Source: an uncultured archaeon
Lineage (GTDB): Archaea > Asgardarchaeota > Hermodarchaeia > Hermodarchaeales > Hermodarchaeaceae
Assembly (NCBI GenBank): GCA_964347045.1
Contig: CAYFXC010000002.1
Span: 64,001-128,000, forward strand
Direction: 5' to 3'
DNA: 64,000 nt
Positions within the stretch are counted from its first letter, which is position 1. Every line of letters begins with the position of its first letter. The notes beneath the pieces are model-generated. The model did no database searches. It was not told the origin of the DNA and was given only the letters and a program-made list of their open reading frames with translations. Positions 1 to 64,000 of this stretch are shown in pieces. The position numbers and the translations under genes are program-made.

Positions 1-430
1 AAGCTTGTTGACACTTTCTACACGCTTTTCTGTGCTCCTTCATGGAATGCAACGCCTTCAAGTGCCAAGTCTTTTCATAGCATTGACGGCATTAACTTAT
101 CGTTACATCTTCTTATTTTCTGATGAAGCATACCGAATGGGTCTTGCTAGAGAAGCACGTACAGTAAAAAAAGAACGTATAGTCCGTCTTCGAACTTGGC
201 GTACAATTTCGAGTATGATCGGTACCTTGTTTATTCGTGCATACGAACGGGGAGAAAAAGTCTACCAAACTATGTTAGCCCGAGGATTTTCGGGAAAATT
301 CCATTTAGTAACACATTTGAAAATGGAATTGAAGGATTATGCATTTGCAATTAGCCTATTGTTAATTGCTGTTATGATATATTTTACACCACTCTTTGCA
401 CCCTTTACAGTTGTTGGAGGTTGGTTTTGA
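1..430 (+). CDS. cbiQ: ECF transporter T component (CbiQ/EcfT), 5'-truncated by window
   Basis: YRYIFLF..E..RM..AR..R and LFIRAYERGEKVYQTMLARGF motifs; precedes CbiO-like ATPase. Confidence 0.85.
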   Translation, partial: SLLTLSTRFSVLLHGMQRLQVPSLFIALTALTYRYIFLFSDEAYRMGLAREARTVKKERIVRLRTWRTISSMIGTLFIRAYERGEKVYQTMLARGFSGKFHLVTHLKMELKDYAFAISLLLIAVMIYFTPLFAPFTVVGGWF

Positions 431-432
431 AA

Positions 433-1283
433 ATGGTTCATTGTGCAGTAGATTTGAAAAATATTCAGTATCAGTACCCAGACGGCCACCTTGCCCTAGA
501 AGATATTAATTTTCAAGTAGGTTTACATGAACGCGCAGTCATACTCGGGGCGAATGGAGCAGGGAAATCAACATTGCCTTCAGTGATGTGTGGCATCATT
601 GAAGCTAACTAAGGATCTATTAAAATTCTTGATCAAGAACTTACATCAAAAAACGTGCGTGAACTCAGAGCCTCAATTGGTCTTGTCTTTCAGGAGCCAG
701 ACAACCAGCTCTTTATGCCCACTCTTTGGGAAGATGTTGCGTTTGGCCCTTTGAACATGGGGCTTTCTGAAGTAGAGGTAAATACACGTGTTGATGAAGC
801 ACTACAAGTGGTAGGTCTTCCACACCTCAAAGAAAACCCCCCCCCCACCATCTAAGCGTGGGAGAAAAGATGCGAGCAGCCATTGCCACCGTCTTAGCAA
901 TGCGTCCAAAGATCCTTGTCTTTGATGAACCAACCGCCCATTTGGATCCACGAAGTCGCGATGAATTTGTGAAATTCTTGTCCAAACTTCACTCTGAAGG
1001 CGATTTAACTATTATTACAGCGACTCATGATGTGAACATTGTGCCACGACTTGCAGAACGAGCATATGTACTAAGTGAGGGAAGATTTATTGGAGCAGGT
1101 TCTGTTTCCGAAATTTTCTCTAATTTATCAGTCTTAGACCAAGCCAACCTTGAACCACCTATTCTTGCACAGCTATTCCAAAAAACCCGTGAATATTCTG
1201 AAAGGATGAGCGAAGAACCGTTGCCAATGACTTTGACAGAGGCAGCGTCTCTTATTAGAAAATATTACAATTTGCTTCGTTAG
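433..1283 (+). pseudogene. cbiO: ECF transporter ATPase (CbiO/EcfA), disrupted
   Basis: Walker A GANGAGKST, Q-loop VFQEPDNQLF, Walker B VFDEPTAHLD, ATHD split over 3 ORFs; in-frame TAA at 610-612 and frameshift at C10 run 837-846. Confidence 0.85.
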
Positions 1284-1378
1284 TCTTCAACCACGAAAGA
1301 TCAAATAAAGCGATTAGTTCCTTTGAAGAAACCAAACGGTATAGAGGATGTAAATTAATTTCGAACACATTCGTAGTT

Positions 1379-1567
1379 TTAGCAGTCATTAGGAACATCA
1401 ATTGGGTTAACCACTAAAAAATGAAAACCGTGATCTTCAGGTTCTTTGATTAATGTCCTAATTGAAGCACCACAAATTGTACAGACTTCAACATAGTCAG
1501 GGAATTTTCTTTTGCATTGTGGGCAATAAATCAACTCTGTCACCCATAAGAAAGGCAGTAAGTTCAT
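1379..1567 (-). CDS. small zinc-ribbon protein or gene remnant
   Basis: CPQC...CTIC pair; short, in decayed region. Confidence 0.35.
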   Translation of the reverse strand: MNLLPFLWVTELIYCPQCKRKFPDYVEVCTICGASIRTLIKEPEDHGFHFLVVNPIDVPNDC

Positions 1568-1672
1568 CCCTAAAAACTTCGGTGAACCGCTACGCTAAGA
1601 AAATTGCAAATTGATAAGTAAACCTACGAGAAATTTAGGAACTAGAGTTCAGTTATTACAAATATGGACGAT

Positions 1673-1914
1673 TTATGAAATACATTTCATGATAGTGATT
1701 TTCTTGCCAAACTCAGTAACTATGTCAGGAAGCACCTCTGCAACACCAATACCCGAGTCTTGGACACGTCCACTATGATTAGACACATAAAAACCATAGA
1801 CTCCGGTATCCAAGACTTTGGCGGCTCCTTTAGGGACATGATTTCCTTGAAAAAGACCGGTAAGTTGATCGCATTAACGATTTCTTTTAACTCCTTGGTA
1901 CTCTCGGAGCTCAA
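1673..1914 (-). pseudogene. FMN-dependent alpha-hydroxy-acid dehydrogenase remnant
   Basis: ELKEIVNAINLPVFFKEIMS in one frame, then after a shift near 1830 AAKVLDTGVYGFYVSNHSGRVQDSGIGVAEVLPDI (family motif VSNHGGRxLD). Confidence 0.7.
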
Positions 1915-2101
1915 GTGATACTAATTGGGCGACCACTTGCTCGAACGGCCTTAGCCGGCGGCAACCGCAGTGAAGTTGTATCTTGATTATGTTAAAAGAC
2001 TTTTACATCGTGCCATGATAATGACAGGCTGTAACTCACTCAAAGATGTGAACAGATGAATCCTCTAAACAGAATAAATCAAGTCGTCGAAATAAGAATT
2101 G

Positions 2102-2899
2102 TTAAATTCCCAGATAATCGCCGTAGACAAATTGTCGTTGAAACCATGCGACAATGGCGTCCATTGTTACTTCAAAGGCGACAGGGTTGGAGAGGCTATG
2201 ATTGGCTCCGGGAACAATAACCAATTCTTTCGGATCTTTAGCGGCATTGAAGAACCGAGTTACACCAGCAAGATCAATTTCTTTGTCAACATCTCCAGTA
2301 ATGACCAAAAGTGGTTTAGGCGCCAGTTTCTGGATTTCATTTATAGGATTGATTTTTTTCGCATCTTGAATCATACGTTCAACTAGCCCATGACGCCATT
2401 TCGGGTCAGTAAGACCAATAACTTCATCTGGTGCTGTACGAAGAAGCTCTTCAATGCCTGCAGGAACCAAGGGCGATTTGGCAAAAGCTAGAGTATCATA
2501 GACGGGCGCTCGAAGAGCCAACGATGTGATTAACGGATTTCTTATTGTTTCTCTCACAGCAGCGGCTGCACCAAAACTTGCTGCAAAAATCCCAATAAAT
2601 TCGGGTGAAACAAATTCTGATTCGATGAAATGGGTGATTGCTGCTTTGGCATCATAAATTTCACCAGCGAGACTGAATCGTCCCTCACTAGACCGAAACC
2701 CTCGAAAATCGAAGGTGAGGACAACGAATCCTGCTTTGGCAAGCCGTGTAGCGATTCCACTTACTTGGTCAGAGGCGCCAGGGAACCCATGAAATTTACA
2801 GATACCTGCAAATACCCCTTCTTTATCTGGAAGGACAAAGTTTCCTCGAACTGCTTCACCTTCAGAAAAGAACTCTGTGGGAACAACACGAATCTTCAC
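2102..2899 (-). CDS. alpha/beta hydrolase
   Basis: HGFPG, FDFRGFRSSEG, nucleophile elbow ASFG, GDVD, GANH. Confidence 0.85.
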   Translation of the reverse strand: MKIRVVPTEFFSEGEAVRGNFVLPDKEGVFAGICKFHGFPGASDQVSGIATRLAKAGFVVLTFDFRGFRSSEGRFSLAGEIYDAKAAITHFIESEFVSPEFIGIFAASFGAAAAVRETIRNPLITSLALRAPVYDTLAFAKSPLVPAGIEELLRTAPDEVIGLTDPKWRHGLVERMIQDAKKINPINEIQKLAPKPLLVITGDVDKEIDLAGVTRFFNAAKDPKELVIVPGANHSLSNPVAFEVTMDAIVAWFQRQFVYGDYLGI

Positions 2900-3062
2900 G
2901 TGCTAACACTCGTGGGTAAAATGTCTTTCAACCATAAACGGTTTGTGGATGATGAAAAATGAGAAAGAAACCAACCAGAAGTGAGATCTGGTTAAAAGAT
3001 TTTTAAGAATTGGCAAAGAGTTTTGAACCGAAAAAACTTGTTATCAAACTGGAGCGAACCAG

Positions 3063-4817
3063 ATGAGTCTGACAACTGAAGTATCAATTTTGATTGGTGG
3101 TGAAGCTGGTGCAGGAATCTCTGCGGCTGGAATTTCACTAGGAAAAGTCTTCATGCGTGGAGGATTACATGTTTTTGGAACCGTGGATTATCCTTCCCTG
3201 ATTCGTGGTGGTCACAACTTCTACATGGTCCGTGCTAGTACGGACCCCGTGTATAACCACTGGGATACGCATGATCTCATTATTGCTCTCGATGCAAATA
3301 CGATTCAGCGCCATTGGAAAGAGCTGAAACCTGGCGGAGGCATCATCTACGATGGAGATGAAATTCCTGCTGAAAGTCCTGATCTCCCAAAAACGATCCA
3401 GAATCTATATTCAATTCCCCTCAAAACGATTGTCAAGGAAGTTCAAGGTCGAAAGGTTGTTCGTAATACCGTTGCTTTGGGTGCCGCACTCGGAATTTTA
3501 GGCTATAACATTAACATCTTGGAAGAGATGCTTCGGGATTTCTTCATTAGCAAAGGGGAAAAAGTTGTCAACATGAATGTGAATGCGGCCCGTGCGGGAT
3601 TTAACTACGCCCAAAAGCATTTTACTCAGAAGCTAAAGCAAAAGCTTGTACCTACCAAAGAGATTCAGAAAGATCGAATTTTTATTACAGGAAATGAAGC
3701 AGTTGCACTGGGTGCCATTGCTGCAGGCTGCAAATTTTATGCAGCGTATCCCATGACGCCGGCTTCACCTGTACTTCATTTTCTTGTCGCCCAAGCAGAA
3801 CGCTTTGGGATAGTGGTTATTCAAGCGGAAAGTGAAATTGCGGCCATCAATATGGCTGTGGGTGCGTCATATACCGGTGTTCGGGCGATGACTGGTACTT
3901 CCGGTGGAGGATTTTGCTTAATGACTGAAACTCTAGGCATGGCTGGTATGACCGAAACACCATTAGTGATTATGCTCGGGCAACGAACCGGACCTAGCAC
4001 AGGTCTTCCCACATACACAGCTCAAGGCGACCTGCGATTTGCGGTTCACGCTTCGCATGGTGAATTTCCTCGAGTGGTTATTGCCCCGGGTGACGTTGAT
4101 GAGTGTTACGAGTTCACAATTGAGGCCTTCAATCTCGCCGATGAATTCCAAATCCCTGTTATCCTGTTAACTGACAAGCATCTCATTGAAAGCTCCACAT
4201 CCACTAAACCGTTCATAATTGACGGCGTGGAGATTAATCGTGGTAAGCTCCTTCCCCTGTCGCCGTATTCTGAAAAAGAACCCTATTTGCGACACAAGTT
4301 GACCTCAGATGGGATTTCCCCACGTCTGATACCCGGGACCCCGGGTGCGTTAATCCATACAGATTCCGCCGTACACAAAGAAAGTGGATTTCAGGGGGAT
4401 GATTGCGAAATTACCATAAGAATGGCAGATAAACGGTTTGACAAATTGCCGAAGCTTCTGAAACGACTCAAGAAGCAACCTCTTGTTAAAATCTATGGAC
4501 CCAAAAGTGCTGACATTACCCTTGTTGGCTGGGGATCTACCAAAGGAGTCGCTCTCGAAGTGCTTCGCATCCTTAGGAAAGAGAACATCAAAGCCAATTT
4601 TTTACAAGTCGTTTATCTTAGCCCCTTTCCAACGGAGGAGGTAAAATTGGCATTAAAGGGTCAGACCTCGATTTTGATTGAGGGAAACCAAACTGCCCAA
4701 CTTGGAAGCCTAATAAAAGAACATACCGGTATCGAAATACCACGGATGGTATTACGTTATGATGGCAGGGCATTTAATCCACTTCAACTCAGCCGACAAA
4801 TCAAGGAGGAACTCTAA
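3063..4817 (+). CDS. korA: 2-oxoacid:ferredoxin oxidoreductase alpha subunit (gamma-alpha fused)
   Basis: GGEAGAG, SLIRGGHN, YPMTPAS, QAESEIAA, TSGGGF. Confidence 0.95.
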   Translation: MSLTTEVSILIGGEAGAGISAAGISLGKVFMRGGLHVFGTVDYPSLIRGGHNFYMVRASTDPVYNHWDTHDLIIALDANTIQRHWKELKPGGGIIYDGDEIPAESPDLPKTIQNLYSIPLKTIVKEVQGRKVVRNTVALGAALGILGYNINILEEMLRDFFISKGEKVVNMNVNAARAGFNYAQKHFTQKLKQKLVPTKEIQKDRIFITGNEAVALGAIAAGCKFYAAYPMTPASPVLHFLVAQAERFGIVVIQAESEIAAINMAVGASYTGVRAMTGTSGGGFCLMTETLGMAGMTETPLVIMLGQRTGPSTGLPTYTAQGDLRFAVHASHGEFPRVVIAPGDVDECYEFTIEAFNLADEFQIPVILLTDKHLIESSTSTKPFIIDGVEINRGKLLPLSPYSEKEPYLRHKLTSDGISPRLIPGTPGALIHTDSAVHKESGFQGDDCEITIRMADKRFDKLPKLLKRLKKQPLVKIYGPKSADITLVGWGSTKGVALEVLRILRKENIKANFLQVVYLSPFPTEEVKLALKGQTSILIEGNQTAQLGSLIKEHTGIEIPRMVLRYDGRAFNPLQLSRQIKEEL

Positions 4818-4840
4818 AACAAGGATGGATGTGAGGACAT

Positions 4841-5206
4841 TTGGCACGATTTCGATGCATGGTCTGTAATTGGGTGTATGATGAGAATGAACAAGGTATG
4901 AGGTTTGTTGATGTGGATGCCAAGACTTTCCATTGTCCTGTCTGTGGCGCACCGAAATCTGCGTTCGTTCCTGAAGGTATTACAAAGGGTGCTGAAGACA
5001 TCGGAACAACTGTTGCGGATAAAATCGTAAAGCAATTGGAAGCTTTAGGCATAAAATACATTTATGGCAGTCTTGGTGATTCAAACCTCCCGTTGATTGA
5101 TGACTTTCGACGCAGTAAACAAATCCGATTCATTCTAGCCCGACACGAAGAAACCGCTGCATTCATGGCAGCAGCAACAAAACGATTAGAAAGGAATGAA
5201 AAATGA
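4841..5206 (+). CDS. rubredoxin domain fused to truncated ThDP-enzyme PYR domain
   Basis: CMVCNWVYD...CPVCGAPKSAF then TVADKIVKQLEALGIKYIYG.LGDS...RHEETAAFMA; ends right after. Confidence 0.75.
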   Translation: MARFRCMVCNWVYDENEQGMRFVDVDAKTFHCPVCGAPKSAFVPEGITKGAEDIGTTVADKIVKQLEALGIKYIYGSLGDSNLPLIDDFRRSKQIRFILARHEETAAFMAAATKRLERNEK

Positions 5207-6069
5207 TGGAGAAACCAACTCGAGAAAACATCAAAACTCAAGAACCCAATACTTGGTGCCCAGGCTGTGGCAATTTTGGCATCTTAAGAGCTCTGCATAC
5301 CGCCATTGTTGATCTAGGCATTCCACGCGAACAAGTTATACTTGTCACGGGAATTGGCTGCCACGGAAAAATCTCCAACTACATCAACATCAACGGATTC
5401 CATGGCATCCACGGACGTGTTCTACCAGTTATGGCTGGAATAAAGATGGCAAACCATGACCTTACCATTATTGGTCACGCTGGTGATGGTGACCAATATG
5501 ACGAAGGACTTGGACACTTCCCACATGCAGCACGTCGCAACATCGATGTTAAATTATTCACTCATAATAACAAAGTCTTTGGACTCACCACGGGACAAAT
5601 TTCACCCACAAGTATCAAAGGTTTTATTAGCAAAACCACACCGCATGGAGCCTTTCCCCCGCGCATCGAACCGCTGAAAATCGCTTTAGCCAGTAATGCT
5701 ACCTTCGTTGCCCGTGGTTGGGTTGGCGATGTTGGACACCTCAAAGAACTCATGAAAGCTGCTATCCAACACAAGGGGTTTGCCCTCGTCGATATGCTTC
5801 AGGTTTGTGTTGTTTGGAATCTAGTCCAAGATTACAAGTTTTATCGTGAACGTGTCTACAAACTCGAGGAACAAGGCCATGACCCTTCAGACTATTTTTC
5901 CGCAATGAAACGAGCCGAAGAATGGGGCGACAAGATTCCTATCGGCATCTTCTATCAAGCAGACCGACCAGTCTATCGGAGTTCCTTTCCCCAACTTACA
6001 AAAACTCCGCTTGTAAAGCAGCCCCTCAAAGTAAAAGGTTTCACTGACTTTCTCCAAGAGTTCACCTAA
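5203..6069 (+). CDS. korB: 2-oxoacid:ferredoxin oxidoreductase beta subunit
   Basis: WCPGCGNFG, GIGC, HGR, GDGD, NNKVFGLTTGQ. Confidence 0.95.
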   Translation: MMEKPTRENIKTQEPNTWCPGCGNFGILRALHTAIVDLGIPREQVILVTGIGCHGKISNYININGFHGIHGRVLPVMAGIKMANHDLTIIGHAGDGDQYDEGLGHFPHAARRNIDVKLFTHNNKVFGLTTGQISPTSIKGFISKTTPHGAFPPRIEPLKIALASNATFVARGWVGDVGHLKELMKAAIQHKGFALVDMLQVCVVWNLVQDYKFYRERVYKLEEQGHDPSDYFSAMKRAEEWGDKIPIGIFYQADRPVYRSSFPQLTKTPLVKQPLKVKGFTDFLQEFT

Positions 6070-6271
6070 ATCTGACGGGCTTTGAACTAGTTTTACAGAG
6101 CTTTAAAGACAATTTTGTTGCAGAAACCCATTGCTTAGATTTGAGCTCTATGTGTTTTGTGTCCCTATCATCGAAGAAAGTGATATCGACTCACGGACCA
6201 ACTAATTGTAGCACTGCATATTGTTCTGGAGTATCAGCCATGAAAAGAAAAATAGAGCCTACTAGCATGAG

Positions 6272-6712
6272 CTAGACAGGCTTGATGAAGTAAGCTAGGT
6301 TCCCGTTTTCTAGTTCTTGAGGTTCAACTTTGACTTTCATTCCCACTTTGGGTTTGCTTTTTAGTCCCTTCATATGTGCAGCGAGGCGGAGTTCGTCTTC
6401 GAACTCAATCACGCCAACTACGTAGGGAACATTGGTTTGTTTGGCGATGCCATCTGGAGCAAAGTGGACAATCGACCAAGTGTAGAGGGTGCCTTCAGGG
6501 TTCACTTCAAACCACTCAAGATCAGCTCCGCCGCATGGACAAGTAAACCTGGGTGGCATAAATTTTTTTCCGCAACTTTTGCATTTGGTTGCTAAGAACT
6601 TACCCTCTTCAAGGCCTCCGATGAATTTTCGGAATTCAGCTGTCATCCGCTGTCGGTTCTTCACATCTGATGAAAGCTCAACAACGAAACCAATTTCACG
6701 TTCACTCATCAC
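6272..6712 (-). CDS. DUF35 Zn-ribbon/OB-fold thiolase partner
   Basis: KCKSCGKKFMPPRFTCPCG, GTLYTWS, PYVVGVIE; follows thiolase. Confidence 0.9.
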   Translation of the reverse strand: MMSEREIGFVVELSSDVKNRQRMTAEFRKFIGGLEEGKFLATKCKSCGKKFMPPRFTCPCGGADLEWFEVNPEGTLYTWSIVHFAPDGIAKQTNVPYVVGVIEFEDELRLAAHMKGLKSKPKVGMKVKVEPQELENGNLAYFIKPV

Positions 6713-6720
6713 AGTTCACC

Positions 6721-7932
6721 TTAGCGTTCCAAAATAAACACGTTCACAAATTGCCCGTGTTGACCCACATTATGGGTGAGGGCGACTTCAACGTCGGGGA
6801 CTTGGCGTGGCTTCTCAGCTGTGCCAAATGCTTGTTTGTAAGCATCGACGACTTGACCGATACCAGTCGCACCTAGCGGATGACCTTTTGATTTAAGACC
6901 TCCATCCACATTGGTTGGCACACCTGGTCCATCAATATATGCTCCACGTTCTGCAGACCATTCACCGCCTTTTCCGCGTTCACAAAAACCGAGGTCTTCG
7001 TAAGCCATGATTTCAGCAATACTAAAGCAATCATGGACATAGGCAACATCGATATCCTTAACGGTTTTTCCGCTTTGTTTGTAAGCCATCGCGCCAGCAC
7101 GAACATTACCCGCGATATTGGTCAGATTTGGTCGATCTGTAATTCGGAATGTGTCGGATGATGTGCCGATACCGGTAATCCAGAGGGGTTCACTGGACAT
7201 TTTTTTGGCTTTTTCTTCATTAGCCATGATGACGGTTGCTGCCCCATCGCTGATGAGACAACAGTCATACAATCGTAAGGGCATTGCAATGGGAATTGAC
7301 TCACTAGCATCTTCAATTGTGATTTGGCGACGTAGTTGGGCGTTCTTATTATAGTAGCCATAATAATGGCTTTTAACGGGAACCGATGACAGTTGTTCTC
7401 GGGTAAGATCATCAACAGCCATCTTTCGAGCTGCATAAAGTGAATAAAATGTGGGAAAACTAATCCCGTAGATATACTCCCAGCGGTGGTCACCCGCTAC
7501 TGACATGAGTTCTGTTGCGTAGGCTGAACTTAGCCAAGTCATGGTTTCCACGCCGATGGCGGCCACGACATCGAATTGCCCAGATGCAATTTGAGCCCAG
7601 GCACTGCGGATAGCGGTGGAGCCGGTAGCGCATGCTGTTTCTACGCGCATTGTTGGCTTACCAATTATTCCGACTTCGTCTGCTACGAGGGCTGCTCCGG
7701 CGCCTTGACCGGCAAAGGCTTCGGCGGCGATGCCAACGACACTTGCTTCGACATCATCGTTTGTAATACCAGCGTGTTCGAGGGCAGGGAAGTAGGATTC
7801 GTGGGCAAGTTCCCGGAAGGTGACTGCAGGGTAAGTAGCTTTTTCGCCTTCTATGTCCTCATTGATGACCTTGCCGCGTTTGCCAAATTTGCTATGGCCG
7901 ATGCCTACAATGGCGACTTTTGGAATTACCAC
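6721..7932 (-). CDS. archaeal-type thiolase (acetyl-CoA acyltransferase)
   Basis: ETACATGS, HDCFSIAE, GHPLGATG, THNVG. Confidence 0.93.
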   Translation of the reverse strand: MVIPKVAIVGIGHSKFGKRGKVINEDIEGEKATYPAVTFRELAHESYFPALEHAGITNDDVEASVVGIAAEAFAGQGAGAALVADEVGIIGKPTMRVETACATGSTAIRSAWAQIASGQFDVVAAIGVETMTWLSSAYATELMSVAGDHRWEYIYGISFPTFYSLYAARKMAVDDLTREQLSSVPVKSHYYGYYNKNAQLRRQITIEDASESIPIAMPLRLYDCCLISDGAATVIMANEEKAKKMSSEPLWITGIGTSSDTFRITDRPNLTNIAGNVRAGAMAYKQSGKTVKDIDVAYVHDCFSIAEIMAYEDLGFCERGKGGEWSAERGAYIDGPGVPTNVDGGLKSKGHPLGATGIGQVVDAYKQAFGTAEKPRQVPDVEVALTHNVGQHGQFVNVFILER

Positions 7933-8035
7933 TTGTTTTTCACCTTTTTTGGGGTTCTAAGTTTGTGTTTCTATCACGAGTTTCGCTAATAGAATCTTTT
8001 CGTTTGTTCTAGAAGTTAGACTCGTTGAAGGAGTG

Positions 8036-8863
8036 TTATTTCCCTTTGAATTTGGGTTTGCTTTTTTGGAAAATGGCTGATACGCCAATTCCAAAGTCTT
8101 CGGTTTGCGTGGTTTCAAGAAGGGCTTCCAGCTCTTCTTTGTTGCCTTCCTCCAGCGTTACATCATAAGACATATTGAGTGTCTTCTTCGCGAGTCGGAC
8201 GGCAACAGGAGCAGCATCAGCGATTTGTTGGGCCATAAATAATGCCTCTGAATGTAATTCATCAGAGGGCACAACTTTGTTAACAAGACCAATTTCGTAC
8301 GCTTCGTCTGCAGGGATTTGTCGACCCGTCAGGATGATTTCCTTTGCTCGACCCATTCCCACGAGCCTTGGTAGTCGTTGTGTTCCACCCCAGCCAGGGA
8401 TTAATCCAACGTTCACTACCTCAGTAACCCAGCATTTCGCATCCTTCGCGGCCACGCGGAGGTCTGCAGCCATCGCCATTTCAAGGCCCCCACCGATTAC
8501 TAATGCATTAAGCTCAGCGATTACAGGCTTGGGGAATGTTTCGATACGGCGGAAAAGAGCTTGACCATCTACTAAGAATTTTCGTCCAGCTTCGGGATCT
8601 GATGCCAAAGATGCAGCAGCTTTTAGGTCGGCTCCAGAAGAGAAGACTTTCTCGGAGGCGGACCGGATTACGACGGCCCGGACTTTGTCATCTTTTTCGA
8701 TTTTGTCAAGAAGTTCAGTGAATTCTTTGACCATTTGAGGGTTGATGCCGTTTAAGGCATCGGGTCTGTTGAGGGTAATAACGCCGATGTTTTCTTCATC
8801 TGCAAGAAAATGTCCTTCAATTTTGTACTTGAGAGTTTCCATTTCATGTTCCTCCATTTTCAA
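8036..8863 (-). CDS. enoyl-CoA hydratase (crotonase)
   Basis: LNRPDALN, FSSGADL, GGGLEMAMAAD, PGWGGTQRLPRLVG. Confidence 0.93.
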   Translation of the reverse strand: MKMEEHEMETLKYKIEGHFLADEENIGVITLNRPDALNGINPQMVKEFTELLDKIEKDDKVRAVVIRSASEKVFSSGADLKAAASLASDPEAGRKFLVDGQALFRRIETFPKPVIAELNALVIGGGLEMAMAADLRVAAKDAKCWVTEVVNVGLIPGWGGTQRLPRLVGMGRAKEIILTGRQIPADEAYEIGLVNKVVPSDELHSEALFMAQQIADAAPVAVRLAKKTLNMSYDVTLEEGNKEELEALLETTQTEDFGIGVSAIFQKSKPKFKGK

Positions 8864-8868
8864 GATTC

Positions 8869-9750
8869 TTATTCGGTGTATTCGAAGAACCCTTTGCCAG
8901 ATTTCATACCGAGTTCACCTTTTTCCACTTTTTCCAACAACAACTTTGGTGTAGCATAGCAATCACCAAGCCCTTCATGAAGAGTACTAGCAGTGGCTAC
9001 GGCTATATCTAACCCGACAAAATCAGCCAAAGTAAGGGGTCCAACTGGATGATTGGCTCCAAGCGTCATAGCAGTGTCAATATCCCTACCCGTGGCTAGC
9101 CCATCTTGAAGAATCTTGATTGCTTCACCCATTAGAGCGCCGAGAATCCGGTTGACAATAAATCCTGGTGAATCTTTCACCTTGACAGGTGTTTTATCAA
9201 GCTTCTTAGAAAATTCTATGGCTGTTTCAATGGTCTCCTTGGATGATTTTTCACCCAGCACAATCTCTACAAGTTTCATTGTGTAGACGGGATTGAAGAA
9301 GTGAGTTCCAATTACTTTGTCTGGGCGATTAGTTGCTGTGGCTATTTCGGTGACACTAAGTGAAGAAGTATTTGTGGCTAAGATGGTTTCAGCTTTTGTG
9401 TATTCATCAAGTTTACCAAAGAGTTCTTTCTTGACTTCCATATCTTCAAAGATAGCTTCTACGACCATGTCAACGTCTTCGACAGCTTCTTTAAGGTCGG
9501 CGACGCCATGAATTCCATCGATGATAGCTTTGGCAGCTTTGAGATCTAGTTTCTTGCGTTCGACTCCCGTTTTGACCATGTCTTTGATTTTGCTTTTCCC
9601 TTTATCGATGAATTCTTGTTTGAGGTCGTTGAGGTTGACTTCGATGCCAAACCGGGCAGCTTGATATGCGATACCTGTGCCCATGGCACCCGCGCCGATG
9701 ACGGCGATCCGTTTGATTTCCATTTTTTTCACTTCAATAGTATTTGGCAA
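8869..9750 (-). CDS. hbd: 3-hydroxyacyl-CoA dehydrogenase
   Basis: GAGAMGTG, TNTSSL, HFFNP, PGFIVNR, GPLTLADFVGLD. Confidence 0.95.
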   Translation of the reverse strand: MPNTIEVKKMEIKRIAVIGAGAMGTGIAYQAARFGIEVNLNDLKQEFIDKGKSKIKDMVKTGVERKKLDLKAAKAIIDGIHGVADLKEAVEDVDMVVEAIFEDMEVKKELFGKLDEYTKAETILATNTSSLSVTEIATATNRPDKVIGTHFFNPVYTMKLVEIVLGEKSSKETIETAIEFSKKLDKTPVKVKDSPGFIVNRILGALMGEAIKILQDGLATGRDIDTAMTLGANHPVGPLTLADFVGLDIAVATASTLHEGLGDCYATPKLLLEKVEKGELGMKSGKGFFEYTE

Positions 9751-9869
9751 TGAAAACCATGTTAAATTGTCTAAGCTGAACTGGGTTGTCCTATTTTAAT
9801 ACAACTAAAAGTCAAAATTTAAGAACAGAAAAACGATTGAATGGTGAATAGTGGAGTAAATTAGAGGAG

Positions 9870-11246
9870 TTACTGGGTACGGATTCGACGGAGTTGATGT
9901 TTTAGCTTTATGAATTGGCGGTCAAACTCAGCTTCAGTGATAACACCCGAGCTGAGGGCAGACTCTAATTGTCGAAGTTCTTCGACCAGTTGAGCTTCTT
10001 CGCTAGTGACGATTCGTTCCAAGGATTGAGAAGAAGAGGAAGAGGGGTGTGCGGCTTCAATAGAGACTGGGACAGCTGTTTGCAACACTGAAGTTTTTTC
10101 GAGTTCTTCCGATGTTATCAGTTCTTGAGTAGTCTGAGAAGTGAAGGGGGACATCGGTCTTTCTGAGGGGGGTGTTTCTCTTACCTCTTTCTTCTTTAAC
10201 AGGATTTTAGCAGGTTTTTTCGTTTTCATAATGGTCTTTGCAAGGAGGAATTCAAGCTCCGAGATAAGCCCTGGATTTAGCACATATTTTTTAAGAACCG
10301 TTATTCCTGCGTTTTCAGGCTCGGTGATATTGTGGCAAGAATGGCACACAAAGATCATCTGGGGTTGTTTGAACGAGGAGTTGCATTGAGGACATTGGTA
10401 TCCGCGGAAAACACGGAATTCGTGTTCATCTCTACTGCGTATTCCACATCGGTTACAATAGATTTCTTGTTCGTCTGTAATTCGTACGCTAATGGTTCCA
10501 CAGGTGAGATGTTCGAAGAGTTCGACAGGTTGGGCAGGCGTTTGACAGCCAGGGCAAAGAAGGTGGGGATGAAGATGAAGAGACTTGCATTTTGGACAGG
10601 CCAGTGAGCTATCTGTGGGTTCAGTGAGAAGAATTCCATAATCGGCGAGACGTTCAAGTAACTGCATTGCCTCCTCATCGTCGAGTCCAGTAATGGATGA
10701 AGCTAGTGGGTAGGAATACCCAATTTTGGTTGTAGCGAGTTCTGAAGTCAATTCAGCTTGTTGCCGTGTTAAAAGTGCTAAAAGTAAGGTTCGAGCTTCC
10801 TCTTCTTGGAGAATTGCCAACTCTGATAAGTCAGTAGGAGCCTTGCGTGTCGCGAATTCTTCGAGTTCCTTGGTGATTACTTCGAGCAGTTCTTTTCGAA
10901 ATTCACTGGTGACGGCTTTGAATCCGTTTGGCTCACGGTACATATTAGCTAAGACCGGATCGATTTTGACTTCGATACTTTTGAAAAATTGATCGTACCG
11001 GGCGTCAGGATCTCTTGCTCCGACTGCGAGAACTTTCATCAATACACGACCCCGCTGGATAAGAAGCTTGAAGTTTCCCATGGCAATTGAACTGAGATTA
11101 CCGCCGGAGGTTTCATGCGCGAAGTCGTGACTTGCAGCGATGAATCCGGAAAAAAGGTCGGGATTAAAGGAGAATCCCGGAACGGTGATATGAGACAGGA
11201 GCAGTCCACTATTTGCATCGATGAGCCAGATGCCATAAAGTACCAT
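9870..11246 (-). CDS. longin-like domain + TackOD1-like multi-zinc-ribbon region + SHOCT-like tail
   Basis: N-term IWLIDANSGLLL...DLFSGFIAA..FAHE; YSYPL..LERLADYGIL followed by 6 CxxC/HxxC motifs; C-term SGVITEAEFDRQ. Confidence 0.65.
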   Translation of the reverse strand: MVLYGIWLIDANSGLLLSHITVPGFSFNPDLFSGFIAASHDFAHETSGGNLSSIAMGNFKLLIQRGRVLMKVLAVGARDPDARYDQFFKSIEVKIDPVLANMYREPNGFKAVTSEFRKELLEVITKELEEFATRKAPTDLSELAILQEEEARTLLLALLTRQQAELTSELATTKIGYSYPLASSITGLDDEEAMQLLERLADYGILLTEPTDSSLACPKCKSLHLHPHLLCPGCQTPAQPVELFEHLTCGTISVRITDEQEIYCNRCGIRSRDEHEFRVFRGYQCPQCNSSFKQPQMIFVCHSCHNITEPENAGITVLKKYVLNPGLISELEFLLAKTIMKTKKPAKILLKKKEVRETPPSERPMSPFTSQTTQELITSEELEKTSVLQTAVPVSIEAAHPSSSSSQSLERIVTSEEAQLVEELRQLESALSSGVITEAEFDRQFIKLKHQLRRIRTQ

Positions 11247-11436
11247 TTAGGCTCACACCTCGCACTTGAAAGTAACCCTGGAATTCAGCGCGTCTTTCAA
11301 CTCCCACAGATATCCAAAGGGTGCATAAAGCCGCATTCTATGCATTCTTCGGCAATTCAGCTTGTGTCGAATATGGCATTTAATACTGTTCCTTGAGGAA
11401 AAAATTCTGCGAAAAATTAGAGTTTCACGAAATTCA

Positions 11437-12249
11437 CTAAACTTGGCATTGTCGACAAAAGTTCGCTAAACGTACACCTGATTTTACAGAAGAAAGGGTT
11501 GTTTTACAAACGGGACAGGAATCTCCTCCCTTTCCGTGGACTTGAAGAAAATCGCGGACTTCAAATTGGAGCGTGTCACCAACTCGATCTGCAATTGTTG
11601 TTATAGCTTGTCGTAGCACAGATTGGGTGGCTGAATACAAGGTTTGGATTTCGGTTTCGGTTAGAGTTGAACGCTTTCGAAACGGCAGAATTTTCGCTGC
11701 AAAAAGAATTTCGTCTGCATACGCATTCCCTAGCCCCGCAACGAATCGTTGATTCACCAATATGTGTTTTATGACTGCATTGAACTTCCGAATTCGCTGC
11801 TGAAACACATCAAAGGTTAGAGTAGGATCAAGCGCATCCGGTCCTTGTTCATCAAAGTTGGGGATAAGAGACGTAGACTCATCTTTTAGGAGCAGATAGA
11901 GTTTCCCCATGCTTTTCGGGTCAATATATCGTAAATCCCATCCATTATCTAGCTGAAACCGGAATCCCATTTTTTTCTGCTTGGAAGTCGATGGCGATTG
12001 TAATTTGAGTCGTCCAGCAAGCATGAAATTGATATACAAATGTGCTTCAGGCGCAAATTGGATAATAAGAAATTTACCAAACCTGTTAAAACCCTTGATC
12101 GTGCTATTTTGCAGCTCTTTAATGAAAGTTTCAGCTGTTGGGCGACGTAGTAAGAGTGGACTGTGAATTTCAACTTCTTTGATTATTCTTCCAACCAATG
12201 TTCGGTTGAGGATATCTTTAGCTACTTCAAGATCCGGTAGTTCTGGCAC
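11437..12249 (-). CDS. mutM: Fpg/Nei DNA glycosylase
   Basis: N-term PELP, RFGKFL, H2TH AGLGNAYADEILF, C-term CPVC..CRQCQ zinc finger. Confidence 0.9.
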   Translation of the reverse strand: MPELPDLEVAKDILNRTLVGRIIKEVEIHSPLLLRRPTAETFIKELQNSTIKGFNRFGKFLIIQFAPEAHLYINFMLAGRLKLQSPSTSKQKKMGFRFQLDNGWDLRYIDPKSMGKLYLLLKDESTSLIPNFDEQGPDALDPTLTFDVFQQRIRKFNAVIKHILVNQRFVAGLGNAYADEILFAAKILPFRKRSTLTETEIQTLYSATQSVLRQAITTIADRVGDTLQFEVRDFLQVHGKGGDSCPVCKTTLSSVKSGVRLANFCRQCQV

Positions 12250-12288
12250 AATGTTCCGCTCACAGACTTTTCCTGCACATTATTAGGT

Positions 12289-13119
12289 TTATGTGACTTT
12301 TGTTTCTGGCTCGGATTCGGCTATGATTTGGGGGGGACCGCCTCCCCTTTTCAGGAGCCAGTAGGCTAGGAAAAGGATGAACAGTGCTAGGACAGCAAAA
12401 AGGCTTTCGACCACGATTGTCGCGATGAAAGGATCTAATATTGGATAGAGGATGAATTGGAGAATTATTAGAGGAATAAAGTCGAACAAGAAGTGTGCGA
12501 GAATGGCTACTAAGGCGAAAATAAACCGGTGGTGCCACACGGCCAAAGCAACAAGGATAGTAGCAGAAACATGAAAGACAATGGCAATATTTCGTTCAAT
12601 TGCTCCAAGTATGAAGTTGAAAATTAGTATTGACTCAGAAGGTAGAGGAACAATTGTTATCAGCCATTCATAGAGAAACCCATAGGTGAGCACAGTAAGG
12701 ACATAGACTAAGAGCGCTTCGCACAATCCCCAGCCCAAACCAAAACAAAGAGCATGTTTTAACGTTTTGATGAATGCAGGGTATTTGTTGAGGAATCCGT
12801 ATTTGATCCCTTCTTCGAAAAGCCCTGCCATCAGCGAACCTAGGAAAATTAGAATGGCGACATAAATTGCATAAAATGGTGGAGCGATGGTTAGCCCCCA
12901 CAAATCGAGAACAAGAAGAATTGGAGTCCGAGCCAATAATGCCAAGAGCCAGAAAATTCCACCAAGGAGGGCCGACAACCACATACTCCCTTTAAACCGA
13001 GCAATGTAAAGAAAAATCAGAAATGCGGGTAAAATTGCAATTAAACTGCCAGCAACTGCTGTTAGGATCAGGAAAAGGCTCATATCAACTCCCCGTTTAG
13101 AACTATCTTTAGCTTCCAT
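12289..13119 (-). CDS. YhfC-family intramembrane glutamic endopeptidase
   Basis: multi-TM; GLFEE, GLGWG..EA, ERNIAIVFH, AHFLFD. Confidence 0.8.
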   Translation of the reverse strand: MEAKDSSKRGVDMSLFLILTAVAGSLIAILPAFLIFLYIARFKGSMWLSALLGGIFWLLALLARTPILLVLDLWGLTIAPPFYAIYVAILIFLGSLMAGLFEEGIKYGFLNKYPAFIKTLKHALCFGLGWGLCEALLVYVLTVLTYGFLYEWLITIVPLPSESILIFNFILGAIERNIAIVFHVSATILVALAVWHHRFIFALVAILAHFLFDFIPLIILQFILYPILDPFIATIVVESLFAVLALFILFLAYWLLKRGGGPPQIIAESEPETKVT

Positions 13120-13223
13120 AAATAGCTCTAGTTATATTCGACGTTTCATCCTTTTACTACTCTAAAAAGTGGTGAAATCCTTAAAGGAAAGATGATACTC
13201 AAAACATTGACAGGTGCATTTCT

Positions 13224-14480
13224 ATGGTAGATTACAAAGTTCGAGATCTTGCCCTCGCTGAACAAGGTCGTAAAAAAATCGATTGGGCAGAATCTCAGAT
13301 GCCCGTTTTAATGGGAATACGCAAAAAATTCGCAAAAACCAAACCACTCGAAAATTTGCGGATTTCCGGTTGTCTACATGTGACCAAAGAAACCGCAGTT
13401 TTAATTGAAACCTTTGTTGCTGCGGGTGCAGAGGTTTCGTGGAGTGGCTGTAATCCTTTATCCACTCAAGATGACGTAGCAGCAGCTCTAGTGGCAAATA
13501 ATGTGTCCGTGTTCGCTTGGCATAACCTGAACACGGAAGAATACTATTGGTGTATTGATCAAACCCTCAAAATTAACCCCCAACTTACCCTAGATGATGG
13601 TGCAGATCTCATTTTCAGAGTTCATACCAAGAAACCAGATCTTGCTAAGAAGGTGCTTGGCGCCTCAGAGGAGACCACAACGGGCGTCCACCGTCTTCGC
13701 GCGATGGCTGCCGATGGAAAACTCTTGTACCCGGTCATTGCTGCAAATGATTCTGTGACCAAGCGGGAGATGGATAACATCTTTGGTACCGGTCAATCCG
13801 CCCTAGATGGAGTGTTACGAGCAACGAACATCCTGTTTGCCGGAAGCACCATAGTTATTGGTGGATTTGGACACTGCGGTCGAGGACTTGCCCAACGCGC
13901 ACGGGGTATGGGCGCAGATGTCATTGTCACCGAAGTTGATTACCTCCAAGCACTGAAAGCCCGGATGGAAGGGTATCGCGTCATGCCCATGATTGACGCA
14001 GCACCCCTCGGCGACGTTTTTATCACTTCAACCGGAATGCGCGATGTTATTACCAAGGAGCATTTTGAAGTCATGAAAGATCGGGCGATTCTAGCCAACG
14101 CCGGTCACTTTAACGTCGAAGTTAACACCGAAGAATTAGCAAAAATGGCGAAGAAAGATCGGGTGATTCGGGAAAATAACCGTGAATACACGTTGAAAGA
14201 TGGCCGTCGCATTTACTTACTTGGCGAAGGACGCCTTGTGAACTTAGCTGCAGCAGAAGGGCATCCTTCTTCGGTTATGGATTTATCCTTTTCCAACCAA
14301 TTTTATGCTATGCTCTACTTGAAAGATCACCACAAAGAGCTCTCCAATGAAGTATATGTGCTTCCACGAGAAATCGATGAGACAATCGCGCGATTAAAAC
14401 TGGAATCTATGGGCATTAGCATTGACCAACTCACGCCCAAGCAACAACGGTACCATCAAGACTATGCAGAAGGAACCTAA
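13224..14480 (+). CDS. ahcY: S-adenosylhomocysteine hydrolase
   Basis: CLHVTKET, LDDGADL, EETTTG, GRLVNLAAAEGHPS. Confidence 0.97.
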   Translation: MVDYKVRDLALAEQGRKKIDWAESQMPVLMGIRKKFAKTKPLENLRISGCLHVTKETAVLIETFVAAGAEVSWSGCNPLSTQDDVAAALVANNVSVFAWHNLNTEEYYWCIDQTLKINPQLTLDDGADLIFRVHTKKPDLAKKVLGASEETTTGVHRLRAMAADGKLLYPVIAANDSVTKREMDNIFGTGQSALDGVLRATNILFAGSTIVIGGFGHCGRGLAQRARGMGADVIVTEVDYLQALKARMEGYRVMPMIDAAPLGDVFITSTGMRDVITKEHFEVMKDRAILANAGHFNVEVNTEELAKMAKKDRVIRENNREYTLKDGRRIYLLGEGRLVNLAAAEGHPSSVMDLSFSNQFYAMLYLKDHHKELSNEVYVLPREIDETIARLKLESMGISIDQLTPKQQRYHQDYAEGT

Positions 14481-14566
14481 CTATCAAAATTCTGCCCAAT
14501 ACTAGGACTTTTCAATCAGTGCTAGGGTAGTTTATTCCTTCAATAAAGATTGAAGGTGACTTCGGT

Positions 14567-15343
14567 TTGTCAGAAGTAAAACCATTCATACTCGGAAAGC
14601 TTACATGGCAGGAAGCCAAAACGCTCTTCCAAGAAACAGAAATTGCGATCATCCCGGTGGGCTCGCAAGAGCAACATGGTCCTGCCCTCCCGCTTGACAA
14701 TGATTCTTTCCAAGCCCAAGAGTTTGCCTATCTTGTGGCCGATCGGTTATGGCCTAAAATTAAAACGGCAGTGACCCCTCTTATCTCCTATGGCGTTTCT
14801 CCGCACCATATGCCATTTTCTGGGACAATTACTCTCCGTTCTGAAACCTTTATTGATCTTATGGTGGATGTGGGTAAAAGTTTGGCAAAACACGGTGCCA
14901 AGAAAATCGTTGTGATGAACAGTCATGGCGGAAACACCGCAGCCCTCTCTATTGCCCTACGAAGACTCCATGACGAAGAAGGGCTTTGGTGTGTCGTGAT
15001 GGAGTGGTGGAAACTTACCGCAGACTTAGTAAAGAAAACCTTTGATCCACCCCATTTCCATGCCGATGAAATGGAAACCTCTGTCGCCTGGGCGCTGGGT
15101 CAACGTGTTCTCGACGAAAAACGTGTGGATGAACCTGGTCGTGAACCGGTTCCTGGTTTCACAAAGCCTACCATGTTTCCCTCTCCACCAAACATCATGC
15201 CAATCTGGGACACAACTGATTTTAGCGATTCTGGAACCATTGGGTATGCAACTCGTGCCAATCCCAAGAAAGGTCAGATAGTCGTAGATGAAGCTGTGAA
15301 GCGTATGGTGTCTTTTATTGAGAAGGTTGCTTCGCTTAATTAA
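14567..15343 (+). CDS. creatininase family amidohydrolase
   Basis: GSQEQHGPALPLDND, NSHGGN, HADEMETS. Confidence 0.9.
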   Translation: MSEVKPFILGKLTWQEAKTLFQETEIAIIPVGSQEQHGPALPLDNDSFQAQEFAYLVADRLWPKIKTAVTPLISYGVSPHHMPFSGTITLRSETFIDLMVDVGKSLAKHGAKKIVVMNSHGGNTAALSIALRRLHDEEGLWCVVMEWWKLTADLVKKTFDPPHFHADEMETSVAWALGQRVLDEKRVDEPGREPVPGFTKPTMFPSPPNIMPIWDTTDFSDSGTIGYATRANPKKGQIVVDEAVKRMVSFIEKVASLN

Positions 15344-15353
15344 CAACAAAGTA

Positions 15354-15872
15354 TTAGATGACTTCCTTGGGTTCAGCAGGTGTACCGGGTTCTTTGCTTC
15401 GAACCCCATAGATACCAGCGATTAGCCCGAGGATTGGAGCCATTAACCCTGTAATTAAGGAAATGAAACTGAATGTGTAGATGAACGTAAAGCCCATACC
15501 CACAAAACTCACTAACAATCCGATAATCGAAATTACCAATATCAAAGCTGAGCCAATTCGTCGATTAATAAAGTAGACAAGTGCAGCACCGATTAACAAG
15601 ATAATGCAAAATGCAATATACCATCCGACTAATCCAGAGACTAGTTGCTGCATGATGATGTTAAAGAATGAAAATGGGTCAAATGGGTTCACAGGGACAC
15701 TTGATTGGGAGAGAATTTGGAGTAGTTGATAGATTTGAAAAACGTTGAAAAGGCAAGCAAGAAGCACTAGTGCAGGTTCACGCAAAGGGCGATCAGGGTC
15801 TCCTTCGACCAATTCGCTGACTGGTGTTATTTTTTCCGAAAACAAACGTTCCACCTCCAAATTCGCCAACAA
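15354..15872 (-). CDS. hypothetical membrane protein (~4 TM)
   Basis: four hydrophobic segments; start uncertain. Confidence 0.6.
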   Translation of the reverse strand: MLANLEVERLFSEKITPVSELVEGDPDRPLREPALVLLACLFNVFQIYQLLQILSQSSVPVNPFDPFSFFNIIMQQLVSGLVGWYIAFCIILLIGAALVYFINRRIGSALILVISIIGLLVSFVGMGFTFIYTFSFISLITGLMAPILGLIAGIYGVRSKEPGTPAEPKEVI

Positions 15873-15921
15873 GACAGGGTCTCTCGAAAATGAAAAGTAA
15901 CCCTGACCTTAAAGCTTTTAT

Positions 15922-18756
15922 GTGCGAATTCAGTTGAACTCAACGAGTAGGGATTTCGGTTTGTATCGTTACGCAGTACGTCGAACGACCCGGAACAAAA
16001 AACTCTTGCTTGCCATCCTAGTGGGTGTTACGATAGCCACATCCCTCTTTGCGGCTTCCAATATTGGAGCTAACTCCATAGTGGGTGCCATGCTTGATGA
16101 CATATTAGACTCCGTTGTCGTGGATATGTATTGGCGAACCCACAGCTGGGGGGATATTCCTACTAGCTCTGATTTCTTCCAGTTACGACAAGATATTGAA
16201 AACTTTGAAGATGTGGATTATTCCGAAACCATGATTCGCCATCAAAACGATACATCCCCAGATGAGCAATTTCTTCTAACGTGTGGGATACAGAATAATT
16301 CCTCAATCTATGAAGGAGTGTCTTTGGTCGCAGGAAATCTAACGCTTGGAGCCAATGAAACACTCATCGCCACAAGTTCAGCACTAATTGGAGACTTTCC
16401 CATCGGAAGTAACTATTCAATGATCATTCGCATCTGGACAGAAACGGGTCCTATTGATTATAATCTTACCCTCACGGTTGTCGGACATGTAGAACTCACT
16501 GAACGATCTCGACAAACGCTATTGTTGGGTTTTTATTCATTCTTTTGGGGGTATGAATACGAAACTTGGCTTCAACAGCATGTGTCGTTTTTCATTACGG
16601 ATGTTGAGTCCACGTTCCTTCCCATCTATGAATGGGCACAAACTCAATCCGATGCCCGAGAAGTTTGGCTTGAAGCGTATACGCTCATCCATCTTGATCG
16701 AGCAACTCTCATTAATCCCTATAATATTCAACTTTCCATGCAAAACGTTCAGATGCTAGGTTACCAAATTCAAAACGCCCTCTCCTATCAGTATGATGGA
16801 TACCTAGATAACCCACTCGCTTTTGCCCTTCAAGTGTTTACCTCATTATCAGAAGGTTTTCGGATGATCTTTCTTCAGGTCTCCATTCCTGTATTCTTCA
16901 TAGCGCTGTATATGGGTATCTCGTTAAATGATGTGTCCTATTCTATCCGTCGCCGTGAAGTGGGACTCTTGCTCACAAAGGGTGTAACCCGTAGCGTCAT
17001 TACGAGCTTGTTTATCTGGGAAGCCTTACTCATTGGAATCGTCGCAAGTATTGTTGGCATTTTCATTGCTATATGGATCCTTCCATTTTTCATTCCCTTC
17101 ATAACGTGGGCCGCTATCTTCACAACCGGAATTGGTTTAGACACAGTCTTCCTCACAATTATGTTTGGTGTTATTCTTGCAGTAATCGCTTCCTATCTAC
17201 CTGCCCGCAAAGCCTCAAAAATCCCAACAACTGAAGCAATCCGTGAATATACGCTAGCTGGAGAACCAATAGGATATCCACGTATGTTGGCTTGGACCGC
17301 CTTAATCCTTGGATGTTACAAATTAGTAATCTGGTTACTGGGAATAAATGTCTCAGAATTGGCAATGAATTTGATATTTACCAATCCCATTTTGGGTTCA
17401 TTGGTAATGTATTGGGTTGTCTTTGACACGATTATTACGTTTTGGGCACCCTTGTTGTTCCTTTGGGGCTTTACTACCATCATTGTAAAGGGCTGGAAAG
17501 GATTCTACCATTATTCGGAACGGTTCATTGGTCGAATTATGGGTGATCTTGGAGGTCTAGCATCACATAATATTTCACGGCGACCAGGGCGAACTGTAGC
17601 CATTATTTTCATCACCGCTTTATTGGTTGGCTATAGTGTTCAGACCATTGGAGTCCTTGCAACCAGTAATGACCTGGCAGTGCGGGGAGCATATACATCA
17701 GTGGGTGCCGACATCAAGGTTCTTGTTAGTTATCCGGAAAATGTAACCGACCTAGTACCCACCATTCGTGATATTGAAGGGGTCAGAGACGCCGCGGGAG
17801 AATATACATTCACTATGGATACAGTATCAGAACGTGGGCTTGCAGTTCGAGCCATTAATGTTACTGAATGGCTCGGAGTTGCTTATTATGAACCTGGATG
17901 GATATTAGGAGTGCCAGCGCCAATTGCGTTCGAGTCAATAAGATCGAGTAATGAAACGATCATTCTTCAAAAACTTCTGGCAAACCAGCTAGGTCTTGGA
18001 CTTGGGAGTAGTATATCCGTTCAATTCTCGTATATGAGCGCTTTTCATCCACTTACGATTGTTGGTTTCATGGGTCCCGAACCCGAACAATCTCAAATTT
18101 TCGGAATGGGCGGTATGTGGGTAGCTGAAGAAACGTGGTCTTATGCATCTGTTGCCCTGATGGATAGTTATTCCTCAGAAATATCCCCCGATCCCACCGG
18201 GTATGTGTTAGTTTCCCTCTTATCTTCCAGTTATAACGCGGAAGTGATTCAAGCGCTTGAGGAAATGAACGATGTTCTTAATGTGGAATCAGCGATTACT
18301 CTAATTGAAGAGTATAGTACCGATGTACTGCGAAACGCACAAACCAATATGATGCAACTTGGTGTAGCTTTTGCGATCATCCTTGCCTCTGTGGGCACAC
18401 TCGTCATCATTTATTTGACCCTTCGCGAACGTCGTACAACCACAGCCTTGATGAGCGCACGAGGAATGACTTATTCACAAACCGTCAACATACTCTCTGC
18501 TGAAATCCTCACGATAATGATATTTGCTATCGTTCTCGGATTTTCCGTTGGACTCATCATCTATTATGGACTGGTTAGTGGTGGAGTGGCAACATTTGTA
18601 CCAATGTTATTGACCCCGCGATTCTTACCACCCGGATTCAGCATCATGTTTGCGTTATTAACAGGAACCATCATTGGTCTGCTGATCTTGACCACACTAA
18701 TTCCAATTCTAGTCGAGGCACGTACGGCCCGATATGATCTCTCCGTTTTGAGGTGA
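15922..18756 (+). CDS. large FtsX/MacB-type ABC permease
   Basis: two FtsX-like halves (RRREVGLLLTKG; ERRTTTALMSARG) with large extracytoplasmic loops. Confidence 0.88.
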   Translation: MRIQLNSTSRDFGLYRYAVRRTTRNKKLLLAILVGVTIATSLFAASNIGANSIVGAMLDDILDSVVVDMYWRTHSWGDIPTSSDFFQLRQDIENFEDVDYSETMIRHQNDTSPDEQFLLTCGIQNNSSIYEGVSLVAGNLTLGANETLIATSSALIGDFPIGSNYSMIIRIWTETGPIDYNLTLTVVGHVELTERSRQTLLLGFYSFFWGYEYETWLQQHVSFFITDVESTFLPIYEWAQTQSDAREVWLEAYTLIHLDRATLINPYNIQLSMQNVQMLGYQIQNALSYQYDGYLDNPLAFALQVFTSLSEGFRMIFLQVSIPVFFIALYMGISLNDVSYSIRRREVGLLLTKGVTRSVITSLFIWEALLIGIVASIVGIFIAIWILPFFIPFITWAAIFTTGIGLDTVFLTIMFGVILAVIASYLPARKASKIPTTEAIREYTLAGEPIGYPRMLAWTALILGCYKLVIWLLGINVSELAMNLIFTNPILGSLVMYWVVFDTIITFWAPLLFLWGFTTIIVKGWKGFYHYSERFIGRIMGDLGGLASHNISRRPGRTVAIIFITALLVGYSVQTIGVLATSNDLAVRGAYTSVGADIKVLVSYPENVTDLVPTIRDIEGVRDAAGEYTFTMDTVSERGLAVRAINVTEWLGVAYYEPGWILGVPAPIAFESIRSSNETIILQKLLANQLGLGLGSSISVQFSYMSAFHPLTIVGFMGPEPEQSQIFGMGGMWVAEETWSYASVALMDSYSSEISPDPTGYVLVSLLSSSYNAEVIQALEEMNDVLNVESAITLIEEYSTDVLRNAQTNMMQLGVAFAIILASVGTLVIIYLTLRERRTTTALMSARGMTYSQTVNILSAEILTIMIFAIVLGFSVGLIIYYGLVSGGVATFVPMLLTPRFLPPGFSIMFALLTGTIIGLLILTTLIPILVEARTARYDLSVLR

Positions 18757-19655
18757 AAATAAAAATGGCATATATTGAAGTCAAAGATTTAGTTCGTGTC
18801 TACCGAATGGGAACCGTCGAGGTCCGTGCCCTACGAGGTCTTAATATGACTGTTCGTAAAGGGGAACTCGTATCGGTGATGGGGCCTTCCGGTTCAGGTA
18901 AAACCACATTGCTTAATATTTTGGGTGGACTCGATCGGTCCACGGCGGGTGAAGCCAAGGTTGGTGATGTGGATGTCACGTTTCTGAACCGAAAACAACT
19001 AGTAATGTATCGCCGACGTGTCGTGGGGCATATATTTCAGACATTGAACCTTGTTCCCACTCTAACTGCGGCAGAAAATGTGGCGTTACCGATGATTGTC
19101 AACCAAGTTCCACGAAGTGAACGACGAGACCGAGTGGACGAATTGCTGGAAATTGTTCAGCTCTCTGATAGGGCCAAGCATAAACCGGATGAATTGAGTG
19201 GTGGTGAACAGCAACGTGTGGCAATTGCGGCTTCGCTAGCCAATGATCCACCAATTCTTCTTGCAGATGAACCAACCGGCGAACTTGATTCAGAAACCTC
19301 TCAAGTCATCGTGGATTTTCTTGCAAAAATCAACCATAAATACAAAAAGACCATCATTCTCGTTACGCATAATCCAATTGTTGCAGCGGCTTCTGAACGC
19401 ATCCTGCGCATTGAAGATGGAGTTATTAAAGCAGCCTATACCCCTGCGGAACTTGAAGCCGGCGCTGAAGGTCGATCTGTGAGTTATGTTGACCAAATGC
19501 AACAGCGAATAAAGAAACTCCAGGCAGAACTCAAAGAGTTGGATACGAAGTTTAAGAAAGGAACCGTTACTGGCGACGAATATGTAGATGAACGGTTACG
19601 TCTAAAAGCAGCTATTCAGGGTCTTAAGGATGAAGTTCACCGACACGGTGGTTAG
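18753..19655 (+). CDS. LolD/MacB-type ABC ATPase with coiled-coil C-terminal extension
   Basis: [26 protein letters not shown]. Confidence 0.93.
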
Positions 19656-19760
19656 ACGTTTAACCGACACATAATTCAATGAAAACGGAAGTATTAATTG
19701 CACTTTTCCCTCCTTTGATGCATAGCAAGAGAGTCTATCCAAACAGGAGTTGGTAAAACC

Positions 19761-20279
19761 GTGCCATTCCGAGATTACATCGCAGCCCCCCATAAACTTG
19801 TATACATCGAAGGGAAGGACCGACATAAAATCCCCTGCATCTTTTGTGCCATTATCGAAGGGAATCCAAAGGTTAAAACCAAAATCGTTTACCGTGATCA
19901 AGAGTTCATGGTCCTACTCAACATGTTTCCGTTCAACCCAGGTCATGTAATGGTCGTTCCAATCCGACACGTCGTAAAGCTCTCTGAGCTAAATAAAGAG
20001 GAACAAACTGCTTTCTTTGGGATGGGCACAAAGACAGTGCACCTAGTAGAAGCTGCCTTTAATCCAACTGGTGTGAATATGGGGTTAAATATTGGATCTG
20101 CAGCCGGGGCAAGCATCAACCACCTTCATTTACATATTGTCCCCCGATACCCCCGAGAATTGGGCTTTATGGAAACAACCGCAGATACGCGAACTCTTGT
20201 TATGGATGCAGAAACCACCTATCAACGTCTCCTACCACATGTGGATATTCTCAAACAGGAGACAACAAAGAAATCCTGA
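19761..20279 (+). CDS. HIT-family hydrolase (Ap4A phosphorylase-like)
   Basis: CIFC, PFNPGH, GASINHLHLHIVPR. Confidence 0.9.
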   Translation: MPFRDYIAAPHKLVYIEGKDRHKIPCIFCAIIEGNPKVKTKIVYRDQEFMVLLNMFPFNPGHVMVVPIRHVVKLSELNKEEQTAFFGMGTKTVHLVEAAFNPTGVNMGLNIGSAAGASINHLHLHIVPRYPRELGFMETTADTRTLVMDAETTYQRLLPHVDILKQETTKKS

Positions 20280-20289
20280 GAGAAAAAAA

Positions 20290-20835
20290 ATGAGTAACAA
20301 ACAACAAGATTCCGTCCACCAAGGCCTAGTGCAAGTCTATACGGGTACGGGTAAAGGTAAAACCACAGCAGCTCTGGGATTAGGACTTCGTGCAGCTGGA
20401 CACGGCTTTGAGGTGTACATGATTCAGTTCATGAAAGGACAAATAAATTATGGAGAGTTGGAAGCGGTCAAACGGATTCCTAACTTCACGATTCGACAGT
20501 TTGGGCGCCCCGATTTTATCGATAAGTCCAACCCAGATCCTGAAGACATCAAATATGCCCAAGATGCTCTTGATCATGCTCGCAAGATTATCGAAGTAGG
20601 GAGTGTTGATTTTTTAATTCTCGATGAAGTAAATGTGGCAATTGACTTCGGGTTAATCACTGACAGGGAAGTTATTGCATTAATCAAATCTCGTCCGTCC
20701 CAAATGGAACTGATTTTAACAGGAAGATATGCATCTTCAGCTATTATCGAAATCGCTGATCTTGTGAGTGAAATAAAAGAAATCAAACATCCATATCAAA
20801 AAGGAATTGCCGCACGGAAGGGCGTTGAAAAATAG
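20290..20835 (+). CDS. cobO: cob(I)alamin adenosyltransferase (CobO/BtuR)
   Basis: YTGTGKGKTTAALG, QFMKG, LDE, LTGR, KHPY; start reassigned to ATG 20290. Confidence 0.93.
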   Translation: MSNKQQDSVHQGLVQVYTGTGKGKTTAALGLGLRAAGHGFEVYMIQFMKGQINYGELEAVKRIPNFTIRQFGRPDFIDKSNPDPEDIKYAQDALDHARKIIEVGSVDFLILDEVNVAIDFGLITDREVIALIKSRPSQMELILTGRYASSAIIEIADLVSEIKEIKHPYQKGIAARKGVEK

Positions 20836-20856
20836 TAGATAAGAGAGTGAAATTGG

Positions 20857-22530
20857 TTGCCAAAGAAACGGCGTGTTAAGAAAGCCCTTAATGATTGGAA
20901 AATCAATGTGCTCACGCCGTATATGAAAACTACACCAGAACGTGTGGATAAGTTCATGACCACCTCCAGTAAACCTGTGAAACGCCTCTACACGCCTGAT
21001 GATGTACCAGGACTTGATTATCAACATGATCTTGGTTTTCCTGGGCAGCCTCCATATGCACGTGGCGTATATCCTACAATGTATCGCGGACGCTTATGGA
21101 CTATGCGCATGTATTCAGGATTTGGCAGCGCGGAACAGACCAATGAACGCTACCGCTACCTCCTTGAACAGGGACAAACAGGGTTGAGTGTAGCCTTTGA
21201 TTTGCCCACACAAATCGGATATGATTCGGATCATCCACTGGCAGCTGGTGAAGTGGGTAAATGTGGCGTATCTATTCCATCGGTTGAGGATATGGGAATC
21301 CTCTTCCAAGATATTCCGCTCGACAAAGTAAGTACAAGTATGACCATTAACGCTCCTGCAGCAATTTTACTCGCAATGTACGTTGTGATAGCAAAACGAC
21401 AAGGTGTCAATTCTAAGGTGCTAAGGGGCACCATCCAAAATGATATTCTTAAGGAATACGTAGCCCGCGGTACCTACATCTATCCTCCAGAAGCCTCAAT
21501 GCGTTTGATTACTGACACTTTTGCATATTGTCGTGAGGAACTTCCTCGCTGGAATACCATTAGTATTAGTGGATACCATATTCGAGAAGCAGGAAGTACC
21601 GCTACTCAAGAGGTAGCCTTTACTTTTGCAAATGGTATCGCATATATAAAGGCCGCCATCGAGGCAGGGTTGCGAGTGGATGAGTTTGCTCCCCGACTCT
21701 CCTTCTTTTTTGGAGCACACAACGACCTTTTCGAAGAAGTCGCAAAATTCCGAGCAGCACGTCGCTTGTGGTATAGGATAATGCGGGATCGATTTAATGC
21801 TGAGGATTCTCGTTCGTGGCTACTCCGGTTTCACACACAAACTGCCGGATGTAGTTTGACAGCCCAACAGCCTGAAAATAATATTGTACGAGTCACTATG
21901 CAAGCTCTCGCCGCGGTGCTTGGGGGTACACAATCACTTCATACTAACTCTATGGATGAGGCGTTAGCGCTCCCAACAGAAAAAGCTGCAACCATTGCAT
22001 TGCGTACACAACAAATCCTTGCCCAAGAAAGTGGTGTGGCGAATACGATTGATCCCTTTGCAGGTTCATTCTACCTTGAAAAGTTAACCGACGATATTGA
22101 AGAGGGAGTTGTAAAGTATCTTGAACGCATTGATAAAATGGGGGGTGTTCTACGGGCGATTGAAACAGGGTATATTCAACGTGAAATTCATGATAGTGCA
22201 TATCGGTATCAGCGGGAAATCGAAACCGGTGAGCGAATTGTTGTGGGCGTAAACCAATTCGTTATCCCTGAAGAACAACAAACTATCGATTATCTTCGGG
22301 TTGATCCAGCTGTAGAGAAAAGCCAACAAAAAAAGCTTGCATCCTTTCGAAGAAATCGGGATGGAAAAGCAGTGGAAATAGCCCTCAACATGCTTCAGAT
22401 AACAGCAGAAAGAAAAGAAAATCTTCTATACCCAATCCTTGCTGCAGTTGAGGCGCAAGCAACGCTTGGTGAAATTTGTGATGCACTTCGATTAGTCTTT
22501 GGTGAATATAAGGCACCACAAATCTTCTAG
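20857..22530 (+). CDS. mcmA: methylmalonyl-CoA mutase substrate-binding (large) subunit
   Basis: [17 protein letters not shown] (Tyr), [10 protein letters not shown] (Arg), SGYHIREAG; no B12 domain. Confidence 0.9.
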
Positions 22531-23771
22531 AATTCTTTTTGCATTTCTACTTTTGAAGGAACTGTCAAATAAACTACAAGAATCAATGTTAAACCTATAA
22601 CGGCAGCAACCCAGTAAACCCCCGGAAGTGTCCATATTGCTAGAACCACTGCCATGATAAGCGGACCCAGTGTTTGTCCCAACCGAAGAACAAGTCCATT
22701 TAGAGACATAACAGCCGCACGATTTTCCATGGGCGCTAGATTTACGAGTAAATTTTGGGTTGTAGGAATTGCTAAACCTAAGCCAACTCCAAAACAGCCA
22801 ACTGGAATGAGAAGTATCAGGAGAGTTGGAGCAAATGGTATTAGGAATAAGCCAAAGGCCACAAAGGGGAATGCAGTAATCAATATACTCTTCATAGAAA
22901 ATCGTCGTATCAAATAACCCACCAAGAACGACATAATCGCAGCACAAACTGAGATAAAGGAAACGACAAGCCCTGCAATGAAGGAATTTACCAAGAAGGC
23001 AGCAATTACAAGAAAGGGCAGAAACGTTATAATCGCTCCATAAAGCATGATGAAAATAGATGTACTTACAATAAACAGACCTACAACCTGTTTATTTTGA
23101 AGAGTAACTCGAATCTGTCCAAAATATTTTCCTAAAGTGAGGATATGCCCAGGTTTAGGTACTGTTAGCCAAAAGAGCACAGCAAGCCCAACGGGGATGG
23201 CGAGCAAAGGAAGAACGAAAGGATAAAACCAAGCAAAAAGTGCCAAAAACCCACCAATAGTAGGGTAGATTGCAGTAGAAATACTTTGCACACTGGCATT
23301 ATAGCCCATCACTTGTGTGCGTTGTGTACGATGATACAAATCACCAATAATTGTCACATTGAGTGAACCTAGTGAAGCAGCTCCAACTCCCTGAAGGAAA
23401 CGAAGAATCAGTAACATAATGAATGGCGAAATTCCAAACATTAGACCCAAAGGTTCAGAAAATGCACAAGCAAAACCTGCAAACCCAAACATTAGCAATG
23501 ATGGTACAAGTATACGTTTACGCCCAAACCGATCAGCAGCGACTCCAAGAAAAGGGGTGAAAATGACACCAGGAATGGTAAAAAAAATGACGACTAGGCT
23601 AATCATCCCTGGTGGGATCCCCAGCATGATACTCATCAACGGAAAGGCAGGAGTTATGCTCGCAACACCCATTACAGCAATGAGAGTAGTTCCGAAGATA
23701 ACAAGCAGGTTCGAATTGACTGATGGCTTTTGCGCTTCGTTATCTTCTATGGATACAACTGTGGGTTTCAT
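22527..23771 (-). CDS. MFS transporter
   Basis: 12 TM pattern, motif [20 protein letters not shown]. Confidence 0.92.
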
Positions 23772-23873
23772 AGTTCGGTTCAGCTCCTGACCTTTGATAA
23801 AAAAGTTTGTAGATTACCAGTTTATGCAAACAGAAGTCTTTTCAAGGTTCCAAGGCGAAGAAGAAGCGGAGAT

Positions 23874-24281
23874 GTGTTTAATTTGCGCATAACCCATATT
23901 GGAATAGCCGTCAAAGATGCTGATGCAGCCATTAAACTATATCGTGAGATTTTAGGCTTAGAGCCATCAAGCGTTGAAACTGTAGAAAACCAAAATGTAA
24001 AAACGATCCATATTCCGATTGGAGATTCCAGCATCGAACTGTTAGAATCGACAAGTCCTGATGGCGTAGTCGCGAAATTCATCGAAAAACGCGGAGAAGG
24101 AATCCACCACATCGCCATCGAAGTGGATGATATCGAAGGTACTCTGACCAAGATGAAAACGGCAGGATTTCAGTTGATTGATGAATCGCCACGAATAGGT
24201 GCCGGAAACATGATGATTGCGTTTGTTCATCCCCGTAGTACTAACGGCGTGCTCTTAGAACTCTGTCAACCAAAAAAATAG
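23874..24281 (+). CDS. mce: methylmalonyl-CoA epimerase
   Basis: HIGIAV, IELLE, GEGIHHIAIEV, FVHP..TNGVLLEL; start GTG 23874 or TTG 23883. Confidence 0.93.
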   Translation: MFNLRITHIGIAVKDADAAIKLYREILGLEPSSVETVENQNVKTIHIPIGDSSIELLESTSPDGVVAKFIEKRGEGIHHIAIEVDDIEGTLTKMKTAGFQLIDESPRIGAGNMMIAFVHPRSTNGVLLELCQPKK

Positions 24282-24297
24282 ATTGTGCGTGAATTAA

Positions 24298-25134
24298 ATG
24301 GCTAAACCGCCAATCCCATTAGAGCCCCGAAAAGACTCCTTTCAACATGCATTCAAAAACATGGCAAATTTAGTCTTTAAACGATTGCTCCATTTTCCAT
24401 CACTTCCATCAACCAACACATACTTGAAAGGATTAGCCAAGAGGGGCGAACCTGAAGGATTAATTGTGCTGGCAGACACACAGACCAAAGGAATTGGACG
24501 ATTGGAGCGAAGTTGGTATTCGCCCCCAGGAGGACTTTATTTCTCGTTGCTTGTCCGCCCTATGACTATTACTGCAAACAATACTCCACTCATAACTCTA
24601 ACAACAGGTATAGCAATCGCAAAAGTACTTCAAAGTGCCTTAGGCTTACATCCTTCTTTGAAATGGCCCAATGATGTGCTATTAGATAGGCGAAAAGTAG
24701 CAGGGATTCTGGTTGAATCAGCGTTCATAGACAACGCTATTGAATATTCAGTAATTGGCATCGGAATCAATGTCAACACAACTCGTATGGATTTTCCTGA
24801 ATCCATACAAAACACTCTAACGACGCTTCAAGATAAGCTCAAACGAGTGGTGAATTTACCACGATTATTTGGATATTTTGTTGGTCAACTTGAATTTTGG
24901 TATCTGAAGCTCCTTGACAAAGGTTTCAAGGCTATCGAGCCACACTATCGAGGGTTATGTATGACTCTGGGTAAACGCGTCATCATTGATTTGGGTGATG
25001 TTAAATTAACCGGTCAAGCGAAGGGGTTAGAACCAGATGGCAGTTTAATTATCCAGACACCAGAGGGAATGAAAATAATTCGCAGTGGTGACATGATTTC
25101 CTCAAAACCTAATAACACCGTTGAACAATCTTAA
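24298..25134 (+). CDS. birA: biotin-protein ligase
   Basis: STN, QTKGIGR..R.WYSP, KWPND, KVAGIL, GIGIN. Confidence 0.93.
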   Translation: MAKPPIPLEPRKDSFQHAFKNMANLVFKRLLHFPSLPSTNTYLKGLAKRGEPEGLIVLADTQTKGIGRLERSWYSPPGGLYFSLLVRPMTITANNTPLITLTTGIAIAKVLQSALGLHPSLKWPNDVLLDRRKVAGILVESAFIDNAIEYSVIGIGINVNTTRMDFPESIQNTLTTLQDKLKRVVNLPRLFGYFVGQLEFWYLKLLDKGFKAIEPHYRGLCMTLGKRVIIDLGDVKLTGQAKGLEPDGSLIIQTPEGMKIIRSGDMISSKPNNTVEQS

Positions 25135-25177
25135 CAAGCCTTTTAGGCAAAAAACCCTCAAAACCAACTAGTGAACG

Positions 25178-25573
25178 ATGATGACCAACCTAGGATTCCC
25201 CTTAGAATTCTCTATACTGGCCGCACAATTTGATTTTGTGGATGCACTGCTAAACCTGATTTTCGGTGCCTTTGGTTTGATTTTCGTACTCTTCATTGCC
25301 ATCTTTGTAGGTATCTTCATTTTTGCTTTTTATATGATCTGTAAGAGTATGCGATCCGCTTCAAAGGCAATGGAGGTAGAGGAACGTGTTTTCACACCTA
25401 TAGGCCCAGAACATGACCGTCAACTAATCAGAGAAAGCCTTCCGCCTCAATGCCCCGAATGCGATGCGCCTCTCAAGTATAATGAAGTTCGATGGACAGG
25501 CCCCAGACAAGCTGAATGTCCTTATTGTGGAACGGCTGTAGAACTAGAAGAAACCATAGTAGGGGATTCCTAA
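25178..25573 (+). CDS. membrane-anchored zinc-ribbon protein
   Basis: long TM then CPEC...CPYCG. Confidence 0.7.
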   Translation: MMTNLGFPLEFSILAAQFDFVDALLNLIFGAFGLIFVLFIAIFVGIFIFAFYMICKSMRSASKAMEVEERVFTPIGPEHDRQLIRESLPPQCPECDAPLKYNEVRWTGPRQAECPYCGTAVELEETIVGDS

Positions 25574-25585
25574 AAGAAAGAGTTC

Positions 25586-25612
25586 AGGTGACCAGCTGGT
25601 GGCTAGTCACCT
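25586..25612. terminator. hairpin between convergent genes
   Basis: AGGTGAC...GTCACCT inverted repeat, T-rich tract downstream. Confidence 0.45.
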
Positions 25613-25649
25613 TTCAATCTTTTTAGTCGAACTAAGTAGGGATCCATGC

Positions 25650-26027
25650 TTAACTGGTTTTCCAGAGTAGGTGAATGTTGCAGTATTCACGAGCCATGTC
25701 GGGTTTACCCTTCATAGGGAAATCCGCTTCAGGTTTTTGTCCAGGTTCAAGGAATTGACGCATAATTGTGCCATCCTTGACCACTTGAATCCATTCAATC
25801 CAATGCTCATTCACCATCGGGTGGGGCGTGGAACCGACGACGACATGCAGTCCATCTTCGGTCTCTTCCACGACCGGTACGTGCTTTTCGGTTTTAAAGT
25901 CAGCCGTCTGCTCTTCCATCAGTTTCATAGACTGACCATGGCAGACTAAAGTCCCTGACCCAGAATTCAATACTTCGACAATATTTCCACAGGTTCCACA
26001 TTTGTAAATTTGAAGCAATTCAGTCAT
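25650..26027 (-). CDS. dfx: desulfoferrodoxin (2Fe superoxide reductase)
   Basis: YKCxxCGNIVEV, EKHVP, PHPM..EHWIEW, YCNIH. Confidence 0.95.
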   Translation of the reverse strand: MTELLQIYKCGTCGNIVEVLNSGSGTLVCHGQSMKLMEEQTADFKTEKHVPVVEETEDGLHVVVGSTPHPMVNEHWIEWIQVVKDGTIMRQFLEPGQKPEADFPMKGKPDMAREYCNIHLLWKTS

Positions 26028-26069
26028 TTCATAATCACCAACTACTTTGAAACTATAAGGGGATGATGG

Positions 26070-26345
26070 CTACCCGGCCCCTCCCTTGGCTTCTTGGTCC
26101 TTCTGCTTTTTAACCATTTCTTGAACATCATTGTAAATCTGTTCGCCCACGCATTCTTTCGCGTATTCACAATATTGAACGCAGGACATTGTATCATTGT
26201 AGATTGTAAAACCGCAGTTATCACAATCCATCTTCACATCACTTGAAAAAAGTTCAATTTCCTCCCCACATTTAGGGCAAGTTTTAAAGATGATTGTAGG
26301 CCGTTTTAGTGGTGCGGCACCAGGGCAGTCATCAATAATTTTCAT
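26070..26345 (-). CDS. small Cys-rich metal-binding protein
   Basis: CPG, CPKCGEEIELFS, CDNCG, CVQYCEYAKEC. Confidence 0.8.
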   Translation of the reverse strand: MKIIDDCPGAAPLKRPTIIFKTCPKCGEEIELFSSDVKMDCDNCGFTIYNDTMSCVQYCEYAKECVGEQIYNDVQEMVKKQKDQEAKGGAG

Positions 26346-26396
26346 GGTTATCGGAATTGCGTTAACACTGTTGACCTTAAAATCGGTTCCCTTTTT

Positions 26397-26699
26397 CTAA
26401 TCTTCTGCCTTTTTGGTTTTAGTAGTCTCGTCGAGTTTCTCAGATGGCTCCCGATCCGTTTCGGGTTTTTCAGTAGCATCTGGAGCGTATCCAGCCACCT
26501 TCTCGATGGCAGCAATAAGTTGATCCTTAAGTTGTAAAGAAATTCGTACACCTCTTTTGGTAGGTCGCCAGCTGGCTTCTCCAGCTTGATAGTAAATCCG
26601 AATATCAATGCCGAGAAATCCCTGCCATTCTGAAAGGGACACCCAGATTTTTTCTGTTTCACTTCGAGGTAAAGCAACGGGTTCACCTACAGTTGTCAT
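26397..26699 (-). CDS. PC4/Sub1-family ssDNA-binding protein
   Basis: VSLSEWQG...IDIRIYY....WRPTKRGVRI. Confidence 0.85.
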   Translation of the reverse strand: MTTVGEPVALPRSETEKIWVSLSEWQGFLGIDIRIYYQAGEASWRPTKRGVRISLQLKDQLIAAIEKVAGYAPDATEKPETDREPSEKLDETTKTKKAED

Positions 26700-26826
26700 A
26701 ATAAAATCACCTTACTTCTCAATGAGAAAAAGCACCCTAAAAAGAATCGCATTCAGAGAAAAACAAGGGAGCGGCGGATTCGGCACTCGTTTCGATTAGC
26801 CTATCCCGCCAAGTTGATTCAACAAT

Positions 26827-26991
26827 CTAGTCGGTCGGTTCAAACATATCCTTTCCAACACCGCAAACAGGACACACCCAATCTTCAGGAATGTCCTCAA
26901 AAGCAGTGCCTGGAGCGATACCTCCGTCGGGGTCACCGACTGTAGGATCATATATGTAACCGCACGCTGTACAAACGTACTTCTGTGCCAT
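26827..26991 (-). CDS. rub: rubredoxin (54 aa, missing from ORF track)
   Basis: manual translation [54 protein letters not shown]; AGGTGA SD upstream. Confidence 0.97.
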
Positions 26992-27060
26992 GGTAGGTCA
27001 CCTGGTTTTGTTGGCAGATTAGGTGGTTATTATTGTTTGGGTATTATGATTTTGTTATAT

Positions 27061-27645
27061 CTAGTAAGTCTCACAAAGAACTTCAAAGAAAGGTGTAGGA
27101 TGGAAGCATGAGGGGCACTGATCTGGTGGTTGTTTGCCTTCATGGATGTATCCACACTCACGACATACCCACTTTGTGGGTTGATTTTTCTTGAAGACCG
27201 TTTTGGCTTCAACTTCCTTGAGGAGAGCAGAATAACGTGTGGCGTGGTGGACTTCTGCCTGAGCGATTGCACGGACTTGTTTTGCTATAGCGTGGAAGCC
27301 TTCTTCGTCGGCAATATCAGCGATTTCAGGGTACATTTTAGTATGTTCGTAAGTTTCGCCTTCAATTGCAGCTTTGAGGTTGTCAAGTGTATTACCAACT
27401 TTCAATGGGGCCAGTGCATCGACTTTGATTTCAGGCATAGGTTTGCCAGTGTGTTTCATAACATCTTGTGCTGCACGCCAGAAGTTTTTGGCATGAACGC
27501 GTTCATTATCGGCGGTTACATTGAAGATTTCAGCGATTTGCTCGTAGCCTTCTTTCATAGCGATTTTCGCGTAGATATTATAGCGGTTTCGAGCTTGACT
27601 TTCACCGATAAAGGCTTGGACAAGTCCAATTAGTGTCTTAGACAT
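27061..27645 (-). CDS. rbr: rubrerythrin
   Basis: AFIGESQARNRY, E..HA, GETYE, EVHH, C-term CRECGY...CPSC. Confidence 0.95.
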   Translation of the reverse strand: MSKTLIGLVQAFIGESQARNRYNIYAKIAMKEGYEQIAEIFNVTADNERVHAKNFWRAAQDVMKHTGKPMPEIKVDALAPLKVGNTLDNLKAAIEGETYEHTKMYPEIADIADEEGFHAIAKQVRAIAQAEVHHATRYSALLKEVEAKTVFKKNQPTKWVCRECGYIHEGKQPPDQCPSCFHPTPFFEVLCETY

Positions 27646-27793
27646 GGCTGTTTGTCCTCGTGCGACTATCAGTGCTATTCGGGATAAGAATCTTTGTGAT
27701 TAATGACCTCAGAATATTTAGCTAACCAATTGGGTTTAAGAGGAGTGGTAGTAGTAGAGGAACCATTCTAGAGATATACGGAGAGTAACCAGA

Positions 27794-29353
27794 ATGCCTT
27801 CAGAAATAATGAATCGAAAGATGAAGGAACTCCACAAACGCCTAAAAAAAGCCCAACTCGGTGGCGGTAAGGAGCGTATCGATAAACAGCATAAAGCTGG
27901 AAAAATGACAGCACGCGAAAGGATTGACAGGTTGCTGGACACGGGAAGTTTCATGGAATTCGATGCTCTCGTGGAACATCGGTGCACCGAATTCAAGATG
28001 GACAAACAAAAGATCCCCGGTGATGGCGTTGTAACCGGCTATGGAACCATTGATGGGCGCTTAGTATTTGTGTTTAGCCAAGATTTTACGGTGTTTGGCG
28101 GCGCGTTAGGAGAAATGTTTGGTGAAAAAGTCACCAAAATTATGGATCTAGCCCTAGAAGCAGGAGCCCCCGTAATTGGTTTGAATGACTCGGGTGGGGC
28201 ACGTATCCAAGAAGGTGTTGCGAGTCTCGGCGCCTATGGAGAAATCTTCTATCGCAATGTAATTGCTTCTGGTGTGATTCCACAAATTAGTGCAATTATG
28301 GGTCCTTGTGCCGGTGGCGCTGTTTATAGTCCCGCCGTTACCGATTTTACTCTCATGGTCAAAAACACGAGCCGAATGTTTATCACTGGACCAAACGTCA
28401 TCAAGGCAGTAACGGGAGAAGTTATTTCCTTTGAAGAACTTGGCGGCGCAATGGCTCATAACATTAAAAGTGGCGTTGCCCAATTCGCAGCAGAAAATGA
28501 AGAGCATTGTCTTCAACTTATTCGAGACCTATTATCGTATCTTCCATCGAACAATGTTGAGGACCCTCCACTTCTAGAAGCTACTGATGATCCACAACGA
28601 ACAGACCCCCGGTTGAACGAACTCCTCCCAGATGACACCACAACTCCTTACGATATGAAACAAGCCATTCTGAGTGTAGCAGACAATCATCAGTTCCTTG
28701 AAGTTCACGAACACTTTGCCCAGAATATAGTGGTGGGATTCATTCGATTGAATGGACATCCTGTGGGCGTCGTTGCCAACCAACCAAACTACCTAGCAGG
28801 AACACTAGATATTGATGCCTCTGATAAGTGTGCACGGTTTGTCAGGTTCTGCGATGCATTCAATATACCAGTGTTGACTTTCATGGACGTACCAGGATTT
28901 CTTCCTGGCGTTGATCAAGAACATCGAGGCATAATTCGACATGGAGCCAAGATTCTTTTTGCATATGCCGAAGCGACTGTTCCTAAAGTCACCGTGATTA
29001 CACGAAAAGCCATTGGGGGAGCCTATGTAGTATTGGGATCGAAACACTTGCGTGCCGATGTAGTCTATGCTTGGCCTACCACTGAAATGGCCGTAATGGG
29101 ACCTGAAGGAGCCGCAAATATCATTTTCCGACGAGAAATCGAAAAATCAAAGGATCCAGATGCAACACGGGCAAAACGGATAGCCGAATACCGAGAACGT
29201 TTCGCGAATCCATATTCAGGAGCAGTTCGCGGATTCATTGACGAGGTTATTGAACCTGCAGTCACTCGATCACGAATAATTGCTGCCTTCGAAATGTTAC
29301 GAACCAAACGTCAAGCCCTACCAAAGAAAAAGCATGGCAACTGTCCCCTCTAA
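27794..29353 (+). CDS. acyl-CoA carboxyltransferase (PccB/MmdA/transcarboxylase 12S family)
   Basis: [38 protein letters not shown]. Confidence 0.93.
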
Positions 29354-29456
29354 TCTAATAATAAATAGGACGATTGGCTGGACAGACAGAAAACTAAAAA
29401 CTAAGAGAGATTATTACCACCTATCTTCCTCTGACATATTGCGAGGTGTAACCATC

Positions 29457-30968
29457 GTGGTGCCCTTGGCCTTGAAACCAATAAAATTCACTGACACAAC
29501 TTTTCGTGATGCCCACCAATCCCTTCTAGCAACCCGAATGCGAACTGAAGATATGTTACCCATCGCCGAAAAGATGGATCAAGTGGGCTTTAATTCCATG
29601 GAAATATGGGGCGGAGCCACCTTTGATGCACCTCTCCGATTTCTTAAGGAGAATCCGTGGGAACGCCTCCGACAACTTCGAGCGGCCATCAAGAAAACAA
29701 AACTTCAGATGCTTCTACGCGGACAAAATATCGTTGGATACCGTCATTATCCCGACGATACCGTTCGCAAATTTGTTGAACTGGCAGCTAAGAACGGAAT
29801 TGATATTTTCCGTGTTTTCGACGCGTTGAATGATCCCCGGAATATGAAAACAGCATTAAAAGCTATACACAAAGCCGGCGCACATGCACAGCTAAGTTTC
29901 AGTTATACCATTAGCCCGGTTCATAATGTTGAGGCATTTGTACACCAGGCCAAGAATTTAGAGGCGATGGGCGCTGATTCAATATGTATTAAGGATATGG
30001 CGGGGCTTCTGAATCCCTTCATCGCCAGCGAACTTGTTACACGTCTCAAAGAAGAGATATCTGTCCCGATTCAGTTACACTCACATTATACTTCAGGAAT
30101 GGCAAGCATGGCTTACCTTGAAGCTATCAAAGCAGGCGTGGATATTATAGATACAGCAATTTCATCTCTTGCGCAATCTACATCACAACCGCCCCTAGAA
30201 ACCATGGTAGCTATACTCGAAGGAACACCTTGGGATCCAAAACTCGACCTTGAACTATTGTCTGAGATTGCCACCTATATTCTCAATGTCCGTGAACGAT
30301 ATGAAACCTATGAGTGTGGCATGGTTGGAGTGGATACAAACGTTTTGCAATTCCAAGTTCCCGGAGGGATGATGTCCAACCTCGTAAACCAACTTCGCGA
30401 GCAAAACGCATTAGACAAAATGCAAGCAGTTCTTGATGAAGTACCCAGAGTAAGGAAAGAATTAGGATATCCGCCCTTGGTAACTCCTTCTAGTCAAATC
30501 GTTGGAACGCAAGCCACACTCAATGTACTCCTAGGTGAACGTTACAAAACCATCCCAGAGGAAGTGAAGCAATACGTTCGTGGATACTATGGTCGACCAC
30601 CGGCACCTATTGATCCAAAGATTCAGAAGCTAGTAATTGGAGATGAAAAACCGATTACCGGTCGCCCTGCAGATCTGTTGGAACCTGCCATCCCCAAAGC
30701 ACGACGTGAACTCAAAGGCATCACTTCTGAAATAGAAGATATTATCGCCTATATCTTGTTTCCACAACCTGCCCTCGAATTCTTTGAATATCGGAAAGAA
30801 CAGAAAGCCCTTAGTAAGCTCACTCCAGACATTCTCGCGGCAATTACGGCAGCTTTACTTGAAACTCAGCCTACTCCACCTGAGATGCCTACAATTCGAC
30901 GACCTAAAACGAATGGATCAAATCCGTGGGTTCTTGCGGGTCGTCGAGAAGCAATGGGATATGAATAA
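29457..30968 (+). CDS. pyruvate/oxaloacetate carboxyltransferase (5S/OadA-like) without biotinyl domain
   Basis: RDAHQSLLATR, WGGATFD, CIKDMAG, HSH, PPLVTPSSQIVG; GAGGTG SD before GTG 29457. Confidence 0.92.
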   Translation: MVPLALKPIKFTDTTFRDAHQSLLATRMRTEDMLPIAEKMDQVGFNSMEIWGGATFDAPLRFLKENPWERLRQLRAAIKKTKLQMLLRGQNIVGYRHYPDDTVRKFVELAAKNGIDIFRVFDALNDPRNMKTALKAIHKAGAHAQLSFSYTISPVHNVEAFVHQAKNLEAMGADSICIKDMAGLLNPFIASELVTRLKEEISVPIQLHSHYTSGMASMAYLEAIKAGVDIIDTAISSLAQSTSQPPLETMVAILEGTPWDPKLDLELLSEIATYILNVRERYETYECGMVGVDTNVLQFQVPGGMMSNLVNQLREQNALDKMQAVLDEVPRVRKELGYPPLVTPSSQIVGTQATLNVLLGERYKTIPEEVKQYVRGYYGRPPAPIDPKIQKLVIGDEKPITGRPADLLEPAIPKARRELKGITSEIEDIIAYILFPQPALEFFEYRKEQKALSKLTPDILAAITAALLETQPTPPEMPTIRRPKTNGSNPWVLAGRREAMGYE

Positions 30969-30991
30969 CAAGATGTTATGGAGGGTATAGA

Positions 30992-31573
30992 GTGCTTCGT
31001 AAATACAAGCTCACAATCAACAATACGACTATCAACGTCGACGTGGAAAGTCCCAAGGAGGGCAGTCTCATGATTACCATTGGGGAAGCTACATTTTCAG
31101 TGAACCTTACAGATTGTGATCACAGCTCTGGTATCTACAAAGTGAATGTAGGTAATTCCCAATACACAATCATTCTTAAACCCAATCCTGAGACAGCGGA
31201 TTACATGCTTAAGGTTCATAAAGATACATATACTGCAGACATCACGCCGCTCACAGGTACTACAGCTCGGAGTTATCAACCCTCAATCATAGCAGCTCCT
31301 CCAGAATCTAACAACGCATCTTTACCTCAAACTAGTCTTATTGCTCAAGAAATCACTGAGCCAGGTACAGTCACTGCTCCATTGCCTGGTCGTGTTCTTG
31401 AAGTGCGCGTAAAGGAAGGCGATGAAATTAAACGCGGTGATGTACTTCTCGTTTTAGAAGCAATGAAGATGGCAAATGAAATTCGTGCGCCACAAAGTGG
31501 AACAATTAGTACTGTTCATATTCAAGCTGGAGCAACGGTGGAAAAGGGACAGCCTATGATTAGCATCAAATAG
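30992..31573 (+). CDS. biotin carboxyl carrier protein
   Basis: APLPG..., LEAMKMANEI biotinylation motif. Confidence 0.93.
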   Translation: MLRKYKLTINNTTINVDVESPKEGSLMITIGEATFSVNLTDCDHSSGIYKVNVGNSQYTIILKPNPETADYMLKVHKDTYTADITPLTGTTARSYQPSIIAAPPESNNASLPQTSLIAQEITEPGTVTAPLPGRVLEVRVKEGDEIKRGDVLLVLEAMKMANEIRAPQSGTISTVHIQAGATVEKGQPMISIK

Positions 31574-31662
31574 TGTGTTGCGATTTCATCAAACCAATAA
31601 AATCAGTTACCAGGCGTGAAGAAGAATTTTATAGCAATTTCTGGTCACCTTGTGATTGGGTT

Positions 31663-31806
31663 ATGATTGACATGGCCTGCCCAATGTTTGATGCTCAAAA
31701 TAACATGTGCCAGCAACTAAATCGAAACTTCCCAGAAGGAGCCCGAACTCCATGCGAGTTCGTTAATGATCCAAATCAGTGTCCTATCTGCATGATGTCT
31801 TCCTAG
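31663..31806 (+). CDS. small Cys-rich protein
   Basis: ACPMF...MC...PCEF...CPIC, 47 aa. Confidence 0.45.
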   Translation: MIDMACPMFDAQNNMCQQLNRNFPEGARTPCEFVNDPNQCPICMMSS

Positions 31807-31966
31807 CTGTAGATTAGGATCAGACTTCTTTTCTTTTCTGTACACTTCATATCGAAGTGATAGCCCATTTGGGTAAAGCAACTTTGTTGCTTAGCAAAAC
31901 CGTTAAAACAAAAGCACCCTAACAGAACAAGAAAAAAGGAGACATTCTACTCCTCAATTTGATATC

Positions 31967-33661
31967 ATGGGATGGCGACGCCTAATGGTTACAAAAGAGA
32001 AACAAGATATTTCCCAAATAAAACGTGACTGGGAAAACAATACCCTGAAAAAAACGCTTGACAAGTCCCCAGAAAGACGGGAACGCTTTATCACCACATC
32101 TAGTCGTCCAATTGCCCGATTATATACGCCAACAGATCTCAGCGAGTTTGATTATGATAATGCTTTAGGCTTTCCCGGTCAATATCCGTTCACGCGTGGT
32201 GTCTACCCCACAATGTATCGGGGTCGTCTATGGACCATGCGCATGTTTTCAGGTTTTGGAACAGCAGAACAAACCAACGCCAGGTTTCGGTACCTATTGG
32301 AACAGGGGCAGACTGGACTGAGTGTTGCTTTTCATTTACCCACAATTCAAGGGCTTGACTCTGATGATCCCATGTCTAATGGCGAAATTGGAGTTTGTGG
32401 AGTCGCCATCGACTCTCTAGCAGACATGGAGATTCTCTTCTCCCAAATCCCTCTCGACAAAGTGACCACATCCATGACCATCAATGCCCCAGCAGCAGTC
32501 CTCCTCTGCTTTTACATAGCAGCCGCAGAAAAACAAGGGGTTTCATCTACCCAAATTGGCGGCACCATCCAAAATGATATCCTGAAAGAATATCAAGCAC
32601 AAAAAACCTGGATCTTCCCCCCTGATCCATCCATGCGAATTATCACCAATATTCTCGAGTTTTGCACAAAAAACGTACCACGCTGGAACACCATTAGCAT
32701 CAGTGGATATCATATCCGTGAAGCAGGAGCCACCGCAGTTCAAGAACTCGCCTTTACTCTTGCAAACGGTCTAGCCTATGTCCAAGCGGGGGTAGATGCA
32801 GGACTAGATGTTAACAAATTTGCCCCGCGACTATCTTTCTTTTTTGACAGTCACCTTGACTTATTCGAGGAAGTTGCGAAATTCCGTGCGGCCCGTCGTA
32901 TCTGGGCACGGGAGATGCAAGAACGCTTCAATGTGAAAAATCCCCGGGCGTATCTCCTGCGGTTTCATACCCAAACAGCTGGCGTTAGCCTTACTGCACA
33001 ACAGCCAGAAAACAACATCATCCGCACTACCATTCAAGCACTAGCAGCAGTCCTTGGGGGTACTCAATCGCTCCACACCAATTCAATGGATGAAGCTTGG
33101 GCTCTACCAACTGAAAAAGCAGCGACTATTGCATTGAGAACCCAGCAAATACTCGCTCATGAAAGCGGTGTTGCCAACACCATCGACCCCCTTGGCGGCT
33201 CCTATTTTATTGAATCATTAACTAACGAAATGGAAGAGGAGACCTACAAATACTTTGATCGAATTGAGAAGCTAGGAGGAGTAGTGGAATCAATCAAGAA
33301 GGGCTTTTTCCAGCGAGAAATTTCAGATGCGGCCTTCCGCTACCAACGTGAAATTGAAGAAAATGACCGCATCATCGTAGGTGTAAACGATTACATCACC
33401 GATGATATGTTGGAAATCCCAGTACTCAAAATTGATCCAGAAGTAGAACGCACACAGCTAGCACGGTTAAGGAAGACACGAAAAACCCGGAACAACCAAA
33501 AAGTCGACCGATTGTTGAATCGCTTACAGCTAGCAGCTGAGGGAACAGAGAATTTATTACCACATATTCTTGCGGCTGTCCGCGAATATGCAACGGTTGG
33601 AGAGATATGTAACGCCTTGCGTGACGTATATGGAGAATATCAAGAACCCATAATATTCTAG
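31967..33661 (+). CDS. icmA: isobutyryl-CoA-mutase-type large subunit
   Basis: WTMRMFSGF (Phe) and [10 protein letters not shown] (Gln) at the MCM Tyr/Arg positions. Confidence 0.8.
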
Positions 33662-33683
33662 TACAAAAAGTAAGGAGTTAGAG

Positions 33684-34094
33684 TTGAAAATTATGACAGA
33701 AGCCGAACACAAAATTCGGGTACTGATTGCCAAGCCAGGCTTAGACGGACATGATCGTGGTGCTAAAGTTGTGGCTAGAGCTTTACGAGATGCTGGATTC
33801 GAGGTGGTTTACACGGGGTTACGCCAAACCCCAGAACAGATTGCTGAAACCGCACTTCAAGAGGATGTAGACGTTGTTGGTTTAAGCATACTATCTGGAG
33901 CACATATGCGCCTGTTTCCAGAAATTATGAAACTGATCAAAGAACGAGAAATGGATGAGGTTCTTGTTATTGCTGGTGGCATCATACCTGAAGAGGATAT
34001 CAAACCGTTAAAGAAACTTGGCATCAAAGCAATTTTTGGTCCTGGCACTCCCACTGGTGAAATCGTCGAGTATATTCGCAAACATATCAAGTAA
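33684..34094 (+). CDS. acyl-CoA mutase cobalamin-binding small subunit
   Basis: [27 protein letters not shown]. Confidence 0.95.
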
Positions 34095-34102
34095 CCAATA
34101 AA

Positions 34103-35077
34103 GTGGACGCTATGGCTCAGGATACGACTGATTTGGTCAAACAGCTGCTGAAAGGCAATCGACGTGCCGCAGCACGCTTAATGACCCTCGCGGAATCTCT
34201 ATCTCCGGAAGCCCATGCAGCCATCAAGCAGCTTTATCCCCATACGGGAAAAGCACACATAATCGGTATTACAGGTCCCCCAGGCTCAGGTAAGAGCACC
34301 CTAGTAGATAAATTGATTGAACTGTTTCGAACCCTGAAGCTAACTGTTGGAGTAGTAGCCGTTGACCCCAGCAGCCCATTCACTGGAGGCGCACTTCTTG
34401 GAGATCGTATCCGAATGAATCGCTTCGCTAGCGATCATGATGTCTTTATTCGAAGTATGGGTTCCCGAGGAAGTCTAGGAGGATTGGCTTGGGCCACTCA
34501 TGATGTTGTACATATATTGGATGCACTGGGTAAAGACATCATTTTAGTCGAAACGGTTGGGGCGGGACAAGCAGAGGTTGACATTATTCAACTAGCCGAA
34601 ACTGTTGTCCTTCTATCTGTCCCTGGATTAGGTGATGACATTCAAACAATCAAAGCAGGCATTATGGAAATTGGCAATGTCTTTGTTGTGAACAAGTCTG
34701 ATCTTGATGGCGCTGACCGTCGCTACATGGAACTCCAAACCGCCCTCAATTTAGGTCAGGATACTGATGGCTGGCAACCGCCAATCATTAAAGTCGTTGC
34801 TACAACAGGCGAGGGCGTCAAAGAGCTTGTGAAGGCGATCCAGAACCATCATGAATATCTGATTGAAAGTGGAGATATTGCCCAAAACCGTAAACAGCGG
34901 TGCTATGCCCAACTTGAAAGAATAGTAGAACACAGTTTTATTCGTAAATTGTTTATGGATACTGAAGAGCAAGTCTTTTTTCAAAAATTAGTAGAAGAGG
35001 TCAATGCACGAAAAACTGATCCCTACACTGCAGCCGAACGGCTTATTCTCCATCTGATAGAATCGCCAAAAAAGTAG
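34103..35077 (+). CDS. meaB: mutase-associated GTPase MeaB
   Basis: GPPGSGKST, DPSSPFTGGALLGDRIRM, ETVGAGQ, NKSD. Confidence 0.95.
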   Translation: MDAMAQDTTDLVKQLLKGNRRAAARLMTLAESLSPEAHAAIKQLYPHTGKAHIIGITGPPGSGKSTLVDKLIELFRTLKLTVGVVAVDPSSPFTGGALLGDRIRMNRFASDHDVFIRSMGSRGSLGGLAWATHDVVHILDALGKDIILVETVGAGQAEVDIIQLAETVVLLSVPGLGDDIQTIKAGIMEIGNVFVVNKSDLDGADRRYMELQTALNLGQDTDGWQPPIIKVVATTGEGVKELVKAIQNHHEYLIESGDIAQNRKQRCYAQLERIVEHSFIRKLFMDTEEQVFFQKLVEEVNARKTDPYTAAERLILHLIESPKK

Positions 35078-35080
35078 TGA

Positions 35081-35968
35081 TCAGCGTTTTCGACCACGAG
35101 TACCTTCTAAAGGTGTACCTAGTCCTATGGTGGGCGTCCCGCCACGTATATGGTAGGGAACTTTCAAGTAGGTTGTTACCTCATCAGGTGCTGTCGTTTT
35201 TAGAATCTGAACATACTTGGATGGCTGTTTTATTCCAGGAACGTCACCATACCCCCAGCGCAAAACCTGGTCAACCATCCTTTCACAAGCAGTATGAACT
35301 TCTGGCACGGTTCCACGCCATCCCATGAAAAGGATCAAAGTATGTCCAAATTTCCGTATAAGGTTAATGAGGCGACGCAAGTAATTCAATGCGGGACCAG
35401 GACCTACACCATCGATGAAATCATCAACGTATGCCATGACCATTCGAATCGTACCCTTTCCATGCACAGAAGAAGTGATGTTACTAATCGCAGCAGGTAA
35501 TCCATCGACTGATTGGATTTCATCGGGTTTGCGAGGAGACACCAACAATTCAGGATTACCTCCCATTTGCTTAATCCGATTTGGATAGGAGGTTTGAATG
35601 AGTTCGCGTTCATGATCACCGAATCCACGATAAGTAAATATATCAATCCAATGAAAATGATCAACCTTACTTGTCTCTAAGAAAACGTTGAATGCGTTTG
35701 GTAATTTTCGCTCACACCATAACGCAATTGCTACTGGATCCGCGTATGTAGTAACCAAAAGGAGCGTTTCAGGATCTTTAACATTATTTGTTAGCCATTC
35801 GATAGTGAGACTTATAGGATCAGAAAAAGTCTGATTTTGCACGTACATAATTGTACTTGTGCCAGTCATTATCCCAAAGTATTGATCGAAGCTCTTATTG
35901 CTCGTGTATAAACGTTGCCGCGCTTCAATACCCTCCAAGAGAATGCGTGAATCACGTCCTTCACTCAT
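35081..35968 (-). CDS. degenerate RAD55/KaiC-like RecA-fold protein
   Basis: WIDIFT, CERMVDQVL..., YVQILKT pattern; no Walker A. Confidence 0.5.
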   Translation of the reverse strand: MSEGRDSRILLEGIEARQRLYTSNKSFDQYFGIMTGTSTIMYVQNQTFSDPISLTIEWLTNNVKDPETLLLVTTYADPVAIALWCERKLPNAFNVFLETSKVDHFHWIDIFTYRGFGDHERELIQTSYPNRIKQMGGNPELLVSPRKPDEIQSVDGLPAAISNITSSVHGKGTIRMVMAYVDDFIDGVGPGPALNYLRRLINLIRKFGHTLILFMGWRGTVPEVHTACERMVDQVLRWGYGDVPGIKQPSKYVQILKTTAPDEVTTYLKVPYHIRGGTPTIGLGTPLEGTRGRKR

Positions 35969-36162
35969 TGAAAATTAACTCCCGCCTTTGATATTCAATA
36001 TCTACTAGGAGAAAAGCATTTAATGAGTTTCCCTCAGCTTTAGCGCTTTGAAATTTTCTTCGCGATTTCTGTAATTTTCACGGAGAAGACTTTTAAGCAA
36101 AGCAGTTTCGTGTTAGCGCCCAACCAATGCACCAATTATGATGAGTTCGGAGGTCAAATAAC

Positions 36163-36960
36163 ATGAAAATCATCGTCCCAATAAAACAGGTTCCAGAAAT
36201 TGCTGAAGTAAAAATCGACCCCGAAACCAAGACCCTGATTCGCGCTGGGGTCCCCTCAATTCTCAATCCATTCGACGAATTTGCTGTCGAAGAAGCGGTT
36301 CAAATTAAGGAAAAACTTGGCGAAGGAGAAGTAGTTATTATCACCATGGGTCCACCACAGGCAGAAGAAGCATTGAAAAAATGTCTGGCTATGGGTGGAG
36401 ACCGAGCTGTGCATCTTTCTGATCGTGCTTTTGCTGGTGCTGACACCTGGGCTACAGCTTACACAATTGCGCAAGCCATTAAGGCTGAGGAGCCCTATGA
36501 CCTCATAATTTGTGGGAAACAAGCTATTGACGGAGATACTGCTCAAGTTGGTCCTGAGATTGCAGAAATTTTGGGTATCCCTCAGGCTACGTATGTTGTT
36601 GATGTTGAAATCTCAGAAACTAAAAAACGCATCAAGGTAAAACGTGAAACTGATGAAGGCTTTGAAGTTATCGAATGCCGTTTACCTGCACTGATCACAG
36701 CAACAAAGGGTCTAAATGAACCACGCTTGCCAAGTCTAATGGCTATCATGGGTGCTAGCAAGAAAGAAATCAAACTCGTTACTGCAGAAGCACTTGGTGG
36801 TGATCCAGAACAATATGGCCTCCCAGGATCCCCTACCCAAGTGGTTGAAGTCTTTACTCCTGAGCAACGTACTGGGGGTATCAAAATAGAAGGTACCGAA
36901 GACCCCGAAGGCGCCGCCAAGCAACTCGTTGAATGGCTACTGAAAAAGGGATTAATCTAG
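36163..36960 (+). CDS. etfB: electron transfer flavoprotein beta subunit
   Basis: KQVP, NPFD, DRAFAGADTWAT, GKQAIDGDTAQVGP, NEPR. Confidence 0.96.
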   Translation: MKIIVPIKQVPEIAEVKIDPETKTLIRAGVPSILNPFDEFAVEEAVQIKEKLGEGEVVIITMGPPQAEEALKKCLAMGGDRAVHLSDRAFAGADTWATAYTIAQAIKAEEPYDLIICGKQAIDGDTAQVGPEIAEILGIPQATYVVDVEISETKKRIKVKRETDEGFEVIECRLPALITATKGLNEPRLPSLMAIMGASKKEIKLVTAEALGGDPEQYGLPGSPTQVVEVFTPEQRTGGIKIEGTEDPEGAAKQLVEWLLKKGLI

Positions 36961-36976
36961 CGGAAGGTGACATCCT

Positions 36977-38170
36977 ATGTTGAATATCGACAAAGAGAAA
37001 TGTACAGCATGCGGCATATGTGTGAAAGTTTGTCCATTTGATGCCATGCACCTAGTGAATGAGAAAGCTGAAGCAGACGAAAAATGCACCCTATGTGGCG
37101 CCTGTTTGAAGGTCTGTCCTGTTGATGCTCTTTCGATTGAGCGTAAACGCGTTGACCCCTCGAAATTCAAGGATTACAAGGGAGTCTGGGTGTGGGCAGA
37201 ACATATTGATGGGCAACTACGTAATGTTGCCTTAGAACTACTTGGTAAGGGTCGTGAACTTGCCGATAAACTCGGTGAACCCTTAGGAGCCGTTCTCCTC
37301 GGACACAATGTCGGCAAACTTCCTGAAGTCTTAATTCAACACGGTGCTGATATCGTATATGTTAGCGATCAAGAACTTCTCGCCCATTATACCACCGAAG
37401 CTTACACTGATGTAATCGCTGCCCTCATAGTAACGGAAAAACCCAATATCCTCCTATACGGTGCTACTGCCAATGGTCGTGATTTAGGTCCAAGGATTGC
37501 AGCCCGCCTTATTCTTGGACTCACAGCCGATTGCACAGGACTCGAGATTGATGACAAGCGTCAACTCGTTCAAACTCGCCCCGCCTTTGGGGGCAACATC
37601 ATGGCTTCAATCCTTAGCCCTTATACGCGACCTCAAATGGCAACTGTCCGTCCCAACGTTTTCAAAGCTCCCGACCCCGATACTTCCCGAACAGGGGAAA
37701 TTAAAAACGTCGATATTAAAGTCAATAAAGCAGCAGTTCGCACAAAAATCGTGGAAACCATCATCGAAATCGAAGAAGGCGCTCTCAAAGTCGATGAAGC
37801 CGAAATGGTTGTCACCTGTGGACGCGGCATTAAAGACCCGAAAAACATCGAAATCGTCGCTGAACTTGCAAATGAACTCAATGCCGCTCTCGGTGGCTCA
37901 CGTCCTATCGTTGACCAAGGTTGGATGAAACACCATCAACAAGTCGGTCAATCCGGACGCACCATTGCCCCCAAACTCTACATCGCCTGCGGCATCAGTG
38001 GCGCCATCCAACATCTCGTCGGTATGCGTACAAGCGACATCATCGTTGCAATTAACAACGACCCCGATGCCCCAATTCATACTGTATCTGATGTTTCTAT
38101 AATTGGGGATTTATTCAAAGTTGTCCCAGCGCTAGTCAAAGAGTTGAAGCGAGTAAAGGCACAAAAATGA
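36977..38170 (+). CDS. etfA: ETF alpha subunit with N-terminal 2[4Fe-4S] ferredoxin
   Basis: two CxxCxxCxxxCP; GLTADCT, TRPAFGGN, QVGQSG, GISGAIQH. Confidence 0.96.
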   Translation: MLNIDKEKCTACGICVKVCPFDAMHLVNEKAEADEKCTLCGACLKVCPVDALSIERKRVDPSKFKDYKGVWVWAEHIDGQLRNVALELLGKGRELADKLGEPLGAVLLGHNVGKLPEVLIQHGADIVYVSDQELLAHYTTEAYTDVIAALIVTEKPNILLYGATANGRDLGPRIAARLILGLTADCTGLEIDDKRQLVQTRPAFGGNIMASILSPYTRPQMATVRPNVFKAPDPDTSRTGEIKNVDIKVNKAAVRTKIVETIIEIEEGALKVDEAEMVVTCGRGIKDPKNIEIVAELANELNAALGGSRPIVDQGWMKHHQQVGQSGRTIAPKLYIACGISGAIQHLVGMRTSDIIVAINNDPDAPIHTVSDVSIIGDLFKVVPALVKELKRVKAQK

Positions 38171-38176
38171 TCTGAA

Positions 38177-38791
38177 TTATTTTTGTGCAAAGACCCAATA
38201 ATGGGTTTCGTCGTCTCGCGTAATAATTTCATCTGAGAGAATTTTGAAACCAGCATCTTTGGTGAATGTCAAGGATGTTTTGGCGTTGTAATGGCTCCAA
38301 AACATCGTTGTCCCTAGGTACTCTTCAGTTCCTTCCCAATCTGTTGAACCGGTGCTGAAGAAGAGAATGCCATTGGGTTTCAAGACCCGATAGAAGTTCT
38401 GATAAATTGTTGGATGTTTTTCTTTAGGTACATGAATAATAGCAAAGATGGACACTATGCCATCAAAGACTCCATCAAGAAAGGTTAATTGAGTCATGTC
38501 ACCTTCAAGAAAATTACCTTCAGGAACCTGTTCTCGGGCGAGTTCTAACATTCCTGGTGCAACATCGATACCTGTAACTTCAAAGCCTTTGTCGATTAAA
38601 AATCGTGCAACGGAAACTCCAGTACCACATCCTGCATCCAAAACCCGTGCTCTATCAGGAAGAAGAGAAGCAAAATACTCTAGTTCTTTTTCATGGTGGA
38701 ATCTTATTCTAAATTTGTTATATTTTGCAGCGATTTTGCTGTATCCAGTTCGCACAATTTCTTCGTTCTTCATTATTAATAGCTTCCACAA
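38177..38791 (-). CDS. class I SAM-dependent methyltransferase
   Basis: VLDAGCGTG, GID, GDM, VLKPNG. Confidence 0.9.
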   Translation of the reverse strand: MWKLLIMKNEEIVRTGYSKIAAKYNKFRIRFHHEKELEYFASLLPDRARVLDAGCGTGVSVARFLIDKGFEVTGIDVAPGMLELAREQVPEGNFLEGDMTQLTFLDGVFDGIVSIFAIIHVPKEKHPTIYQNFYRVLKPNGILFFSTGSTDWEGTEEYLGTTMFWSHYNAKTSLTFTKDAGFKILSDEIITRDDETHYWVFAQK

Positions 38792-38839
38792 GCTGGTTCT
38801 ATTCGAATATTAGAGGAATACCATATTGATCATCATTGT

Positions 38840-39286
38840 TTAAGCTTCCAAGGGTTTTTGTGCGATAAGACCAGCGATGAGGACGAGAAGTCCTGGGAGC
38901 CAGCTGGTCATGATAAGAGTAAACCACAGAGGTGGCCAGGTTGTACCGAAGAGAGTGAAGGCTAGGGCCGCAGGGATGAGCCCACAAATGATGAAGGCAA
39001 GAATGCCTGTGAGGATGATCCATATCCTAGTTCTACCGGGATTGCTAGCAAAGACAAACCAGATAATCATGAAGATAAAGCCCAAGAACGCGCCTAAGAA
39101 AAATGCGGCCATCGTCGGTCCCGCAAGAGCACGTAGAGGGTCATCTGGTGCAAAGATAGATCCAAGAATAGCGAGAATGAAAACGATGAAGCCAAAGAAG
39201 CCATTCGTAACAAGATAAATGAGTTGTAATACGGCACCTAAAATCACAAGAATCCTAGCAACAGTGTTTCTATTCAAATTTATCAC
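38840..39286 (-). CDS. hypothetical membrane protein
   Basis: 4-5 TM segments; GGAGGTG SD. Confidence 0.7.
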   Translation of the reverse strand: MINLNRNTVARILVILGAVLQLIYLVTNGFFGFIVFILAILGSIFAPDDPLRALAGPTMAAFFLGAFLGFIFMIIWFVFASNPGRTRIWIILTGILAFIICGLIPAALAFTLFGTTWPPLWFTLIMTSWLPGLLVLIAGLIAQKPLEA

Positions 39287-39373
39287 CTCCCATACTTTGA
39301 ATTGTAGATGACTATCCTGCGTGAGCTGTATTAAAATTAAGAGGATAGGGGTTAGGAAGTATATCTTTTTACA

Positions 39374-40135
39374 TTATTTTCGAGCAAGAGAAACGAGGTT
39401 TCGGCTTTTTTTCGCTAAAAAAGGGTGTCTTTGATAATCGGCAAAGAACTTGGCATGAGTAAATCCTGTCGCAAATAACGTCTTTTCCATGAGTGGCTGC
39501 GAGAGTTGGATAATGTTTTGCGCATGGGTTTTAGTTTTCCATTGGTTTTGATTTTTTATAAATCCGGTGAAGATTAATGTCGCAGCTAGCGTATTTGTGA
39601 TGGGTTCGAAGAAGCGAACAAAAATTACCTCATCTCCCGTTGAAATAGTTCCAGATTTAAGAGGAAAGAAGCGGAAATTAGAGCTTCGAATTTCCTCAAA
39701 GTTAAGAGTTTGAGTGACAAGGTGCCCCCCCTTTTTTAGGAGTGCGTGAGCACCATAAATCGTTGTATTCACTGCATCAATGGAGGGAAGAAGAGCCAGC
39801 GAATTCCCTAAACAGAGGATTAGATCAAAGGGACCTTCAACCGTTTTTGTAACCTCAGTCATATCAGCGACATGAAATTGTACGTTGACACCCATTTGTT
39901 CTGCATGACGAGTAGCTGCAGCTATCATTTTGTGACTTAGATCTAATCCGATGACTTCATGACCTTCTAATGCTAAAGCTATTGCATGACGTCCAGTTCC
40001 ACAAGCTAGGTCGAGGATTCGTACAGGTTTCTTGTTTTTAATGAGGGCTGTGAGAAAGGGGAGTTCGCGTTTTAGTCGCTGGTTCCAATCAATAGATTGG
40101 TCATAGATGAGTGCGAGTTCTTCAAAGACGGCCAT
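39374..40135 (-). CDS. class I SAM-dependent methyltransferase (glycine/sarcosine MT-like)
   Basis: ILDLACGTGRH, FDLILCLGNSL. Confidence 0.88.
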   Translation of the reverse strand: MAVFEELALIYDQSIDWNQRLKRELPFLTALIKNKKPVRILDLACGTGRHAIALALEGHEVIGLDLSHKMIAAATRHAEQMGVNVQFHVADMTEVTKTVEGPFDLILCLGNSLALLPSIDAVNTTIYGAHALLKKGGHLVTQTLNFEEIRSSNFRFFPLKSGTISTGDEVIFVRFFEPITNTLAATLIFTGFIKNQNQWKTKTHAQNIIQLSQPLMEKTLFATGFTHAKFFADYQRHPFLAKKSRNLVSLARK

Positions 40136-40204
40136 CTGAATCAGCTTGTTTAAGGTTGTGTTCAGTCCTTACTGTAATAATGCACAGAAGTTTTTGAAGG
40201 TTAA

Positions 40205-41473
40205 CTACTGACTACAGGCGGCTTTGAGAATTTCTATGAACTGATAGACTTCTGTGAAACTGTTATAGAAGGGTGTTGGGGCGACCCGAATGACATCTGG
40301 TTCTCGCCAGTCACAATAAATGCCTGCCTGAGTGAGATGGTCAAAAAGAGCCTTCCCATTATGATGTGTTTGAATGGAAAGCTGACATCCACGTTGGTTG
40401 GGTTCTCTGGGAGTAAGAATAGAGATATCGCTAGTGCCCAATTGGTCCAACAAAAACTCGAGATAACCCGTCAGCTTGACCGATTTTTCTCGAAGCCGTT
40501 CCATGGTAACTTCATCAAACAGCTTCAGTGAAGCGTCGAGTGGTGCAAGAAGAAGTGGAGAATAGCTACTGATTTGCCAGCCACCAGCACCGAGGACGGG
40601 ATTAATATTAGGCTCCATGAGAAATCGGTTTTCAAGTTTATTTCCCCACCAGCCTTCAAACCGTGGTAGGTCTTGATTCATGAAATGATTTTCATGGATA
40701 AAGCAACCACCAGGACCTCCAGGACCACCATTCAGATACTTATAGGTGCACCAGACAGCAAAATCCACCTTCCACTCATGCAAATCTAACGGAATGTTAC
40801 CGACTGCATGGGCTAAATCATACCCAATTACAATCCCATGTTTATGCCCCAACCGAGAGATCTCTTCCAAATTAAACGCTTGTCCCGAATAGTAATTTAC
40901 ACCACCTAACAGAAGCAACGCAACCGAATCTCCGAACTCCTCAAAGATTGCCTTGAAATCGTCGGTGGCGATGGTTGCCCCAGGTTGGGCTTTCACTTCA
41001 AGTAATGCTTGAGCGGGCTTGAGGCCATGAAATCGCATTTGAGATTTAATAGCATATTGATCACTGGGGAATGCTTTCTCCTCGATAAGAACTTTGTAGC
41101 GTTGTGTAGTAGGTTGATAAAAGGACACGAGCATCAGATGAAGATTGACCGAGAGGGCATTCATCAAAACCACTTCCAATGGTTTTGCTCCCACAATTTT
41201 AGCCATGCTCGCGTGTAAGGAATCGCCATACGTAATCCATGGGTTTGTGGCTTTTGTGTAAGCTTCTACACCCCAGGTTTCCCAATCTTGAAGGATTGTT
41301 TCAAGGTGGGCGCGTGTAGTCTTAGGTTGTAGGCCCAAGGAATTTCCCAAGAAGTATATTGCTGGGTTTCCCTCAGAATCTTTGGGGCGATAAAACTTGT
41401 TCCGATACTTTGCAAGAGAATCCTTTGCATCCATCTCCATGGCAAACGTTTTACTCGCAGCGAAATGATTCAT
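40205..41473 (-). CDS. kynU: kynureninase
   Basis: YFLGNSLGLQP, FPSDQY, DLAHAVGN, WCTYKYLNGGPG, DWREPDVIRVAP. Confidence 0.95.
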   Translation of the reverse strand: MNHFAASKTFAMEMDAKDSLAKYRNKFYRPKDSEGNPAIYFLGNSLGLQPKTTRAHLETILQDWETWGVEAYTKATNPWITYGDSLHASMAKIVGAKPLEVVLMNALSVNLHLMLVSFYQPTTQRYKVLIEEKAFPSDQYAIKSQMRFHGLKPAQALLEVKAQPGATIATDDFKAIFEEFGDSVALLLLGGVNYYSGQAFNLEEISRLGHKHGIVIGYDLAHAVGNIPLDLHEWKVDFAVWCTYKYLNGGPGGPGGCFIHENHFMNQDLPRFEGWWGNKLENRFLMEPNINPVLGAGGWQISSYSPLLLAPLDASLKLFDEVTMERLREKSVKLTGYLEFLLDQLGTSDISILTPREPNQRGCQLSIQTHHNGKALFDHLTQAGIYCDWREPDVIRVAPTPFYNSFTEVYQFIEILKAACSQ

Positions 41474-41494
41474 GATTAATCACTACTCCGAGAC

Positions 41495-42265
41495 CTAGTC
41501 TCTAAAGGTCATGGTGAGAGTACTATGTTTCTGAGTCAATTCAAGTATTTCCAAATCCATTGATCCAATTTTGACATCCTCTAATAATTCCATTGTAATA
41601 CTGAGTGGTTGACCATCTGCGATATTTTCGTCAAAATCAAGAATCAATTCGAATTTCCTTTTAGACGCGTTCGGAATGTGATAAGTCGCCTGCTTTGAAT
41701 CAATAGTTTGAGTTCCTGGAAGCCACTGAGAATGAGCTTTGACCATGTCAAATCGGTCTGCAGGGATTTTTCCATGTGCCGCTGTAAATTCTCGGACACT
41801 GAATGAATCTTGTGGTGGTGTCTTTTTGAATGTGAAAGGGCGATGCCGATCAAGGTTATGGTATTGCATAGCCCAGAAAATGACGTTTTCTCCGATAGCG
41901 TCCTCGGGGTTCATCTGCCCATAATATGAGTACCAAGGAACATGTTCATTGTCACAGATCTTTGCGGTGACCCATGGGAGATCAGCGAATAATGTTGGGA
42001 GTTGGTCCGCATCACCCTGTTTCGGTTCAAGAGAGCTAAAGGCTGATCCAACTATGTTAGGAGTAGATTCATCGTATTTCAGGAGCTCGAGGTAGTTTCC
42101 GTTTTGTGCAATGATATAGACACCTTCATAGGTTACATCTGGACGTTTTGTGATTTTGTGCTCACAATTTTGGAAGATGTCACAAAGAGCAGGAAGATGT
42201 GAAAATTTGGCTGGGTGAAATGAAAACAGAAAATGATCTAAAGTGAAAAGATCGAGGAGTTCCAT
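41495..42265 (-). CDS. hypothetical, glyoxalase-like N-terminus
   Basis: LDH...YEGVYI...NYLELL resembles VOC/Glyoxalase_3. Confidence 0.5.
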   Translation of the reverse strand: MELLDLFTLDHFLFSFHPAKFSHLPALCDIFQNCEHKITKRPDVTYEGVYIIAQNGNYLELLKYDESTPNIVGSAFSSLEPKQGDADQLPTLFADLPWVTAKICDNEHVPWYSYYGQMNPEDAIGENVIFWAMQYHNLDRHRPFTFKKTPPQDSFSVREFTAAHGKIPADRFDMVKAHSQWLPGTQTIDSKQATYHIPNASKRKFELILDFDENIADGQPLSITMELLEDVKIGSMDLEILELTQKHSTLTMTFRD

Positions 42266-42331
42266 AAACAGAACCTCTGTTTTTACTTTTTATCCAGTTT
42301 TATGTTAGGGCATCTTAATGTTCATAATCGT

Positions 42332-43456
42332 TTAGAAAAAGAAGGTGTCTTGTTCGTCGTCTTCAGGCTCTTCAGGCTCTTCAGGCTCTTCAGGCTCTTC
42401 AGGCTCTTCAGGCTCTTCAGGCGCTTCAAGCTCTTCGGCTGGTGTGTCCGATGCTTCTTCAGAGGTTTCGGGCTCATCAAAAATAATGGGTTCTGATGGC
42501 GTTCTAGCCTCGTCAGGTGATTCTTTAATTTCAGATGGAGGTTCTAGCTCAGACTCAACTGAAGGTTTGAGTTCGGGAGCTTCTTCTAGCTCAGGAACTG
42601 GTGGAACCGGCGGATGAGCTGTGTCAGGTGGGGTTGGTTCTTCCAACTCTTCCTTTTCAAATGGTTTCTCTATTTCGACTCTTTCGGCATTTACACCTTC
42701 GTCTTCATCTTCAAATTCAACATATGGTGTAAGCGAGATTTGACCATTCTTGACCTTGAATAAGTATAGGTGGGGTTCATAGTCGATACCCCGCATTTTT
42801 TCAATTTGACACCCAATGTGCCATCCTTCCTCATCATAAATCTTATAGAGTGCGATGACGCCATCGACGATGTGTTCAAGACGGCGTATTTCTTCTTCAG
42901 CATGCGCATCTGGAACGATTGTGTACATGAGAATATTACCATGATTTTTCTGCGCATTCATTTGATGACGCACATAATTAATGACTTCATCCGGATCTCG
43001 AGCGGAATGCAAAATTGAGGTTAATGAATCAATCACACCCCGAACATTATCCTTAGGTTTCATTGCAAGAACGGCTTTTCGAATAACGTCATGAACATGC
43101 CGAGGATTCCCCAAGTCATGTACCATAAATCTACTTTCCGGTTTAAACTCGCCCCAACCAAAGGCGTCAGTGAACGCGTCAATTCCCACAAGGCTTTTCA
43201 CTTTTAACGCTTTGTCAACGTCAATGCCTTTTTTCTTTAATTGTTCATAAGGAAGACGAAGTGGATATTCAGTACAGAGAATGTATGCAAGCTCACCTTT
43301 CAGAAGTCCGGTGGCCAAAAAGTTGGAAACAAAAGCATCTGAACGTGTTCCTATGTCTACTTCTAACAAGATTACATAACCACGGGGAATGCCCCCACCC
43401 AATACATCATCAAGGACAGAAATGCCAATTGGTGTTTTATCTGTCATAGTCTCCAC
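42332..43456 (-). CDS. RAD55/KaiC-like protein, degenerate P-loop, acidic Pro/Glu tail
   Basis: TPIGISVLDDVLGGGIPRG, IDSLT, HIVDGVI, IEKMRG; Walker A position reads VDIGTRSD. Confidence 0.8.
   Translation of the reverse strand: METMTDKTPIGISVLDDVLGGGIPRGYVILLEVDIGTRSDAFVSNFLATGLLKGELAYILCTEYPLRLPYEQLKKKGIDVDKALKVKSLVGIDAFTDAFGWGEFKPESRFMVHDLGNPRHVHDVIRKAVLAMKPKDNVRGVIDSLTSILHSARDPDEVINYVRHQMNAQKNHGNILMYTIVPDAHAEEEIRRLEHIVDGVIALYKIYDEEGWHIGCQIEKMRGIDYEPHLYLFKVKNGQISLTPYVEFEDEDEGVNAERVEIEKPFEKEELEEPTPPDTAHPPVPPVPELEEAPELKPSVESELEPPSEIKESPDEARTPSEPIIFDEPETSEEASDTPAEELEAPEEPEEPEEPEEPEEPEEPEDDEQDTFFF
42360..42422. repeat. 9-bp tandem repeat (TCTTCAGGC)x7
   Basis: seven perfect copies encoding PEE repeats. 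Confidence 0.95.
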
Positions 43457-43588
43457 TAATTTGCTCGAAGACGATTCTATATGAAAAACGTTATGGTCTT
43501 TAATATTAGAGCCTTTTACAAGTAAATTTAATTAAGTCACTTACGCTAGTCAAATTGCAGCAAACATGTTTGCTGGAGGCTACAGATA

Positions 43589-43765
43589 ATGTCTAAACAG
43601 CATTTAACTTGCCCATTGTGTTCAAACACACGGTTTAGGAAAGAAGAAGGCCGTATGGACAGTAGATGGGGAATCACATCCCATAAAATCACACTCATGA
43701 TCTGTGACAATTGTAAATTTGTCATGCAATTTTCGAAAGGTCGTTCCATCTTCGATTTCGACTAA
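43589..43765 (+). CDS. small zinc-ribbon protein (58 aa, missing from ORF track)
   Basis: MSKQHLTCPLCSNTRFRKEEGRMDSRWGITSHKITLMICDNCKFVMQFSKGRSIFDFD; GGAGG SD at 43575. Confidence 0.8.
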   Translation: MSKQHLTCPLCSNTRFRKEEGRMDSRWGITSHKITLMICDNCKFVMQFSKGRSIFDFD

Positions 43766-44202
43766 GAATAATCCCGCGTATAGTGCTCAGGATCTTCCAC
43801 GATATTGTAGCGATTCCCATCAGGGTCTTCAAAACCAGCCATGAAGCCCCCCCAAGGCATCTCTTCAGGAAGCATATGAAAGCGGACCCCGCGGGCCTTC
43901 ATTTTCTTGTAGAACCCATTGATATCCTGTGTTTCAAAGGTGATTCCGGTACTTCGCCCAATTTGATTTAGTTGCCATTCATACATAATAGGATCCGCAT
44001 CAGTATTAGGTTCTACGAAGGCAATTTTTGCCCGTTCATCATCGGGACCTAATTCTACCCAACCAAACCGGGGAGCGTAGAGGACAACGGGGATTTCTAA
44101 AATATCACGGAAAAACTCAATCGACGATTCTTGACTTGAAACAAATACGCGAACCGTCCAAATCCGATGAATCGCATCCTTTGATCCTTGATTTGCCGTC
44201 AT
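43762..44202 (-). CDS. VOC/glyoxalase family protein
   Basis: FFRDILE, ITFET, EMPWGG, FEDPDGN. Confidence 0.88.
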   Translation of the reverse strand: MTANQGSKDAIHRIWTVRVFVSSQESSIEFFRDILEIPVVLYAPRFGWVELGPDDERAKIAFVEPNTDADPIMYEWQLNQIGRSTGITFETQDINGFYKKMKARGVRFHMLPEEMPWGGFMAGFEDPDGNRYNIVEDPEHYTRDYS

Positions 44203-44341
44203 GATATTACACCATATATGGCTGATGGTTTAGAAATCATAACTGTTACTCTATTCCATAGTCAGGAAAAATAATTTTTTATCTTAACAACCTCCAAAAA
44301 AAGACAGGAGAGGTTATGCACGCGTAGGCTTTCTCTTCTCC

Positions 44342-44599
44342 TTGTATCCCTCATCATGGAATAATTCTGACAAGTATCTATATGATCTATACATTTCAAA
44401 TGTGACAGCTTATGCTCCAATTAAGTCCTACTCTCAATCTGGAGCCGCATCCATGTGGCGTCGATTCTGGCAGGAGGAATTCTCTAATGCGGGAAGTATT
44501 TTCACAATCTTTGTAATTATTGCAGTTGTTATTGGCATTTATCTTAAGGTGACTCCGTCTCCACTAGATGACTCAGGAAAAAACGCGCATTCTGAATGA
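44342..44599 (+). CDS. possible small single-TM protein
   Basis: IFTIFVIIAVVIGIYL segment; start uncertain. Confidence 0.35.
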   Translation: MYPSSWNNSDKYLYDLYISNVTAYAPIKSYSQSGAASMWRRFWQEEFSNAGSIFTIFVIIAVVIGIYLKVTPSPLDDSGKNAHSE

Positions 44600-44732
44600 T
44601 GTTACAGATGCTTCCGATCAATCCTTTTAAATGCGAATTCGATGGTCGAACGAAATTCGCGCTACCATAAAGGCTTTTATACACTGATAACTGGAGTGCC
44701 GCTATAACCCTCACCACGAGGGAGGTTTAAAA

Positions 44733-45965
44733 TTGAATTTTGAATTTTCAAAAGAAGAGGAGCTCTTCCGAGATACTGTCCGGGAATTCGCCCAAAAAGA
44801 AATCCGTCCCTACACTCGGGAAATGGATGAGAAGGGTGAATTGCCAACAGGTCTTGTCAAGAAAATGGCGGATCTTGGTCTACTTGGCATCACGGTTCCT
44901 GAAAAATACGGCGGACCGGGTGGGAATTTCAAGCTTACATGTATCGCGGCGGAGGAACTCGCTAAAGCGGACCTCAGCATCGCGATTCCCGTCTTTTACC
45001 TCGTCGAAGCCAGCTGGGCGTGGGTCTTTGCTCGTTACGGAACCGAGGAAGCAAAACAAGAGATTCTTCCAAAGGTCTGTAAAGGCGAGTATTTCTTTGG
45101 AATTGCAACAACCGAACCAGGTGGAGGCAGCGACATCGTTGGGGCAACCAAGACGACAATTGAAGAGAAAGATGACAAGTACGTTGTTAACGGTGAAAAA
45201 GTTTACATCAGCGGTGTTCGTGAATCGATGACAGCGATGCAAGGACGGTACTTCACCTTGGCTTACTTGGACAAGAAAGCTAAACCTAAACATCGTGGAC
45301 TTGCCGCATTCATACTTCCCGTCGAAAAGGATACCCCAGGTCTTACTCCCACGCTCTTTGAAGATTGGGGACGTATGGGTATAAGCACGGGTGGCTTTGC
45401 GATGGAAAACGTGGAAATACCCAAACACTGGCTCATCGGAGACCCGCAACGTGGCTTCGTATACTCCATGGAAGGTTTTTCCGCTGCACGTGTCATCATC
45501 GCCGCCACCTGTGTTGGCGCAGCTTTGGGAGGACTTGATATCGGCATGGACTACATCAAACAACGCAAAGCCTTCGGTAAAGAACTTGGAAAATATGAAG
45601 GCATCAGCTTCCCCCTCGCCGATTGGTACAGCCGCCTAATGGGAGACCGCCTTGTCATGTATCAAGCGGCATGGATGATGGACCAAATGTATGCAGGCAA
45701 CGAAAAATACAACCATTTCGACGTCGCCCTCTGGACCGCCATGGCCAAACTACGCGCTCCCATCGATGCATTCGCCATCCTCAACGAAGTCGCCGATTGG
45801 CACGGAGCATTTGGTTACACCAAAGAATGCGAATTAGATCTTGGCATCCGCGGTGTTCGAAGCTATTCAATTGGTGCGGAAGGCGGCATGAACATCATGC
45901 GGCTCATCATTGGTCGTGAACTCCTCGGAAAAGAGTTTGTACCTTACGATCGACCTAAAGAATAA
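44733..45965 (+). CDS. acyl-CoA dehydrogenase
   Basis: VPEKYGG, TTEPGGGSD, NGEKVYIS, RKAFG, HGAFGY, GAEG. Confidence 0.95.
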   Translation: MNFEFSKEEELFRDTVREFAQKEIRPYTREMDEKGELPTGLVKKMADLGLLGITVPEKYGGPGGNFKLTCIAAEELAKADLSIAIPVFYLVEASWAWVFARYGTEEAKQEILPKVCKGEYFFGIATTEPGGGSDIVGATKTTIEEKDDKYVVNGEKVYISGVRESMTAMQGRYFTLAYLDKKAKPKHRGLAAFILPVEKDTPGLTPTLFEDWGRMGISTGGFAMENVEIPKHWLIGDPQRGFVYSMEGFSAARVIIAATCVGAALGGLDIGMDYIKQRKAFGKELGKYEGISFPLADWYSRLMGDRLVMYQAAWMMDQMYAGNEKYNHFDVALWTAMAKLRAPIDAFAILNEVADWHGAFGYTKECELDLGIRGVRSYSIGAEGGMNIMRLIIGRELLGKEFVPYDRPKE

Positions 45966-45975
45966 CTGATATCGT

Positions 45976-46013
45976 GTGAGTGTAGAATTCTCTACACTCC
46001 TCACCTCTTTTTT
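45976..46013 (+). terminator. hairpin + T-tract after acyl-CoA dehydrogenase
   Basis: GAGTGTAGA-attc-TCTACACTC then TTTTTT. Confidence 0.6.
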
Positions 46014-46124
46014 AAAAATGTATATAAAAGATAAGAGTAAAGGCGGACCATGGGTTGTCTAGGAGTGCACCAGAGGCCCGACCACACCGGTAGTCGAACC
46101 TCAGGTCCCGTCTTCCACCCATCC

Positions 46125-46268
46125 TCAACGAATGATTAGCCCAAGTGCCTGTTCAAGGCGTGGACCTGCGCGGGGATTAGTTCGACAACCAGCAAATAAT
46201 CGCTGTGCATTGGACATGCGAGCGACATTAGCGTAAAGACGAAGTTTCCGACCAATTTGTGTCTGCAT
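46125..46268 (-). CDS. unannotated small basic peptide, paralog A (47 aa)
   Basis: MQTQIGRKLRLYANVARMSNAQRLFAGCRTNPRAGPRLEQALGLIIR; GGAGGT SD; homologous to peptides at 52483 and 52982. Confidence 0.75.
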   Translation of the reverse strand: MQTQIGRKLRLYANVARMSNAQRLFAGCRTNPRAGPRLEQALGLIIR

Positions 46269-46320
46269 ATTGTGTTTACCTCCAAGATTGTGCTTGGTGA
46301 AAACAGCGTACGCAGAATTA

Positions 46321-46339
46321 GATATGAATCGATGGGAGC
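46321..46339 (-). promoter_or_regulatory. conserved upstream motif GCTCCCATCGATTCATATC
   Basis: 11-bp core identical upstream of all three peptide genes. Confidence 0.7.
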
Positions 46340-46943
46340 TTCACAGTACAAGAACATGCAAAAAACGACGCATTTGCGTGTAATTTTGCACAAGATGGTA
46401 CAAACTTCCGTAAAGGCATCGATAACTAATATGTCTCTGCTTCGGGTAATCCTAACCACAGCTGCCTTCGAAATTCCGCACCCACCTGACGAAATTCGGG
46501 AAGATTGAGAAAAATCATTTTCTTTCGGTGATGAACACTCAGCAAGATTTACGTTAGGATATTATTTCTCCGAAAATAGAAAACCCTGCTAAAGAGTCGC
46601 AAATACTGATGCATCCGGTCAAGGGGGCTATAAAGGTTTACAGTGAAGCCACCGATGGTTTCGGCCCATTGGGCGTCATTGTCGATCTTTCCTTCCGTGA
46701 GATATGCCGGTGAAATGAGTAAAATATCCGCAGGCATAGTTATCGACTACTAGATTCAATAGAATTAGACTAAGTTTTGTAATTTATGGAATAACTGTTT
46801 GCTTGAATAAGCGAGAAAAGTGTTGTCTGCAACTATTAACCAAAAAAGAATTGGAGAGTTGATTTGAGGTTTTGCATCTGCAAAGGAATGCGAACACTTT
46901 TCTATATCCTTAGGTCGATAAGTGGGCGGAGGGATTTGCGATT

Positions 46944-47117
46944 ATGATGCTACAATGGCCAACCTGGACTTTTACAGATTGGCCACTTGGTGACATTCCT
47001 ACTATTACACAAGCTATCGTAGTTATTCTCGTTATCGCCATCTTCATTATTGAGATTTACCGGCTCTGGAGATGCGATAATTGGTGTAGAAAGAAGAGAA
47101 GAGCTACTAGCGAATAG
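46944..47117 (+). CDS. small single-pass membrane protein (57 aa, missing from ORF track)
   Basis: MMLQWPTWTFTDWPLGDIPTITQAIVVILVIAIFIIEIYRLWRCDNWCRKKRRATSE; GGAGG upstream; TM followed by basic cluster. Confidence 0.6.
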   Translation: MMLQWPTWTFTDWPLGDIPTITQAIVVILVIAIFIIEIYRLWRCDNWCRKKRRATSE

Positions 47118-47323
47118 CAATTCATCTACAATCACAATGCCCTCTTCCCCCCTTTTTTGGAACCCGCAAGCACTTTTGAAACGAAATTCGTTACCATGAA
47201 ACTTTAGTCAGTTATTTTAGAGGGTGAAAATCGTGAATGACACCACGCATAGGCATATATATTAATATTTAATGCCTTTAGGAATTGCTTGTTTAACTCA
47301 CATGGAGTTTGGAAGGGAGTTCA

Positions 47324-49075
47324 ATGCCAGTAAGAAAAAAAGATGAATTTGAAGAACAATTTATGAGTGCCATTGTGACAATCAAATCAAAGAATAAAGA
47401 TAAGTCTCTGTTGAAAAAAGAGACGAAGGATCAAAACTTCGAACAATTTGAACCCAAAGCAGGGAAAATTGACGCTGTAGCGAAATTGCTAGAAGCAAAA
47501 GGGTTTAAGGTCCTAGCAAAAGGCCATTTCAGCATAAGCATTGCAGCATCCATTAGTCATTTTAAGAAAACCCTTGGTGCTGAATTTGAACTGAGAAAGC
47601 AACCGGCATATGGTGCATTTGGGACTCAATTGATGGGAGTTGTTCGCCCAAAAAGTTTCTATATTGCAGCTAAAAGCCCAATCGATCCAAAGCCACTGGG
47701 AAAGGATATCCTTCATATTTCAATCGGAAGACCCTATCCTGTCTTTGGGCTAGTATCTGCTGTACCTCCAAGTCCAGATTATCCTCACCTAAAGATTCCA
47801 AATGATATTCGACGTCTTTTAGGGGTTGAAGGCGTCAGTTATACAGGCAAAGGCGTTCATGTGGTAATGATTGATACTGGATTTTGGCAACCGCGAGTTG
47901 ATGCGATATGCTCGAAACCATTTCATGAATACTATAATGCAAATTTATCTCAAACGGTGCAAAGTCAAATTCGAGTTGAAAAAGTGAAATGGTGGTATGA
48001 TGACCTGCTTGATTTGGGAGGACATGGAACTGCAATGGCATCAGGATTATTTGCGGTGGCACCTGGAATTCAGTTCACAATGGTGAAAGCGGGTGGTCTT
48101 GAATTCGATTGGCCGGGAATGTTTATACACGGAGGCATCTATCTTTATGAAGGCTTTTTAAAAGTGCGAGAACTTGAGCCCGACATCATAGTCTTGTGTA
48201 CAGGCGCGCCAGAAGAGTGGATTATCAATGACCCAGAGCAACAGGCTCTAAAGGAAATGATAGAAGCTGAAATAGTTAGAGAGTTAAATCGGGGAACAGT
48301 TATCGTTGCAGCTACCGGAAATATGGATCAGACAGATGCAAATTTACCAAACCATGCACCGCTATCTTGGCCTTCATCTCATCCTGATGTCATTGCAGTT
48401 GGTGGAGCCTATCCTGAAACACCAGCTTCACCACCGTGGGTGGCTTCTGACGTAGCATCTAGTGGTAATTCAGGAATACATAGTGGACGAACAATTCCTG
48501 ATGTGTGTGGAATTTGTGGACCCACAATAATTGAAGACCGTGGTCAGCAAGGGAGAATTAGATATCCTGCGCCATATATTACAATGCCAACTCAATGGGC
48601 TGCTATCCCAGCTGATTTACACAGCGCTTTAGGTCAAACAGCTTTTGATGCTTGGCTCATTGCCAACGGCACGTCTTGTGCGGCCCCCATGGTCGCTGGT
48701 GTAGTGGCTCTCATGCTAGAAAAGGTAGGAGATAGATCAATTTTCGATCCTACGAGGCTCTCAGCTAAACTAAAAGATTTATTTAGATTGCCTGGGAGCC
48801 AAAGCGGTTGGCATTCTGCTAGCGTTCTCCGACCACGCTTGATAAAGAAGGTGCTAAAGCAAACAGCCATTGACGTTGGGATGGGAATGAGTGCGAATAA
48901 TCATCAAGCAATACCTAATTCCCATGACTTAGCTACTGGAGCAGGTGTTGTGAATGCTACTGCTGCCCTTGCGGCTGTAAATCCTAATGAGGTTAAGACA
49001 ATCATAATGCGAAAAGGGATTTCCATGTCCGATTATGCTGGTCAGCAATTTAAACCAGATTCCTTTTTTCCCTAA
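47324..49075 (+). CDS. S8 subtilisin-like serine protease, no signal peptide
   Basis: triad IDTG / GHGT / GTSCAAPMVAG, oxyanion AATGN; charged N-terminal pro-region. Confidence 0.9.
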   Translation: MPVRKKDEFEEQFMSAIVTIKSKNKDKSLLKKETKDQNFEQFEPKAGKIDAVAKLLEAKGFKVLAKGHFSISIAASISHFKKTLGAEFELRKQPAYGAFGTQLMGVVRPKSFYIAAKSPIDPKPLGKDILHISIGRPYPVFGLVSAVPPSPDYPHLKIPNDIRRLLGVEGVSYTGKGVHVVMIDTGFWQPRVDAICSKPFHEYYNANLSQTVQSQIRVEKVKWWYDDLLDLGGHGTAMASGLFAVAPGIQFTMVKAGGLEFDWPGMFIHGGIYLYEGFLKVRELEPDIIVLCTGAPEEWIINDPEQQALKEMIEAEIVRELNRGTVIVAATGNMDQTDANLPNHAPLSWPSSHPDVIAVGGAYPETPASPPWVASDVASSGNSGIHSGRTIPDVCGICGPTIIEDRGQQGRIRYPAPYITMPTQWAAIPADLHSALGQTAFDAWLIANGTSCAAPMVAGVVALMLEKVGDRSIFDPTRLSAKLKDLFRLPGSQSGWHSASVLRPRLIKKVLKQTAIDVGMGMSANNHQAIPNSHDLATGAGVVNATAALAAVNPNEVKTIIMRKGISMSDYAGQQFKPDSFFP

Positions 49076-49272
49076 TTCCACCAATTGTAAAAAAGTATCA
49101 TAGTAAAACTTGATTTTACAAAAAAGCGAGTCTATCACATGGAAGGTCTCAATCCTATCAATTAGTTTTGTCTAATCCTCCTTTATGTGGAGGGTTTCTA
49201 ATTTCTAAAAGTGGAAACTGTTGAGTAAACTTGATAATCAGATGAAGCCCATTGATAATTGAGAAGGCGATA

Positions 49273-50244
49273 ATGGATCTCATTGATAAACGTATCATAT
49301 TCGAACTACTGATTAATTACCGTACCTCGTATCAAGCCATCGCAAAAAAACTCGACCTATCTGTTAACGCTGTGAAGAAACGTTTCGAGAAGTTAAAAAG
49401 TGTGGGAATTATCCGTGGAGGTTCTCTGGTACCTTTACCTGTGATGAAAGGAACAGAAGATTGGATGGCAATATTGCGATTAAAAGAGTCTGGTGCCTCC
49501 GATGACCTTCTGGATAGCATTGGATCTCATTTATTAGTTCAATCCGGAAGTATCTTGACAGATGGAAGCATTCTCTGTTTCGGCCATTATAGTGGAGCAC
49601 AGGATCTTCAGGAGATAGGAACATTTCTGCGTCAAGTTAAGGGTGTGACATCAGTTGAATTTCATACAATTCTGAATGCCTTAGGAAAGAAGTGTGACTT
49701 AGATGATTCAGATTTGAAAGTGCTTCGTTGTCTTCGAGAAGAACCACGAATCTCAATAAGCAAAATTACTAGGAAAACAGGTATTACTCCTCGTCGAGTA
49801 AGTCAGATTCTGAAAAAATTGATAGGAGAGAATGGAGCAGAGCCTACTTTCTATGTAAATTGGGAACCACAGGGAGGAACACAACCTGATGAAGTCAGTT
49901 TCTTAATGAGAGTTCATTGGAATCTAAATGCTGGCGGTTATACTGCCTTTATTGTTCAAATTCGTCATAAAGAAGGCATAGAAGAAGGTAAAAGAATTAC
50001 TGATATTCTGACGGCTAATTATCCATTCGAGTTTTGGTATGCATATGCTTCAGCATTTGAGCCCGTGATTTTCTGTATATTCCTCGTTGAACACATTCAT
50101 GATTCGATTGATATCATTAACATGATTAAACAAGTTCCGGAGGCGATTGACGTATATCCAATCTTTGGATATCCAACAAGAGTCTTTCGTAGTCAGGTTG
50201 ATGATTACTTTGAAAGAATCTTCAAACAGCTAGATTTTCCTTGA
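49273..50244 (+). CDS. double Lrp/AsnC-type HTH regulator
   Basis: IDKRIIFEL..NYRTSYQAIAKKL and DLKVLRCLREEPRISIS, each followed by RAM-like domain. Confidence 0.85.
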   Translation: MDLIDKRIIFELLINYRTSYQAIAKKLDLSVNAVKKRFEKLKSVGIIRGGSLVPLPVMKGTEDWMAILRLKESGASDDLLDSIGSHLLVQSGSILTDGSILCFGHYSGAQDLQEIGTFLRQVKGVTSVEFHTILNALGKKCDLDDSDLKVLRCLREEPRISISKITRKTGITPRRVSQILKKLIGENGAEPTFYVNWEPQGGTQPDEVSFLMRVHWNLNAGGYTAFIVQIRHKEGIEEGKRITDILTANYPFEFWYAYASAFEPVIFCIFLVEHIHDSIDIINMIKQVPEAIDVYPIFGYPTRVFRSQVDDYFERIFKQLDFP

Positions 50245-50452
50245 AGAGTTTTATGAATAATGCTAATTACAATTGAAAATTTCAGACAGGTTTAACACGC
50301 GTACAACATTTGCTTTGTGTTCATATTTTTATGTGACCTTTGTATAGTAGGTGTGGATTCGGACCTTTCATACGCTGCGTGGGTGGTGCGGTGATGGTTT
50401 CACGACTCCATCTACTATCGATGGCAACCTAGAGTATCTAGGCGTGGTAGAT

Positions 50453-51424
50453 ATGGACGAAATTGATAAGAATATTCTTTTTGAGCTTTCTGTTAACTAT
50501 AGGGCTTCTTATCAGACTATGGCTAAAAAGTTGAATCTTTCCGTTAATGCAATCAAGAAACGAGTTCAAAAACTTAAAGATGATGGAGTAATTCGTGGGG
50601 GGGTGTTGATTCCCTCGAATGCTATGTTGGGTATGGAAGATTGGGTCGCACTTTTACGTACCGAAGATCCGATTCCCTCTGACTCTTTCTTAGATAGTCT
50701 GGGAGAGCATGAGTACGTCAATTCTGCAAGCATTTTAACGGATGGAAGCGTTCTCTGCTTCGGGAATTATCCAGGGGCTCAAGGCCTTGAGGAAATTGGA
50801 ATGTATTTGCGAAGGACACCGGGCGTGTTATCCGTGGAGTTTCATACGATTCTAACTGAACAAGGAAAAAAATGTGAGTTATCTTTATCAGAGTTGAAGG
50901 TCCTCCAATGTTTGCGTCAAGAACCACGAATGTCTATTAGTGATTTAGCTGAGAAAACACGTCTTACCCCTCGGCGCATTCGAAAAATTATCCAAAAATT
51001 GCTAGGTGAAAATGGATCTGAACCAGGTTATTATATCGAATGGGAGCCAAGAGGCGGAAGCCGAGCTAGTGAAGTAAGTTTTAGGTTAAACGTACATTGG
51101 GATTTGAATGCCGGAGGGCATACTGCATTCGTTATTATTATCTGCCATGAGGAGGGCGTTGAATCACGGTCCAAGATTGTAAAGGTGCTCAGAGAACAGT
51201 ATCCTGTGAAATTCTGGTACGCGTATGCATCAGCCTTTGAGCCGGTCTTTTTCAGTGTCTTTGTGGTCGAGCACATGCGTGAAGCAAGCCAAATTATTGA
51301 AACGCTGCGACGGACTCCAGAAGTAATCTCAGCTAATGCAATCTATGGGTATCCTACTAAGGCATTTCTAAGCCCAATTGACAAGTATTTTATGCAGCTT
51401 TTCAAAAGGCTTGAAAGTGAATAA
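50453..51424 (+). CDS. double Lrp/AsnC-type HTH regulator (tandem paralog)
   Basis: same architecture, shared blocks SILTDGS.LCFG, FWYAYASAFEP. Confidence 0.85.
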   Translation: MDEIDKNILFELSVNYRASYQTMAKKLNLSVNAIKKRVQKLKDDGVIRGGVLIPSNAMLGMEDWVALLRTEDPIPSDSFLDSLGEHEYVNSASILTDGSVLCFGNYPGAQGLEEIGMYLRRTPGVLSVEFHTILTEQGKKCELSLSELKVLQCLRQEPRMSISDLAEKTRLTPRRIRKIIQKLLGENGSEPGYYIEWEPRGGSRASEVSFRLNVHWDLNAGGHTAFVIIICHEEGVESRSKIVKVLREQYPVKFWYAYASAFEPVFFSVFVVEHMREASQIIETLRRTPEVISANAIYGYPTKAFLSPIDKYFMQLFKRLESE

Positions 51425-51450
51425 TTAACCTTTGACACCCACCAATCTGT

Positions 51451-52206
51451 TTAATGATGTTTTGATTTGCGGTAGCACCCATAACCAAATGCACTCCCGA
51501 GAACAAATGGAACCAGAAGCAAAATTGTTAATCCTATGGTTTGGAGGACTTGTTGGGATTGTTCTTCTACGGAGAAAATTCCAAGGCGTCCGAGATTGTT
51601 GGTCGTGAGTTCCCTTGTGAATTTGTAGGTATAGATAGCATGTTGAGATGCTAAGAGTTCACTGGTATGCTTGATAAGGATACCCTGGGAGTGGTGGAAG
51701 TGCCAGATTTCTCTGGAGAGTTGGTAATCGTCGTCAATTGAGAGCCAGGCAACTGAACTGGCCAGCCAACAGAGATAAGTGCCTGAAGATACGTGAGTGT
51801 ACTCAGATGAGAGGTGAAACTCACCAGAGTAGGTTGGCACTTGGATTGTATCTCCAAGATGCCATAATGAGGTGTCAACCCATAAAGGAGGTTGGAGTAC
51901 CTGATCTGTTGCAGAGCCATTGCTCAATAAAATATTCCATGTGGAGATATCGACAGAGAGTAACTGGTGTGTTGAATACTCTTCAGTGGATGAGAAATTT
52001 ACAATAAGAACGGATTCGCCAAGTTCAGGAGCCCATCGAATGATTTCGTAGCGTTCATTCCATGCATTAAAGGCATCATCAGTGATGTGATAGGTAAGTA
52101 TGAGGTCAACGGGAAAGGGCGTAGAAGCTGATTTTACGGGAAAGAAAAAACACGGGAGAATAGGAAGGCATAGAAACAAGATTATTGTTTTGCATTGACT
52201 TTTCAT
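51451..52206 (-). CDS. exported protein with signal peptide and C-terminal TM anchor
   Basis: MKSQCKTIILFLCLPILPCFFFPVKSA; C-term TM then YRKSKHH; start reassigned. Confidence 0.7.
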   Translation of the reverse strand: MKSQCKTIILFLCLPILPCFFFPVKSASTPFPVDLILTYHITDDAFNAWNERYEIIRWAPELGESVLIVNFSSTEEYSTHQLLSVDISTWNILLSNGSATDQVLQPPLWVDTSLWHLGDTIQVPTYSGEFHLSSEYTHVSSGTYLCWLASSVAWLSIDDDYQLSREIWHFHHSQGILIKHTSELLASQHAIYTYKFTRELTTNNLGRLGIFSVEEQSQQVLQTIGLTILLLVPFVLGSAFGYGCYRKSKHH

Positions 52207-52294
52207 CGTGAAGCCATTGGTTGTGTGGAATTGAAGCCCAAATAGCTTATCCTTTGAAGAAAAATGCCATTTCTTCAAAAAACCAAAAAAAATC

Positions 52295-52420
52295 CGCCGG
52301 GTCTTCATCGTTCCTTCCCCTCCATTTTGGCACTTCCCGGTCCAAGTTTGTATGGGTGGCATTGGACCTTTTTGGACAACGGATCCGGAGTTGTTGTCCG
52401 GTTACCGTGAAGACCCGGCG
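52295..52420 (-). other. structured 3' RNA element of peptide gene B1
   Basis: perfect 13-bp closing helix CGCCGGGTCTTCA/TGAAGACCCGGCG enclosing GGACAAC/GTTGTCC and GGTCCAA/TTGGACC hairpins, followed by T-tracts on minus strand. Confidence 0.65.
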
Positions 52421-52482
52421 TCAGTCAGCGTCCAAGGTCCGCGTCCCTGGTGTTGCAATGTCAATACCTGTTGTAAGCGTGA

Positions 52483-52626
52483 TTAGCGTCGTGAAGTGAC
52501 GATGGCGAAGTTGATTCGATCGCGGGGGGTGCCTTTGGGGTTCTTTGCACCTGTCACAGCGCGTTCTGTGACCGGCATTTTGGGAATGATATTTTTCTTG
52601 TGTCCGGTTTCTTTCTTATTGGTCAT
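52483..52626 (-). CDS. unannotated small basic peptide, paralog B1 (47 aa)
   Basis: MTNKKETGHKKNIIPKMPVTERAVTGAKNPKGTPRDRINFAIVTSRR; AGGTGAT SD. Confidence 0.8.
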   Translation of the reverse strand: MTNKKETGHKKNIIPKMPVTERAVTGAKNPKGTPRDRINFAIVTSRR

Positions 52627-52686
52627 TTTCTATCACCTTCCTGACGATGCAGGTCAAGTGTGTATAACCCTTAGATTGCCTATTAT

Positions 52687-52763
52687 TCGATGGGAGCTTG
52701 TCGGTGCAAAAATCCGACAAAATAATGAGAGTTGAACCATCTTTTGCACTAGTTAGTGCAAAA
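52687..52763 (-). promoter_or_regulatory. conserved motif GCTCCCATCGA plus palindrome TTTTGCACTA-N2-TAGTGCAAAA
   Basis: core at 52687-52697, 61 nt from ATG as in paralog A; perfect inverted repeat 52742-52763. Confidence 0.65.
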
Positions 52764-52802
52764 TTTAGATTGGTAACGGTTTTAGTTCGAGAAGGGGGTA
52801 AA

Positions 52803-52920
52803 CCGGGTCCGCAGAAGCTCCAGGCCAAAGGAGTCAGAAGGGTAGTAGGTCCGTTGCCGGATCGCTGCTACGCCGATCACCCGACAACGGATGGAGGCGA
52901 TTGGTGCTTGTGCAGACCCG
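52803..52920 (-). other. structured 3' RNA element of peptide gene B2
   Basis: CGGGTCTGCA/TGCGGACCCG closing helix and CCGTTGTCGG/CCGGCAACGG inner helix, G-U pairs on minus strand; shares CGGGTCTnCAC and ATCCGTTGTC with B1 element. Confidence 0.65.
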
Positions 52921-52981
52921 AGATATTAGGCTGAGAGGAGGACCGGATGGCTTTGTAGTCACCATGGGGATTCCTCACAGT

Positions 52982-53122
52982 CTAGCGTCGACTAAGGACC
53001 AGCATAACTGCGTACCGAGTGCGTGGTTTTGCAATCGGATGGGGGTTGCGGCAGCCAGCGATAGCTCGTTCAGAAGCCGACATTTCAGCGATTTTCTTGT
53101 GTTTATACTTGGATTTGGCCAT
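52982..53122 (-). CDS. unannotated small basic peptide, paralog B2 (46 aa)
   Basis: MAKSKYKHKKIAEMSASERAIAGCRNPHPIAKPRTRYAVMLVLSRR; GGAGG SD; C-terminal half of track ORF 52982..53284. Confidence 0.8.
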   Translation of the reverse strand: MAKSKYKHKKIAEMSASERAIAGCRNPHPIAKPRTRYAVMLVLSRR

Positions 53123-53200
53123 TCTCAAATCCCTCCAATTGTGTTGTCTCCGGGATTCCCGGGGAGAAACCCCGTTGCATGTGAAAGAAGGCGGCCGTTT

Positions 53201-53219
53201 GATAAGAATCGATGGGAGC
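53201..53219 (-). promoter_or_regulatory. conserved upstream motif GCTCCCATCGATTCTTATC
   Basis: 18/19 identical to 46321-46339. Confidence 0.7.
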
Positions 53220-53420
53220 CAAGAAGTGCAAATCTTCTCGAAAGAAACCTGTGAAAGATAGTTTTTTTGAACCACATTATGCAAAATTTAGCTTTAAATT
53301 AGGAAGTTTTCCGTTTGGGTTGATTTTCACTATCAGAGTTTGTGAATAAGTTTTCTTAAGATTTTTTTGGGGTGTTCTGCGAAGGCTTTTGTGAACTCGG
53401 TTATAGTGTAACCTGGTGAG

Positions 53421-53945
53421 TTGATGATCAAGCAAGAAATGGAGCCGATGGCGGGAATACAGGCGTTACCGGCATTTCCGGTGGTTCTCGTTACTGTGCA
53501 GGATAACGTGATGACAGCGGCAGCATTTCATTTCTTTTCTTTTAACCCGCCGAGTGTGATGGTGGGAATTCGTCCACAGGCGCATACATTTAAACTAATT
53601 TTAAAGAGTCGTGAATTTGGAATTAATTTACCTCAGAAGGAGCAAATTGATGTGGTTCGAGTTTGTGGTTCAGTGTCAGCGAGAGATGAAGATAAGTTCC
53701 AAAAAACAGGGTTGACACCAATGAAAGGAACAGTTATTAATAGCGTGTTGGTGGCAGACTGTCCGGTAAATTTGGAGTGTCGAGTGGTTCATGAGGTTCA
53801 GTTTGAGGGAAGCCATCGGTGGTTTGTGGGAGAAGTTGTTGCAGCCCATATTGCGGAGGATTATTCTAAAGATACAATGCTAATGTATTGGGCTCGTGAA
53901 TATCGTCGTGTTGGGGATGTGTTATTGAGTGTGAAACGCCGTTAA
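53421..53945 (+). CDS. flavin reductase-like (flavoredoxin) protein
   Basis: PVVLVT, NPPSVMVGI, EFGINLP, VCGSVS, NLECRV, GSH.FVGEV. Confidence 0.88.
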   Translation: MMIKQEMEPMAGIQALPAFPVVLVTVQDNVMTAAAFHFFSFNPPSVMVGIRPQAHTFKLILKSREFGINLPQKEQIDVVRVCGSVSARDEDKFQKTGLTPMKGTVINSVLVADCPVNLECRVVHEVQFEGSHRWFVGEVVAAHIAEDYSKDTMLMYWAREYRRVGDVLLSVKRR

Positions 53946-54020
53946 TGTGAATTAGTGAATGGAGAGAACTTTTCTTTGAAAGAAGTGTGGTGAAGGTGGA
54001 AATTAGGATTTGATTATACT

Positions 54021-54458
54021 ATGAATCCACTACAGGTGTTTCCTTTCAAGAACATGCCTAAAATGGTCGATTTAATCGCTGAAGGCGAAGTAGGTGTAGG
54101 CGCTGTTCGGTCTGCGACAGGTATGTGTGGGTTTGATTCCACTGAGGTTTCTGATATGTTAGCGTATTTGACTAGTTTTGGCCGAGTGGAAACGAAGGAA
54201 AATGGGTGGATAATCCTAAGGGCGGAAGAGGAAGCAGTATATGGGCGGTTTCGGAAGGCGTATCTGAAAGCGCCGATAGCTATTCTGTCTAATTTGTCTG
54301 AAGAAGTGAAATCGGTTGAACAGCTATCACAGGAAACGGGTCTATCAGTGGAGACTGTTGATCTGTATTTGCCGTTCTTAGTTGAGATTACGCGGCTAGG
54401 TGTAATTAGTCGATGTGCAACTGAGTATCCGGTGATTTGGTGCCAAAAATCAAAGTAA
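54021..54458 (+). CDS. tandem winged-helix-like protein
   Basis: two HTH-like units (SVEQLSQETGLSVETV..YL). Confidence 0.5.
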   Translation: MNPLQVFPFKNMPKMVDLIAEGEVGVGAVRSATGMCGFDSTEVSDMLAYLTSFGRVETKENGWIILRAEEEAVYGRFRKAYLKAPIAILSNLSEEVKSVEQLSQETGLSVETVDLYLPFLVEITRLGVISRCATEYPVIWCQKSK

Positions 54459-54753
54459 CTGATCGAGTTGTGATAGGATTTCTCTCGCTTTACCAGAAAG
54501 GTGAATATCTGTCCCGATTGTGAGCAGTGTTGTTTCGACGTTTACTTCGAGGATTTGCTCCTCGTGTTGCCTGATAATAAGAGGAAATATGACGACAGGT
54601 TTGACAGTTGCAGAGGATTACACAGGGAGAGTATCTGCTGGTTGGAGTTTAGCAAACACTTGATCCATGATTTCAAAAGGAAGGCTTTAACCGAACCTGA
54701 AAACTTTGAAAAAATGAATGTTTTTTATCTTTTAAAGCACCTAAGATTTTGCC

Positions 54754-55122
54754 ATGACGCGCGTAGTTCATTTTGAAATCGCTGTCGATAGCCCGGATCG
54801 AGCAATCAAATTCTATCAGTCAGTTTTTGGTTGGAAAATTGAGAAATGGGAAGGTCCAGTGGATTACTGGATGGCCGTCACTGGTGAAGAAGGTGTACCT
54901 GGAATTGATGGTGCCTTTCAACTTCGATCGGATGCTCCACAACCCATTATCAACATTATTAGTACTTCCAATGTCGATCAAACGGTTAATCAAATCGTGA
55001 AAGCAAATGGTTCAATTCTTCGCCCAAAAATGGCTGTCCCTGGAGTTGGCTGGGCGGCATATGCCAAGGATACAGAAGGGAACGTTTTCGGGTTGATGCA
55101 AAGCGATCCAGAAGCAAAATAG
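54754..55122 (+). CDS. VOC/glyoxalase family protein
   Basis: VVHFEI, FYQSVFGW, VPGVGW, DTEGNVFGL. Confidence 0.92.
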   Translation: MTRVVHFEIAVDSPDRAIKFYQSVFGWKIEKWEGPVDYWMAVTGEEGVPGIDGAFQLRSDAPQPIINIISTSNVDQTVNQIVKANGSILRPKMAVPGVGWAAYAKDTEGNVFGLMQSDPEAK

Positions 55123-55193
55123 AATAGTTTAGGAATTCCAAGAGAAAGCGTTAAAGCTCCTGACTAGTTGCTCAACCTTCCAATAATTGGAAT

Positions 55194-56798
55194 TCATTGC
55201 ACCCGCCATCGTCGAATGAATATCCAGAGTATTAAAGCCATTATTATTAGAATACCAAGAGTTAGGATGAGTGGAGCTAGCCAGGGGTTGAATAGAGTTG
55301 GTGGCACTAATGTTATTGTGACAGTGATTATGTTGCTCCAAGGGCTAAAGAGATTGTTATTGTCTCGTGCTCGGACTCGAAAATTGTAAGTTCCAGGGGG
55401 ATGATTAGAAAGAAGTAAGCTTGTGGTGTTGACGTTCCATGTTCTATCGGGAATGTGGAAAAATGGAGTGGTATCCATTTGTATTTCATAGATATCGATT
55501 GTACCGTCAGCATCTAATGCATTCGTCCATGATAGGATGAGAGACCCATAAGGATTGAGGATAGTTGGTTCTAGTAATTCCACGGGTCCGGGACTCGTTT
55601 CGCCATTGTTGCCAATTTTCACAAGAAAGCCATTTGTTGATTCGGTAAGCCAACCAGAGGTAATTCCTGAAAAATAGTGACCATTATTTCCGCTGGCGAA
55701 TCCGAAAGGTTGGCAACTTCCTGTTCCCCCCCAAGATCTTTCCCAGTTGAGTGCCCCTGTGACATTATAGTTGAGAAGATTTACTCGGTATCCAGCGTCA
55801 GGATCCTCATATTCACTTCCCACATAGATGTTATCTTCAGTGGCGAAAAGGTCGATTCCTTCATGATTTAATCCGGTGTTTTTGATTTCTTCCCAAAGCA
55901 AGATGCTGGTGCTATTGTATTTCCGCAAGAAGAGCTCACCGGTACTGCTGGAACTGAAAGATTGAGTGGAGCCGGTAACATACACACTATCATTGTAGAC
56001 ATTTACAGCACGGGCAAGATCTTTCAGAGCTCCACCCCATGTTACATTCCAAATTAGGATACCAGTTGGGGAGAATTTGGCAAGAAATGCATTGTTGTCT
56101 GAACCGTCCCATAAATTTCCATAATCACCAACTAGATATACACCATCCGAACCAACAGCAATACCATACCCGCGGTCAACAGGGGCCAAGTCCCAGAGTT
56201 CAGACCAAACTTCATTTCCATCAAAATCAAATTTCGCGATCAGTGCATCAGCATCATCGAGTTGAGATCTCTGTATAATTCCACCAACATAAACACCATC
56301 GATTCCTATCCCAATGCTTGTAAACCATTCACTCGGAGAATTCCCGAATGAGACATTCCAGAGTTGATTACCATTGAAGTCTAATTTTACGAGCAAGCCA
56401 TTTGTTCCAAAAAGACCACTAGTGGTCTTCCCAGCAAGATAGACCGCATCCATGGAGGTTGTTAAAGCAGAGGCAGCTTCATCATATGGAGCTTTCCAAG
56501 TCTGATTCCACAGGAGTTCCCCTTCGACAGAATATTTAAGCAAGAGTATGTTTTGCTTCATATCTTCTAGGTCCTGTGTGGTCCCCGCTACATAGATGCC
56601 ACCAGTGCCAGAAGCGACAGAAGAGAAGTTATCGTTTTGTGTTCGCATCCAAAGTAGGCTCCATGGGTCGTTTGGGTCTAAAGGTGATGCGAGAATGCTA
56701 ATCGGTGGTTGTTCGGCAAAATATGATGAAGTCGTTAACACTAGCACTAGGAGGAAAATGATTAGAAAGGCTACACCCCGTGGTTTCAAGGATACCAA
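55194..56798 (-). CDS. cell-surface beta-propeller + FN3 protein with C-terminal anchor
   Basis: signal peptide, ~7 repeats LxKxxxxGxxxWxxxW, YNFRVRARD..SPWSN, C-term TM + RR. Confidence 0.82.
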   Translation of the reverse strand: MVSLKPRGVAFLIIFLLVLVLTTSSYFAEQPPISILASPLDPNDPWSLLWMRTQNDNFSSVASGTGGIYVAGTTQDLEDMKQNILLLKYSVEGELLWNQTWKAPYDEAASALTTSMDAVYLAGKTTSGLFGTNGLLVKLDFNGNQLWNVSFGNSPSEWFTSIGIGIDGVYVGGIIQRSQLDDADALIAKFDFDGNEVWSELWDLAPVDRGYGIAVGSDGVYLVGDYGNLWDGSDNNAFLAKFSPTGILIWNVTWGGALKDLARAVNVYNDSVYVTGSTQSFSSSSTGELFLRKYNSTSILLWEEIKNTGLNHEGIDLFATEDNIYVGSEYEDPDAGYRVNLLNYNVTGALNWERSWGGTGSCQPFGFASGNNGHYFSGITSGWLTESTNGFLVKIGNNGETSPGPVELLEPTILNPYGSLILSWTNALDADGTIDIYEIQMDTTPFFHIPDRTWNVNTTSLLLSNHPPGTYNFRVRARDNNNLFSPWSNIITVTITLVPPTLFNPWLAPLILTLGILIIMALILWIFIRRWRVQ

Positions 56799-56870
56799 GA
56801 CCTTTTTCGAATAGTCGATAATCCAGTGATTCGTGTATATGAGGCTTCGTTTCAGGGCAGAATTTATGGT

Positions 56871-57314
56871 TTAGAGATTTTTGAGGGCATTATGTATTTT
56901 TTTGGCCTGGGCTTGCATTTCTTCGGTTGGTGGTGTTGTTCCATAATCAGGCCCTGCTTGGATACGCAATCCGTCACCTTCGAATCGTGGAATAACATGG
57001 ATGTGTATATGGGGGATTTCTTGAAATGCCGCCTTCCCATCAGCAAGCCAGACGTTAATCCCTTCACAGCGTATTCCGGATTTGCGGAGTGCCGCAGCGA
57101 TGCGTCCTGCTATTTGGAAAAGGCGGCCACTCAGCTTTGGATCCAGCGCCCCTAAGCTAGCGACGTGGCCCTTAGGAATAACGAGAGTATGACCAGGATT
57201 AATTGGTCGAATGTCAAGAAATGCAATGATTTCGTCGTTTTCATAGACTATGCTAGCAGGCAATTTTTTTGCAATGATGTTACAGAAGATACAATCAGTT
57301 GAGGATTTACTCAT
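56871..57314 (-). CDS. HIT family protein (Hint-like)
   Basis: DCIFC, FLDIRP.NPGH, HIHIHVIPR. Confidence 0.93.
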   Translation of the reverse strand: MSKSSTDCIFCNIIAKKLPASIVYENDEIIAFLDIRPINPGHTLVIPKGHVASLGALDPKLSGRLFQIAGRIAAALRKSGIRCEGINVWLADGKAAFQEIPHIHIHVIPRFEGDGLRIQAGPDYGTTPPTEEMQAQAKKIHNALKNL

Positions 57315-57833
57315 AACTGTGTCTTGGTGCTAACCTTTGATAAATGCCTTTGTGCCAGACGTGTTGGTTAAACTATTTATTATCTCTGGCTTGGTTCAAG
57401 AGAGAGTAGATTTGTTCATCGTTGAAAATTATCTCGTCTTTAACTTTGCATTCCTTGATACAAAGGAGAATTACTTGAGTGTGATCTCTCCTACGCTGCC
57501 TTGGTTTTCGATTAATTCTTCATATGTAGCCACTGAACTATCAGGAAAAACGAAGCTTATAAGAGTGATTTCATCTGTCCTCGGAAATTCGGCAAGTCGA
57601 AGCAATTAATTTACCCATCTCTCTCGGACATCGCTGGGAGTAACAACGGCGTCTGGAGCCCCAGTTTCGCCCATAATAATTTTGCCTTATTCAGAAAGTC
57701 GCTGATTTCAATATGATTGAATGCTATTATCTTATTGTTTTTCTGATGATTTCTTAGTTGCGTGTGAATCTGCGAAAACTATTTGTGGAATCTGCTCTGA
57801 CAGGGTGTCAGATTTGTGTTTGGTGTATTATCG

Positions 57834-59666
57834 ATGAAAGGCTGGACTGGAAAGCTATTACGTGTCAACCTAGCGACTAAGGAAGTAACCCCGGAAGTGT
57901 ACTCCAAGGATTTTGCCTGGCAATTTGTGGGTGGTCGAGGATTTGCTGTGAAAATCCTATGGGATGAGGTACCTCGGGGGACCGACCCGTTATCACCAGG
58001 GAACAAATTCATTGCAGCCGTTGGCCCACTTTCGGGACTCTCAATGCCCAATGTTGGAAAAACGGTTGTGGCATCAAAAAGCCCACTGACAGGCATCTAT
58101 GGTGACGGAAATATCGGTTCACACTTTGGTTCACAACTCCGTCGATCTGGTTATGATCTTGTTGTAGTTGAAGGAAAAGCAGAGAACCCTGTTTATGTTT
58201 TAATTGAAGATTCCGATGTTAATATTCTCGATGCAGGTCAATTATGGGGTAAAGGAGCATTCGAAGCGGAACAGAAACTAGAAGATATCCATGGTAAGAA
58301 CATCGGCACTCTCATAATTGGTCAGGGTGGCGAAAATCTTGTTAAGTATGCCATTGTCCGCTCCATGATGGGACGTGCAGGTGGTCGCCCAGGAATAGGA
58401 GCAGTGATGGGTTCAAAGAAGCTGAAAGCTTTGGTAGCAAGGGGAAGTACCAGCCCTAAGATTGAAGACATTCAAACGTTTCGTCAACTTGGTCGAGATG
58501 GTTTCAAAGATATTCGTGAAAAACCAAGTTACGACGAATGGATGACCCAAGGTACCATGTTAATTCATGCGTGGTGTCAGGAGTTTAGTATTCTCCCCAG
58601 CTATAATTTCAAGGAAGGGCAATTTGAGCATGCTGAAGCCCTGAGCGGAGACACGATGGAAACCATGAAAGAAAAAACTCGAGGATGCCCTCATTGCACG
58701 ATGCAGTGTGGTCATTCTATCAAAGATTCAGAAGGCAAACCTGCGGAGCTGGATTATGAGAATGTAGCATTGCTTGGCTCTAATATTGGATTGCGAGACC
58801 TACGTGAAGTGGCTACACTGAATCGGTTAGCAGACGAATTTGGGCTTGACACTATTTCACTTGGAAATACCATTGGTTTTGCAATGGAAGCATCAGAAAA
58901 GGGGATAATTGATGAAAAGTTAGATTGGGGAGACTTTCAAGCCACAAAGCAGTTGATTTCAGATATCGCTTTTCGTAGAGGTTCCCTCGGACCCTTGCTT
59001 GCTGAGGGAACTCGGAATTACGCTTCGAAACTAGGCAAAGAAGCAATGGACTTTGCAATGCAAATTAAAGGATTAGAAATTTCAGGATACGACTGTCACG
59101 CAGCCCCAGGTATGGCTCTGTCATTCGGTGTCAGTTCTATTGGAGCACATCACAAGGAAAGTTGGATTATCACCTATGAAGTTGATGTAGGTCGTGAATC
59201 CTACGATGAAAGTAAAGTAGACAAAATCATTGAATTACAACGGATTCGTGGCGGAATGTTTGAACAACTTGTTGGTTGTCGATTTCCCTGGATAGAATTG
59301 GGATTTAATCTTGAATGGTATCCAAAATATTTTGCAGCTGCCACTGGATTAAAATGGACCCTCGATGATTTTTGGGTTGTTGCAGATCGTATCTATTCTC
59401 TAGTTCGAGCATATGGAGTACGTGAATTTAATGGTGAGTGGGATCGCTCAATGGATTATCCACCTACTCGTTGGTTTAAGGAGCCCTTATCGTGTGGCCC
59501 GCTAGCCGGAATGAAACTTGACAAAGACGGTTATGAGAAAATGCTTTCTTGGTATTATCAAAAGCGAGGTTGGGATGAACGAGGAATCCCCACGAAGAAA
59601 CGACTATCTGACCAAGGATTAGCTTGGATTATCCCTGAGCTTGAAGAAGTCACTACACTATCGTGA
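57834..59666 (+). CDS. for: tungsten aldehyde:ferredoxin oxidoreductase, FOR subfamily
   Basis: GGRG, KSPLTG.YGDGN, GRAGGRPG.GAVMGSK, CPHCTMQC, LDYEN, GCRFPWIE. Confidence 0.9.
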   Translation: MKGWTGKLLRVNLATKEVTPEVYSKDFAWQFVGGRGFAVKILWDEVPRGTDPLSPGNKFIAAVGPLSGLSMPNVGKTVVASKSPLTGIYGDGNIGSHFGSQLRRSGYDLVVVEGKAENPVYVLIEDSDVNILDAGQLWGKGAFEAEQKLEDIHGKNIGTLIIGQGGENLVKYAIVRSMMGRAGGRPGIGAVMGSKKLKALVARGSTSPKIEDIQTFRQLGRDGFKDIREKPSYDEWMTQGTMLIHAWCQEFSILPSYNFKEGQFEHAEALSGDTMETMKEKTRGCPHCTMQCGHSIKDSEGKPAELDYENVALLGSNIGLRDLREVATLNRLADEFGLDTISLGNTIGFAMEASEKGIIDEKLDWGDFQATKQLISDIAFRRGSLGPLLAEGTRNYASKLGKEAMDFAMQIKGLEISGYDCHAAPGMALSFGVSSIGAHHKESWIITYEVDVGRESYDESKVDKIIELQRIRGGMFEQLVGCRFPWIELGFNLEWYPKYFAAATGLKWTLDDFWVVADRIYSLVRAYGVREFNGEWDRSMDYPPTRWFKEPLSCGPLAGMKLDKDGYEKMLSWYYQKRGWDERGIPTKKRLSDQGLAWIIPELEEVTTLS

Positions 59667-59690
59667 TTTCATAATAATTGAAACCAAATG

Positions 59691-60248
59691 CTAGTCGGTT
59701 TTGTCAGTAAAACTGATGCGAAAAACACAGTTTGCATTCCCTTGCAATCTCCCTTCGGTTTGAGTGACTCGAGCAATATATGGAACCTTCAGATACTCAA
59801 TCCAATGTTGAAGTAGTCCTTCAAGCATTCCAGAAACCAATTCACAATAGCGTAAATCCAATTCGGCTTCGAAGGTATCCTGCGAGCAGATGGGACAAGA
59901 ATTTGTTCGAATAAATAGCGTGCGATCGTCGGTGAATTCCATAGAATCAGGCGGATTTCCTGTGGCTAGTTCCCAATTACGTGCGAGATATTCGTCAACC
60001 CGATTTAGGAAAAGATCTGGAGAATTAGGAAAGAAATCTTTTTTTGGTTCTCCATAGCGACTTACAAGCCCTAATAACAAAGGGGTAGTCATGGTTTTTC
60101 CGAGTGCGTGAAGCGCGCGTTCAATAGCTGTAGGATTACCAGCATGTTCGACGGATAGCACTTCCACTAATCGGAGATAGAAAATCGATAATAGTGGTCC
60201 TGAGAAGAGAGGCGGTTTGTCTGGCGGCTCGGCTTCGTCGGAGGTCAT
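59691..60248 (-). CDS. V4R-domain protein
   Basis: CPIC...YCELVSGMLEG...VTQTEGRLQG...CVFRI. Confidence 0.7.
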   Translation of the reverse strand: MTSDEAEPPDKPPLFSGPLLSIFYLRLVEVLSVEHAGNPTAIERALHALGKTMTTPLLLGLVSRYGEPKKDFFPNSPDLFLNRVDEYLARNWELATGNPPDSMEFTDDRTLFIRTNSCPICSQDTFEAELDLRYCELVSGMLEGLLQHWIEYLKVPYIARVTQTEGRLQGNANCVFRISFTDKTD

Positions 60249-60291
60249 ATCAATTTCATCCTATTATTTTCTTGACCTAGATTTTTAGAAT

Positions 60292-61536
60292 TTAATTGTC
60301 TTCTTCTGATTGCTTTTCTTCTGAAGCAGATTTAGTTGGTTTTCCTTTACCGGCTGCTTTCACACGTTCTCGCCGAGATTCCTTTGCAGGAGCACGTTCA
60401 CGTAGTTGGCGTTCTGCTTCCGCTAAAGGACCTGGGGGAATTGTTGCAGGCAATGTCGGTGCTTGCCCAGTCAATTCAGCAATTTCAACTGATTTTTCAG
60501 CCCAGAGAACTTGTGCAGGATGTACGCCTGCGACTCGCCAGTAGAAGAAGCGGTCCCAGAGCTTTTCCTCAATTGAAAGGACTCCAGCTGATAGAGAGAC
60601 GAGGTTCAGTCCAAGTCGATTAAATGCTTTTGCAACAACTTTGCGGACCTGATCACGGATTTCGGCTTCATCTCGTAATGCGCTCATAAATTCGTGTTCG
60701 GAGAACTGATCTCGCATCACGTTATCGATTAGGGTTTTTAAATATTCAACGAGTTCCTGTGAGTTCATTGGGATGCGTTGCTCATGGAGTGTTGTGATAA
60801 GTTCACGGGGATCATCTACAACAAAGGCGAAGAGAAGCCCATAGGGCTCTTGGAGTCGGATTGACCGTTGATAGATGGTTTTCTCCTCTTTACCCAATCC
60901 AGTTTTAACTGGAATATCAAATTCTTCTCGACGCCAAGATTTTCCTGTCCATGTAAGTCGAGCAAGATCCGATGTTTGAGTAACACCCGTATTAGCGTAA
61001 ACGTGAACTCGACCGGTGTAAATATAGACGATATTGGCTTTGAAACCTTGACCACGCCATCCCGTTTTAATCAACGGAGAAGGAAAGGTTTCAATTGAAT
61101 ATGGGGTTTCGCTAGGCTCCCAGACTTCATACACTTTGAATTCCCGATTGCCATTGTTAAATTCTTCACCATATGCACAACAGATCCAATCGGGAGGCAC
61201 GTATATCTTCGCGTCTTTTTCTAAAATTTCGATTTGTTCCATATCCCGCTCAAGGTCAGGAGGATGATAGATAAATTGAGGTAGTCTAGCATCAGATTCC
61301 TGTATTTCAATCCCAGTGGGGAGTGTTCGTGTCATGGTTTTCCCGGTGGAAAACCCACCGAAAGCCGCAATCCGTGTTAGCCGACGAAATGCGCGGATTG
61401 CTTGGGCACCCCGATCCTTGTGGGGGGCTTGTATCATTTGAGTCCAATAGGTTTGTCCGCCGACATCACCAATAGGTATGCTAAATTGAGGTCCAATTTG
61501 TGGATCTGGTGCCATTAAACAAATTGCTTTTGCCAC
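60292..61536 (-). CDS. divergent SPFH/band-7 domain protein
   Basis: YGLLFAFVVDDPRELI...LKTLIDNVMRDQF...EIRDQVRKVVAKAFNRLGLNLVSL; no clear TM. Confidence 0.6.
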   Translation of the reverse strand: MAKAICLMAPDPQIGPQFSIPIGDVGGQTYWTQMIQAPHKDRGAQAIRAFRRLTRIAAFGGFSTGKTMTRTLPTGIEIQESDARLPQFIYHPPDLERDMEQIEILEKDAKIYVPPDWICCAYGEEFNNGNREFKVYEVWEPSETPYSIETFPSPLIKTGWRGQGFKANIVYIYTGRVHVYANTGVTQTSDLARLTWTGKSWRREEFDIPVKTGLGKEEKTIYQRSIRLQEPYGLLFAFVVDDPRELITTLHEQRIPMNSQELVEYLKTLIDNVMRDQFSEHEFMSALRDEAEIRDQVRKVVAKAFNRLGLNLVSLSAGVLSIEEKLWDRFFYWRVAGVHPAQVLWAEKSVEIAELTGQAPTLPATIPPGPLAEAERQLRERAPAKESRRERVKAAGKGKPTKSASEEKQSEEDN

Positions 61537-61598
61537 GATGAAAGCCTCCTTCTCATATTTGCGAATACTTCTAACTTCAAATAACTATTGGTGAGTGG

Positions 61599-62456
61599 TT
61601 AAAATCCAGAGATTTCGTACCGGTCACCAAGTCGTTCTCTTTTTTTATCTTCTTTGCTACGCCATTCCTCTATGAATTGTTGTATTTTTTGTTGTAGTGT
61701 ACTATTTGGTGATTGGGCTATCCAGTCAAGAGAGATATGGACATGATCACCTCGAAGGACAATGGTTCGGGCTACGGCATCATAGTAGCCTCCTTGCCCT
61801 TTCTTGCTAAGGTATGCTATGAAATTAGTAAATTCTGTTTGAGCTTTTTTGCTATAACTTTGAAGCATGCTTTCAGGAACAACCAACATTTGGGTGTTAA
61901 TCCGTTTCCCAACAAGCTGGTAGATGGCGGTTTCCGTCGTTGCTTCATGTTTAACCCCACTTTCAAGTAATGTGAAGAAGTCGATTGGCCCAGAGAAACA
62001 GTTTTTAAAAAAGTCATGGCTAGTGCGTTGAAAATCTAATAGTTCCCCAGTGGCTTTGATGTAGACGACTTCGTTTACGCCATCAGAACGTTCAATAGCT
62101 AGATTCATGTGTTTTTTCCATTTAGTATAGCTTTCAGGATGTTCTTGAAGTTCTGGAAGAAAGACTAGGGGGATATTGAAGAACACCTTGCTATGTTTGA
62201 GTGCTTTTTCTAATTCTCCACTATATGGTTCTGGGGGTGGTAGACCTTCGATTTCAGCGACAAAAGAAGCCCGGAAGCTTGTGAGTATGAAATGTCCATC
62301 TTGTCCTTTCACCATTATTGGTTGGGTACCAGCGCGCACACCTTTCGCTATCTTTGCTTTGGCTACTAAGAGTAGCGTTTCTCCAGCTTTTGGAAGAATA
62401 CTTTTTACAAGGGTTAATTTTTCAGATGGTTCTAGTTCCCAGGTCAACACGATCAA
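61599..62456 (-). CDS. hypothetical; PH/GRAM-like N-terminus, possible winged-helix C-terminus
   Basis: GETLLL...GHFILTSFRASF resembles GRAM/PH strands; FIAYLSKKGQGGYYDA.ARTIVL resembles WH wing. Confidence 0.4.
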   Translation of the reverse strand: MIVLTWELEPSEKLTLVKSILPKAGETLLLVAKAKIAKGVRAGTQPIMVKGQDGHFILTSFRASFVAEIEGLPPPEPYSGELEKALKHSKVFFNIPLVFLPELQEHPESYTKWKKHMNLAIERSDGVNEVVYIKATGELLDFQRTSHDFFKNCFSGPIDFFTLLESGVKHEATTETAIYQLVGKRINTQMLVVPESMLQSYSKKAQTEFTNFIAYLSKKGQGGYYDAVARTIVLRGDHVHISLDWIAQSPNSTLQQKIQQFIEEWRSKEDKKRERLGDRYEISGF

Positions 62457-62497
62457 CCTTCATTTCTTTTATTGTAGAGGTCTTGATTATTTGATTA

Positions 62498-64000
62498 TTA
62501 CCCAAGGAATTGGGTAGCGAATAGTGTGAACTTTTCCATGATTTCTTGTGTTATGCTTGGCTGGGTGGAAGTAATGGCTTCTTGGAAGTGTGACATATTA
62601 ACAAGTGAGGCTTCGAGGTTTTTACGCAAAACTGCCAAGACTGCTTTACGGCAAACGTTTTGAATATCTGCGCCTGAGAACCCTTCGGTTACCAAAGCTA
62701 ATTGATCTATTTCTACATCATCGGCTAAAGGCATATTCCGAGTGTGCACGGAGAAAATGGCTTGACGAGTTGCCAAATTGGGAGGGGGGGTAAAAATGAA
62801 TATATCAAATCGTCCAGGTCGTAATAGAGCTGTATCAATCATGTCAGGGCGATTTGTCGCGGCTAAAACTACGACGCCTTCAAGTTCTTCCATTCCGTCC
62901 ATTTCAACCAGCAATTGATTAACGATACGTTCACTAACTCGACTATCATATCCAGATCCACGGCGTGGAGCGATGTTATCAAGTTCATCAATAAATAGGA
63001 TAGATGGTGCCGCCTGACGTGCGCGTCTAAAAATTTCAGCGATGATTTTTTCTGATTCACCCACCCATTTACTCATTACCTCTGCACCGCGGATACTGAT
63101 GAAATTTGCCTGACTTTCAGTAGCTACTGCTTTTGCAAGAAGGGTTTTTCCAGTTCCAGGAGGACCAAAGAGAAGAACGCCTTTTGGAGGATTGATATTG
63201 AAACGGGAAAAAACATCGGGTCGACTAATTGGTAATTCGACAGCTTCACGTAACGCCTGTTTTGCCTCTTCCATGCCTCCAACATCATCCCATCGAACCA
63301 TAGGAACATCAATAGCAATTTCCCGAAGGGCCGATGGTTCGATAACTTGACGTGCAGATTTGAAATCGTTGGATGAAACAACAATCTGGTTTATCACATC
63401 TGGAGGGACCTGCATTTGCTGTTCCTCGATTTTTGGTAGCATTCGCCGAAGCGCACCCAATGCAGCTTCCTTAACTAAAAAGGCTAAATCTGAACCCACA
63501 AACCCATAGGTGCCTTGAGCGATTTGCTCTAAATCCACGGATTCGTCAAGAGGCACTCCGCGTGTATGGACTCGAAGAATATCGTACCGCCCACGAGTAT
63601 CAGGAACTGTAATGTGGATCTCACGGTCAAACCGGCCTGGTCGTCGAAGTGCGGGATCAACAGCTTCTAACCGATTAGTGGCCGCGAGTACAAAAACTTG
63701 ATCTCGATCTTGAAGCCCATCCATAAGAGTCAAAAGTTGTGCAACAATACGACTTTCCATACCTCCCGATTCTCGTCTAGCAGCAATAGCATCAATTTCA
63801 TCGATAAAAATAATTGCAGGCTTGTTCTTTTCGGCTTCCTGAAAGGCGTCTCTTAGAAATTTTTCGGATTCCCCGTAGTATTGACTAACGATTTCTGGAC
63901 CGTTTATAGCACGAAAGAAAGCTTCACTTTCTGTTGCAACAGTTTTTGCCAAAAGAGTTTTACCACAACCTGGAGGTCCATGGAGAAGAATACCACGGGG
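62498..64000 (-). CDS. cdc48: Cdc48/VCP AAA+ ATPase, 5' end outside window
   Basis: D1 GPPGCGKT, FIDEID, ALRRPGRFD; D2 GPPGTGKT, FIDELD, ALLRPGRFD. Confidence 0.95.
   Translation of the reverse strand, partial: PRGILLHGPPGCGKTLLAKTVATESEAFFRAINGPEIVSQYYGESEKFLRDAFQEAEKNKPAIIFIDEIDAIAARRESGGMESRIVAQLLTLMDGLQDRDQVFVLAATNRLEAVDPALRRPGRFDREIHITVPDTRGRYDILRVHTRGVPLDESVDLEQIAQGTYGFVGSDLAFLVKEAALGALRRMLPKIEEQQMQVPPDVINQIVVSSNDFKSARQVIEPSALREIAIDVPMVRWDDVGGMEEAKQALREAVELPISRPDVFSRFNINPPKGVLLFGPPGTGKTLLAKAVATESQANFISIRGAEVMSKWVGESEKIIAEIFRRARQAAPSILFIDELDNIAPRRGSGYDSRVSERIVNQLLVEMDGMEELEGVVVLAATNRPDMIDTALLRPGRFDIFIFTPPPNLATRQAIFSVHTRNMPLADDVEIDQLALVTEGFSGADIQNVCRKAVLAVLRKNLEASLVNMSHFQEAITSTQPSITQEIMEKFTLFATQFLG

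Follow-up and report, generated by a model that had tools for sequence, protein, structure and literature searches.

We found that three short minus-strand open reading frames, here called A, B, and C, are real, selected genes of an undescribed family of basic proteins of about 46 residues, and that this family is limited to one Asgard family, Hermodarchaeota. All three lie in the window (the whole 64,000-nucleotide stretch of DNA that was analyzed). Our favored explanation, which we hold tentatively, is that A, B, and C are tightly regulated RNA-binding microproteins, with C a candidate for silencing by masking of its ribosome-binding site (RBS).

The first-pass annotation had described the three frames, their lengths, stop codons, and SD words, and all of these were recovered in the sequence. 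The 3' end of the 16S rRNA of the host family carries the anti-SD that matches the SD words of the three peptide genes. The proposed core motif, run as a regular expression over 76,152 frames of the genome, matches just A, B, C, and one further paralog. The three are weakly alike in pairs (phmmer E = 0.002 for C with B and 0.02 for C with A), and their DNA is 50-57% identical over the aligned positions. A profile of the family gives E values of 4e-21, 4e-20, and 3e-12 for A, B, and C, as compared to 0.74 for the best hit on reversed frames. The same genome encodes three further clear copies (on C13, C22, and C5), one divergent copy (on C5), and a pseudogene with three stops (on C6).

The family is carried by 18 of the 19 genomes of the Hermodarchaeota family, with up to seven copies per genome, and is absent from all 381 of the other Asgard genomes that were searched. 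The suspicion of protein-level selection was borne out by purifying selection in the related genomes: dN/dS is 0.13-0.18 in five subfamilies (B, C, E, F, and G), and the less constrained A is given in the table. N-termini are freer (0.27-0.75 in A, B, C, and F). R19, N26, and P27 are invariant, E18 is kept in 99% of members and G23 in 91%, and the median net charge is +9. The family had not been recognized from the sequence, and we likewise obtained no match for 29 members in Pfam and no family match in NCBIfam, PHROGs, PDB sequences, or ESM Atlas features. A search of 1.84 billion representatives gave only 22 matches, all of 40-88 amino acids; a pattern scan of metagenomes gave 80 chance matches, none of which code for the family; no member was found in the viral contigs searched; and we found no description of the family in the literature. 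In the predicted model (pLDDT 76), two helices are joined by an extended Gly/Pro loop, and the C-terminal helix is hydrophobic with a conserved Ala. The family is best explained as soluble, very basic microproteins with a predicted helix-loop-helix fold.

Table 1. Features of the microprotein loci, in window coordinates.
Feature	Position	Strand	Remarks
Microprotein A, 47 aa, stop TGA	46125..46268	-	orthologs in G003 and G007; dN/dS 0.43, core 0.26, n=3
Microprotein B, 47 aa, stop TAA	52483..52626	-	dN/dS 0.16, core 0.09, n=10
Microprotein C, 46 aa, stop TAG	52982..53122	-	dN/dS 0.15, core 0.12, n=10
SD of A	46278..46283	-	SD word; anti-SD present in 16S 3' end
B leader hairpin overlapping SD	52632..52655	-	SD mostly paired locally in all B copies
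14-nt leader block of C, including SD	53131..53144	-	perfect complement of small-RNA invariant loop
Promoter of A	46318..46404	-	palindromic operator 46384-46404, half site, conserved 11-mer 46329-46339, TATA-like box
Promoter of B	52678..52763	-	operator 52742-52763, half site, 11-mer 52687-52697, TATA-like box
Promoter of C	53198..53285	-	operator 53265-53285, half site, 11-mer 53209-53219, TATA-like box
3' hairpin region of A and pyrimidine tract, without P1 domain	46024..46124	-	fold z -2.07
P1-closed RNA domain after B	52296..52419	-	z -3.23; P1 covariation; RNA model R1
U tract after B RNA domain, terminator-like	52276..52295	-	
P1-closed RNA domain after C, then pyrimidine tract 52789-52798	52804..52920	-	z -3.88; P1 covariation
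Double AsnC/Lrp-type HTH regulator 1, candidate operator-binding factor	49252..50244	+	Pfam HTH_24/HTH_AsnC-type twice; co-location
Double AsnC/Lrp-type HTH regulator 2	50351..51424	+	start probably near 50453

Three features of these loci go beyond what the first-pass annotation observed: a shared promoter, a 3' RNA domain, and an antisense small RNA. Each of A, B, and C is preceded by its own promoter with a palindromic operator, from which it is predicted to be transcribed independently. The promoter profile identifies five sites in the genome, namely those of A, B, C, and two small genes that flank another double-AsnC gene. A double-AsnC regulator lies in the flank of 19 of 25 family genes with the promoter. 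Of the 47 family genes that lack the promoter, 3 have such a neighbor, as do 3.2% of random positions; these counts consider flanks only, and the related genomes are not independent.

B and C are followed by an RNA domain of about 125 nt with a covarying closing helix, P1. This helix is 95% paired and five of its pairs show double changes, which is above all shuffles and slides. The G-U pairs of P1 lie on the mRNA strand. We rejected the idea that the element is a MITE because the G-U pairs favor one strand and the changes are compensatory. The domain is missing from many members (A, E, G, and several in the second genus). Rfam gave only chance-level matches for the 3' domains and for the small RNA described below, and a likeness to ribozymes (twister, HDV) that we saw by eye is unsupported by Rfam. 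We also rejected a role as an rRNA guide (C/D or H/ACA) or as a partner of the peptidyl-transferase center, as 11 motifs fit no better than shuffles. The 3' domains do not single out the peptide leaders as partners (best rank 23 of 2362).

A separate, conserved small RNA is predicted to block the start region of C. In G000 it is encoded twice (C8, ~104634-104731, plus strand, and C5, ~39477-39578, minus strand), and its 17-mer is present in 19 of 19 genomes (control, 0). It has 33 invariant columns within a variable, covarying stem. In 18 of 28 copies, including both from G000, a bulge-helix-bulge (BHB) motif occurs in the same register, with a helix-bulge-4 bp-bulge-helix layout that encloses 80-86 nt. 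The complementarity to the C leader includes the SD itself, and the predicted duplex with the start region of C (-34 kcal/mol) ranks 2nd of 2362 start regions, with starts chosen by a simple script. Copy D and the pseudogene rank 5th. At ranks 417-1362, the A, B, E, and F leaders do not qualify as predicted targets. A C-rich loop will pair with any start region that is rich in G, as the other top ranks show.

The complementary stretch coincides with the conserved leader block in 12 C-type leaders, and one recurrent A-to-G change in the block keeps a G-U pair. An independent sample yielded a divergent C copy in which the block is also retained. We counted 7 occurrences of the 7-mer that precedes the SD core, versus 0.41 expected; two of them are the RNA genes themselves. 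A conserved and apparently single-stranded seed is complementary to a conserved RBS, as for a trans-acting, RBS-masking small RNA. Pairing of the loop with rRNA is no better than G-rich patches allow and includes no long perfect seed. The small RNA is also invariant in the second genus, where four genomes gave no leader matches, so C cannot explain its conservation. Because the seed is invariant, covariation of seed and target is not visible. The putative link from the small RNA to the leader and SD of C is new here.

In the explanation that we favor, the double-AsnC regulators would bind the operator and turn the genes on under a nutrient signal. The small RNA would probably be excised at the BHB motif and circularized. 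In C-type mRNAs it would mask the SD together with the start codon, and it would act likewise on a few other leaders that share the block. The 3' domain would be a stable, self-standing RNA module, which would make the B and C transcripts dual-function. The proteins would bind RNA, most plausibly rRNA or the ribosome, the small RNA, or the 3' domain RNAs, and would tune translation. Contacts would be made by Arg19, which never varies, by the G-x-R-N-P loop, and by the basic termini. This last step is the weakest of the proposal: as there is no homologue of known function, the argument for RNA binding is made from charge and context alone. Still, nucleic-acid or ribosome binding, which the first-pass annotation had suggested, seems the likeliest role for the peptides. 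The complete chain seems rather doubtful to us: a circular RNA produced by the tRNA-splicing machinery would silence the mRNAs of microproteins that bind RNA or the ribosome, and the transcripts of these microproteins would in turn release a second structured RNA.

Parts of this arrangement have precedents. In Methanosarcina mazei, sRNA154 and sRNA41 are examples of RBS-masking small RNAs and dual-function RNAs in archaea (PMC11456600). As in that system, we predict a trans-encoded RNA loop over an RBS, as well as transcripts that combine a small ORF with a structured RNA. In contrast, the regulator here shows no relation to the M. mazei RNAs by sequence or by Rfam, has a BHB motif and a 33-nt invariant loop, and is predicted to target a gene of a microprotein family. 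Archaeal circular RNAs can be excised at BHB motifs by EndA cleavage and ligation (PMC12558985), and our small RNA shares their layout. Unlike them, it is not an intron of a tRNA or rRNA but a free-standing gene, and mRNA leaders are the predicted pairing partners of its loop.

An alternative is that the nascent chain acts in cis: a ribosome pause at the terminal Arg-Arg-stop would control how the downstream RNA folds, is processed, or is released. The RNA domain would then be the true effector, possibly a sensor of arginine or another amino acid. The conserved last ~33 residues correspond to about one tunnel length, the distance from NP to the stop is 17-23, and the penultimate Arg is CGA in 32 of the 37 members that end in x-R-R/H/Q-stop. 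Among other Arg codons, CGA accounts for 97 of 327, and where the chain continues it is used in 6 of 24; this bias is at most a hint of stalling. Also, in B, C, and some other members the stop is followed ~51-68 nt later by the start of P1, and the F loci have a second ORF of 26-29 amino acids, similar only in its hydrophobic-RR end, that stops 63-67 nt before P1. TnaC and SpeFL are stop-codon arrest peptides in which a C-terminal segment is likewise conserved and fixed in its distance from the stop; the codon-biased terminal Arg is another likeness. Unlike TnaC and SpeFL, which share no motif with our family, the microproteins have no regulated operon downstream, and each unit is closed by a terminator-like tract. 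In particular, A is convergent with its neighbor in 3 of 3 loci, and the genes downstream of B and C vary in identity and strand. Furthermore, the RNA domain exists without any peptide gene, outlives loss of the upstream gene, and is found 4 nt after the stop of an unrelated large gene; conversely, G-type and several other members have the CGA codon without P1. The predicted two-helix fold, with invariant residues 28 amino acids from the end, suits a folded product, and the fixed spacing could be inherited. We consider this alternative unlikely.

Type I toxin-antitoxin loci such as Ldr/Rdl, Ibs/Sib, and AapA/IsoA combine paralogous small ORFs, structured mRNAs, and antisense control of translation start. 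Our genes share the first two features and, for the C and D leaders, may share the third; one copy has decayed, and the SD is hidden in a local hairpin (B) or matched by the antisense RNA (C), so the peptides might be cytoplasmic growth inhibitors silenced by antisense RNA. However, the antisense RNA is encoded elsewhere instead of opposite the gene and matches only the C and D leaders, the SD and the 3' region do not pair consistently, and the orthologs are syntenic and vertically kept. A membrane toxin, as the first-pass annotation's mention of toxins might imply, is disfavored because no transmembrane segment is apparent (the best 17-residue Kyte-Doolittle mean is at most 0.65 across 70 members). 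Overall, a toxin seems quite improbable. No better in our view is a DNA-binding or chromatin function with a helix-extended loop-helix fold, as in the HeH superfamily (Rho_N, PF07498; LEM, PF03020; SAP), which the family matches in size and predicted two-helix layout; the high basic charge would also suit such a function. A resemblance to Rho-N by eye is only a lead: the Rho_N and LEM profiles miss every copy even at E = 10, the first helix is shorter, the invariant R-x3-G-x2-N-P is not a feature of Rho_N, LEM, or SAP, and the RNA modules would be left unexplained. The 46-residue model reached Z = 3.0 at best in the fold comparisons, with no Foldseek match; Foldseek, VIA, and Atlas fold searches gave only weak rows, from which neither novelty nor absence follows.

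The hydrophobic C-terminal helix and the co-located regulators could instead indicate peptides that modulate a metabolic enzyme, or the double-AsnC proteins themselves, by protein-protein contact. Many small proteins of bacteria and archaea act in this way, and those of Methanosarcina offer a precedent (PMC11456600). But the neighboring enzymes differ from locus to locus, the E, F, and G copies lie away from regulators, and the strong positive charge suits nucleic acid better, so we rate this as improbable too. Finally, the members are short and paralogous, and 72% of them have a core Cys, as might suit precursors of secreted or modified peptides (RiPPs or pheromones), another role that had been suggested. 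This possibility is very remote, as we saw no signal peptide and no conserved genes for modification or export nearby, and all B copies have Ala in place of the Cys. A subtilase adjoins A in this genome, but it is not a recurring neighbor.

Everything described here is confined to one uncultured family, and the activity of the proteins is inferred. Within that reach, RNA-binding microproteins under this kind of control would bear on Asgard archaea, whose post-transcriptional control is almost unexplored. The analysis adds two undescribed elements, a microprotein family and a 3' RNA domain, and it names a concrete candidate target for a conserved small RNA that otherwise has no function assigned. 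If true, the use of a circular RNA by a prokaryote for antisense regulation in trans would surprise specialists in archaeal RNA.

The first-pass annotation had reported three short ORFs on the minus strand, each with a different stop codon, and we confirmed their coordinates (microprotein genes A, B, and C in the table). Their Shine-Dalgarno (SD) words also agree with the 16S 3' end of the Hermodarchaeota family. Pairwise similarity among A, B, and C is modest, and a profile built from relatives places all three more than ten orders of magnitude away from background. The annotation did not recognise the protein family, nor did any library that we searched yield a match. A profile search for homologs, which it had suggested, found 1-7 copies per genome in 17 of the 18 other genomes of the Hermodarchaeota family (the relatives that bear names are Hermodarchaeota MAGs) and gave no hit in the 381 Asgard genomes searched outside it. 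Among 1.84 billion representatives, just 22 proteins matched, all of 40-88 amino acids and without fused forms; any names they carry are "hypothetical". In the source genome itself there are six clear copies plus a divergent one and a pseudogene. In a tree, A, B, C, and the E/F copies form orthologous sets across genomes.

The selection at the protein level that the annotation had proposed is borne out: subfamilies B, C, E, F, and G have dN/dS values of 0.13-0.18, A (three sequences) has 0.43, and the core has the lowest values. R19, N26, and P27 never vary, and E18 and G23 seldom do. The proteins are very basic (median net charge +9), and none contains a segment hydrophobic enough to span a membrane. 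The AlphaFold model (pLDDT 76) has two helices (residues 16-23 and 33-44) with a G-x-R-N-P loop between them. Fold searches were uninformative for a protein of this size, and Rho_N and LEM profiles did not match the microproteins.

Locations of the features (C5 to C23 are contigs of the source genome, G000)
Feature	Location	Strand	Remarks
Microprotein A	window 46268-46125	minus	47 aa
Microprotein B	window 52626-52483	minus	47 aa
Microprotein C	window 53122-52982	minus	46 aa
Terminal codons including penultimate Arg	window 52982-52990 (C), 52483-52491 (B)	minus	CGA bias among members with this ending
Microprotein pseudogene	C6:44748-44882	minus	L102; three in-frame stops
Second ORF of F loci	C5 ~123335-123415		L003:~4335-4415; other F loci
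P1-type RNA domain without peptide gene	C23:11771-11934	plus	L136; also L137-L144, L131, L133
Stand-alone small RNA gene	C8 ~104634-104731	plus	L176
Stand-alone small RNA gene	C5 ~39477-39578	minus	L161
Stand-alone small RNA, diverged third copy	near C5 64932		L221
Small orphan gene sharing A/B/C promoter	C13:31191-31433	minus	L101; no Pfam hit
Small orphan gene sharing A/B/C promoter	C13:32797-33063	plus	L101; no Pfam hit
Orphan gene behind leader block	C13:33092-33517		141-144 aa; L206, L214, L216, L217
Subtilase	window 47309-49075	plus	Peptidase_S8
RecA/KaiC-like ATPase	window 42332-43456	minus	Glu-Glu-Pro repeats near 42370-42430

Upstream of each of A, B, and C lies a common block comprising a palindrome (TTTGCAC-N6-GTGCAAA), a half site ~50 nt downstream of it, an 11-mer, and a TATA-like box. 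Genome-wide, the promoter profile matches at five places: A, B, C, and two either side of a double-AsnC gene on contig C13. (Double-AsnC regulators have two AsnC/Lrp-type HTH units.) The orphan genes flanking that regulator encode 80 and 88 amino acids. Two more double-AsnC regulators sit between A and B. Across relatives, such a regulator is near 19 of 25 family genes with the shared promoter versus 3 of 47 without it, although these genes are not independent; for random positions the rate is 3.2%. We infer that double-AsnC regulators bind the palindrome. They form an expanded family of thirteen in this genome (300-370 amino acids), several of them clustered. The promoter palindrome of E-type copies differs from the A/B/C type. 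The subtilase between A and the regulators has a pro-kumamolisin-like N-terminus and flanks of lower GC, and is not a recurring neighbor. The window's RecA/KaiC-like ATPase has an acidic tail of tandem repeats.

About 60 nt past the stop codons of B and C begins a ~125-nt RNA domain closed by a helix (P1), with a pyrimidine tract next. P1 is 95% paired over 32 copies, with five pairs doubly changed, and its pairing and covariation exceed all shuffles and slid controls. A covariance model detected the domain in 17 genomes of the family; 42 Asgard genomes outside it gave no match, and Rfam has no entry for the domain. The peptides and the domain are separable. The A, E, and G copies lack P1; E-type copies (such as L002:4030-4136) have a conserved 3' structure of another kind, made of two hairpins (z -4.9). 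The B-type domain survives where peptide B is absent, and an orthologous set of domains with a nearly invariant core lies 4 nt past a membrane-anchored serine-hydrolase-like gene, itself downstream of a double-AsnC gene. Two loci (L137 and L139) keep this domain despite deletion of the hydrolase-like gene. We rejected pairing with rRNA as the domain's role, as complementarity was not above chance. Separately, a 23S rRNA gene (L099, G006 C60) has an insertion of about 150 nt within the peptidyl-transferase loop and a 16S rRNA gene (L104) spans 3.6 kb, which suggests several introns.

The conserved block of the C leader recurs elsewhere in the genome, and two of these sites, read on the other strand, belong to a stand-alone small RNA gene. 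The gene carries a TATA box of its own, and its RNA has a stem that varies and covaries, a loop with 33 invariant bases, and a bulge-helix-bulge (BHB) motif enclosing 80-86 nt. All 19 family genomes contain its 17-mer core (a control matches none); outside the family there are only scattered one-mismatch matches, at chance level. The loop, whose seed is invariant across copies, is complementary, without a mismatch, to 14 nt of the C leader, SD included, and a second stretch could pair across the start codon. Among 2362 start regions, that of C ranks 2nd and those of copy D and the pseudogene 5th; the A, B, E, and F leaders are not predicted targets. Across 12 C-type leaders, the complementary columns are exactly the conserved ones. 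In a second genus the small RNA is kept, and we found no leader match in four genomes there. Within the genus of the source genome, an orthologous gene for a 144-aa protein also has the block in its leader, ~27 nt ahead of the start, and the block lies before some genes for secreted proteins. In the pseudogene, the 3' domain has decayed and the leader block is still largely intact. At L207, L210, L212, and L220, the block lies in a conserved intergenic element past a terminator-like hairpin and is not followed by an ORF; this element is possibly another RNA or a sponge.

We tentatively propose, with somewhat less than even confidence in the model as a whole, that a double-AsnC regulator, probably nutrient-responsive, switches on short transcripts from which a basic microprotein would be made; those of B and C would also provide a stable RNA domain at the 3' end. 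Translation of B would be gated by a local hairpin and that of C by the small RNA. Given its charge, invariant arginine, and context, the likeliest binding partner of the microprotein is RNA or the ribosome; roles as a toxin, DNA-binding protein, enzyme modulator, or precursor are less likely.

The main rival, which we consider unlikely, is that the peptides act in cis during their translation. In its favor, the penultimate arginine is CGA in 32 of the 37 members ending Arg-Arg/His/Gln-stop, versus 30% elsewhere. Also, F loci contain a second tiny ORF (26-29 aa, with its own SD) that has only the hydrophobic-RR end in common and stops just as far from the RNA domain (63-67 nt); its selection is confined to the last ten codons (dN/dS 0.34).

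Under our proposed model, the mode of action would resemble that of archaeal RNAs that mask ribosome binding sites or have dual functions (sRNA154, PMC11456600), and the small RNA would be made circular by way of its BHB motif, as in known circular RNAs of archaea (PMC12558985). Neither the microprotein, the 3' RNA domain, nor the stand-alone small RNA belongs to a described family. What is new here is the predicted connection, via complementarity to the C leader, between the small RNA and the microprotein family.

Follow-up and report, generated by a model that had tools for sequence, protein, structure and literature searches.

On the minus strand of an archaeal genome of 2.58 Mb and 43% G+C, within the 64,000-nt stretch of DNA analysed here (the window; G000:C2:64001-128000), two short genes, B1 and B2, encode very basic microproteins, and each is followed by an element of about 120 nt that appears to be closed by a long helix. 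The locus raises the question of whether these elements are structured RNAs, to which strand and to which transcript they belong, and what they might do there. In the initial annotation, they had been described as homologous multi-stem elements, inherited together with the peptide genes as cassettes, and either a non-coding RNA (ncRNA) or an element of the 3' untranslated region (3'UTR) had been envisaged.

Two tandem cassettes and their 3' elements

The B1 and B2 cassettes stand in tandem and, at ~430 nt each, can be aligned with one another end to end, i.e., from the promoter block through the ORF to the 3' element (Table 1). The computed pI of the peptides is 11.5 for B1 and 11.1 for B2. 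Identities are given throughout as mean pairwise values from nine genus-1 genomes; on this scale, the B1 ORF shows period-3 conservation, with 0.77/0.84 at codon positions 1/2 and 0.52 at position 3, and the corresponding values for the B2 ORF are 0.82/0.84 and 0.50.

The distance from stop codon to helix, first put at about 60 nt, is 62 nt in B1 and 61 nt in B2. In B1, the closing helix (P1) is formed by CGCCGGGTCTTCA / TGAAGACCCGGCG, an inverted repeat with 13 perfect bp (52295-52307 with 52408-52420) exactly as annotated, and this is the sole 13-nt inverted pair of 100% identity within 2.5 kb. In B2, CGGGTCTGCA(C) (52920-52910) is paired with TGCGGACCCG (52813-52804), one U-G pair included. 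The two motifs reported as shared, CGGGTCTnCAC and ATCCGTTGTC, are indeed present in both elements. B1 ends in a T-tract, as had been stated, namely the U8 directly after P1; no T-tract follows the B2 helix.

Table 1. Coordinates of the features of the two cassettes (window positions) and of related RNAs lacking an ORF in two other species (locus positions)
Feature	Position	Strand	Description
B1 microprotein gene	52483..52626	-	47 aa, MTNKK..ERAVTGAKNP..FAIVTSRR; motif ERAxxGxxNP...SRR-stop
B2 microprotein gene	52982..53122	-	46 aa, MAKSK..ERAIAGCRNPHP..VMLVLSRR
B1 stop-to-helix spacer	52421..52482	-	62 nt, G+C-rich, moderate conservation (0.59), without TATA-like stretch
B2 spacer	52921..52981	-	conserved post-stop motif CUGUGAGGAAUCCCC and small hairpin
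B1 promoter block	52687..52765	-	GCTCCCATCGAATAATA and palindrome TTTTGCAC-N-GTGCAAAA; starts ~40 nt downstream of the B2 element
B2 promoter block	53209..53300	-	homologous to the B1 promoter block
B1-type 3' RNA domain	52295..52420	-	P1 arms 52408-52420 and 52295-52307
B1 invariant core	~52312-52384	-	AUCCGUUGUCC...GGUCC-loop-GGACC GGGAAGUGCC...UGGAGGGGAAGG
U8 tract directly after B1 P1	52285..52292	-	probable archaeal terminator, end of the conserved unit; identity 0.295 just beyond
B2-type 3' RNA domain	52803..52920	-	P1 = 52910-52920 with 52804-52813, extended by AAGCACCA/UGGAGCUU
B2 central long hairpin	52851-52890	-	CCGUUGUCGG..GAUCG / CGAUC..CCGGCAACGG
ORF-less B1-type RNA	L093 1500-1640 (G002:C96)		behind B2-type element
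ORF-less B1-type RNA	L092 350-476 (G005:C218)		behind B2-type element

Both promoter blocks carry GCTCCCATCGA and an A/T-rich box, and the loop of their palindrome is variable; the palindromic block looks like an operator read by a shared regulator. The cassettes adjoin twin genes for double-wHTH Lrp/AsnC-like regulators (window 49252-51424, plus strand), which may be the readers of this block, and in one other genome (G007, locus L035) an Lrp-like gene lies downstream of B1, too. A third paralogous microprotein, A, is encoded at 46125-46268 on the minus strand (MQTQ..AQRLFAGCRTNP..LIIR) and has the promoter motif of B1 and B2; its 3' structure (46020-46124) differs from the B1 and B2 elements and is not closed by P1, and its orthologues were seen in 3 other genomes only.

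Single-sequence folding was compared with shuffled controls, as had been suggested at the outset, and the outcome was mixed: the minus strand folds moderately better than its shuffles (z = -2.5 for B1, -3.2 for B2), but the plus strand behaves similarly (z = -2.7 and -1.8). Folding energy only moderately beats the shuffles and does not separate the strands; the real support is comparative. Because the advantage over shuffles is this modest, chance could account for the elements as seen from the window alone, so that the case rests on the homologues.

Pairing, strand and constraint among homologues

By six-frame profile search, members of the peptide family are present in 17 of the 18 other genomes searched from this family/class, at 1-6 copies each, and absent from all 282 genomes searched from 29 other families of the Asgard phylum. 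When 1.84 billion representative proteins were searched by HMM, the only matches were 19 short proteins and three long ones (1452, 1252 and 794 aa), the latter being rejected as tandem-repeat artefacts. The peptide has no match in Pfam, NCBIfam or PHROGs, searching the ESM Atlas with it gave no usable match, and a metagenome scan yielded only 5 loci, with no short transcript-like contigs among them.

Each peptide subtype retains its own 3' RNA subtype across species. Behind B1-type genes (C-terminus ..DRINFAIVTSRR), P1, CGUUG and the T-tract are found in 12 of 12 cases; B2-type genes (..TRYAVMLVLSRR) are followed by a domain that is closed by P1 and contains a long central hairpin, D-type genes (..SRRGSKW, plus a second micro-ORF) by a P1-closed domain, and C-type genes (likewise ..SRRGSKW) by a twin hairpin. 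Several of the other members, which come from both genera and have various C-termini, are again closed by GGGUCUUC/GAAGACCC; in subtype C and several genus-2 members, the 3' RNA consists of simpler hairpins only. The proposed co-inheritance of homologous structured elements and peptide genes as cassettes is, hence, seen throughout the class.

Some subtypes have additional features. The second micro-ORF of the D-type loci (L006, L030, L034, L038-L044) has 26-28 codons, is situated downstream of the first ORF and ahead of the RNA, and ends in ..F[VL]Y[ST]L[IV]L..RR-stop, resembling the C-terminus of the main peptides; a conserved GAUGAUGUCAC stands ahead of P1 at these loci. Genus-2 members (L019-L021, L047-L055) possess UAA-(N)CGCUUAC...GACACACA just past the stop, together with a GUAGGUCCA motif that also occurs in the D-type RNAs of genus 1.

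When 24 elements from five subtypes are aligned jointly (A5), the closing helix, taken as 16 bp, is 85.3% paired and shows compensatory changes on both sides in 10 of the 16 pairs; none of 500 shuffles reaches the observed covariation, and a slid partner is at most 51% paired. The B2 fold—P1, the P1 extension and a central hairpin of 15 bp, the 5' strand of which is the shared CCGUUG—is 93.7% paired in seven sequences from 7 species (alignment A6) and contains 9 compensated pairs, compared with at most 48% pairing for slid partners and 0/500 shuffles as good. The covariation check across homologues has recovered compensatory changes of the kind first noticed between B1 and B2. For B1, the inner helices predicted by RNAalifold (UCCGUU/AAUGGA and GGUCC/GGACC) are invariant among homologues, and since they never vary, comparison neither supports nor refutes the inner fold.

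Further pairings were rejected. An alternative inner hairpin of B1, GGACRA/UUGUCC, is just 74.5% paired; long-range pairing of the spacer with the interior does not rise above shuffles in the B1, B2 and D subtypes; and pairing of the B2 5'UTR with the post-stop motif looks suggestive in only 4 of the 9 genomes and is overall not significant. This motif (52958-52981, minus strand) is itself highly conserved, and those 4 genomes allow its pairing with one arm of a variable 5'UTR hairpin.

Concerning the strand, P1 contains G-U and U-G pairs at four positions, which would be A-C mismatches on the plus strand, and a covariance model of the B1 element (R1) scores its matches at 112-155 bits on the peptide strand versus 19-27 bits on the reverse; for the B1 element of the window, the scores are 145 bits (minus) and 22 bits (plus). 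Based on the G-U pairs and the model scores, the RNA is assigned to the peptide strand, in line with the strand preference that had been read from the G-U pairs.

The two elements are under different kinds of constraint. The 72-nt core of B1 has an identity of 0.854 without any period-3 pattern and is invariant in runs of 10-17 nt; its constraint equals that of the amino-acid-determining codon positions. Identity collapses to 0.295 over the 55 nt past the T-tract, at which the conserved unit, therefore, ends. The B2 element as a whole is at 0.567. It can be stated with high confidence that B1 and B2 carry paralogous structured 3'-terminal domains on the coding strand, that the pairing of P1 is kept by compensation, that the B1 unit ends at an oligo-U terminator, and that selection acts on B2 for structure and on B1 for both structure and primary sequence.

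Possible roles of the 3' domains

We read the elements as 3'UTR domains and not as free-standing ncRNA genes, because the spacer is rich in G+C, conserved and devoid of a promoter block and because conservation stops at the T-tract. Of the two options initially envisaged, the 3'UTR element is retained and the free-standing gene is not. Judged from sequence alone, the elements are located on the strand of the ORF and have compensated pairs, no promoter intervenes between ORF and element, and the B1 unit ends at a probable terminator.

The reading that we favour, at a probability of roughly 0.45, is that of a structured, protein-binding and end-protecting 3' tail of the microprotein mRNA. The domain would be co-transcribed with the upstream ORF; P1, placed beside the 3' end, would shield the short message from 3'-to-5' decay; and the invariant, largely unpaired core would form, together with the sequence-conserved P1, a specific platform for protein binding. 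Such a protein-binding 3' cap is favoured because in five subtypes and in both genera P1 is conserved not only in its pairing but also in its sequence (GGGnCUnC/GnAGnCCC), and because the B1 core is largely unpaired yet invariant. The most likely ligands would be the family's own very basic microproteins, which are preferred since they are the only candidates encoded in the cassette, and their binding to the RNA domain is proposed tentatively, from sequence features. Peptide and RNA would form a small ribonucleoprotein (RNP) that might stabilise the transcript or autoregulate it and that may persist in the form of a 3'UTR-derived RNA. Against this reading stand the simpler hairpins of subtype C and several genus-2 members, the missing T-tract of B2, the B1 inner helices, whose fold gains no support from comparison, and a peptide model of low confidence with no significant link to a nucleic-acid-binding fold. 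A more far-reaching version, which we regard as doubtful, would be that of class-specific RNP cassettes, in which a regulated promoter drives a ~46-aa microprotein that binds its own ~120-nt RNA (GGGnCUnC/GnAGnCCC stem, CGUUG core), with the released RNP acting in trans.

Two species (G002 and G005) bear on the relation between RNA and peptide. In both, a diverged B1-type RNA (54-62 bits) is found directly behind a B2-type cassette, with its core intact but without the B1 promoter or the B1 ORF, and its P1 has been rebuilt with different bases (GGGGGUUCAGGGG/CCCCUGAA..). As this RNA is kept without a B1 ORF, it has some value that is independent of a cis-encoded peptide, and binding by such a peptide is not obligatory.

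An RNA of independent value could also be a trans-acting small RNA (sRNA) derived from the 3'UTR of a dual-function transcript, in which case the domain would be released or would accumulate, and would pair with other RNAs through its invariant single-stranded segments. The long invariant runs of the B1 core, conserved at or above the level of non-synonymous sites, the terminal stem plus U-tail, which is the usual 3' end of a stable sRNA, and the retention of the RNA in G002 and G005 are all as expected for such a molecule. No target has been identified, however, and one candidate partner, the peptide-A 3' region with its complementarity to the B1 loop, is not conserved in G007; moreover, the B2-type sequence evolves fast and keeps its pairs, which fits an element read by shape better than a seed. 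We, therefore, consider a trans-acting sRNA unlikely, if the strongest of the rivals.

Somewhat less likely again is a purely cis-acting 3'-end module, i.e., a terminator combined with an exonuclease block that has no specific ligand. The 3'-terminal position, the abutment of P1 on U8, the collapse of conservation past the T-tract, and the occurrence of some 3' hairpin and T-tract in all family members would be accounted for by such a module. For a block, however, any stable helix would suffice, so that neither a 72-nt core at 0.85 identity nor a P1 whose sequence is maintained in five subtypes and both genera would be needed, and B2 is without a T-tract. The constraint on the B1 core, the stem sequence shared across subtypes and an RNA that outlives its ORF argue for a specific molecular partner over a generic terminator, as assumed for the protein-binding 3' tail.

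That the RNA represents a separate ncRNA gene, transcribed from a promoter of its own and merely adjacent to the peptide gene, is very improbable. An A/T-rich TTTTAAAAATAA is present ~22 nt upstream of the ORF-less RNAs of G002 and G005, but the normal spacer is conserved, rich in G+C and without the promoter block typical of the family, and the distance from stop to element is fixed at 61-62 nt.

The size and multi-stem shape would also suit a ribozyme, a riboswitch, a SECIS or other recoding signal, a hidden third ORF or a 5S-like RNA, all of which are barely credible here. In the Rfam search that had been recommended, the elements match no family, C/D and H/ACA sRNAs included, at the gathering threshold or at E up to 10, and the whole window has none at gathering thresholds; nothing supports a ribozyme. 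Recoding was suggested by one copy with an in-frame TGA, but this decayed member (G000:C6:44748-44882) contains TGA, TAG and TAA in frame and is a pseudogene, not a selenoprotein gene, and neither B1 nor B2 has an in-frame UGA. A reading frame is open through some D-type elements, but frames are broken or shifted among homologues, with stops and frame changes in the B1 and B2 types and no period-3 conservation in the core. A 5S-like RNA, suspected from GGUCCAUUGCCACCC/GGGAAGUG, was rejected since RF00001 does not match the elements and the genome's own, unrelated 5S rRNA (C1:236108-236226, 78.5 bits) aligns only trivially with B1.

Least credible of all is a miniature inverted-repeat mobile element (MITE), or another kind of dispersed repeat with terminal inverted repeats that only resemble a helix, for which the 13-bp terminal repeat and the size of ~120 nt would speak, but against which stand strand-specific G-U pairs, compensatory helix changes, single-copy occurrence (R1 finds a single B1-type copy in each genus-1 genome except G000, which has two, and every copy is behind a peptide gene) and confinement to peptide loci of all strong model matches and 11 of the 12 matches of an RNA-pattern search.

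Related systems and significance

Among bacterial 3'UTR-derived or dual-function sRNAs are CpxQ, SroC, RNAIII and SgrS. The domains resemble them in being structured and conserved, in making up the 3' portion of an mRNA and in a final stem plus U-tail; some of the bacterial RNAs, too, are placed behind a small ORF. The domains differ from them in their archaeal host and in belonging to a whole family of paralogous cassettes, in which every cassette has a homologous RNA subtype of its own.

In the ccaF1-CcsR system of Rhodobacter sphaeroides, the mRNA for a small basic RNA-binding protein carries structured RNAs in its 3'UTR (PMC8034643), and CcaF1 binds these RNAs of its own 3'UTR, affecting their maturation and stability (PMC8034643). 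The combination of a gene for a small basic protein with structured RNA in the mRNA 3'UTR is common to both, and by this analogy CcaF1/CcsR may be taken as a working precedent for the binding of peptide to RNA proposed here. The differences are that ccaF1-CcsR is bacterial, that CcaF1 has a DUF1127 domain, which is absent from these peptides according to Pfam, and that CcsR comprises four sRNAs, short hairpins that are cut by RNase E, in contrast to one ~120-nt domain with a terminal helix. Membership of the DUF1127/CcaF type was rejected, as 39 family members gave no Pfam match at E up to 10, including DUF1127 and the HU/IHF family PF00216. The local motif ERAxxGxRNP of the peptides recalls ERAAxxGRNP in the beta-arm of HU/IHF, and the top PDB profile match of the peptide is the HU-beta arm; at E = 0.82, however, this match is not significant, and homology to HU/IHF is not claimed. 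The AlphaFold2 model of the peptide is helical, at low confidence (pLDDT 63.5).

As to the 3' end, U-tracts are archaeal terminator signals (PMC8716108), and archaeal oligo-U terminators act together with aCPSF1 (PMC8716108, PMC7515710). The B1 unit likewise has a U-tract at its 3' end. B2 is without one, and archaeal termination is not known to require a conserved fold of 120 nt.

Knowledge of RNA-level regulation in Asgard archaea is scant. The elements described here constitute a conserved structured RNA family that is absent from Rfam and is tied to an unannotated microprotein family missed by gene callers, both families being confined to one class (Hermodarchaeota). The system is small—a 47-aa peptide and a 126-nt RNA—and is directly testable in vitro without culturing the organism.
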